A DNA stretch of 64,000 nucleotides. It comes from Eledone cirrhosa. Its lineage: Eukaryota. Position numbers and translations under genes: made by a program. Each line of letters starts with the position of its first letter. Position 1 is the stretch's first letter. The notes beneath the pieces were generated by a model, which was not told where the DNA came from, did no database searches, and saw nothing but the letters and a program-made list of their open reading frames with translations. This document shows positions 1-64,000 of the stretch, piece after piece. The stretch is taken from contig OZ024758.1 of the NCBI GenBank assembly GCA_964016885.1, forward strand, positions 20,584,001 through 20,648,000, written 5' to 3'.

Positions 1-25
1 TATTTATAAAACTGTTTATATATTG

Positions 26-91
26 TATTTTATCTGAAGAAGGCATGCCATATTTTTAATATGGTATCCCCGAAATATGTATAATGAAATA
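26..91 (+). ncRNA. Minimal type I hammerhead ribozyme (family A)
   Basis: Stem I TATTTTAT/ATGAAATA, core CTGAAGA 34-40, stem II ATGCCATATT/AATATGGTAT, GAAA 72-75, near-palindromic stem III ATATGTAT, AUA triplet (predicted cut after 83). Confidence 0.7.
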
Positions 92-132
92 AATATGTTT
101 TTATAAATATAGTTTCCATTTGTTTAATATCG

Positions 133-230
<98 letters not shown>

Positions 231-336
231 AATATATATATATATATAGAAATAAAATACAAAGTTACTTACTCATATTGATACCATGCAATTAACAAGG
301 TCAAAGTATGAATACTGATCATTATATAATAATATA

Positions 337-528
337 TGGAGGATTGTCAGTATCGGGTGAGAGGGTCGGACGCCTTGCTTTGATGCAAAGAGTTACGGCC
401 CTTTCAATTCTAGGTTCAAATCCCGCCGAGTTTAACTTTGCCTTTCATCCTTACGGGGTCGATAAAATAAAGTACCAGTAATACACTGAGTATTTGCTGG
501 CCTTGTGCCTAAAAGTAGAAACGATTAT
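337..528 (+). mobile_element. Octopus-type SINE copy
   Basis: GTTCAAATCCCGCCGAG B-box-like motif followed by 'aactttgcctttcatccttacggggtcgataaaataaagtaccag'; several more copies in the window. Confidence 0.85.
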
Positions 529-672
529 ACAATAATATATGTAGAAATAAACACAGTAAATTGTGTGTCTAAAATTACGAGGGTAGAAATAGCACATTGC
601 TTTGTTAGATTTAACCTGAGGCATACGTATAAATAACTATTCCATCTCTTGGTCAGATTAGAGATTTAGTCT

Positions 673-753
<81 letters not shown>

Positions 754-928
754 TATATATAGTTATATATATAGTTATATATGTATTAATGTATATGTAT
801 ATATGCATCCATATATATATATATATGTATATATGTATAGATATATATATACATATGTATACATATGTATCTGTATGTATATGTATATATGTAAACATAT
901 ATAAATATATATATATATATATATATGT

Positions 929-1006
<78 letters not shown>

Positions 1007-1010
<4 letters not shown>

Positions 1011-1274
1011 GAAATAGGATTTCTCTTCAAGCATATCTTTATACAATATGTATAAATATTGTATATCTTTAAAGAAATACAGTTTTAGGAAGTCGTAGCT
1101 ATGCAAACACCGGGGGGCTAACGCTCTCTCAGCAGTCGCAAGCGGTGGGAGGCAAACTCGTGACGAAGGCCAGTTAAGCTTGGAATGCATAAACTGTTGT
1201 CCACATTGCTTCGACTGGACAATATTTATGCATATTTTATAAAGCTATGCTTGAAGCGAAACCCTATTTCTTTT
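1007..1274. mobile_element. Fold-back mini-element between (TA)n runs (family C)
   Basis: ~55-bp imperfect inverted arms 1007-1062 / 1219-1274. The interior resembles 59555-59630 and holds a decayed hammerhead-like tgacgaagg...ggaatgcata. Confidence 0.65.
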
Positions 1275-1312
1275 ATATATATATATATATACATAAATAT
1301 ATATATATATAT

Positions 1313-1459
<147 letters not shown>

Positions 1460-1521
1460 ACTATATATATATATATATATATATATACATAACTATATAT
1501 ATATATATATATATATATACA

Positions 1522-1574
<53 letters not shown>

Positions 1575-1598
1575 GTGGTTACACAACAGTTAGTTAAC

Positions 1599-1646
1599 CA
1601 TACCGAGAACAATTGTTTCACCTTCGTGGATCTTCAGCTCGGAATG
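1599..1646 (-). ncRNA. Minimal type I hammerhead ribozyme (family B, left arm)
   Basis: Minus strand: cattccgag CTGAAGA tCCacgaaGGt GAAA CAATTG TT ctcggtatg. Palindromic stem III ACAATTGT, GUU triplet. Confidence 0.7.
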
Positions 1647-2411
1647 TGTATGGTTATAGGAACAGGGAGGACAACCGTACGAACGCGCATGCGCATAAAC
1701 TCGGTTACTTCACACATGCAATACTAGACTGCGTGTGGGGGGTGTAAGGGAGATAACTGCGAAAGTCCGGAACATTTTTTGGTTGAAAATAAAATTAAAA
1801 AATTAAAAATAAAATTACAAAGATTCGGTCCGGAGCCTTGTAGTTATGCAATATATGTTTTGTGACGTGTGGACAACGTGTGAAAAATTCACTTCTCGTG
1901 TTAGAGGCAATCACTATTACGCAATAGTGATTGTCTAAACACGAGAAGAGAATTTTTCACACGTTGTCCACACGTCACCAAACATCTATTGCATAACTAC
2001 AAGGCTCCGGACTGAATCTTAAAATAAAAAAATTAAAAATAAAATTACAAAGATTCAATCCGGAGCCTTCTAGTTATGCAATAGATATTTGGTGACGTGT
2101 GGACAACCTGTGAAAAATACACTTCTCGTGTTTAGGCAATCACTATTACGCAATAGTGATTGCCTTAACACGAGAGTGAATTTTTCACACGTTGTCCACA
2201 CGTCACCAAACATTTATTGCATAACTACAAGTCTCAGGACTTAATCTTTGTAATTTTATTTTTTATTTTTTTATTTTATTTTCAACCAAAATACTTTCCT
2301 GACTTTCGCAGTTACACCCCCGCACGGAGTCTAGTATTGCCTGTGTGAAGTGACCGAGTGTCTGCGCATGCGCGTTCGTACGGTTGTCCTTCCTGTTCCT
2401 ATAACCATACA

Positions 2412-2459
2412 CATACCGAGCTGAAGATTCGCGAAGGTGAAACAATTGTTCTCGGTATG
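2412..2459 (+). ncRNA. Minimal type I hammerhead ribozyme (family B, right arm)
   Basis: Perfect 9-bp stem I CATACCGAG/CTCGGTATG, CTGAAGA 2421-2427, weak stem II, GAAA 2439-2442, ACAATTGT, GUU (cut after 2450). Confidence 0.72.
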
Positions 2460-2552
2460 GTGAACAAACTGGTGTGTAACCACTTCTACCTAACTCCTCC
2501 CTTGGACTGAGTGCTCTACCACTACGGATATTACCTTCCAGTGATCCACGAC

Positions 2553-2584
<32 letters not shown>

Positions 2585-2616
2585 GGGGGGGGGGGTTTAT
2601 ACACACACGGTCATAT

Positions 2617-2683
<67 letters not shown>

Positions 2684-2800
2684 TGTATAGTTATGTATAC
2701 ACTCTATACAACTATAAACAGGCAATGTCAGTATTTAATTACTACCTTATTACTATTAAGAAAATTGCTAAATGTAATTGCATTAGATGTTTTACAGGAA

Positions 2801-3036
2801 TATAAATTACACAATAATCAAAACTATGTCCAAATCATGTTATTGCTGACAATCGTTTCTCCCAAATGTTCTTTTGGAATCATCGGAGCAGTAGCAACTG
2901 AACGATCATATAGATACACGGATATTAATGTTGTCAACAACAGTTTCGTATTTTGCTTCGATTATTCCAAACGAAAGTTTGGAAGATACGATTGTCAGCA
3001 ATAAAATGATTTGAACATAGCTTTGATTATTGTGTA

Positions 3037-3044
<8 letters not shown>
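2801..3044. repeat. Imperfect inverted repeat (~95-bp arms)
   Basis: tataaattacacaataatcaaaactatgtccaaatcatgttattgctgacaatcg... is the reverse complement of ...cgattgtcagcaataaaatgatttgaacatagctttgattattgtgtaatttata. Confidence 0.8.
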
Positions 3045-3082
<38 letters not shown>

Positions 3083-3848
3083 ATATATTATTTATATTTC
3101 AGCCTTTGAACAATAATGCATGCATAATAACCTCTGTTATTTTCTTTAAGAATATAGATTATTATCGGGAAATCACGTTATTTATATATTAACAATAGAA
3201 GATATCACATTGACTGTTTGATATACACGGCTGCGATATATCTTAATATGCGATATTCCCAGAAGACTTCATAGAATTCCTGCCCTATTCACTATTTATT
3301 TATTACCTCCATATATATGTCAATCTAATTTAATGATATATAACTCATAAATCAAATGAGAAATGTGTATCTTAATGTTCTAATAACACTGCGCTTTCCG
3401 GATGTAATGTTTATATTTATAACAGTTCTAGTCATCTGAGACAGAAATTGCCAACACATAGTGAATGAGCTTTCTTTGCTAATAATTACGATGCTTCAGC
3501 ATACGATGTGCTTACATTTTGAAGCCTTTATTTGCTAATGTAATATATCCTATTAACGTTACGAATAGATTCTGAACAAGCAGACATTATATTTCTATGA
3601 AATAATTATGCAAATTCTGTGTGTTAAATATGAATTATTGAAATGGGATGGATAACTTCGAATATATTATATCACAAACTACTCCTAATGTTTTAATGAA
3701 TTTCTTCTTTATGAAGCCGACATTGATATGGAGAAAATGTTTGAAATGTCCAAACACATATCTCCACAAATAACGTTCTTCTTATACACGTTATTATAAC
3801 ATTGTGAGGAAAATGTTAATCTAAACCTTTTCTTTTATATATTTGTAG

Positions 3849-4608
3849 ATATCGACTTGGTCGCAGTATAGAATGGCCACTTGCTCACCCAGGAGATTTG
3901 AAGACATATATCTGTAAAGATGACCACTTTGATTATAGCCCGGATGTTCAAGCCGTCCAGAGAAAACCAATGACCGTGTTAGTAAATCTCAAAAAAACAC
4001 ACTTTGTTAACTGCAACTTACATCCCGTGATTAGTAGGTCTACTTTGTTGAGAGATGATAATTTTTGTGAATATTGTCTTCTGCACGATCCCAGTCTATC
4101 ATCAGATCGGATTACTTTATATAGCTTGAACTGCTCTACGAAACCAAGGCGTATTAATTTGGCATGTTTGGCTTCATTCGATATCAACGCTCAAACAAAA
4201 GCTGTAGTTTTAAAGGCAGTTCATCGCAAACATAATTTTGTCTGCTGGGTTTTCACCTCTCGAAACAAAATTCTTGTATTACCACCATCTGATTGTACCA
4301 ATACTACAGCTCATGAACAGCCAATTATTGGAGGCAGAGAGGACGAAGCCTCAGAATTTTCCATTATGAAAGATGTATCTCGAACATGTGAAGAATTATG
4401 TCTAACTTCAACGCCATCCCACTACATAGCTAACACTACATTATTACCGGCAAGCAGCGTTTGGGAAAACAGTTCACGCCATTTTCCAGCAGAACCCTCA
4501 TCACATTCCCAAGGGACATTACCAGAATGCAATCGAAAGAACACTTATGTAATAACAGTTATATCTGTATTATTTTTTCTGATACCTCTTGTTTGTGTCC
4601 CCGCCTAA
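3849..4608 (+). CDS. Terminal coding exon of an uncharacterised Cys-rich secreted/membrane-anchored protein (~252 aa in this exon)
   Basis: Pyrimidine tract and TTTGTAG acceptor end at 3848. The frame is open from 3850 (YRLGRSIEWPLAHPGDLKTYICKDD...) to TAA at 4608. It encodes a Cys-rich domain, an S/T/P-rich linker and a C-terminal hydrophobic stretch (YVITVISVLFFLIPLVCVPA*). AATAAA at 4857 and 4947. Upstream exons not identified. Confidence 0.75.
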
Positions 4609-5729
4609 TGAATGATCGATCGTGAGTATTGAGCGTGTGTTAGCAAACTATTTTGAATCACTCAGTTTTGCGTCCAATTATCATAAGAAGAAAAAAATAT
4701 CCATTAATGTATTTTGTAACAATGGAACTACTTTCAGAAATTCTGAGCTGGCTGATGATGTGAAAAGAATGGTCTGTTTCCAGAAGAAGACAACCAAGAT
4801 ATAAAATTTTTAAAATGTTACTTCGACTTATATAATATGGAGTCCGTTTTAATTTAAATAAATTTTAAATTGGAATTGAAAAAAACGTATAAAGGAAATG
4901 AACTGACATCGATCTAAACATGAAACTGATTTTCAGATATACAATTAATAAAGGCGAAATATTGTATGACTACAGACTATATATAAATACGCGCATGTAT
5001 TTATGTATATATACATATATACATATATACATATATACATATATGTATATATACATATATGTATAAATACGCGCATATATATATGTATGTATATATGCAT
5101 GTATATACACACACACACATATATATATATACACATATATGCTCAGGCATGCATATTAACGTAAATACATACGCGTATATGTATATGTATATATATATTT
5201 ATATATATAAATTTGAGACAAAAGATATTCGGAAAAGAGGAAAAAATAACAAGTCCAAAATTTAAACAATCAACAATAAGGAGACATTGATAGATAAAGA
5301 AAATGCAATGTTTGGCATAGATTTTATCTGATTCGAGACGTATTTCAATTGTATATGACATATGAGAAGACAGAACAAATTGAAGAATGAGTGTAGTGCT
5401 GTAGACACTAATAAAAGGAACGAAAATATAGAAAAGAATGATTGTTCAATTGAATACATTTATATTGGTAAAAAAATATTACCTGATTGTACTTAACATT
5501 CAATCACAATTTCTGTCGCTAACTGTCTATTCTGTTTCTATCCCCTCTATCTAAATTGTATTTCTTTATCTCTATGAAACGCTCTCTTTCACTGTCTATC
5601 ATGTCAATCTGTCTATCGTTCAATTTATCTTTCTATAATTTTTCATTCTATTTTGTCTAAACTTTCCCGGTCGATGCCGTTTCGATCATTCTATTTAAAT
5701 ATTTTCTTTTTTAGTTCATTTATATCTCT

Positions 5730-5965
5730 CTATTTCTCATTCATTAAACTACCTATCGGTTTGGTAACGAAAATATTATGGCAACTAGAACATTATAGCT
5801 TTGGTGATTTAAAGCAAATTGAAGAAAAAATAAACATTCAACTACTGAAAAATTAATATTTGGAAGAAATATAAAGCCTTGAAAAAGTTAAATATGTACA
5901 AACATTCTTTTGTTAATTTTTGTGGCTGGGTTTCAAATTCTCATCTAACGTTCGCAAATCCATTT
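5730..5965 (+). repeat. Unclassified dispersed repeat, second copy at 23530-23760
   Basis: Shared blocks ttctcattcattaaacta, tatggcaacta, tatagcttyggtgattta and tcaaattytcatcta in the same order. Confidence 0.65.
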
Positions 5966-6031
5966 TGTATCATTGTATTTGATAAATATTGCCCAATGAG
6001 TCAAAGTGTAAACACAATCATATGTAGATAA

Positions 6032-7290
<1,259 letters not shown>

Positions 7291-7856
7291 GCATTATACT
7301 TAAGTAACATTTTATATGTGTTGAGAATTCGTTGTTGATATATTTAAAATAATGTTAATATGAAATGATTCAACGAGCGGTGTTATGTTTGAGCGAGATT
7401 TTAACATATGTAGAAACTACAAATCAGATTATCTACATTGAAAAATAAAATACTGTGTTTATGCATTAATTTTATATTTTTTGTTCGATACTGGATAACA
7501 GTCATCATTACGTAATAATGATATATATCTGTGTCCATTTAGCCATAAACACAAAACGAGATCATTATATTTATTTCCTGATGCAGAGAGATATCATATT
7601 TGTGTATTGCCCGCTGCGAAATATCAATGCTATAAAGAAAACAATTGCTAATGACGCAGCAGTAGATATAAATTCACAATGAACAAACAATATAATTTCA
7701 AACCTGTGACGGAGAATTCATTCATAAAAATGTAAATAGTGTATTTTTTAACAAATAACAAAACGATGATACAACATAGCATAATGTCTTCTTCATTGAT
7801 ATATACATGTATATATAAAAATATATGTATATATATCTATGTATTTTATATATTAC

Positions 7857-7967
<111 letters not shown>

Positions 7968-8290
7968 TATATATATATATGGGTGTGTAGGAATGTGTGC
8001 GTGTTTATGTGTGTGCGTGCGTATATGAATATATATTTATACATACACATGCATATACATTTATATAAATATACATATATACATATACAGATATGTACAT
8101 ATTCATATATATACATATACATATATATATAAACATATATACATATACATATATGTACATATGCATATATATACATATACATATATATAAACATATATAT
8201 ATATACATATATATATACATATCTATATACATATATATGTATATACATATATATATATACATATATATACATATACATACATACACACAA

Positions 8291-8343
<53 letters not shown>

Positions 8344-8366
8344 TATAGACATACACACACACACAC

Positions 8367-8442
<76 letters not shown>

Positions 8443-8687
8443 GTATTTCTATGTATAAATATAAATGTATGTACATATATATAAAGTATGTATCTATTTA
8501 TTATCATGCATTAGAAGAAAAAGCGGTTTTTGTTTTGTGTATGTACATAACTAAATAGTAGAGTTTATCACATCTCACACCAGATTGAGCAGTTTCCCTT
8601 TTTCCGTTTCCAATTCCACAAAAAACATATATATAAATATGTATACGTGTGTGTGTGGCTATATACATATATATATATATATATATA

Positions 8688-8775
<88 letters not shown>

Positions 8776-8792
8776 CATACATATATATATAT

Positions 8793-9988
<1,196 letters not shown>

Positions 9989-10465
9989 TACGAAAATGAT
10001 ATACTATGTTCAAAGTGAATCTACTACATCTACACACCTTCCTACTACTACTAGTTGCTGCACTACATCTATTGCCACTACTACTGCTACTACTATTATT
10101 ACTATAACTACTACTAATACTAATAACATTAATAATATATTTAATAATAATTGAGATATATTTAGTGATAAATATTACTATAATATGATGATAGTAAAAA
10201 TATTAAAATCAATATGTAGAGAAACATGTTCAAAATCTATTAAGTGATTTTATCTACGATCAAATGAAATTTTCATCTAAACAGCATAGCATTAAGATGT
10301 ATTCAACACACATATATATATATGTGTTTGTGTGCGTGTTTGTGTGTATGTATTTTTGTGTGAGAGTGGATGTGTGTAAGACTGGTGGTGCATATTTATG
10401 TAAAAAGAAAACAAACACACACACATATGTGTATATGAAAATGTATATATGTATATATATATTAT

Positions 10466-10529
<64 letters not shown>

Positions 10530-11523
10530 CATTTGTAGTCGTAGGTTTTGAGTCTATAAGTGCTGAATATCATCTCACTATGGTTGTGCAAATCCTGGTC
10601 TGGTTTTCTTCACGTTGGTCTTATACAAAGTTATGTGTTTGTCCGTATTATACATAGATACATAAAGAAGTAATTATTCATTTGATTCCTTCTTATGTAT
10701 TATATATATATTTTCATATCACTAAGGAATTTGAAATGTTGATGTGCATAATTTATATATAACTAACATAAATGCCGATGGAAATATAACCATATGTATA
10801 AATGAGATGAGATAATATAATTCCAAAATAAAAATTCAGATATTTCATCCAATATGATATATATGCTAGTTACTTCATTGGTATTAACCCACACGAATTA
10901 TTAAGGACGAAATAAATGCCACGCCCCCTACAACAACTTTTATTTTTAGAATATATAAATATGTTGTGTATGTTTCTTCCGAAAGTTATTTATATTTCAA
11001 CGCCGATGTTCCTTAAATGTGTGATGACTTGTGGGTCATAAGCATATCTCCTTACTTCTTTTTAATGATTTATGTGATCATCTTGGATAATTTTAATGAC
11101 AACATATTGTTCAGAGGATAATCGCTGACATTAATCTAAATGGATGTAAGCCCTTTGTAAACAGATATGTTTTTTAAGTTGCAGGGATTTTGAATAAATC
11201 CTATATACGGTGCAAATGGTTCAGTTATATACGAAAAGTACAGTGTTAATTTCACTACTAGACAAAGTGTCGCCAATGAAGCAAATGTTCGTCAATTTAT
11301 TCACAGATCAACAGATAAATATATTAAAAGTATTAGTTGATTTTTGTGCAAGTTCCTCGAAATGCATTAAATGGAAGTAAAGGAATTGTATTACACACGA
11401 ATTTTGTTTTGTAAGGATTAAAGGCGGTGAAATTTAATTATAAGACTAAGGATTTATACTGAATATGCTTGAGCAATATTGAAGTATATGTTCACAATGC
11501 TTTGGCAAGGCATCTGATAATAC

Positions 11524-11573
<50 letters not shown>

Positions 11574-12255
11574 AATAAGATAACAAGGCCGATTGGTTAC
11601 CCCTGCATTACGTTTAATGGTTGGTGACGCGCGTTTCGCCACTGATCAGGTGAAGTTTCGCGGATCGTCCGACACCTTGTAATGTTAATGGGAACTATCT
11701 CTTTATAATGTATTGTTCCATTGAACGTTAACATATTAACCTCAGAAAGATTGCCTATAGATAAACGTGTCTATTTGAAAACAAATCTCTCATAACTTCA
11801 CTATATATACTGTGTTCAAATGCATTAGTGTTCCATGTACGTTAAGTTGTTAAATTTTTAGATTCCTTGATATTATGCAGGCAATTATTAGTTGAACAAA
11901 ATGAAGGTATTAAAAACCCACAAGCAACAATAAAGACGATACAATTGTCAGAAGATCTTCTATGTAATTTCAATAAACAAGTGAATCTGGATTGCTTCAG
12001 TACAGTTAACATACCCATAGAGATATAGTTTATATAGTTGGTAAACTCAAAGTGCTTAGTATATATATAAACATGATGAATTCCATATAAGAAATGAGTA
12101 TTGTAATTATGTGGTAAGGGATATATAGATATAAAAGCCAGATCCTGCAAACACATCCATATACTGGGATAATGTAGGCTGCCAATACAATCATATAAGC
12201 ACACACATATATACACGCATACTACATGCACAAACACACACACCCACCCACCAAC

Positions 12256-12392
<137 letters not shown>

Positions 12393-12492
12393 CATATATA
12401 TTCATATTTATATATACATGTACATATGCACATACATATGCACATACATATATATGCAGAATAGGATTGACTGTGTAGTTACTATTTAAGGT

Positions 12493-12706
12493 AGCTTAAA
12501 ATGCAGTGAGAATAAGAAGAAAGCAAGGAGGGGGGAGTTTTCCTCTTCAGTTGTCTACTGGGGGTCTCGGATATATCTACGTTTTAAAGACGTAGACATA
12601 TCCGAAATATCTTTAAAGCGTAAAAATATCCGAGAGCCCCAGCAGACAACTGATGAGGAACTCCCCACCCCCGTTTTTGCTCTTCTTATTCTCACTCCAT
12701 GTTAAG

Positions 12707-12708
<2 letters not shown>
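12493..12708. mobile_element. Fold-back mini-element with CTGAWGAGG half-cores in both arms (family F)
   Basis: ~95-bp inverted arms; gacaaCTGATGAGGaac at 12650 (+) and gacaaCTGAAGAGGaaaac on the minus strand at ~12544. Abuts (TA)n. Confidence 0.7.
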
Positions 12709-12764
<56 letters not shown>

Positions 12765-14376
12765 CTAAAATGTGTAACATTTCGGTAATGCTCTGGTGTA
12801 TTTTCATTATATATTATAATGTAACTTAATGAGGAAATCCCTTTTCATTTCTGGCATATAGATATATGTTAAGGGCAATGCATTAATAATTAACATAGTT
12901 TATTAAGAAATGAATATTTGATCTCTTTAAATTTTCAGTTCGAAAGAAACAGATTCATTTGACAATACTGCTTATACGTTGTTAATCGCAATTTCGTAAT
13001 ACATTTTAAAATTAGCTTTAATATTGTTGTTTAGTCTACATAAAATTGTGACTCCGCGCAAATTTAATATATTTCACAATCAGAATTTTTTAATTTGATT
13101 TCATTTAATATATTTTATTTCCAATTAAAATATGTATGAAAAAAAATGTTGCTTATGAATTCCTCATCGACATGAACAATTTTATCATATTATTTTCATT
13201 TCTTTTAAAATTAAATGATATTTTTAAATCATAATAAACAGAAAATATGGACCGTGAATATAAAATTTCAAACAGCAGAACATAACTCATAAGAAAAAAA
13301 AAAACACTTACGACTCATTGGTATATAAATGGTGATAAAACCCAATTTAATTTTCTCCCCTTGTTATATTTTTTATTATATTTCATGTTCCTTACTTATA
13401 TTATGCGCGGCCTGCGTAACATCTTATGAAATGCAATTCTTTAAAAGAAAGAAAGAGAAATAAAGGACAAATTAAAATGATATCCAAAACAAAATAATTG
13501 TGAAATAAACTGAACGTATAAAATTTATTTGAAAAATAAAAAAAAAATTAAAAAGCTTTTAAACCAAAATCTGTACTTATATATGATATAATCATTTTGT
13601 TTTAAAATGTGCTAAGGACGTGTTTTACAATCCATACACTGTATGCATGGATATTTGGGCTACAAGACAAAATATTTAAAGACTGTTATCTTCTATTGCG
13701 GATCAATCTTTCCAAAAAAAAAAAATAAATAAACAAAAAAAAACATTACAAGCATTGTGCGTGTTGAGCTTGCATACAGTGCCATGATCTAATTAGCAAG
13801 TGCAACATAAACAAATCTTTCATATTTCAGAAACAAATAAATAAAAAGAAAAAAATTATTGAATGATGCAAAAATATGTATCAACCATTAACTATTTTAG
13901 TGAACATGTCTGTTTGAAAAATTCGCAGTTATAATAAATGTTTCAAGATATATATTGGGATATTATTTTTTTTTCATCTGGTAATCGCATCAAAGCATCC
14001 TATGAAAATGTATGCCATATTTAGATAACATGTATGCATAACAATCAATCTAGACGAGGTTTAATAACATTGAAACATTCAATATATTTCGTATATATGT
14101 ATGGTATGCTACCGCAAAGCACATTATCCCTCAGGTTTATCGTCTTATGGGTTACAACATCTGCCGATTTGTAGGTGGTCTTAAATCTGTGATATATGCC
14201 TCATCCCTCACAATATTGGTTTCCTACACTATTCGAATGGCCAAATATATTCAATTGTGTGAAAAAATTATACTGACTCCTAATTTTCATCATATAATTC
14301 TGCCTGATAATATTATCATATACACACAGAGATTAATAACGATTATAGACGACAACATAAAACGTAACCTAAATCA

Positions 14377-14560
14377 TTATTTATACTGTTGGCACAAGGC
14401 CAGCAATTATCCTAGTCTATTACAGGTACTTTATTTTATCGACTTCCTAAGGATGAAAGACAAAGTTAACATCGGCGGGATTTGAACTCAGACCATAAAT
14501 GGCCGTAACTCTATGCTGCAAATCATGGCGTCAAACCCGCTACCGATACTGCCAATCCAA
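14377..14560 (-). mobile_element. Octopus-type SINE copy
   Basis: Reverse complement of the 337-528 family. Confidence 0.85.
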
Positions 14561-15286
14561 ATAATACACATAGTACAGTCCTCCAACATGTCAGCTTAAT
14601 CTCCCAGAGGATAACTAGATTGATTCAAATTAATATTAAAATAATTATTTTTTACCAAGACAAAATTGAACATGCGCAATCAATATTTCCTGTTACTGTT
14701 CTTCACATTTCTTCAATAATTTCTTGCAATGTATATTGTTAATCCCTACTGTTCAGCTGCCATAATGTGACTTTGGTCTGTTGAGGGTCACAGAGAAGAC
14801 GATAACACTGTTGTACTACTAATATTGAAACAAATAGATGTTGTCCTTGAAAGTGCAGACATTGGAGATGCTGGCAAAGTTCTTATGATGAAGTATATAT
14901 GCGTAGATCCTTAGTACTACTATGTAGTGGAACATTACAACCATGAAGAGATATACAACCATCAAGTGCTAAAATGTAATGTCATATAATTTTATGTACA
15001 GAAATGTCAAACGGTTAAACAAAGTGAATGTGCTCACTAACGTAAATATATCATTGTATCCACGAATCTTGACGGGCTTAACGGGAAAAAGTGACTTGAA
15101 TTATGTCCATTACACGTCTGCATGTGAATAGTAGTATATATATATATGTATGGTTTATGCCCGAAACGTCCCCCCCCCCCACACTCTCAAGAGCGTGAAA
15201 CTAATAAAACTTTGTTCGTACTGCCTCTCTGTTTTGTTCCCGTTCCATTTTCACTATACATACATAAGATGGTTTAAAGAATAAAT

Positions 15287-15359
<73 letters not shown>

Positions 15360-16006
15360 TTTAAAGAATGACTCAATATATATATATATATAGGATAGAT
15401 AGATAGATAGATAGATAAATAGATAGATGTGAGTTTATGGTCCCGTAACACCTGGTACAGTTGTAGGGTTGCCGTATTGCCAAACGGCGTTTCTTGTGCA
15501 TTTTAAGCCCAGGGAAGCCCATCGATCTCCACGCCAATATATATATATTTGTATGTGTGGATGTGTGTGTTTGTGTGTGGGGGTGGTTGTGAGTGTACGT
15601 GCAAGTCAACTAACATAAGTCTTTTTATATGTAAATTTTCTAGTATCTACTCTAACCATAATTTTTAGTAGTACCACCCGACATAAATTCCTCAATTTAA
15701 GAATGACCTGTAGTATCGAATGTCATACTATTAACCTCAATTGAATATATATCTGACCAGGAATGCTTTTTGTGAAAATCAGTCATATGGGACTATTGTC
15801 ATCTTGCCTGACGGTTTGAACTTTACAACATCACCTGCCTCTTTGAGGTCAAATACCAACCCTACTAGCATCTACAAACTGACCAATGAGAATTAAGATT
15901 ATTCCTGCTGACAACATTCAATTATTCCTAACAAGCTCATATGTCCCAAGGCTCTGATACGATTAACACCATAAACACAGACCTGGCATATCTAAGAACT
16001 TGACTA

Positions 16007-16062
16007 ACTGCCTGATGAGGTCATAGCCATTCAATGGGTATCATCGAAATATATATAGCAGT
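16007..16062 (+). ncRNA. Minimal type I hammerhead ribozyme, intact core
   Basis: ACTGC CTGATGA GGTcATAgCCATtcaATGGgTATcATC GAAA TATATA TA GCAGT. Canonical G10.1-C11.1 pair, AUA triplet (cut after 16057), 45 nt upstream of (TA)n. Confidence 0.8.
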
Positions 16063-16103
16063 AAATACAGTATTATGAGTTCATGCAATTTACTCATGTT
16101 CCG

Positions 16104-16142
<39 letters not shown>

Positions 16143-16151
16143 GTGTATATA

Positions 16152-16208
<57 letters not shown>

Positions 16209-16338
16209 TAAGAAAAGATTAATGTTTATCCAGTGGATCACCGTTTAGGGTGAAAGCATACATTATTTGCTTAAATGTTAATGTTCTAATAATAAATATT
16301 TGCTCTACGGGTTTATACACACACAAACACACGCACAC

Positions 16339-16380
<42 letters not shown>

Positions 16381-16761
16381 ACACACACACACCCACACAC
16401 CCATACACACACACACACACACATATATATACCTGTTGTTGTTTTCCGCTACCGTTGATTTTGTTGTTGTCGCTGCTGTCATGGTTTTGTTGCTGTTGTT
16501 TTCATTGCCGTTGGTCTTGCTGCTGTTTATGTGTTCCTTCCATTCATTGCCTCTGCTATTCCTATTGTTGTTGCTGTTGCTGTTTTCGTTTATGGTGATG
16601 TATATGCTGATGCTGGTCACGAACTTAGAGTCCACCTTTGGACTTTCGTCCGATGTGCTGAAACAAAGAAATTGTTACAAACGGGTTAAATATGAGAAAA
16701 TAGCAAACTGCCGGAAGCTTGCATTAACAGGTTTGAAATAATCACTACTACTACTACTACA

Positions 16762-16806
<45 letters not shown>

Positions 16807-17115
16807 TGAGAACTAAAACAATACCAGTGGTTGTAGGCGCTCTGGGAATGATACCTAAGGGGTCTAATGATTACTTATCGCAAATCCCAGGAAACCCGCG
16901 TGTAGGAGAAATACAAAAGATAGTACTAATGGGAACTGCCCATATACTAAGGAAGATTCTGTCAATATAGGTACATCACAAGTCTAAACACTAAAGATGC
17001 ATGTGTGAGTATGTATGTTCTTTCTTGAATATGGCGGACCTTGTTGTCTCTTGAGGTCACTGGTTGTGACTTGGTGATAACTCGTATGAACATAAAGCAA
17101 GATAAATGCAACAGT
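16807..17115 (+). mobile_element. 3' end of an R4/Dong-type RLE non-LTR retrotransposon in (AAT)n
   Basis: Translates RTKTIPVVVGALGMIPKG...EIQKIVLMGTAHILRKILSI* (stop 16968-16970), the characteristic C-terminus. Flanked by (AAT)n. Confidence 0.8.
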
Positions 17116-17136
17116 AATAATAATAATAATAATAAT

Positions 17137-17390
17137 ATGGAACTGCCATGAAGTCAAAGTGATCCCGATTGTCATAGGCGCACTAGGGACTATCTCAAAA
17201 TGTTTTCAGGGATTGTTAAAGAAAATTGGCCCCTTCACGCTTTTTGGAACGCTTCAAAAGGCATGGTTGCTGGGAACAGCAAGAACCCTCCGATACGTCC
17301 TGAATATCTGAGGCTGCAGGTAGTGGCTTGATATTCATTTCAACAAACTTTCCAGTTAACTAACATCAATGACTGAGACTCAAAGAATAA
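17137..17390 (+). mobile_element. 3' end of a second, diverged R4/Dong-type element in (AAT)n
   Basis: Translates WNCHEVKVIPIVIGALGTISK...LQKAWLLGTARTLRYVLNI* (stop 17309-17311), then a short 3' UTR and aataata. Confidence 0.8.
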
Positions 17391-18091
17391 TATTGTCCGT
17401 TACTTCGAACGTTTACATTGTGATACGAGAAGATTTGCAGTTATTTTAAAATATTCAATATCTTAAATTCTTCTTTTATTACTAAGTATATATTTGGGGA
17501 GCAATAGCATGTCAATAACCAATATATACCGTCCAGGGAAATATCCATTTTTTTTTTTATTTTAGAGTCACATAGAACTAAACTGAGAAGCTAAATATTC
17601 AGGTGTCGTTGGCTGAGGTAAACAATTTGTGGTTCCAACATAAACATATAGAATCTTCTTCGTATTTTGTAAAGTATATATAAGCCAAATAGGTCTGTCA
17701 CATCTACAGACATTACAAGTTAATTAAAGCTGAATATAATCGAGTTCAGATAAATACTATCCATTGAATTTGATTTAAATTAAATTTGCGTCAACTAATT
17801 AGACTGATGTTGGTGTTAACTGTAGCAACATACATTACACAACAGGACGTGTCGTCCTGAATGTCTGGTTTTAAATAAACTGTTTTTCCTTAAATGAACT
17901 GTAAAATCTAATATGATTATATCTATCTATCAATCGATCTATTTCTTTGTGTATATATATATATGTATATATATATATACATATATGTGTGTGCGTGTGT
18001 ATAAATATATATATATATATATAGGATAACAAGGTATCGTTTACGGTAAGCCCTATTGTACAGCCGACCATGTTATTTTTCATTATTTGAC

Positions 18092-18280
18092 ACGTGGATT
18101 GGCAGTATCGGTTTAGGGTTGGACGCCTTACTTTGACGCATAGAGTTACGTCCCTTTCCATTCTGAGTTCAAATCCCGCCGAGGTCAACTTTGCCTTTCA
18201 TCCTTACGGGGTCGATAAAATAAAGTACCAGTAATGTACTGGTTAATTGCTGGCCTTGTGCCGAAAGTAGAAACAATTAT
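18092..18280 (+). mobile_element. Octopus-type SINE copy
   Basis: Full-length match to 337-528. Confidence 0.85.
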
Positions 18281-18315
18281 TTTACACACACACATACAGG
18301 CATGCACACACACAT

Positions 18316-18355
<40 letters not shown>

Positions 18356-19345
18356 TTATATTTATATATATATATATATATATATATTTGTGTGTGTGTG
18401 TGTGTGTATGTGTATATGTATGTGTGTGTCTCTGTGTGTGTCTGTGGACGTGTGTCTGTGGGCGTGTGTCTGTGCTATGTGTAGTATTCTTAATGATTGT
18501 CAACTTCATCACAGCAGTTGACACACTTATAGTTAACTATTATAGATGATACAGGATACTTACCGATATCTAAAGGAAGAATCATGCTATTTTTATGGCT
18601 GCATGTCAGGAATTAGCCTTTCTAAATATTTGTTAAATAATACCTCACCGTCTTCATGAGTAGCATTATATTCACTTCTCCCCTGGTGGCAAGCAGTTTG
18701 AAATCGTCCAGTTATTCGCTATTTGCTTCTAAAATGTCAAAATAACCCCACCATAAAATCACATATTTACGTTAACCGTTGATCGTTGATTAATTTTATA
18801 CAACTCAAACATTTTATTCGTTTCCCACTCCTTTCATCCGACAACGTCCTTTCTTTGCATCTTCATGTGTTCATTGAGAAATGACGCAAATAAAGTGAGC
18901 AGTAGTATAAAGCTCTTTTACCTTAGTGCTGTTAACATGTTCTGATATGCATTGATACATACATTAGGAGTTATACTTTAGGGCAGTTTTTAGTTAATGA
19001 GATCTGTTGATCGTGAATGTTGTGGTGACGTTTATCGGGTCAGCATCTAATATAAATCACCGCTGACATACTTCTACTTTTCCCACAAATCTCACACCTC
19101 CATCACTCTGCAAACCTATGTCATTGAGGTTACCTTCTCGAACATTTAAGTTTTAGATTGGAATAGTTGGGATTACAATTATGTCTCTCCCTTCAGCCAA
19201 TCACTCCGTATCAAAAAGGTGAAAAGCCTCTCCACCATAACATGATATGGTAATTGACGTTGAACACTTCACAGGGCCATAACTTTTGAAGGCAAACTTA
19301 ATTGAAGGAAAACCCGTTGAACCTGTATACGTGCATCCAGATATA

Positions 19346-19572
19346 TTAACTCTTTAGCATTTAAACCGGCCATATCAGGTCAGAAGTCTCTGACCCTTTT
19401 CTGTTCAAACTGGTGGTAATCAACTTATCATACTTATGTTAAGGTATTGTTCTAAAAATAAATAATATCAAACTCGCTTGGCTTCGGTATTATGTGCGAT
19501 AATTATGTGACAAAGTATATACCATGGAAATGCAATAGTATATATAGAGTAATATAAATCCTAAAGAGTTAA
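19346..19572. mobile_element. TTAA-flanked MITE (piggyBac/Kolobok-type target site)
   Basis: TTAA-CTCTTTAGCATTTA ... TAAATCCTAAAGAG-TTAA: imperfect terminal inverted repeats with TTAA at both ends. Confidence 0.75.
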
Positions 19573-20302
19573 TGTGATGGGATTATGTTGAAATCATTCA
19601 AATATTTGACAACAGATTGTACACTGACAGCTTGAAATGGAAGTTATACACAGAGACAGAACTGATTCTATTAACTAAACCAAGCGATCATTGTGACATG
19701 GGAACATGCAGAAGAATACGCCCCTCTTACAAAAACAGCAACGTCTTAAATGGGATGATATTAAAGTGTATACAGTCAACAATTGATACCGCTAATGAGA
19801 AGAAGCAAGGCATCTTCCATCTGGAAAATCGACAGTGACACATGTTGGCGCTTAGAAGAGCAAATGAATATGCCAAGTGAAACTATATAAATATTGTTAT
19901 AATATTAAAAGCATTTAAGAATGCTATCGTTATTGCACAAAGGGGGTATTTTGTGCACCCAAAAAGCGTATAGAAACCTTCTAAGTGTTATCAAATTCTT
20001 TCCTGAAATCACAAACGCCAAGAAGATCGCAGCTGATGGGGAAAACAGATTTTTTCGAAATAATTACTAATCTTGTAAAATTGAGTCACATTACAACCAT
20101 TTATCATCAAAAATGAGAAAAGGCATCAATGAGAAGGTAAAACAGCTTGATGTTTAGCTGTAAAGGAGGAGACTGAGGGGAATTTATTCAACTGTTGTAG
20201 CGGGTTTTGAAAACCTATCCCCAAATATTTTCTCAGCAAACACACTACTAGTTCTAGAAACAGATATGTTAGACTATATATATATATATATTTATATATG
20301 TA

Positions 20303-20530
20303 TTGTTGACCGTTAGTCAGTCAGTGATAAAAATTGATGGCCAAATGAATTACCTATGCAGATACAAAATATGCAGAAGCAAAAACCAACCAAACTGTGA
20401 GTGCGTTCTCTTGTTATTTCTGACAATAATATTACAACAACATGACCCTCCCCCAAATATAACAATATTTGTTTCGACACACGATTTCATATCAAAGCTC
20501 CACCTGTTCCGACAGCTAGACAGCTATGTA

Positions 20531-20576
<46 letters not shown>

Positions 20577-20680
20577 ACTGTCTAGCTGTCGAAACGGGCG
20601 GAGCTCAGCCGTCGGGAACCTGACTCTTTTTCTGTCACCCCTTCTACTACATTAAATATCGAGTACTCTGGTGCGTTATT
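20303..20680. mobile_element. Solo terminal-repeat fragment related to the PLE at 49276-50508, plus a small fold-back
   Basis: 20303-20468 aligns to 50350-50508; 20451-20495 is the reverse complement of 49280-49324; inverted arms 20496-20528 / 20573-20605 surround a (TA)n run. Confidence 0.7.
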
Positions 20681-20691
20681 TATATATATGT

Positions 20692-20779
<88 letters not shown>

Positions 20780-21306
20780 GAAGATTGATGGAAAGTACAT
20801 AATTTTTTTTATATTATCAACGATCACATTAAACGTGTAACTTAATACATTTCAGATATTTTGGCTTCTAGAAAGGTGTTTAATTGCCTAAATAGTGCTA
20901 GCATCATATTGGTTAACAATAGCACAGGTGATGTTGTTACGTCATATAGGTAATATATCGTTATAATAGCTGTCTGAAGGTGGAGTAAAACATCATACCT
21001 TTGGATTAGACTCATTGTCATTAATCATCAAGCTCAAATAATGTTAAAAACACCTGTGTGTTTCTGCATATCATGTAAATTTAATCATCCAATCCAGAAA
21101 TGATTGGCACTGTGCCGAAATGAGATCTGCCTAGCGTATTCTATTCGCAATGACAAATAAATTAACAATTTCCTGCTGAACCCAAATAACACACTCAACC
21201 TGACAGTTCTACTACTTAACTTCCTTGTTCGTTCACAAGAAATTTGTTTTCAGGTGTATGCTTGTAATGGCTGAACATTAATTTCATCTAGCAGATATAT
21301 TGGCTG

Positions 21307-21519
21307 ACAAATACGGATATGCTGCAAATAATGTGGACCGAGCTTGATTATCGCATTGAGGTTTGCCGAGCAACAAAATGGGCAGATATGATATATAACT
21401 AATATCACACGAAACTATATTAGTGTATGCAACTCTAGCCAGCAATATTGTAAGAATATTCATTTCAAGTTTCGTATTACAAATATTTGGAATCAAGGAG
21501 TGTTTTTGTGATCAGCCTG
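21307..21519 (+). mobile_element. Tc1/mariner-superfamily transposase C-terminal remnant and probable 3' TIR
   Basis: Translates TNTDMLQIMWTELDYRIEVCRATKWADMI, similar to the 'DMLxxVWxELDYRxDVCRxTxGAHIE' ending of these transposases. Possible TIR end tttgtgatcagcctg. Confidence 0.6.
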
Positions 21520-22982
21520 GAGATGTGAAACATTGAATATTCCGAATTTCCGATACGTATGTATTGTTCATATGTATCCTTGAGAACTGGAGCAGGAAAC
21601 AACTGAAAGAATGAAAGAATGAATGAACTGAAGAATGAAAGATATATGGTATTTATATCACAAACTTATTACGAGAACACGGTTCATATGTACGCGAACT
21701 TACTCAATATATATTAATTCCTATGCATTTATAGATGATTCATAAATAGGCAAATACATATGCCGACACATACTATTAGACGTTTGCCTCAGTTTGTATA
21801 CCTAAGAATGTTTGTAAGTGTATGTAATGGAAAGATATATTAAGGAAAGTAGGAAACTATATTTACATTATATATGTATATATATTCTGATGACAATAGA
21901 TAACACTACCAAAACATTCTAATGTATTCGAATCAACAGTTATTCATTATACAATATGTTCTATTTACTAGCTGTTCCATACCTATATCAACGTCAATCT
22001 AATTGGAAAATATATACACACAAATCGAAGTAAGTAGAAAGTGTCAAATAGTGTAACAACGACGTTAACTATTTACATGTAAATGTCATATTCCATTTTC
22101 GTTTTTCTGAAATGGAAATGCCAAGAGATAATAGTAACTGGAATTTCTTTGTTAATAACTCCGATGTGTTCTATACATGGTAATCAAATTGGGAATATGT
22201 TATTTGTATAAATAAAACTAGAATATATTTTTTTCCATTTCATAGTGATTCTGAACGGTGATAAAATTCTCTCAGCATGAAATAGATAAGTAAATTCTAT
22301 AAGACGGAAGCGGGTTATTGAAATTACATTATTCTATATATGTTGCATTTGAATACATTCTTACTTTTTTGAACCAATGATATTTGACTCTACTCAAATT
22401 TAATGTGTTGTATAGGAAAAATATATTTACGCAATGAAATGGCAGGTAAAGTAGTGAGGTATGTTTACCAATTTAAAACACAATTATCTAATATATTTTC
22501 AATGAAAAATATTTTTTCATTATAATATTGACTTGGTTAAAGTGCAGAAGCCTCCATTATTTCTCCAGAATAATGTAAATGCTTGTAGCTATAAAAATGA
22601 CAATAATTCTTAGAGCCAGAGTTTCACAAACCAAACGTTAATCTAATGATCGTAAATCGCAAAAAAAAAAACACTTTAAATTACATTAAACTAATACGAA
22701 ATTTACTTTTTCTGTGGTATAAGAGAAGGGGAGAGAAAATGAAACGTACATGTAGTGTAGCGTGCACCAAAAATATAGCCCCAAATATAATCATGAACAA
22801 TTATTTGATTGAAACGGCACACTAGCACGCACACGCAGACACATAAATGTGTGCATGCGTGTTATATATATAGGTGGCTGATCAGCAAAGTAGATGATAA
22901 TGTCGTTTCGTCCCTATATGTTTTTTTTTTTCCTTTTTTATCCTCGTTGAAAATTGTTACTTACCTATATACACGCGTATAT

Positions 22983-23032
<50 letters not shown>

Positions 23033-23057
23033 AAATGTATATATGCATGGATGTATG

Positions 23058-23118
<61 letters not shown>

Positions 23119-23287
23119 ATATATGTATACGTGTGTGTGTGTATGGGTGTATATTAATATATACATATGTATATGTATGTACATGTTGGATGTATGAATG
23201 TATGTGTGAGTGTTTATGTCAGTATGAAGGTATATATGTATAGGAGCTAACTGAAACTCAAAACAACATCTATTTTCAGTCTCTCAC

Positions 23288-23323
<36 letters not shown>

Positions 23324-23897
23324 GCTCTATCTATCTCTCTATCTCTATCTCGCTTTGTCTCTCTCTCACCAACTATTTATTTGGTTTAGATTTCTCTATA
23401 TAATATATGTTACTTATCTCTAACGAACGCATCATTTCACTGTCTACCATATCAGTCTGTCTTTCAATATACTTTCGATCCAGCTTCGATCAGTCTACAT
23501 TTCTCCTTATTTGATTGATATCACAGTTTTTTTTCTCATTCATTAAACTATCGTATTGGCAATGTAATAAATATGGCAACTAAACTGCTATAGCTTCGGT
23601 GATTTAGACAGAATTGAAAAGATTAACATCTAAATACACAAACTGAAAATTTTGAAAAATAAATTTACTCATAAACCTCTGTACAAGTTAAACGTTTATA
23701 ACATTAAAAGAAAATCTTTGTCATGTCTGTGTCTCAAATTTTCATCTAGCATTCGTCACCAAAGTTTTCCTCAATATATTTACTCCATTGATGAATGGAA
23801 AATATAGACGTATATAGATGAACTTGAGTATGTTTATGAGTATAGATATATTACCATGCAGTGTTGAAGGCAGTAACTCCATACATGCATTTACATA

Positions 23898-23997
<100 letters not shown>

Positions 23998-24003
23998 TTT
24001 TTA

Positions 24004-24125
24004 AAGGAAAAGAATGACTTCACTTGTAGTGTTAAAAAATGTATGATTTAATGTTATAAGATAATATTATATTCTGAGGTGGTCTCATAAATTGTTTAAC
24101 ACTAGTGAAGTCATTATTTTCCATT
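24004..24125. repeat. Short imperfect inverted repeat
   Basis: ggaaaagaatgacttcacttgtagtgttaaa / tttaacactagtgaagtcattattttcc. Confidence 0.65.
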
Positions 24126-24168
24126 TTTTCAAATATATCTGACTGTACCAAGGATCTCACACATTTTC

Positions 24169-24215
<47 letters not shown>

Positions 24216-24218
24216 TAG

Positions 24219-24280
<62 letters not shown>

Positions 24281-24461
24281 TGTGTAACGCGCCGTTATTA
24301 GCTCTCCATGTGTAGTTTCCAGTCTGTAAAGGGATTGAAAACTAATCAGAGTGTAAATATAGTAATAAAAGGACGATTTGATATGATTAACAAAGTTATT
24401 AGGTAGTGACGCACGTTTCGCTATTGATCGGTTGAAGGTTCGATCTCTATCGATCTAGCCA

Positions 24462-24500
<39 letters not shown>

Positions 24501-24502
<2 letters not shown>

Positions 24503-24532
24503 TTTGAGTCTCAATCATTGATGTTATTTAAC
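24501..24532 (-). mobile_element. ~32-bp 3' tip of the R4/Dong-type family in (ATT)n
   Basis: Reverse complement gttaaataacatcaatgattgagactcaaaga matches 17355-17386. Confidence 0.75.
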
Positions 24533-25809
24533 TTATTATTATTATTATTAGTATTATTGTTATTATTATCATTATATGTATATATATAGATATATATATA
24601 TATATAAAAGAATTCATCAATGAAAAGTAAGGTACATCTATGGGGGCTTTAACATAATACACAGGTAGACAATCTTCATACCAAAAAACAAATAGTTATT
24701 TTTATATTACTCGAGAATTGTTCGTACGAAAATGAGGTAGTTGAAATGATTCCTAATATATTGTAGCGGTATGTACTGTTTTACAACGTGTGGCCCTAAA
24801 TAATTGTCTTAGTCGTTTGAGAATATATATTGAAACATAAGATAAATGTTTATAGTGTTACGCTGGCATACTTGTGAACTCATTCGGGGAATTGGAGATG
24901 TCGTAAGATCGTAAGATATAATGTCTTTACGAAGTTCCAGTGGATTAGTTAGGAGGTTGCTTTCCCTATATGTATTTATCACTTCCTCTTAGTCACTCGC
25001 TTTCTTTATGTGGATGAAAGCAACTGTGTACAGCGCGGGTGTAGAGACGGGTTTTGTAAGATTTTAAAATTCTCAGAAAATGCCGTATGTGACTACAGCG
25101 CCCCCTACTAAAACAGCAGGAATTATATGTTGTAAAAAAAGAGAAATGCTTCTGAATTGTAAAGCAGATAAAAATGGACGCCCTGTTGAATTGATGAGAT
25201 ACTTAGCTATTTCCTTTATTATTATTGTTTTCTTTCTGAACTAAATTTACCTTTGGTGCCACAGAGGTCGATAAAATAGGTAACAATTTAGTGCGTTATA
25301 TCTTAAATGGACTCTACTCATCCACAGGCTATTATACTGAAGCTGGAAATCAATATTACGAAGTCACTAGAAAGACGTATATTATATGCGGGTGTCCAAT
25401 AAGTATTACAATATCATGTGGTTCCATGACAATTGATGCATTTATGAAGTAACTATCAGTATATACATTTTTCAGTCGCAATGTCTGATTCTTTCATCTA
25501 GCTGACCTATTTGCTCTTATCTCATTCAGTATATTATTCGCAGATTTATCTCAATAATGTATGTATCACTATGGATATTTGAGCGATTACGTAGCAACGT
25601 TCATCAAGATTCTACAGCTCTCATTTCTATTTTTCTTTCTTTCATTTTTCACCTTTCACTTTGTCTCACTCTACCTCTTTCTACCTCTCATTCATTTTAT
25701 CTTTGTTTCTTTCTCTCTTTTTTTTTTACATTTTTACATGTATCAGTTAATCTCAGTCTCATCTACAGAATGCATGTATATATATAAGCAAAAAATTCCA
25801 AATATTAAT

Positions 25810-25863
<54 letters not shown>

Positions 25864-25873
25864 GATGTACATA

Positions 25874-25921
<48 letters not shown>

Positions 25922-25923
25922 TC

Positions 25924-25995
<72 letters not shown>

Positions 25996-26058
25996 TCTAC
26001 ATATATATATATATATATATAGAAAGATTTGAATGGATACAGTTTAGTTGAAAGGAAT

Positions 26059-26178
26059 TTATTGACACGTGTTTCTATAACAGTTACATAACCTAAAACA
26101 GCTGCTATCTACAAACTTTTAGTTATGCAGACATTCAATATTTCAATGTTATTATTTACTGTCATTTCATCAGAATAA
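26059..26178 (-). ncRNA. Type I hammerhead ribozyme with very long stem II
   Basis: TTATT CTGATGA a ATGACAGT [long insert] ACTGTTAT a GAAA CACGTG TC AATAA. Palindromic stem III ACACGTGT, canonical GUC triplet, ~38 nt from (TA)n. Confidence 0.72.
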
Positions 26179-26744
26179 TATTACTGAGGACCTATTTAGT
26201 ATTTATAGAGAATATTAGGAGGGAGGGGTGAGGTTGTTAGAAGAATAGTTGAAGGAGTGGTTTTTCGATAGCAGTGAGAATTCTTGGTGGCAGTGAGTAA
26301 TTAGATTCCCATCTGTTGTTTTGACATTTTTTATAGAATATATTATTGGTTATTTTTCTAAATCTATAGAAGGATTAGAGATAGTAAAGATATGCGTGGT
26401 TGGTTTTGTGTTTGCACTTAATTAACATTCAGACTTAAATTTTTCTTTCAAGTGTACGTATCCTTTCACCCACGCATTCACACACAAATATATTTGCACA
26501 CCTCTACAAAATACATATACTCACAATTCACATATTCATACTTACATATATATACACATGCATACACATATATATACACACATGTATTCATGTACATACA
26601 TACGCGCTCATGTGTATACATTTTCATACTCAACTTATCTTTATATACACACGTATAGACACACACATATATACATACATACTCTAGTCCATGTGTACAC
26701 ACATACACATACATACACATCTATATACACATATATACATACAC

Positions 26745-26804
<60 letters not shown>

Positions 26805-26901
26805 CACTTTAATACATGAATACACTTACATCTAACTATACACATCAAACATATATATATATTTACTTATTTATATACATTTTCACATATATATACATAC
26901 T

Positions 26902-26959
26902 TATGGACGTTTTTAGACACATTCATTATCGCATATTTGCACCTATTCTCATCAGCATA
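26902..26959 (-). ncRNA. Decayed hammerhead (G12 lost)
   Basis: TATG CTGATGA ... aAAA CG TC CATA; stem I and the GUC triplet are retained. Confidence 0.45.
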
Positions 26960-27334
26960 TCTTTCCATTATTAGTGTGGTAATTTAAGGTTATTAATATA
27001 TGTTGAGAAGAGATTGTTTTTATATTTTTCTAACTAGATTAAGGTTTATATAGTTGGGGGATGTCCCTCTTTTATGTAATATTCGGCTTGTAGTGGGAAA
27101 AAAGGGTTTTAGTTCTGTGACGGCAGAATAATGTTCGTTCAATTCTGTTATTCAGCAGTTTCTTCTTGTGTGTGATTATGTAATAAATCTCAAGATTATA
27201 TATATATATATATATATATCTATATATATATATCTATATATATATATACATATGTACATATACATATATATACATATATATACATATATATTTATATATA
27301 CATATATATATATACATATATATATATATACATC

Positions 27335-27381
<47 letters not shown>

Positions 27382-27498
27382 TTATCTCTCTCGCTCTCTC
27401 TCTATATATATATACATATATATACATATACATTATATATACTTATACATATACATTATATATATACGTATATATATATATATATATATAGATATAGG

Positions 27499-27547
<49 letters not shown>

Positions 27548-28618
27548 ATACATATACATTATATATATATATGTATACAGATATAGATGTTTCTATACAT
27601 ATATATGTGTGTGTGTATGTGTGTGTGATATACAATCATGTAATGGTAGTTGGGTGTGCGTCTGTGTCTGTTCTCATATACGTTTTCGTATAGTGATTAG
27701 ACCTTTACTGAACTTGAAGTACCTAAGCCGTATGTTCACAAGAGCTGCTCTACATATCAGTATGATTGTGTATAGATTGTTCAAGTGTATGAAATTACTG
27801 TATATATGAAATGTTATAACAAACATCGTTCGTTAGAAAGATTAAACACACCCTTTTAAAGATACTCATTATGAACTTAGAACCAAGTAATTTATGACAT
27901 GAATTATTCTTTTTGTTGGAAGCTACATGTTTAACGATTGATTTTTATGCATTAAAATTGTGAAGTACTTATACACACACACACTCACACATACACACAC
28001 GCGCGCAGTCACATACGCAGACACGCACACTCACACGTACACACATACACACATATACCCACTCACACACACACTCAGTCACACACACCCATACGCACAC
28101 CCACCCACTCACACACACACATACTCAGTCACACACACACACACAGTCACATACACACACACTCAAACGTAGACACACACACATACTCTCACACACACTC
28201 ACTCACACACACACTCACACACACCCACACACACACACATATCCATTCACATCCGGAACTTCGAAAGAACAACACGTACAACATGTAACGGTGAGATTTT
28301 GCACTTCGGCCTGCCGGCCTGCCTCGGGCCTGGCAAAATGGCACATTCCTTTGGTAACCTCTTTTAGGTTGAACTACAATCATACAATTTAACAAAACAT
28401 TACTTTGTTGCTACAACAAAATAAACATACTTTTCATCTCACGAACAATCCTCTTGTGACGTTATAATCAAGTTACTCGTTTGTCGATATGACTATCACA
28501 CCTTTCTAACAAACTGATTACTCGTGGCGTTATAACAATTACATTATTTCCTCTAACAACTTTTTTACTACATTAAAACACCCTTATCATCTGCTAAATC
28601 CACTCACACACATTCACA

Positions 28619-28701
<83 letters not shown>

Positions 28702-28718
28702 TTATATATATATATATA

Positions 28719-28984
28719 GTAATAATAATAAAATTGAAGACTAAAATCCAAAGAGGGCTCGATAAGGAAAATATATATCAAATATATATGAGCAAATATT
28801 TTTTTCCCGTTCTTTGCCAGCGAACGTTACCACGAACCAAAGTATCGTCTTCCTGTCTTCCTCCGGTTGCAACGTTTTTTGAAATATCAAGTTCTGCGTT
28901 TACAGATTGACTTTGTTAGTTTCAGAAGATCCCGTTAAGGGTGAAAGCAGCGATTCTTTGCTTAAACTTTAATCTGTTATTTTA

Positions 28985-28990
<6 letters not shown>
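28719..28990. mobile_element. (TA)n-flanked mini-element (family E) with a hammerhead-like remnant
   Basis: Copies or pieces at 46015-46210, 59247-59415, 35848-35876 and 16230-16310. Contains cAGAAGA tCCCgttaaGGGt GAAAGC. Confidence 0.65.
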
Positions 28991-29020
<30 letters not shown>

Positions 29021-29063
29021 AGGAGTTGACGGACCCATCTTATATATATGCGTATGTGTATGC

Positions 29064-29096
<33 letters not shown>

Positions 29097-29117
29097 CGCA
29101 CCCACACACACACACAT

Positions 29118-29157
<40 letters not shown>

Positions 29158-29252
29158 GTATAGACACAAACACACATAAACATATATGCAAACATATAAA
29201 TAGATTTATTTATTCATATGTGTGTGTATATATTTATGTATATATGTAAATA

Positions 29253-29475
29253 AACTCAGTGCATTACTGGTACTTTATTGTATCGACCCCGTAAGGATGG
29301 AAGGCAACGTTAACCACGGAGAAAGATAATTGTTTCTACTTTTGGCACAAGGCCAGCAATTACACTGCACATTACTGGTACTTTATTGTATCGACCTCGT
29401 AAGGATGAATAAAATAATGTACCAGTAATGTACTGAGTAATTGCTGGCCTCGTGCCAAATGTCGAAACAATTATA
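29253..29475. mobile_element. Rearranged SINE cluster (two minus-strand pieces and one plus-strand piece)
   Basis: cattactggtactttattgtatcgacc occurs twice, followed by the SINE 3' end in forward orientation. Confidence 0.75.
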
Positions 29476-30087
29476 TTTTGAAGTAATAGATTGTTGTTTC
29501 ATAAACATTAGCATTCTCTAGATTCATACTGTTATACCTCACTTATTTGAAATATTACTTTGAAATGTAATACAACTTTATCTGATCTGCTAGTAAAAAC
29601 TGCTAGATAATTGTGACACTTCATAGGATTATGGATCTGAAAGCAACAAATATGGGAAAGAAATGTACAATAACATCCTTTTAATACATAATATGAACGT
29701 GGAAAGCTTCGACACTATGCATTTGGTTATATTTCATTGATTTTATATTTAAAAAATACCAGGTGTGAAATACTGAAAAATTGAAATAACATTCACTAAT
29801 ATTTTGTTTCTAATATGGGAAATTGAACTGCACGCACAATCTGAAACGAATTATCAAATAATTCTCAAATTATTTTCCAGTATGCAAATATTGATTTTGT
29901 ATTAAATAATGTATTGAGTTCTTAAAAAGATGAAATTCATTATTTTTCCGTGCATATAGTGTGAGAGAAAGCTGCATTCTATTTATCAAAAATATATATA
30001 CACTGCTAGAAGATTTAAGGAACGACAAGTTTCATGAATGTGACATCACAAAAATGTGGATTGAATGACATGTTTACATCCGCACAG

Positions 30088-30157
<70 letters not shown>

Positions 30158-30162
<5 letters not shown>

Positions 30163-30276
30163 AGTAAGTAAGACCCCCTGGGTTCTTACTTACTCCTATT
30201 ACCCACTCTACTACCCTAAGTATTGAGTACTTTGGTGCGTTATGGTCCACCTGGTTCCTTACCACTTTTCCCTCGC
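30158..30276. mobile_element. (TA)n-flanked mini-element starting with a 20-bp hairpin (family H)
   Basis: ataggagtaagtaagacccc/gggttcttacttactcctat. The block ctactac...gagtactytggtgcgtta is also at 20645-20678. Confidence 0.6.
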
Positions 30277-31589
30277 TATATATATATATATATATACAAA
30301 TCCGGATAAGGTTGTCGGCTGATAGAAAGTAGAAGTCAATACCGGGGAAGAGGTTTCATATTCACATCACATTATTCCAATTAAATACTGAGTCTTGTTA
30401 CTCTGGAGTTTCGTCTATTTATAACAGGGTTTTGAGATGGCTAATCACATTCAAGTATATATATAGATATATAATATATACGTGGAGGTTGATTTGCATG
30501 GACTGAACATAGTTAATTTAAGTTAAAAGCTGTTATGTTTTCCTGAGTAACTGATGGATGCATCAATACAACATCTGCAATTTCGACATATCCGAATCCC
30601 GTGAGCTTTACTTTAGACATTTTGCTTGTTATGGCGGACATCGGAGATATAGCGCCATGCAAATGTTGATTCTATATCTCTCAACTGCGCTTCATACATA
30701 GTTGAGAGATAGATATTGCTGTTTAGAGAGCTATTAGGGCGTATGCTTGCAATAGCGTAATCACCCACTATTGGGTCGTATTGTATTTATGAGACGCCTC
30801 AAAACCTATTGTTTGGTGTAAGGTCATCCTGTACACATTCCATATATCATATGTCTCAACACTCTCTAAACCCCCTTCTCAGACTCAGCACCATTTAACA
30901 TTATATCTTCAGGAAAGAGGTGAAGAAGCCTGATATATCCCTCAATGTTCTCGACTCCCATAATCAGCATGGCTGCTTGAAACTGCCTGTGCCTGACTCT
31001 TAGAATGTATTTATTGGCTCATCATAAACATTTGCAATCACTTTGGTTTACCTATAGGTCAGAGAAGTACGAAAACATTGCAAGGCTCACAAATTTATGT
31101 TTTGTCTTTACAAACATAACTTGACTTTTCCACACCACATATGACTTGCCCATGCACAATTCTAGCGATAGTGTGTTCTGAAATATTGAGCTTCTTAACA
31201 ATAGTGCCAATTCAATATCTGGGGTCGATATCGATGGTTCCCTGCAAGTTTTGTACAGTGGGTTTCGTCCTTATGATATTAGGACCTTACCAGTCGTATT
31301 ACGTTTAAGTACAAATTAGAATCCCCATCACGTCCTTCAAGCTGTGTGTGGATTTGACAACAAAAAGCTGCGCAAGTTATAGCAATCGCGCAATGTCTAG
31401 ATCACTATACATTGCGTTTAAGGCAAATATTACAGTAACCTTTTTATTTGCTGAGATATCATGTCTGCCATCATTTATGTGAACAGAAATAATAATCAAG
31501 ACGAATTAGAAAAAAAAAGTCAGAGCTATTAAAAGACTTGTTCACAAAGAACCGAGCAACCTTGTATTCGTACACACACATAACATAAA

Positions 31590-31660
<71 letters not shown>

Positions 31661-31723
31661 GTGCGTATGTGCGTGTGCGTATGTGTGCATCAGATCATCA
31701 TCGCATTATATCTATATACGGCA

Positions 31724-31804
<81 letters not shown>

Positions 31805-32627
31805 ATGTTTTTTTTATGTTCTATATTTTGTTTCTCATTACGCGACAGAACGGGACAGGGAATTGATTAACATGAATGAGGTTATTAATATACCAACCAT
31901 TTTACTCAGAATTCAATCAATGACAGAATTATTGTTTTCTTTAAATATCTTTCTTCCCAACCGAAATTGTATACATAGAGAAATCTCATCGCGATGTAAC
32001 TGAATATAGTAGCTTATTATTACTTAATGTAATCTTGATAGACTATACGTCACTCCAACGTTGTCTGCAAATCACCTGCTTTCTATTGTGTAATGTAATC
32101 CAAAGCCACTGAAGTTTCCTAATGCAAATTAAAGAAGATAGTCTGTATAGTAAGAAAGAGAACACCAACTTGAAATTGAATAGATATTCGCCTGGATTTA
32201 TCTAAGTACTCCCTTTGCATTATGGGTTGGGAATATATCATATAAAAGTCAAGAGTTATATTATAGTCTGATAAGAAATATAAACAAAAACATACACAGC
32301 AAAAAAAGAATGTTAGCTTACATTGGAACGATCAGCATTATGTTGTATATATTTAAATTTTAATATTTTCTTGTACATTGTTTTCGTTAAATTCAATGAT
32401 TTAGCGATTTTGTACTGGATGAATAGACATTTTTACATTAATAGGAATTCTTTTATTTCATTTATGGCATTGTCTCTCTCTGTCACAATGTCTTCTAGGT
32501 GCTGAAAACATCTATGGACAAAACATTTTCTTGAGATATACATATAGACGGCAAACTACTAAAACACAAACACATATATATTAAGCCTCGTTACACACAT
32601 CCTACCGAGGCAATATTAATCCCCATG

Positions 32628-32945
32628 AGGGTGGTGGATTGGTAGCATCCGTAGAGGGTCTGACGTCATGCTTTGCACCAAAGAGTTACTGTCATTTATG
32701 GTCTGAGTTCAAATCCCGCCGAGCTTAACTTTGCCTTTCACCTTGACGGGGTCGATAATATAATGTACCAGCAATACATTGGATAATTGCTGGCCTTGTG
32801 CCAAAAGTAGAAATAATTATTCCCCATGCATGAAAACTTCATTAAGTTTGCAAAAATATATATTGAATATAATTGTTTCTACTTTAGGCACATGTCCAAC
32901 AATTTCGGGAGGAGGGGAAAGTCGATTAAATAGAACCCAGTGCAT
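32628..32945. mobile_element. SINE (+) followed by an inverted SINE 3' fragment
   Basis: 32628-32820 is a forward copy; 32870-32945 is a reverse 3' piece. Confidence 0.8.
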
Positions 32946-34023
32946 TATATTAAAAATAATACCCCCCAAGTAACATAGAGTGGATTGCTGAGAATCGGCT
33001 GGTGCAAAGCAGTATATTGTATCTGCAAAGCATTATATTGTATCTGACAAAATGCTGTTGGAGATCCAATAATTTCAAAGGTTGATTTTCAGCTGAGTAT
33101 ATTGGAATAACATGAACTTGAGTGTTTGGTTCCTAGATATATCAGACAATCCAGGAATCGACTTCAACACTTTATGATCGTATGTGATATTCTGAACTTC
33201 CCAAGTATATTATGATCTAGTTTTACATAAAATATTTAATGATAATCATGTCATCTGATTCCATAATTGTGAATGCGTGATAAATATCATATATTGCTAC
33301 GCTCTAGGCAGAAATAGTTTCTCCCTAAATTATTTTCTAGTAAATAGGAAACCAATGCAAATAGTTATTGTCAGAAGTGGCACTGTGCACATGATATATT
33401 ATGTTCTGTCCCATTGAGAATTTTCATTGAGAGACATTAAGAAGTTTGTTAAACATATGTATTATTACATCTCAACACACAGAGTAGATTTCTATTGAAA
33501 ACTCAATACAAATCCTTTTCAATTAGAGTAATGGATATAAATCAATAAACGAGGTGAGGTTGAACAGCATTTAAGAAAAAAGGCTTTATAACAAGGATAA
33601 TACGAGTTTATTGTCATTAAAAATCCGATGCTGAAATGAAATAATAAGTAACATATTATCACAAGTCCCTTGGTATCCATGTTAAGATAATTATTTCAGC
33701 AGCTTTATATTTGCAAATAACTGATCAGTGAATCATATTATCTCCGTTAATGGTAATCGATAGAGCATTTCACTTCAGTGGTGACATCGTCCTATAATTA
33801 TAGAGAGATTGAGTATGTTGATATATATATATATATGTGTGTGTGTATGTGTGTGTGTATGCGTGTGTGTATGTGTGTGTGTGTGTGTGCATGTGTGTGT
33901 GTGTTTATGTGTGTGTGTGTGTACGTGTGTGTGTATGTGTGTGTGTAGCAAAAATACCAAGCAAAAAACAGCACAGCACATGAAAGAGATTTATTGATTT
34001 TAAGCTTGAAATAGCAGAAAAAG

Positions 34024-34062
34024 AATCTGAACGTTTCGGACACAAATCCTTCATCAAAAGGG
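34024..34062 (-). ncRNA. Partly decayed minimal hammerhead
   Basis: TTGATGA a GGA tttgtg TCC GAAACGTT; C3 changed to U and stem I is poor. Confidence 0.5.
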
Positions 34063-34183
34063 TGATTTAGAAAAAGAAGAAAAATGAGAAAGTAAAAAAT
34101 GATGAGAAGAAGCGGAGAAAATGATGAAGAGAATGGAGAGAGAAAAAACACACGTGCGTCATCAGTAGTCAATCTTAGCTTCG

Positions 34184-34216
<33 letters not shown>

Positions 34217-35119
34217 AGAGTGTTGTGTATGTTTGTGTGGGTGGATAAATAAATTACTTCATCGTGCAGTTCACACAATTCTCTCTACAAAATACATGTA
34301 ATAACTATAAAGAAATGTGTCATTAAATATATGGACAATTTCCCAGCCGAAGATATTCATTTCCAGACATGTGACAAATACATAAGCTATATTAACTTTC
34401 CTTTTTTTGCATGATGTCATACGAATATTATCATTCTGTTAAGCGTTCCCTTGGCTCGCATTACCGCTATTATTTCCTTTATTTTTTACATTCTCTTATT
34501 TTATATATCGTCAATCTGATACAAAACAGTGGAAACATCAAATTGAACAATGTACTCCAGAGACTATTAAGCGGCAAGAAAAATCTATTTATTTTTCCAT
34601 TAAGAATATATGAATGATTTACCCGCTGTCATATTTATATATAACAGTTTATATTCTTATTAAATACAAAATAAATCAGAGGTTATTAAGATTAATTTAA
34701 AACAAATTAATTATTAACCCTGTGCTTTTATTTATTATATAAAATCTCGATTAAATATTCAGGTTTCCTAATCAATCCTCATCTGCGTCTACTAACAGGA
34801 ACTCATCTGTGTGTTTTCTCTCTAAAGGGAGCTGTTTTATCGTAATGTGGAGGGTATACTTCTATTATCTTCTAAATTCTGACACAACATATTCTGATAT
34901 AATAATGGCATAACTACAAAGGCGTCTGCCCATGAAAGAAGAGGGTGAAACAGGAAGACGAAATGTATAAAGGCCATGGCGTGCTACGGATTGATGTTCT
35001 GAAACATCCAAGATCCGCAGTAAACAGCTGACGAAGGGAAACTTTTCTTCTCTTGTTTGTGCCCCGATTGCCTTCTAACACTCCGTTTTCAGTAACCAGA
35101 CAGCCTCGCCTCCTAACCC

Positions 35120-35219
<100 letters not shown>

Positions 35220-35731
35220 AACTTACTTAAGCGAGTACTTATCATGTATTTCATTTAGGTACATAGTATCTAGTATCGAATATTCTACGTTTTGTCAAGG
35301 CGGTATAAGTTGTTCTTCACAGCAAACCAGTTTCAGCTTTTATTGTTAGAGTTATTTGGATTGAGTACGTGTTCTTCCTTCACGTTTATTGAACCTTAAT
35401 ATTTTCTTTATATATAGCGATCGTATCCCTATACACGCACACATAATTCATTACCTGATTGATGTGAAGCAATGTACATGTCAACTAAATAAACTGTGAT
35501 AGGTTTTCCAGGATACTAGGCCCTGTACACAGATTAACATCCTCTCAAGTAAAAATACATTTTTAATTACTCTGTTTTCTATGTAATAAAACCTAATAGA
35601 AGTACCTGTTAATGCAATTTTATAGGATCCAGACTCCGTGACCATATTATTCAAACACTTCTGTCAATAATCTTGACTGGGAAAGATCCGTGATGGTTAA
35701 CATTAATCTAGTGCAAGCAATTGAACAAGCA

Positions 35732-35848
<117 letters not shown>

Positions 35849-35874
35849 TTATTAAAATAACAGATTAAAGTTTA

Positions 35875-35927
<53 letters not shown>

Positions 35928-36245
35928 ATATAGACAAAGGCAACTATATTTATAAAACCATATTTATTTCATTATACATATTTCAAGGACACCAAGTTAA
36001 ATTATGGTGTGCTTTCATGAGATGAAATATTATATAGACCAGTTTTATAAATAAATATTGACATACCCTTAAATAATCCAACAGTAATGGTTGCATTATT
36101 TAAGGGTATGTGAATATTTATTTATAAAACTGCTCTATATTATATTTTATCTAATGAAAGCACACCATAATTTAACTTCGTGTCCTTGAAATATGTATAA
36201 TGAAATAATTATGGTTTTATAAATATAGTTTCCATTTGTCAATAT
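35928..36245. mobile_element. Family A element as a near-perfect palindrome (~140-150-bp arms, 7-nt loop)
   Basis: The arms mirror around 36083-36089. Each arm holds the family A hammerhead with G5 altered (CTCATGA on minus, CTAATGA on plus). Confidence 0.85.
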
Positions 36246-36325
36246 CGTATTTTTACTCCAATTATTTGTTGAGTGCTTTATAAAAATATTTGCTTGTTGT
36301 ATCCCAACAATTTAAATAGAACTTT

Positions 36326-36372
<47 letters not shown>

Positions 36373-36920
36373 GTGTGTATATAACAACTTGAATTAAAAG
36401 AATTAAAATAATATCCCTAACCCCCAGGAAGATTAACAATTGAAATTAAGTTAGATGCAAAAAGGAATATGTTCATAAATAAACATTATTTGGTCACATA
36501 ACATGAGAGTATCTTAGTAAGTCTATGAACATTTCAGTAAACCCTCGTATGCGAAACACATCTCACACGAATGCCTAAATGTATTTAAATGCCTCGGTGA
36601 CTTTCCCATATGTGAATCGAAAGATTAGGATTTTCCTAGTCATGTGAATAATTACCCCACCGCAAGGAAGACAAGAACTATTTATTCTATATGTTCTGTC
36701 CTATAAGAATACCACACAGGATAGTTAAAGTTTGTAAGAAAATAAAGTCACATTATTTAATGCCCTTACATTTTATTATAAAAATGTAATTAAGAGAAAT
36801 AATTTATTTACCTAATTAAATAACGTGTGTGCAACGCTATAAATTTACATTTAAAAAGAAATCTCCTTCAGGTGAGGTTGCAAAAACTAACACACCCGCA
36901 GAAATACAAACGTATATATA

Positions 36921-37035
<115 letters not shown>

Positions 37036-37309
37036 TAGATAGATACAAACCAATCAACCACACACATGTGTGTGTATGTGTGTGAGTGTGTCGTGTGTCT
37101 CTGTATCACTGTGTGTGCGCGCGCGTAAAATATAAACAGAAATAACAAATTTACTAAAGCAAAGGGAAAAAATATATTAGTTCAACGGTCTAAATACATA
37201 TATATATATATATATATATATATGTGCGTGTGTGTGTATGTGTGTGTATTTGTGCGTGTGTGTGTTTGTATGTTTATATATATATATACATAACATATAT
37301 ATATATAAT

Positions 37310-37395
<86 letters not shown>

Positions 37396-37562
37396 ATTAT
37401 ATATATATATAAATATATATAAAATATATATATATATAAAATATATATAAAATATATATATATATAAAATATATATTAAAATATATATATATATAAAATA
37501 TATATATATATATATATAAAATATATATAAAATATATATAAAATATATATATATATATATAT

Positions 37563-37631
<69 letters not shown>

Positions 37632-37669
37632 GCATAATATATATATATATTATATATATATATATATGC

Positions 37670-37862
<193 letters not shown>

Positions 37863-37953
37863 TATATATATATATATAAAATATATATATATATATATAT
37901 ATAAATAAAATATTATATATATATATATATAAAATATATATATATATATATAT

Positions 37954-38031
<78 letters not shown>

Positions 38032-38049
38032 TATATATATATAAAATAT

Positions 38050-38080
<31 letters not shown>

Positions 38081-38147
38081 GCATAATATATATATATATT
38101 ATATATATATATATATATGCATAATATATATTATATATATATATATT

Positions 38148-38181
<34 letters not shown>

Positions 38182-38197
38182 ATATATATATATATAT

Positions 38198-38458
<261 letters not shown>

Positions 38459-39767
38459 CATGTGTGTGTGTATGGAGAAAAACAACCAGTGAAGCAGCTA
38501 TACATGATAATACATAATATACGTTATTTTGTAAGCAACACGCCAGCAGTCACTAATAGATTGATCTGTATTGATTTTCTGTAGTTTTTACAAAGTTGTC
38601 TTTAAGGCTAAGTGAGAAAAATGCGATTCTCATTGTTTTTGATGAATTCTTCTTTAAAATCTGTGTTTTGTAATGTTATTTTCTTTCCATATGAACTGTG
38701 CATGCTAACCTACTATAAAAAATATATAAAAACAAACTCGTTTGTTACTTTTTCTATTATTTTCGAACTACGATGTAAACGGAGATCTCATGGAATATTT
38801 AGCATGTCAATATTGAAAGACATATTCCCCGAAGCAAAGCATTCAATACATAATTGATCCCAAATTAAAACATTTCGTGAAATCTAATTTAACGGAATAT
38901 ATCGTTATTTCTAATATACAACGTTCGCAACACTTTCTCCCGATGTTCTATTTGCTCCTAATCTCTGTTATCGTTAATATATATATATATATGTGTAAAT
39001 ATGATAATCATGGAGCTGCGGCGCTGCAAATGGGTTACATATGAAAAAGTGTGTCCTCATCAGTGGCCTCCCAGCCGTCGTAAGCATTTCGTCGCATTAA
39101 AGGCCATATACCTCAGGTTGGTGCGAGCAACGGCTAAAAAAAAGTCGTAGGGACACGTAAATACAGGGGACGCTAGGGTAACCAAACAAAATGGTTAAAG
39201 CAACAGAAAGTGATGAAGAAGGAAACAAGTCCCAGATTTCTATGAATATAAATTCGGTGGAATCGTGAACGAGAGAATAAAGACCATCAAACCTGGTTGA
39301 AATGTGAGCAAGGACGGAATTTCGCACAGGTCTAACGGGAGGAAGAAGGGGTCTGGTCTGCGAATTCGGTAAACGTAAGTTCTAGAGAGAGAATAAGAAA
39401 AAGCGAAGTAGTTTTAGATGTTAAAGTCCTTTAATAATAATGTTGTGATACATATTACATATGTTTCTCATATATATCTCCTATCTCATTTTACATATGT
39501 ATCTCCAACCTCATTTTGAATATATGTAGTTTATGTATTTTTTGTATTTTTTGTATGTTACATTTTTCATATTTTCTTTTGTTGCATGGGTTAGAGATAT
39601 TAACTATGTATTCGCCTAACTACTACGCTTCATACTGTCATTTACCATCCGTTCCACCGTACGATACTATCGTTTAATATGTAGATAATATATCTGTAAC
39701 ATTGATCCCGTTTTCAAACCTTCTTACTATAACTTAAACATCTCCCTATTTATTAGGTATTGTAAAG

Positions 39768-40198
39768 TGCGGTGTATTGGCAGTATCGGTAGAGTGTCGC
39801 ACGTCATGCTTTGACGCATAGAGTTACGGCCCTTGCCATTGTGAGTTCAAATCCCGCCGAGGTTAACATTGCCTTTCATCCTTACGGGGTCAATAAAATA
39901 AAGTACCAGTAATAAAGGAACGATCGACTTTCGTCAAATCGGACCGAGGGAACAATGTTTCCGTTGGTCTTTCCAATTGCTAATACTATCAATCGGTCGC
40001 AACTCCAGGTAGTGAAGGCGTGTGGCGGAGTGGTTAGAGAATTGGATTCGCAATCGTAAGGTTGTGAGTTCGATTCCTGGACCAGGCGAAGTGTTATGAC
40101 CTTGAGCAAGACACTTTATTTCACATTGCTCCTTCTACCCTGAGTACCAGTAATACATTGGTAAATGATGGCCTTGTGCCAAAAGTAGAAACAATTAT
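39768..40198 (+). mobile_element. SINE interrupted by an insert carrying a second tRNA-derived SINE head
   Basis: The host SINE is split at a 13-bp duplication AGTACCAGTAATA (39902-39914, 40143-40155). The insert has A-box TGGCGGAGTGG and B-box GTTCGATTCC, then ccttgagcaagacactt. Confidence 0.8.
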
Positions 40199-40850
40199 AT
40201 GTACATATATTTTTTACTTACTTCAATCTAGATTCTAACTAGATCATTTCTTTAATTTTTGATTTTTCATTTTTTAATTTTTAGTGTTAATTTCCAAGTC
40301 TCATTCATAATTTCCACTGTGAAACCATAATACCTAGAAATAAGTATATATTCTCTTAGCATTTGATGGTCAATTCTACTGTCTATGCTTATTTAGGGCA
40401 AGTATTGAGACCTATTGATACTCACATACTCACACCCCCACTAGCTTTCGGTCGGCTGCCACAAACAGGGTGGCTTGCAGTAGCTATAACCGTGTCATAT
40501 TACACGCCTGGATGGGGTCATTGTTTGGGTGAGAGCGGGACCTGCCTAGAAGAGTTTCGTAGCACTCTGCCGTAGTTGATGGTCAACTTCCTTCGGACTT
40601 GCGCCTGCGCAGACCGGTGGCGGTGAATTGGGACTCACAAGGGAACGGGCGAAGAACTCAAGAGCACACGCATTGTCCGTTCCCATGTCGATTCAATTTG
40701 GATTGCCTCGGAAACATAACCTTATTATGTAACAAGCTATCTGATGATGTCACGGAACCGGGCACACCGAACCGTGTGGCCACTGTTGTCATTATTATAG
40801 CAGTATTATTGAGAAGGACTGAAACTACTTCGCTTTTTGTTAATCTATAT

Positions 40851-40907
<57 letters not shown>

Positions 40908-40998
40908 AGGAATTTATATCTAGTAACATCTATATACACACAGATGCATATCAATATATATATTTATATATATATATTATCTTTAATATATATATATA

Positions 40999-41056
<58 letters not shown>

Positions 41057-41057
41057 C

Positions 41058-41104
<47 letters not shown>

Positions 41105-41252
41105 AAGTTATATTTAAAATTGTTGGGTTACAACTAGTAAATATTTATAACTGATATAAAAGCACTCGACAAATATTTGGAGTATATTTACAATATTAAA
41201 TAAATGGAAAACTGTATGTCGAATATATTTATCTATAAAACTGTTTATATTG

Positions 41253-41318
41253 TATTTTGTCTGATGAAGGTATAGCATATTGTTAATATGATATCCCCGA
41301 AATATATATAATGAAATA
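41253..41318 (+). ncRNA. Minimal type I hammerhead ribozyme (family A), intact core
   Basis: TATTTTGT CTGATGA aGG..CATATT gtt AATATG..CCcc GAAA TATATA TA ATGAAATA, within a (TA)n-flanked element 41108-41362 with partial inverted ends. Confidence 0.72.
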
Positions 41319-41356
41319 AATATGGTTTTATAAATATAGTTTTCCATTTATTTAAT

Positions 41357-41394
<38 letters not shown>

Positions 41395-41395
41395 C

Positions 41396-41478
<83 letters not shown>

Positions 41479-41664
41479 AATGTATATATATTTCCGTTCA
41501 TATCTCAATTATTGTCTTAGAATTATGATCGTCTGCAATGTTTAAAACATATTTCATGGTGAATAAATATATTTATGAAATCATTTCACATTTGTTACCC
41601 TGGGAACATTTCCATACATATTTTCGTATAATAATCTCTCGCTACGAACCATTATTTATGTAAA

Positions 41665-41798
41665 TGCGGTCCTTGCCATTCTGAGTTCAAATCCCGCCGA
41701 GGTTAACTTTGCCTTTCATCTTTCCGGGGTCAATAAAATAAAGTACCAGTATTGCACTGGTGTATTGCTGGCTTTATGCCAAAATTTGAAACAGTTAT
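41665..41798 (+). mobile_element. 5'-truncated SINE
   Basis: Match to the 337-528 family. Confidence 0.8.
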
Positions 41799-42027
41799 TT
41801 CTGTTTATACTGTTAACATGATATATATTTAGGAATCTAGTTGGATATTTTTTAGTTATCGTTTAATCTTGGCCTCAAAATTGTTAAAACATTTGCCGCC
41901 AAGAAAGCATAAGTGAAACTGAGAGGTAAGAGCTTACAGTCAGAAGAAATAAAGCCGTGCTCTTATATGTATGATGTTTCCACCCTCTCTTCAAATGTTT
42001 TATCAATCGTGGTATCTACTACTACAA

Positions 42028-42060
42028 TTGTAGTAGTAGTTTTCTTAGTAGTAGTAGTAT

Positions 42061-42094
<34 letters not shown>

Positions 42095-42229
42095 GGCAGT
42101 AATAGTAGTAGAAGTAGTAGTAGCAGTGATATTAGTAGTAGTAGTAGTATTATCAGTAGTAGTAGTGGTAGGGATAGTAGTATCAGTAGTAGTAGTAGTA
42201 GTAGCAGCAGCAGCAGCAGCAACAGCAGC

Positions 42230-42276
<47 letters not shown>

Positions 42277-42307
42277 CAGTAGTAGTAGTAGTAGTAGTAG
42301 TAGTAGT
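42028..42307. repeat. (TAG)n/(CAG)n trinucleotide microsatellite
   Basis: Direct reading; explains the poly-V/T/L ORFs. Confidence 0.95.
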
Positions 42308-43075
42308 TTTGTTACCATATTTTACGTTTTCCATATATATTGATTCTGTTTAGTTTAACTTTTAGTCGTTACAGTTTGCAATTAAGCCGATGTGTACTGA
42401 ATGTGTATCGAGGAGTCAATTAGCAATATATAGCTAAAATCAATGTTTGTCATTGTATAGTACTGCGTAGAAATTGTCACCTTCCTTGCTATAGAATCCA
42501 AGTCAATATATTTTACCAAGCCATATTTATTTCTCTATTGCGATTGGACAGGAGAAATTGTATAGTGTGATCAATTATTGATTAAGTGCAAATAATTATA
42601 TTGTTTTCTCGATGAACATTAATGTCCATATGTCTAATCTTACCCATTAAAGATTTGTCTTGCTTCCTTTTTTTTTTTCCTTTTCCCACCATGTTCATAG
42701 AAAGTTCGGACAATGTCTGGTTGTCGTGTTTGCTAGCTATTCCTCTTTTCAACGTGTATCTTTTGTGGTTTTATTTGTTATTCGTTAACATGACATATTT
42801 GATAAAATAGAGGTCTGGTCATTGCAGGACACCCGTGTCCTTTTTAAGAGAAACTTGATAAACAGAAACGAACTGCCACAAAATTAGAAGATATTTCGTC
42901 TGTGTCCTTTCTCCTTTTATTTGTAATAAACCTATATTGCAACAATAGAAAGTGTGTAATGTTAGAGCTTTTGTTTCAGTGGTTAGTGTAGTATCACTTT
43001 CAGATTTTCGTTTGAGTTCATCATGGTGTGTTTGTATTGATAATTATAGTGGTGTCGGATGCTCTACCGATGCTG

Positions 43076-43420
43076 TAATTAATTGCTTCTACTTTTGGCA
43101 AAAGGCCAGCAATTATCTTACTGCTTTACTCGTATCTTATTTTATCTACTCTGTAAAAATGAAGGCACATTTAACCATGGTGGAATTTGAGATTGTAAAA
43201 AGCCATACCTATATGCTGAAAAGCTACTATAAATAATGGTTTCTTATATAAAACCACAAGGCCAACAATTTTTTGGGAGGGGCAAGCCGATTTAATCGGC
43301 CACAGTGCATGGCTGGTACTTTATTTTATCGACCCCATAAGGACGAAAAGCAAAATTAACCTCGTTGGGTTTTGAAATCAGACCGTAAAGGGACATACCT
43401 TTGTGCTGCAAAGTTATTGT
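43076..43420 (-). mobile_element. Two tandem minus-strand SINE copies
   Basis: aattgcttctacttttggcaaaaggccagc and ctggtactttattttatcgacccc. Confidence 0.75.
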
Positions 43421-44605
43421 CAATAATATCAATGTATCTGTATGTTTTATGCAACGTAGGACATTAATATTAATGTGTATTATATTAAATATAAATCTCC
43501 GATTCTTATATTAGCCAGATCGAAATTCTTGTTTCAGAAATAATAACTTATAGGACCAGATTACAAATTATTATTTTCACTTTCCTGTGAAGTTTCGACC
43601 ACGCAAAGAAATTTTGAATTGATATACCTATATACAGAGTAGGTTTTCGCTTCTATTTTAGAAATGATTTACATCAAATGATTCAGTAATTATGCAGTAA
43701 GTTTAGCTGGAAGCTTCAACACTTAAACATTATGAAAACGGCAAATATATGCCAAAAATTTAAATATATTCGGCCTAATTAATTCATGTTAATTATCGCT
43801 GAGAGACCGGAATATATTTAGTTACTTTCAAGCATGAGTTTTCTAACAAATTCTAACGTTTATTCTAATCTTATAAGTTTCAAGGAGTTTAGAAGTATTT
43901 CCTTAAGAAATAGAAAATATTCGTAAACATTAAATAAGCTGATTTTAGATATATTGTATATGTTGTACGTTGGGTATCAAAAAATGCATTAAAATTCACT
44001 GCGAATTCAGTAAAGAATATTATAATGAAATTGACGATTAAATTATTTTCTTGTCCCTATGTAGAGAAAGGAAGTTGAATTTTTTAGTAGATTTTGAAAA
44101 CTGTAACTATGGCTAAGTTATATGAATTAAATATATTGAGTAGGTGAAGTGTCAAGAGAAAATGTGAAACATTACAGTAAACTATAGAATATTAACCCTC
44201 ACATGTGGAAGACAAGAAATATCCACCCATAGCTTCTTGAATTATACTCCTCTTATATGATAGAGCGGTAATGAAATAAAATAAGGGAAACGTTGTCAGT
44301 ATATAATTGCTCAAACCCTTTGTATATCTGTTAAGATATCGTGTATATTTAAGTTTAAAGTACGTTGCTAAACACGTCAATTGAGGCAGGATATGTCGAG
44401 TCAAAGTACATGATCCGAAGAAATGTATATTATAAAGATAAAGCTAGTTGTATGTGTGCAGACTAGTGTTTGTGGGTAGTAGAACTATTTGAAGAACGGC
44501 GGTAGTAAAATCACTTCAGACATGTAATTGGGAAGATATTAGATATCGAAATGTTGTTCACCGCTTCGAATGCAATGATGATGTGCCGGTGAAGATACGC
44601 TGTAC

Positions 44606-44655
<50 letters not shown>

Positions 44656-44686
44656 ATATATATGTATGTATATATATATATGTATG

Positions 44687-44771
<85 letters not shown>

Positions 44772-44790
44772 GTATATATATATATGTATG

Positions 44791-44865
<75 letters not shown>

Positions 44866-44870
44866 GTATG

Positions 44871-44925
<55 letters not shown>

Positions 44926-44930
44926 GTATG

Positions 44931-44987
<57 letters not shown>

Positions 44988-44992
44988 GTATG

Positions 44993-45023
<31 letters not shown>

Positions 45024-45028
45024 GTATG

Positions 45029-45091
<63 letters not shown>

Positions 45092-45100
45092 GTATGTATA

Positions 45101-45135
<35 letters not shown>

Positions 45136-45140
45136 GTATG

Positions 45141-45182
<42 letters not shown>

Positions 45183-45208
45183 TATGTATGTATATATATA
45201 TATGTATG

Positions 45209-45312
<104 letters not shown>

Positions 45313-45320
45313 TATGTATG

Positions 45321-45360
<40 letters not shown>

Positions 45361-45368
45361 CATACATA

Positions 45369-45402
<34 letters not shown>

Positions 45403-45407
45403 CATAC

Positions 45408-45461
<54 letters not shown>

Positions 45462-45492
45462 GTATATGTATGTATAAATATATATATGTATA

Positions 45493-45549
<57 letters not shown>

Positions 45550-45550
45550 T

Positions 45551-45600
<50 letters not shown>

Positions 45601-45601
<1 letters not shown>

Positions 45602-45890
45602 TAGAAAGTGAGGTTTTTTTTACAAAATGAAAAATAACCGAGGTGTCCTACACGAGTGAAAGTATAAAGAAAAAGAGATGAAATCGAAAATGCAACTGGA
45701 GTCTTATTTTTAAAAAAAAAATATATATTTATTTGGTTCCTTTACCGGTTTCGCAGTTCTTCTGCTTTTCAAAAGGTGAGTTGAGATGGAGGGTCTGTGG
45801 TTTTTCAAAAACCACAGACACTCCATCTCAACTCACCTCCAGTTGCATTTTCGATTTCATCTCTTTTTCTTTATTATCTTAGTTTTTTCG
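45601..45890. mobile_element. Fold-back element (family G)
   Basis: Perfect 38-bp inverted repeat 45664-45701 / 45837-45874 and an inner ~32-bp hairpin 45774-45838. Relative at 50918-51145. Confidence 0.8.
45739..45776 (-). ncRNA. Compact hammerhead with U3-A8 core variant (family G)
   Basis: CCTT TTGAAAA GCAG aagaa CTGC GAAA CCGG TA AAGG. All stems perfect, palindromic ACCGGT, GUA triplet. Confidence 0.75.
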
Positions 45891-46207
45891 TTCATTGCCA
45901 GAGTCTCTATGCACCACCTAAGAGAACATTAGTCTACGACCTCTTTTATACCATAAACGTGGTTCTGTCTTTGCGCGTAATTGTTTTACACCGCTCCTAT
46001 TAATGACGTATTATTCGTTTTTTCCCGTTCTTTGCCAGCGAACGTTACCACGAACTAAAGTATCGTATTCCTATCTTCCTCCGGTTGCAATGTTTTATGA
46101 AATATTCAGTACTGCGTTTACAGATTGTCTTTGTTAGTTTCAGAAAAATCCCGTTAAGGGTGAAAGCAGAGATTCTTTGCTTAAACTTTAATCTGTTATT
46201 TTAATAA

Positions 46208-46255
<48 letters not shown>

Positions 46256-46286
46256 CCCCTCTGGCTTCTCAACATTCTCTACCACT

Positions 46287-46642
46287 CAGATGATGGATGG
46301 GTGCTACACGAGATTGCTGAGGATGGCTCTGAACATTAATCAGTATACACTGAGGATGAAAAACTCAGAGCTGTATGGGAGCATCCCAAAAGTCAGCTCA
46401 AAAGTGACACAGAGGAGACTGAGGTTGGCTCACCGACATCCAGAGTTGATATTGCACTCAGTGCTCCTTTGGGAGCCCTTACATGGACACACTAGAAGAG
46501 GAAGACCAACATTAACATATGTTGATGCCCTAAGGACAGACACTGGTCTGTTGGAGATGCAGGATATGGCAGCGATAATGAGGGACAGAGACCGCTGAAG
46601 AGAACTCGTCCATGGATCTCGGGAATTTTACCCGCCTTAGAT

Positions 46643-46645
<3 letters not shown>
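46287..46645 (+). mobile_element. RTE-type LINE 3' fragment
   Basis: MDGCYTRLLRMALNI...LYG...RRLRLA-HRHPE...LLWEP.HG..RRGRP..TYVD, a typical post-RT C-terminus; ends in tagataga. Confidence 0.8.
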
Positions 46646-46722
<77 letters not shown>

Positions 46723-47059
46723 ATGTATGTGTATGTATGTGTGTGCATATGTATGTGTATGTATAGTATCGTTTATACCGAGAGACATACATACATGTAT
46801 GTGTGTATATATATATATGTATGTGTATACGCACGTGTGTATATGTAGATATATATCTATATATATATGTGTGTATGTGTATGCGTGCGTGTGTGTATAT
46901 TTGTGTGTTTGGGTTTTTTGTCTTGTGTGTATATATATGTATATGTATATATGTGTGTATACGTGTGTGTGTGTGTGTGCGTGTGTATGTATATATGTGT
47001 GTATGTATATATATATATATGTATATATATATACACGCATACGCATGTGTATGTATATG

Positions 47060-47129
<70 letters not shown>

Positions 47130-47360
47130 TATGTATGTGTATGTATGTGTATGTATGTGTGTGCATATGTATGTGTATGTATAGTATCGTTTATACCGAG
47201 AGACATACATACATGTATGTGTGTATATATATATATGTATGTGTATACGCCCGTGTGTATATATAGATATATATATATGTGTGTATGTATATATATATAT
47301 ATGTATATATATATACACGCATACGCATGTGTATGTATATGTATGTGTATATATATATAA

Positions 47361-47422
<62 letters not shown>

Positions 47423-47933
47423 ATAGGTATGCATATATATATATATGTGTGTGTAAGTGTTTATGTATGTGGTTGTGAGTATGTAAATATATTTTATTCT
47501 TTCCATTCTACAAAAACACTCTGGCCACCTGTGGCTTGTATGTTAACTTGACCACTCACCTCAGTCTGTGCCATGATTCGGTCTTGTTTATCTTCTATTA
47601 CCAACCCACCTAAAAAAATATCCCTACTATATATCTGTTGAATTACTATTCGTGGGGTTTTTATTTATTTTTTTTTTTCTATTTATTTTCTATATTTATT
47701 CATTCATTTATCTATTTATTCATTTATTTATTTAATTATTTACTTATTTATTTATTTCAAAAAAGCACTCTGGCTAATTGACCACTCCCCCCCCCAAAAA
47801 AAAACGGCCTGTGCCGTGTTGTGGTCCTGTGTATCTAAATACCATCCTATCCCAAAAAATCCCCCCCCCCCAGCCACCACTACTCCCTTACCACTACCTA
47901 AATGTATAAATACCAGAACTTAATATGACACCC

Positions 47934-47984
47934 AGCTTCCTGAAGATTTCATCTGAATGAAACAGTACTAGTCCTGTAGAAGCT
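47934..47984 (+). ncRNA. Type I hammerhead ribozyme with full stem III
   Basis: AGCTTC CTGAAGA tTTCatctGAAt GAAA CAG tactagtc CTG TA GAAGCT. 6-bp stem I, 4-bp stem III, GUA triplet (cut after 47978), 88 nt before a 1.2-kb (TA)n run. Confidence 0.8.
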
Positions 47985-48072
47985 CCTTCTATAAAATAAA
48001 AAAATGTTTACTCTGCCATGTATTGAATACCTTACTTACTGTGGTTATCCACGACTCAACCCGGGACCTACG

Positions 48073-48646
<574 letters not shown>

Positions 48647-48729
48647 AATATATATATATATGTATGTATATATATAAATATATATATGTATGTATATATA
48701 TAAATATATATATATATGTATATATATAA

Positions 48730-48831
<102 letters not shown>

Positions 48832-48838
48832 CTATATG

Positions 48839-49259
<421 letters not shown>

Positions 49260-49324
49260 GTATATATATATATAAGTTTTTTATATGAAATCGTGTGTCG
49301 AAACAAATATTGTTATACTTGGGA

Positions 49325-49984
49325 ATTTGCCCATTATACAGGAGCAAATCATGGAATAGCTTAGATAGGGCTAGACTTAAAATAGGGAAGGCCACATCAT
49401 GGTACAACAACCAGAGATATCAGAGTGTCAAGTTTGTGGACGCCACTCCTGGAGGGAAATTAGCTAACCAGTGTAGAAAGGCCCTGAGAAAGACCCACTT
49501 AAAAATAAAGATGGTAGAAAAGCCAGGAACCACCATAAAATCCCTGATCAGCAAAACCTACCCTTTTAAGAAAACCCACTGTACCAATAGGAAATGTATC
49601 ATATGTAAGGTGAACCCCCGGATAAACTGTAAAACTAGAAACGTAGTCTATAGCATAAGATGTACAGAGGGTACTTGCAGAAACATGACAACAACATACA
49701 TAGGTGAGACAGCTCGTAGCATAGGTGAAAGGATAGACCAACACTGGGGGGAACTAAAAGGACGAAAAAACGGGTCAGTACTAATGGAACATGCTAGACA
49801 ACAACATGACGGTAACATAGACAACATAGAAATTAGAATAATATCTAAACATAGGAATGACCCAGCAGATAGGCAAATAAGAGAGGCCGGTGAAATAGAA
49901 ATTAGAAGACCAAAGCTAAACAGAAAGAATGAGTGGAACAACAACAACACCCAAACAAACAACACTGACCTAAGAGAAGTATAA
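49325..49984 (+). CDS. PLE polyprotein C-terminus: linker, Cys cluster and GIY-YIG endonuclease
   Basis: Cx4Cx2Cx7C cluster, then NVVYSIRC...C...[16 protein letters not shown]...EHARQQH...RQIREA...LNRKNEW; uninterrupted frame. Confidence 0.88.
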
Positions 49985-50252
49985 ATAAGTAAATAAAATA
50001 AAATAAAATAAGATAAATAAATACATACACAAGCACAATAACAACAAGCACATAAACACACACTAGTCACCCAGCAGACACAACACTATACACACTAGTC
50101 ACACAGCAAACATAACACTATACACACACGCAAACGCATGCGCAAAGAAGACAAAATAAAATAAACAAACAAGCAAATAAATAAATAAATATATAGACAG
50201 ACTGAATAAAAAATGGCGTAGACATATAACGCAACAGGAGGAAAAAATATAA

Positions 50253-50296
50253 CACCACTGACGATGTTGCAGATGTGCAACGAAAGATTTATGTAA
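50253..50296 (+). ncRNA. Hammerhead in the PLE 3' terminal repeat
   Basis: CTGACGA t GTTGCA gatg TGCAAC GAAA GATT TA tg. Perfect 6-bp stem II, stem I' only 2 bp. Same sense as the endonuclease ORF. Confidence 0.65.
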
Positions 50297-50505
50297 ATTA
50301 TGTAAACTATATATATATGTGTTTGTGTCTATATTGTATCTGTATTATTTGTGACCGTTGGTAAGTCGATGGCAACATTGAGGACCAAGTAAGTTAGATC
50401 GCAGATATAAAAGACAGCGAGAAGCGAAAACCAACTAAACAGTGAGTGTGTTCTGTTATTAATTCTGGCAATATTACACAAATATCACCCTCCCCAAGTA
50501 TAACA

Positions 50506-50601
<96 letters not shown>

Positions 50602-50628
50602 CTATATATATATATCTATATATATATA

Positions 50629-50675
<47 letters not shown>

Positions 50676-50696
50676 CTATATATATATATACATATA

Positions 50697-50819
<123 letters not shown>

Positions 50820-50842
50820 CTATATATATATATATATATATC

Positions 50843-50917
<75 letters not shown>

Positions 50918-50919
<2 letters not shown>

Positions 50920-51143
50920 AGAAGATATCGAAAGTACAACTGGAGTATTTTTTAAAATATTTATTTATTTCGCGAGACGAACCGCAAACCCTCCATCTCA
51001 ATTCTACTTTTGAAAAGTATAAGAACTGTGAGGCCGGTAAAGGGAATAAATAAATATTCTTTGAAAGACTCCAGTTGCATTTTCGATTTCTTTTTCCCCC
51101 GTGTAAGACATTTGCTTTTCATTTATTAAAAGAAACACATTTT

Positions 51144-51145
<2 letters not shown>
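50918..51145. mobile_element. Second family G fold-back with a decayed U3-A8 hammerhead
   Basis: TTGAAAA gtat aagaa ctgt GAGG CCGG TA AAGG at ~51005-51045; inverted arms caactggagt / actccagttg. Confidence 0.7.
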
Positions 51146-51185
<40 letters not shown>

Positions 51186-53129
51186 CCAAAAATGTTTTAT
51201 TAAATAACAGAATAGAGCGATCGTTATACTAACCATCGCTTGAAATCTACATTTTCATATTACAAACGCTACCAGGATTGAACACCTGTCTGCATCTCCG
51301 TTTGATTGTCAAAATACATATTAACATTCTCTATTACTCTTAATTCTATCAACTCTTCTTTTCTTTACCATTTAATATAAACTGCTATAGATAAAATGAG
51401 ATTTTTTAATTCAATTCCCTAATGCATATGCCAGCAGGCTACAAGCATTGTTGTTATACAGTAGCAGTGAAAATATCCCTCTTCCTTACTTGACACTTTC
51501 CAACTGTATTAATACTACTACAACAAACGACCAGCCCTGTTTCAACCATTGTTCAACTGGTCAGATATAGATTAAAATAGGCACTCCCAAAAATTCTTAT
51601 TTAGATAAAATAAGCCATATACTCATTGTATTCTCATTAAAAACCTTCTATATACTTGTTTACCAGCAAATTGAATTACCATCTGCCATATACTATCCCT
51701 TCTCTTCATCCTTTCTTACAACTAATATAAATATTTTGATTTTTCTGATTTTTTCCAATTTATCCAATATCTCTGAAGAAGTGACAACTGGTTATACTAT
51801 CGAATACTTGCTAACATTATATGATTACGCAAGAACGATACATAGGTATTCCGTCTGTTACAGAAACATATGTCAATACCTAATAAATTCCTTTATAAAA
51901 GCACTTTCATTTTATATTCATCTTTTCTATATATATATATATAATGCTTTACTTTAAATTAATATACATTCATAACGCCATTGCATATTACTATTTTTCA
52001 CACCTTAGGCTAAATAGAATAATTTTTTAAAACAAGGATAATGAAGTCCCTTGCCTTCAACCTCTTGCAAAATAAACAGTAAATGTTGCTGCAATTTGCT
52101 ATACAATGTACCTAATGTTTGTAACTGAACATTCTTCCTGTTGCCTAAAGCAACTTAGCAGTGCTTGTAAAAAGGAAATATAACAGTTCGTAGCAATATT
52201 AAAATTATTGTATTTAATACACAAGTAAATACTACAGTCACATTATTGATATGGAATGCAAATACAGCAACAGTGAAAGTCATTAAACGCAATATTCTGG
52301 GGGCAATATACTCATTCAATTATATATGATTAACATACAAAAAGAAAAAAGTTACTTGAAACATTTTACTTATTATAAAAGATATATATGGATTATGTGA
52401 CACTGTCCACCTGGTTTCTATTTACATTTCATTTTACAATTATACACTGAGGTTTTGTTTAATCATATTTCTGTACTTATATCTCCATATGTGAGAGATT
52501 TCAAATCGTGTCTTTCCATATCACTGACAGTATCTAAAATTTATGAGTCTTCAGAATATTTTTTTTATTTCATCACTTAGAAATTTGGAGCCACTGCAAA
52601 ATACATTTTAACCAGAGAGCATCACAAATAAAAAGGAATCTTATGTATAGATCTATATGAAAACATATATAGACATAAATTATAACATACATAATGATGT
52701 TACTATAGCACATGGTTTTAATACAGGCACTAGAGGGGCCACTGTTCTTAGCGCCAAGCTCTCTTCCCCATGAAAGACTCGAACAACACACATCGCTTCT
52801 CGCAGTGAATATAACCTCACAAAGAATCTGAAGAAATTATTCAGCACGTAAATTGTTACACATATAAATACATACAGACACACGTACACAGACATACAGA
52901 CAGACACAGAGACACATAGACACACATACAACAATGGTGTAGGTGTGTAGGTGTATGTGACTGTATGGTTATTCATATTCATTGTTTACAAACATCTTAT
53001 TAAAATACAAAGACGTTAGAGAGAGATATTCTGAATGCAATCAAAGAAACAAAAAAGCAAAAGAAAATAACGAAAAGGCTCCAGTAATATTGTGAATCCA
53101 TATATACAATCTCTTTTTTCTATTATCAG

Positions 53130-53242
53130 TTCGTGGGAGATATCTAACACGCCAGAAACATCTTTCCCATTTATATGATTTAAAATTAGGACAAATCTCA
53201 CCACAGTCCACAGCTGTTTCTGAAGCTACATTCATCAGATAA
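53130..53242 (+). CDS. Possible small terminal exon
   Basis: Pyrimidine tract and CAG acceptor at 53127-53129, frame RGRYLTRQKHLSHLYDLKLGQISPQSTAVSEATFIR*, AATAAA near 53270. No homology recognised. Confidence 0.25.
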
Positions 53243-53648
53243 ACATTGTGTATAGTTTAATGAAACGTTAATAAACGTAAAGGATTCTAAATTGAAAATC
53301 ACCATCAAATCTTAAGTCAAACAATGAACAAACAACATCGCTATCACGTTGCAATGATTTTAATGAATCGTTTTGTTTCAAGGTCCACGATTAATAGAAA
53401 TGAAAACAAACAATTCTAGAAGGGAAACAATTATATTTAAAAAAAAAAAGATATTGTCTTGCAATAAATAAAACATATGTTGAAATTATTTGAAATTATT
53501 TATTCCATAAATTTGAAGTAGATTTGTCCTTCCAGGAAAATAACATTAATTATTAATTTACATACGCATAGAATTATATTCGCAACTCATTTCATGTGTA
53601 TATTCCTTGGCACACACACATACACGCATATGCATATACACATATGTT

Positions 53649-53735
<87 letters not shown>

Positions 53736-53836
53736 GTGTGTTGTGTGTTGGGTGGGACTGCGTGTTTGCATGTGCGTGTCAGGGAGGAAGGTTTTTTTGA
53801 GTATGTGTGTGTATGAATAAGTATATACGTATGTAA

Positions 53837-53892
<56 letters not shown>

Positions 53893-54763
53893 TGGTCTTG
53901 GGCCAAAAGTAAAAACAATTATTATTACTATATATATATATATAGTATAAGATTGCACGTGTACACATTCGTAAACGTTTACCATACGAACAGGCTGTTC
54001 CATTCATCGAACAGCCAATGCAACTGTTGTTGAAACCGAGGTCTGTCGACTACATTTTTACTATCCCACATGTATGTCGATATGATGGTGCATTTCGTCA
54101 TGAAAGAATGATATTTGATGTGAAGTGTAACCGTAATTTCTTGTTAAAATACTGGCGATGGAAACCTAGTTAGATGCTTGTAGCTAACCGGAACACAGCC
54201 AGAACAGATGGGGAGATGTTGAAGGGCAGTGAGTGTTTCAAATATTAATGATAGAAGATTTATTGATGCTGTCATAGGAATAAGATGCTGGCTGAAAGGA
54301 TGCAACTCAGAAATTCTTGATAGGGAGCCAAACATCTTGGAAATAGATTTGTCAATTATAATTATGTAAGTTCATAGTAAATTTTAGAGCTGGTATTGAA
54401 ATATTTGGATACAGTGGTGGAGAGTGAATATAGAGCAGTTTCTGTACGTCACAATTCCAGGGAAGCATAGAAATGAACCTTTTCTAAAAGTCAAATACAA
54501 ACATTTCGGCAATCAGTTCCAAACAGACACATACACACACCTCCTGTCTTAAACATTCTCATTCTTTCTCTCTCACACAAAGACACAATCAGACTCACAC
54601 TCACTGAAACACATACATGCTCATACACACATTTAATTATTGCATTCGAATGTATCGATGTGTGTATTAAACTAATTAGAATATGTTCCACATATATAAC
54701 TTGGTTCTAGTTAAGAGAATGCCTGCCGAGTAAAAGTAATCATATGTAGAAATCAAGGGAAAA

Positions 54764-54892
54764 TAATTGTTTCTTCTTTTGGCACAAGGCCAGCCATACC
54801 CCTGTGCATTACTGGTACTTTATGTTATCGACCCCGTAAGGATGAAAAATAAAGTTAACCTCGACGGGATTTGAACTCAGACCGTAAAAGGA
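54764..54892 (-). mobile_element. SINE copy, 5'-truncated
   Basis: Reverse complement of the 337-528 family. Confidence 0.8.
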
Positions 54893-55504
54893 CAATAATA
54901 CCATCTTTCTAATCACTAGACCATTTGGAAATTGTTGATAGAACTGGTAAATATAATACTATAATACTATAATAATAATAATGTAATTTTGAACGATATG
55001 TTTTTTCTGTTTACCTCTTAGACTGCCGTTTACTGCTTAACTCAAAGCTATCCATTGCTTCTTCATAGTTCCTGTTTGAAATATTTGGGGTGATTGAATG
55101 TATATCGATTTATTTTTTGTGAGAAAGTGAGGCGAGATATTTGCAGTAATATTTAATAAATAAAATATGGAATCACTAACACTAAAGGCTAATATATGCT
55201 TTCATATCTTTATTGAAAAGGGTGTGAATATATTGTCAAATAGAGCTCAATTCTTATGAAATTGTTGTAACCATCTCACAATATCCCATATATCCGTTCC
55301 TTCTAAAGTAATTCTGATTTTCACACTCGAAAACATATCTTAAAAACTGCTATCTTTGGAGACGTTCATGTCGTCCTAATATTTCCAAAAAATATTTTTA
55401 AAAATTCACTTTGGTCTGGATTTTCAGTATATTTTTATGAATAATACAGGTGGATAATTATGTTCATCATTGGTTGACCAAGAGCTAAACATGTAAATAT
55501 AATT

Positions 55505-55551
55505 TATCAAAGTCCTTTCGTTACACATTTGTGTGACATCTTCAGTGGATA
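55505..55551 (-). ncRNA. Near-intact minimal hammerhead
   Basis: tatcca CTGAAGA t GTcACAC aaat GTGTaAC GAAA GGAC TT tgata; same design as 50253-50296. Confidence 0.55.
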
Positions 55552-55870
55552 TCACTTATTTTAAACTACATTATGTATATGACTAATTCTATGATCAGTA
55601 TTACAAAACATGTTGTGATGCTTTAAATATGTATGAGACAAGCTGCAATCAAAGTATCGTTACCTCAGTTAACTTGAAGCATTTTATATTTGTGAAACTG
55701 CACGGGTGTTCATATACGCGAGAGAGATTTTAATATAGAGTGCGATGTCTTGCATGATAAACCAATATATCTGTTACAAATGGTGTGTTCGTGATTTAGA
55801 TCAAAAAATTAGGAAATCGATAAATGAATATTTTACCCATTACAGATTCAAGAGCAGTTAACAGTCGCCA

Positions 55871-55923
55871 CCGAACTGATGAATATGCTTCGAATTGAAG
55901 CATGATGCGATTTATATCTACGG
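55871..55923 (+). ncRNA. Decayed hammerhead
   Basis: ccgaa CTGATGA at ATGCTTCG aat TGAAGCAT gatgc GAtt TATA TC tacgg; GAAA mutated. Confidence 0.4.
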
Positions 55924-56167
55924 CTTTTTTCTGATTTTCATTCTCAATAAATGCTGTTCACACATTAAGAGAGATTCAATGAATTCATATTTCTGTATCA
56001 GAAATATTACAGTATGTAACATTTAGCAGATACGTTTATATTAATTCATAATTGATATATTCGATCATAACGAACTGAAGATGTTTATTTATATTTACGT
56101 AAAAAACGTTGTAGATGAGACAAACTGCATAGAATTATGAGCAACAATTACATGAAATGTATATATA

Positions 56168-56227
<60 letters not shown>

Positions 56228-56242
56228 GATATATATAATGGA

Positions 56243-56392
56243 AATCTCAATGAAAGGAAATATTTTTACAGGAACGTATACACACACACACACAGACACA
56301 TATATATATATATATATATTTATGTGTGTGTGTATATACATATATTAAAAATGTATATGTTTATGTACAAATATTTCCTTTCATTTGAGATT
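56243..56392. repeat. Inverted repeat around a microsatellite spacer
   Basis: aatctcaatgaaaggaaatatttttaca / tgtacaaatatttcctttcatttgagatt. Confidence 0.75.
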
Positions 56393-56771
56393 ATTATTGA
56401 CACCTACGTAAATCTATATTAAATGAATTTGTGTCATAAAAAACATGAATTATTTAATGATTCTTAGAATGTTCAACGTTGCACATACACTGCTTTAAAT
56501 GTTGTGATTCAAAGAGAAATAGAATTTATACATTTACCATATAATTAATAATTTTTGGTTAATATAGGAAAAACATGTAACTTGCCAGAGATTTTATCAT
56601 AGTAAATGAGATGTAACATTGGCTTTCAGGTAATTCTCTCACATTTTTTAATGCACAGTTAAACATATTTAGCCAAGTTAGTATTGAAACGCACAACGCA
56701 CACACATATGTACATATATATATACATACGCACACACACACATATACATACACACACGCACGTATGCCTAT

Positions 56772-56817
<46 letters not shown>

Positions 56818-58049
56818 GACTTTACTATCGTAGACCAAATACCCTAACCATAACTTCACAATATATATATATATATATATGTGTGTGTGCGTATGTGGTG
56901 TGTGAGCGTGTGTGTATGTATGTATGTGTCTATATGTGTGTTAGTATATGTGTGTGTGTATTTGGGGTCATATGAAAATAAGCATGAAGTTCAGTATTTT
57001 TTTGAGTAGCTTATGCTAAACGCCACCTAGTACGAAGTACCCTTTTGAATGCTTCAAGAATATCTTCATCTATTAAGTTAAGAATTCCGAATTTCCTTTG
57101 TATTTACGAGCGTAGTAGCCTTCGATATATAACATGCATTGACATTTCTTATTGAAATATATGATTTATGCCATTTGTGGTGCGTAGTACTTCATACCAA
57201 TATGGTATGGACGTTATAAATGATTTGAGCAAATATTTACCCCTTATACATTTAACAATACGCGGCGCAATCATGAACCTATAAATATTTTGTGGTATGC
57301 CATATGGTTTCCTGAGAGTTAGAACTGCAGAATGTTATGAGGAAATTTATATTACAACGATGAGAATATACGATGAAGTACGCAATAGCTTTCACATAAA
57401 AAAGAAAAATATTCGATGACTTATTGTTAATTTCTTCCATGAGAATTGATATAATATTTTCCGTGCATCATTACAGTAACGTATATGAGCCAGTGTAATA
57501 TAGCTAATACCGATTGGGTGCACTAGAGAGATAAATAAGTCTGAATATCGGAATTGCATTCATTCCGGATGAGATAGTTTCCTCCTGTATCTATTAATAT
57601 GATAATATATATCTGCACTATATACTCTAAAACATTATATTAGATTTAATTGACCAAATCCAACCTCAAATCTAGTTTTATTCTGTAAAGGCAAATTATA
57701 ATGATTCCCTTTTCCTAAACGTACACAATATTTATAATATGAAATATATCCATCTGGTTATTGGGTTCGAAATAAAGAGCAGCCTATCATAACCATTATG
57801 ATTTAACAGTAAATCCTAAGTAGATATTGATTCTGTTTATAGGAATAGTTTTAATGTTTAGGTGAAAAGAAATTGAATGATGCATATATTATTCATTTGA
57901 AACAGTATTGTTTTAATGGAATCAGCTGAACATAATGGAGACATTAAGGTGTCGGAAGTACATTCAAAATATTATATAACGGGTTCTTTACATAGTCTGG
58001 TTTGTGTGTGGTGTTTTCCTTGCAAAACACTTCATTCTATGTTGTTTCA

Positions 58050-58220
58050 GTATACTCAGCTGGAAAATATACGAGTACTGGCATTCGGATGGGTTAACAA
58101 TGGGATTGGCATGTTCCATATTCAAAGGGAGCGGGATGTATTGTAGTATCAGTCGCTTACACCCATGGAATCCGAGAGAAGCACCGGCCTGATGAACCTT
58201 TAGGCCGGAGACAGACATAA
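58050..58220 (+). mobile_element. Old SINE remnant with Deu/Nin-domain-like 3' region
   Basis: agtcgctt...atggaatccgagagaagcaccggcctgatgaacc resembles the Deu/Nin SINE domain as remembered; not verified. Confidence 0.45.
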
Positions 58221-59034
58221 CATCGACAATCTCTATGCCGGGACCCTTGTAAACAATAACTATTCAAGACCTGCGTATAGTTCTTTTATCAAACATTAAA
58301 TTAAGAATTCATGTCCATTACTCACTAGTATATAACCATAAAAAAAGTTGAATTATATCTATAATTGTGACCGGGAACACTGGTTATTTCAAATGCTTAA
58401 ATAGAAGTTCAAAATTGACATTTTAGGTTAGTTACAAAGCATTAAATTATAATTTTATTGCAGATAAGTGGATACTAATTGTATGATATTTCCATGTAAA
58501 ATTGATCACATTACTTATAATTCATAGTGAGAATATTCATGCTTTGGCATTTTCATTATATAATTAAATTTATGATAAGTATGTTTGATTCTTCTTCTGA
58601 TTCCCCAACATGTACATTTAAAAATTAAGCACTAATAAATGCCATACTATACGTCTCATATTCTTTAAATTACTAAAGAATTTTAATTAACTATCATTGG
58701 TATTTATATTCCTCTGTACATGGAAAATAATTAGCAAATGGCTTGTACTTATGTCTAGAGCCAGAAAGTTTCCTCTTGGAAAGGAAAATTAAAAATATGG
58801 TAAATTGGACTTCAAATATCATTTGAAATACCAATCCAATACTTATTAAATTTAATTCCATACATTACAGTGAAGAACGAATTGAAAACTCATAATCCAC
58901 TTTATTATATAGAACATATATAGAAAGCGGTGTTTAGCAATTTACACACACGCACACTCACATGGTTACACCCTCCCACAAGTGGACACAATTTGAAACA
59001 CACACATACACACACACACACCCACATGTATATA

Positions 59035-59147
<113 letters not shown>

Positions 59148-59196
59148 TAGGTATTTTAAGGTAAATTTGAAATTGTTATATATCTGTATTTATGTA

Positions 59197-59249
<53 letters not shown>

Positions 59250-59660
59250 ATAATAATAATAAATTTTAAGACTAAAATTCAAAGAGGGCTCGAAAAGGAT
59301 ACATATATATCAGATATATAAGAACCGTAGTGCAAATATTTATTAAAATAACAGATTAAAGTTTAACCAAAGAATCGCTGCTTTCATCCTTAGCGGGATT
59401 TTCTGAAACTAATAAGTATATCTCTATATATATATAATAAAATAAATGTTTCTTCCTCATAATCCTCTCTTTCTCCCTGTTTTCATATATATATATATAT
59501 ATAACTAGGAGTTAGCTTGAAGCATACAGATATGTATAGAAATTTAGTATTTTCAAAGAAATACAGTATGTTTACAGGGTACACATTTAGGAAGCCGTAA
59601 CTATGCAAAACACCGGGGCTGACGCCCTCTGGTGATATCCACCAGAAGCAAGGGGGGACA

Positions 59661-59703
59661 ATCGTCTCTGCATTTCAACTTACCTAGTCTTCATCAGGCC
59701 GAT
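59661..59703 (-). ncRNA. Decayed hammerhead in a family C element (59506-59765)
   Basis: atcggc CTGATGA aGACT aggta AGTT GAAA TGCA GA gacgat; U16.1 replaced by G. Confidence 0.5.
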
Positions 59704-59767
59704 ATCTCCCATGGTTACGACTGCTAGACTTGAGAACAGTCGAGAATCTAGAATATATAGTTTTCTC

Positions 59768-59871
<104 letters not shown>

Positions 59872-60208
59872 GAATTAGTATATCTAGTAACATATATTTA
59901 CACACAGATGCATACTTATGCTAGCAAATATATAGCGGTATTAAGTGAATAATTGGTGGTGGTAAGAAAATGAGAAACCTATGCATAGGCAGTGTACATG
60001 TTACGAATCATGAGGAGGTGTCTAATTCGTGTATTTAATCGTATACGAAATGCCCATAACAGGTTGATACAAAATAAAAATCAAACTACTTATTTTATAT
60101 ATATATATATATATATATTCCTTTGTTATATTTAGAATACCTGAAGATGTAACCGGATAATAAACCTTTTAAGGAATTACACCAGTCCAGAACATCCTCT
60201 TATTTTAT

Positions 60209-60243
<35 letters not shown>

Positions 60244-61227
60244 ACTATCCTTACACTCAGATTCGTACATAAACATAGGTTGTTTCAGATATCTATGAGT
60301 GTTCAGATGGAATACATACACCTGGAGGATATAAATAATTTTTCATGCACTGTTTATTTATTCATGCCTTGAAAGCGGAAAAACGATTGCATCGTTATTA
60401 AATGTGTCCTCAAGTTGCATTCCATAGAAAGTACGACAATGGCGGATGAATTGATTACACTCTGAATGAAACACGTGACATATCAATCTGCATTTTAATG
60501 AGAATTAACACTTGAGCTTGTTAACGGCCATGGGGTCTTAGATATAAGGAGAATATTACTACTATCATTCAGTTTTAATTTACCGTAAAGTATACTTAAA
60601 AATATGAAATGGGAATTTATATTTCTTTCACGCGTTCACAAATGGATTATATTTTCCTTGAATAAAAACATTAAGTGTTGCTAAGATTCATAATCATCTA
60701 AAACGAATTTACTCAACGATTTGAATATTTAATCTACAGCGAACTTGGATTGTTTGATAATTGAAATTACGTAGGTATGCCTGAGACTCAATTCTAATAG
60801 AAATAACGTTTCCCAAAACAATGCACGAGTATAATAACATAGTGTTATGCATATCTTAATACAGGTGAACGTGCTCTTTTTGAAATTACAGACATGAGTT
60901 ATAAATTGAAAATGTTGTAGATAAATAAAGGCATAGGCAATCCAGGAAAATGTTACAAAACGTGTAATATAAGAGAACAGCTCTGATATATGAACTCAAT
61001 GTAATTAAAATATAAATCAAAACTCAGAAATATATCTATATATTACTAAACTTGATTATTCAGTGTACAAAATAGATTTTACGATAAGACAAACACATTC
61101 AACAAGGGAAATCAGTGTAACAGCGGGTTGACCTATTATTTTCAAATGAATAACAACCATATGTATTTATTTATATGTGTGTGAATGTGCATCATCATAA
61201 TATATTCTCTATATATATACGATACAG

Positions 61228-61376
<149 letters not shown>

Positions 61377-61613
61377 AGTGTGTGTGCGTGTATATCGGTG
61401 CGCGTGTGTGTGTGTGTTTGCATCTGTGAATGCGTGTCTGTGAATGCCTGTATGTATAAAGTTATCGTATATTGAGTTCAACGATTGCGAAACGCGCGAT
61501 ACGACTGAATATAATATGAAAATGATGCGAATTTCACGCTTTGCACACGTTTACCGACTCTTTATCTGTCTCTATCTCTCTTTCTCTCTCTCCTCTCACC
61601 CTCTGTCTCTCTC

Positions 61614-61683
<70 letters not shown>

Positions 61684-62500
61684 GTATATATATATATATA
61701 TACATACATATATATATATACTCCAGGATATATGGACTTATATATAAGATATTATCCATTTATATTTCCCTACGATGGAAACAATAATGTTAGCTATAAC
61801 ATATACTGTAATAAATCAGTTGCTATGCATTTTCTCTCAATCAACTAAAACGAATAATACCGGCCTCATATGCGAATTATTTTATGAATTTTTGTACCAA
61901 GTTGATATTAATTTATAGAAGGACAATAAATCAGAGTTGATACAAAGCAAAAATAATCTATATCAATTTCATATCCTCTATCTAAAATCTACCTTTGTAT
62001 TAATGTCTTCGTGAGCAAATATACTTGATAGTTTTCGATTGAATAAACCTGTTCTACCTTATCATTTACATCGATAAGAGAATGCATTCATCCTTGTAGA
62101 AATGAATTAACATATATAATTGAAATGCAATCTCGTGTCTAAAAGAGTTTAACAAGTTTATCTATTTACATATATAGGGTGCGGTTAATATCGATTTGGC
62201 GTTGTACTCATTGCAATCTATGTCTCTTTTTCCGTATAACTCATTTCATTTATTAGAGACCAATCGTTACTCATTTTTCAATTAACTTGTGAAGGGCAAG
62301 TGGCTATGTATGATAGATTTATTGATTTTATCTTTCCTTCTCCCCGTGTCAAAGATATTCTTTCTTGTCAACAACTCTGCCATATTTAAGTAATTTGAAA
62401 CATCAACCCACACGTAATGACAGAAATGCCTCCATATGTATCTGGGTGTTGTCATATGCATGTATATATACACAAACATGGATACATACATATGTATGCA

Positions 62501-62581
<81 letters not shown>

Positions 62582-62770
62582 TATATATGTATGTATATAT
62601 GTGTGTGTGTGTGTGTAAACTGTTAAAGGCGATCCGATAAGAGACTGCGAATACAACGTCTCATGGACAATTTAAGCACACGGTAATGTGTGACTCAACA
62701 GGATGTTTAGTTTGGTGACAATTGTGCTTGTATTCCGATGTAAATATATCTTGGAGTAATATTACTCTTA

Positions 62771-62856
<86 letters not shown>

Positions 62857-62859
<3 letters not shown>

Positions 62860-63571
62860 ATTGAGGAAGCACTCAGTCGATGGGACGAGTTAGGTAGGAT
62901 TGGTTACATAACATTTAGTTCAGATTACCGGGAACAATTGTTCCGCCTTAGCGCATCCCCAGCTCGTAATGGACATGGTTATACGGAACAGGAAGGACAG
63001 CCGTACGAACGATCACTTCACACAGGCAATGCTAGGATGTTGTTGTAATTCAATCCGGAGCTTAGGTACCCGGGCAGATGTTCATCCACGAATCTCGCGA
63101 GCCACGTATGGTCGCTCAAGTATAGACTACCCCATTCAATGGAAAGCCATCACTAAGTCCAAGTCATAACAAGGGGAAATCCGTCGTGTGGACTATGTAT
63201 TGATGAACGAATAAATATTCTGAAGAGATTATGCAATAGCGTTTGACTAAACACGAAAAATGAATTATTCACACGTTGTCCACACGTCTCGAAATACCTC
63301 TTACGTAACTATAAATCTCCAGAATAAATGACAACATCCTGATTTTCTTATCAAATAGAAACTTATCGGATTTTCGCAGTTACACCTCTCGCACCTCCCT
63401 TACATTTCTCGCACGTATTTTAGTATTGCCTGTGTGAAGTGATCGTTTATGCGCATGCGCGTTCGTACGGTTGCCCTTCCAGTTCCGTATAACCATGTCC
63501 ATTAGGAGCTTAGGATATGTTAAGGTGCAACAATTGTTCTCGGTATGGTGAACTAACTGTTGTGTAACCAC

Positions 63572-63574
<3 letters not shown>
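62857..63574. mobile_element. Diverged second copy of family B fold-back
   Basis: Both arms align to 1571-1730 / 2290-2520; hammerhead cores decayed; flanked by (TA)n. Confidence 0.8.
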
Positions 63575-63648
<74 letters not shown>

Positions 63649-63703
63649 TATATATATATGTACATTAATTAATTGGGAGTTTAGTCTCCAAATGTATTAT
63701 TAT

Positions 63704-63749
<46 letters not shown>

Positions 63750-63755
63750 ATAATA

Positions 63756-63813
<58 letters not shown>

Positions 63814-63896
63814 TATATATATATATATATATATATAATATGTATATATATATACACATATATATATAATATGTATATATATATATATATAATATG

Positions 63897-63970
<74 letters not shown>

Positions 63971-64000
63971 ATATGTATATATATATATATATAATATGTA

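Follow-up and report, generated by a model that had tools for sequence, protein, structure and literature searches.

Penelope-like elements (PLEs) of the Hydra clade, as characterised in the relevant parts of Craig et al. (2021, PMC8557442), are under 3 kb long, have a single ORF with RWK-like and DKT, CxCx5C, CxxC and CxH motifs, and use (TA)n as target; the CxxC and CxH motifs lie around a conserved E and N. The supplement of that paper includes Hydra-1_Obim, an octopus family, and the hammerhead of Hydra-1_Ajap, a sea-cucumber family. Insertions of EN+ PLEs are described in passages of PMC8557442 and PMC3846280 as having an adjacent inverted 5'-truncated copy and a one-sided tail, and for rotifer Penelope the latter source describes a tail on one of the inverted pLTRs, together with palindromes at the junctions. 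In the sections on these ribozymes, Cervera and de la Pena (PMC4209133) report dual minimal hammerheads on opposite strands, 100-700 bp apart, with low, dimer-dependent activity. For PAc, the Poseidon element of Anolis, the sections of Frangieh et al. (2024, PMC11167929) on its activity in vitro report that both strands are cut and extended, that two RT start sites bound the tail, that a dimer is predicted, and that the hammerhead is dispensable for insertion. The completion of PLE integration and the origin of the inverted, one-tailed ends are named as open questions in passages of both PMC8557442 and PMC11167929.

The window considered here is a 64,000-nt stretch of the Eledone cirrhosa genome, which is AT-rich, repeat-laden and 3.0 Gb in size. 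The element under study occupies positions 1570-2552 and is flanked on both sides by (TA)n, namely a (TA)n-rich target tract at 1274-1571 on the left and a (TA)n tract at 2553-2576 on the right. It is almost certain that this element consists of four 5'-truncated 3' ends of a Hydra-clade PLE, set head to head in (TA)n, likely by one old insertion.

The first-pass annotation had described a cruciform with inverted outer arms, the same hammerhead on each strand, and a tandemly duplicated inner hairpin, and all three are present. In the self-alignment, 1570-2488 matches its own reverse complement at 822 of 932 positions (88% identity over ~920 nt), and 1790-2020 is directly repeated as 2020-2248 with 92% identity, giving a unit of 229 nt; the hammerhead motif is found at 2416-2455 (+) and 1603-1642 (-). 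The palindromic symmetry that had been claimed extends to the arms and not to the ends, since a 64-nt tail (2489-2552, +), lying between two termini, is present on the right arm and absent from the left. The predicted fold of the + strand, the strand that was folded, has an energy of -683 kcal/mol versus -231 ± 6 for 20 shuffles, so that the extensive pairing expected from the first reading is borne out far beyond shuffled sequence. The branched rod with a ribozyme is not; the predicted fold is a single long unbranched rod, in which the hammerhead is wholly paired to the opposite arm.

The four pieces are identified by comparison with the full-length copy at locus L056, which serves as the reference for all positions so named. 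The left arm (1570-1925, -) is an inverted, 5'-truncated PLE 3' end with 92% identity to reference 2157-2513; it contains the last ORF codons, the 3'UTR and the hammerhead, and ends at a short terminus, between CACTTC and TA, which is followed by (TA)n. The second piece (1916-2020, +) holds the final ~33 ORF codons and the stop codon (reference 2157-2261, 95% identity; tblastn 94% over 32 aa), and the third (2021-2154, -) holds the inverted ORF end and the A/T-rich beginning of the 3'UTR (reference 2157-2291, 91%). The right arm (2145-2552, +) is a further 5'-truncated 3' end with hammerhead and tail (reference 2157-2577, 90%), and ends at a long terminus followed by (TA)n. Because all four pieces start at the same ORF position, at a micro-hairpin in L056 (ATT-ACGC-AAT), the inner 'hairpins' are ORF ends joined head to head. 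Their stems, first taken as non-coding, are the end of a PLE ORF (tblastn 68-94% identity).

The parent family was recovered from the same genome. A search with the element gave 4,213 candidates, and among the 40 that were scored, most of the top matches were to a single 408-nt unit, which corresponds to the right arm. Many copies continue upstream of this unit into an ORF, the last codons of which (LRNSDCLNTRSEFFTRCPH...) open the right arm. With an RT fragment as query, 23,419 candidates were obtained in the genome, and in 20 regions around RT matches with long open frames a single ORF was found to comprise the RT and a C-terminal endonuclease region. The full-length copy L056 is a 2,577-nt unit (2.58 kb) between two direct repeats, and the ORF of the family, starting from an ATG, has RWR at 37, DKT at 113, the RT motif YRDDG at 341 and the endonuclease motif YVGMAEG at 590. 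The CxCx5C linker (CSCRKPEAC), CGLC (CxxC) and CPH (CxH) are found in several copies. In 6 distinct read-through copies (8 rows), the tail runs on into the 5' region of the element.

The assignment to the Hydra clade is based on these motifs and on a by-eye protein comparison. The family has a single ORF with a C-terminal GIY-YIG-type endonuclease in a unit of <3 kb, and the hammerhead lies in its pLTR, as expected of the clade. Over the N-terminal 44 residues, 21 are identical, by eye, to the published Hydra-1_Obim protein. A Pfam scan of 4 proteins found no RT or GIY-YIG family; RVT_1, GIY-YIG and HTH_animal clusters are among the neighbours in the Atlas, at 0.94-0.98. A 34-nt stretch of the hammerhead has 4,711 exact matches in the genome versus 0 for its reversed control. 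The family is apparently an uncatalogued, high-copy member of the Hydra clade.

Two other PLE frames were seen among the regions collected. Locus L067 (7488-9893, -) holds a frame of 801 codons without interruption; it belongs to a second Hydra-like family, more distantly related, with DKT, a CNC linker and a YIG endonuclease, and no hammerhead core was found in the ~600 nt downstream of it. Locus L074 (7714-9249, -) holds a 511-codon frame of another PLE clade, with RT and YIG endonuclease, which is Poseidon/Neptune-like by eye.

The hammerhead motif is of the minimal type I. In the + strand motif of the window (2416-2455), the cut is predicted after position 2450 (GUU), and the - strand motif (1603-1642) has an intact core and 1 change in loop II, as judged by motif scan and column comparison. 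Stem I is CCGAG/CUCGG, the core is CUGAAGA...GAAA, stem III is AC-AAUU-GU and the cleavage triplet is GUU, with 2-3 bp in stem II and 2 bp in stem III. Stem III is self-complementary (AACAAUUGUU), from which a dimer is predicted, and in monomer MFE folds of short arm pieces the hammerhead fold is mostly not clean. In Rfam, positions 1572-2550 gave 41 matches, all under the gathering scores and none of them to a hammerhead at E ≤ 10, and the whole window gave only simple-repeat or hairpin matches among the best 150 of the 388 listed. Because no hammerhead match was obtained, the call rests on the motif, its pairing and its pattern of conservation. Across 53 arm sequences taken from RT-picked loci, the subfamilies vary at the bulge and edge of stem I, at core position N7 and in loop II, and the remaining core positions are at least 94% invariant. 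Selection for the hammerhead in the source elements would be expected to leave such a pattern. The role of the hammerhead is placed, as the likely reading, in the RNA of the parent element and not in the window copy, where its presence on both strands follows from the pLTR hammerhead in each of the arms.

Further hammerhead-core-like motifs (CUGANGA...GAAAUA) with a long stem II are found in the window at 34-73, 41261-41303 and 16012-16055 (+). Those at 34 and 41261 belong to clearly related repeats and are probably the ends of another PLE family. At 340-500, the window has a tRNA-like head, and the sequence after this head is probably a common octopus SINE.

With a hammerhead intact in its core on both strands and with extreme base pairing, the element could suggest a viroid-like or retrozyme RNA that passes through circular intermediates and has a ribozyme in each polarity, as was the lead of the first-pass annotation; animal retrozymes are, moreover, reported as derived from PLE pLTRs (bioRxiv 10.64898/2026.07.22.740005, in the portion on their origin). 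This is nevertheless very improbable, and the lead is not supported. The window copy is unique genome-wide: the exact apex text has 3 occurrences in the genome, of which 2 are in the window element itself and 1 is at locus L186, where the inverted arm is only 62 nt long, and the central junction between the second and third pieces (at 2020) has 1 match in 3 Gb with up to 1 mismatch allowed. Since each strand has a single hammerhead and there is no head-to-tail tandem unit, no unit-length RNA could be excised; the duplicated unit holds no hammerhead. The + strand hammerhead is, in addition, buried in the predicted rod. The left and right arms are mismatched at ~12% of their positions, and the only changes that they share are variants already common in the family, none of them private. 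The side remark of the same annotation, which named PLE inverted-pLTR formation, was the right explanation.

The second two-armed element that had been noticed, at 62852-63576, also argues against a viroid-like RNA in having broken cores. It is an older, separate insertion of a related subfamily (82% and 77% identity to the reference; tblastn E 1e-22), with a 158-nt inverted arm bearing an eroded tail (62852-63009) and a 513-nt arm bearing a short terminus (63064-63576). Its description as a diverged relative with the same two-arm layout is correct as to its existence, at 72-81% identity, and fails in the details: there are no inner hairpins, both hammerhead cores are mutated, and about 270 nt of the 513-nt arm is endonuclease-coding sequence.

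The history of the four pieces is recorded in their substitutions. They differ from the family majority by private changes (2.9-6.7%), none of which is common to two pieces except in the apex. One minority variant, present in 9% of the other copies, is common to all four pieces, and the outer arms additionally share two commoner family variants. An ADAR-type A-to-G excess in the pieces was sought in the variant table, and none was seen. The four pieces arose from a single source at roughly the same time; each has since decayed on its own, and no sign is seen that pairing was under selection. A late duplication of the inner hairpin was considered and rejected, since neither the first and third nor the second and fourth pieces have common private changes outside the apex. 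An early tandem duplication of the 229-nt unit after insertion would look identical to template switching.

Palindromes trouble assemblers, and in four sequencing runs only family-level matches were found, with no record spanning the element. Even so, an assembly or chimeric-read artefact is hardly to be believed, because each piece has private changes of its own, whereas a chimera would produce near-identical arms, and because half of the insertions sampled are likewise two-armed.

The insertions of the family were sampled in 80 regions taken in genome order from the first 88 of the 100 matches listed, all on one contig and each with an exact match to the 34-nt stretch. These regions contain 82 anchored insertions, of which 41 are two-armed with both termini and 35 are single-armed (21 tailed, 13 short and 1 other). 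The remaining 6 comprise 3 with a long terminus and an arm that stops before the short site, and 3 with an inverted piece without an end. Most of the 82 insertions end in TA repeats and some in TC repeats. The first-pass annotation had itself held that single-armed copies with scattered inversion points would speak against a viroid-like element, and this is largely what the sample contains, with 35 of 82 insertions single-armed and inversion points that vary.

The script tally of the 41 two-armed insertions gives 39 with one short and one long terminus, 1 with two short and 1 with two long termini; 39 corresponds to p = 4e-10 against an expectation of 0.5. On re-reading, the insertion scored as short plus short (L143) is long plus short with an internal deletion, so that 40 of 41 have one short and one tailed end, the two termini being 66 nt apart, as are the outer termini of the window element. 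L127 and L128 seem to be two copies of a single duplicated segment, and when they are counted once the tally is 39/40. L159 is a single insertion with two tailed ends. L153 was rejected as a long plus long case; it consists of two insertions of different subfamilies with a TA tract between them.

The inner junctions, unlike the outer termini, are variable, with a different text at each locus. Their apparent clustering at reference 2442 was rejected as an artefact that arose because a single subfamily had served as reference; when 8 references were used, the arm ends were scattered over about 2404-2471 (leaving aside 5 long or complex loci that were mis-paired in this comparison). Within L106-L177, the ends of most short arms fall in a stretch of about 70 nt that lies at the hammerhead or just upstream of it (reference 2404-2471), a distribution biased by the choice of anchor, and several inner junctions hold templated inserts of 7-23 nt.

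Several other peculiarities were seen in individual loci. L115, L126 and L153 each have two family insertions in one TA tract, in one case of different subfamilies. A whole insertion with its flanks is apparently duplicated in L127/L128, about 930 kb apart and inverted, and in L031, as a 3.4 kb tandem. In L109, L116, L125, L145, L169 and others, a (TC)n or (GA)n run lies between several of the ends and the TA repeat.

The fixed outer ends, the TA flanks and a copy number in the thousands would also fit a MITE-like foldback DNA element that has terminal inverted repeats and propagates itself. This reading is extremely improbable, because the interior is ORF sequence, the ends are asymmetric, the inner junctions vary by locus while the central junction of the window copy is unique, and single-armed and full-length retroelement copies exist.

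The two arms of one insertion tend to share their subfamily. At subfamily-diagnostic sites, paired arms agree at 349 of 364 positions (96%) in 45 pairs, against a mean of 57% and a maximum of 72% in 1000 shuffles; these are 45 of 46 pairs, 36 from the census sample and 9 from score-picked loci. Over 5,707 nt, the paired arms also have 8 rare variants in common, which is above every shuffle. Activity of one subfamily at the same time, or conversion between arms, could add to this agreement. Taken together, the one-of-each ends and the shared subfamily letters point to coupled priming of both target strands.

In the proposed course of events, the GIY-YIG endonuclease of the element would cut both strands of a TA repeat, and the RT would prime cDNA from both free 3' ends, at the short site on one and at the tailed site on the other, with the same RNA or a sister RNA as template for both. 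In the tandem sequence of the element itself, TA comes directly after each of the two termini, and in the RNA each start site would thus offer 2-3 nt of microhomology to the target. Both cDNAs would then stop early and be joined 5' to 5'. In the window copy, the RT likely folded back at the 3-bp micro-hairpin in the ORF end, and two further template switches would have given the doubled inner hairpin. A target-site duplication is unreadable within (TA)n. In the strict form of this scheme, one RT-endonuclease dimer would make the short start on one cut strand and the tailed start on the other, from a single RNA; we consider this possible, though somewhat short of evenly balanced. In the relevant experiments on the anole PLE in vitro, start-site choice did not differ between the strands (PMC11167929), an observation that stands against the strict one-of-each coupling.

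The same one-of-each ends and shared subfamily letters are accounted for if only the tailed-end cDNA is primed and then folds back to serve as its own template, with resolution at the short site by the endonuclease. Both apices of the window element fall on a natural micro-hairpin, which one further locus (L186) uses as well, and many junctions have 1-10 nt of overlap or lie in short palindromes; self-priming has been proposed from junction palindromes in passages of PMC3846280. As the sole route it is rather doubtful, because self-copying cannot yield a short-ended arm that extends further 5' than the tailed arm. Such arms, further 5' by >10 nt, were identified by hand in 5 of 39 loci (L135, L137, L140, L144 and L158), and likewise in L058 and in the second element of the window (62852-63576); in L158 the arms have no overlap at all. 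A mix of twin priming and self-copying routes is likely. If strict twin priming is true, the thousands of two-armed stumps in this genome would directly record how PLE transposition passes through its second-end step, which is as yet unresolved.

The window element is ordinary retrotransposon debris and a real PLE insertion product. The inverted stumps, one-sided tail and opposite-strand hammerheads of PLEs are already published. In a literature search that covered sources outside subscription, no paper was found that counts short versus tailed ends per insertion, and the rule of one short and one tailed end is a modest addition that can be tested. The high-copy family offers both a countable rule (a short and a tailed end from one source in each insertion) and near-intact ORFs for testing it. 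For animal DNA in general, where 'ribozymes on both strands' are encountered, PLE ends should be checked first.

Among known systems, metazoan non-LTR retrozymes resemble the window element in having a minimal type-I hammerhead and PLE-derived sequence, but the element differs from retrozymes and hammerhead viroids in lacking head-to-tail units, a second hammerhead on the same strand and a fixed unit. To our knowledge, the ribozymes of the two polarities in viroids are not mirror copies arising from DNA inversion. PAc, as far as the sections of PMC11167929 on it go, is like the window family in its two RT start sites bounding the tail and its AT-rich target; it belongs to a different clade, and its hammerhead overlaps the ORF start, whereas that of the window family lies entirely within the UTR and, in a tandem copy, precedes the ATG by about 290 nt. 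Within the Hydra clade, judging from the corresponding entries in PMC8557442, the 3' hammerhead of Hydra-1_aJap shares its variant core (CUGAAGAU...UGAA, with the cut after U) with that of the window family. Hydra-1_Obim is distinct from the window family, given the partial N-terminal identity noted above (21/44, by eye) and a different hammerhead, and the window family, with a stem II of only 2-3 bp, is far more abundant than a remark on Hydra-1_Obim in that paper suggests. There is also a correspondence with the EN+ PLE insertions, which, in the descriptions drawn on here, have the same head-to-head arms, tail at one end, junction palindromes and opposite-strand hammerheads spaced by a few hundred bases. 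The tails described there are 30-40 nt long, and that of the window family, at 64-66 nt, is about twice this length; compared with those inverted insertions, the window copy has two extra inner pieces.
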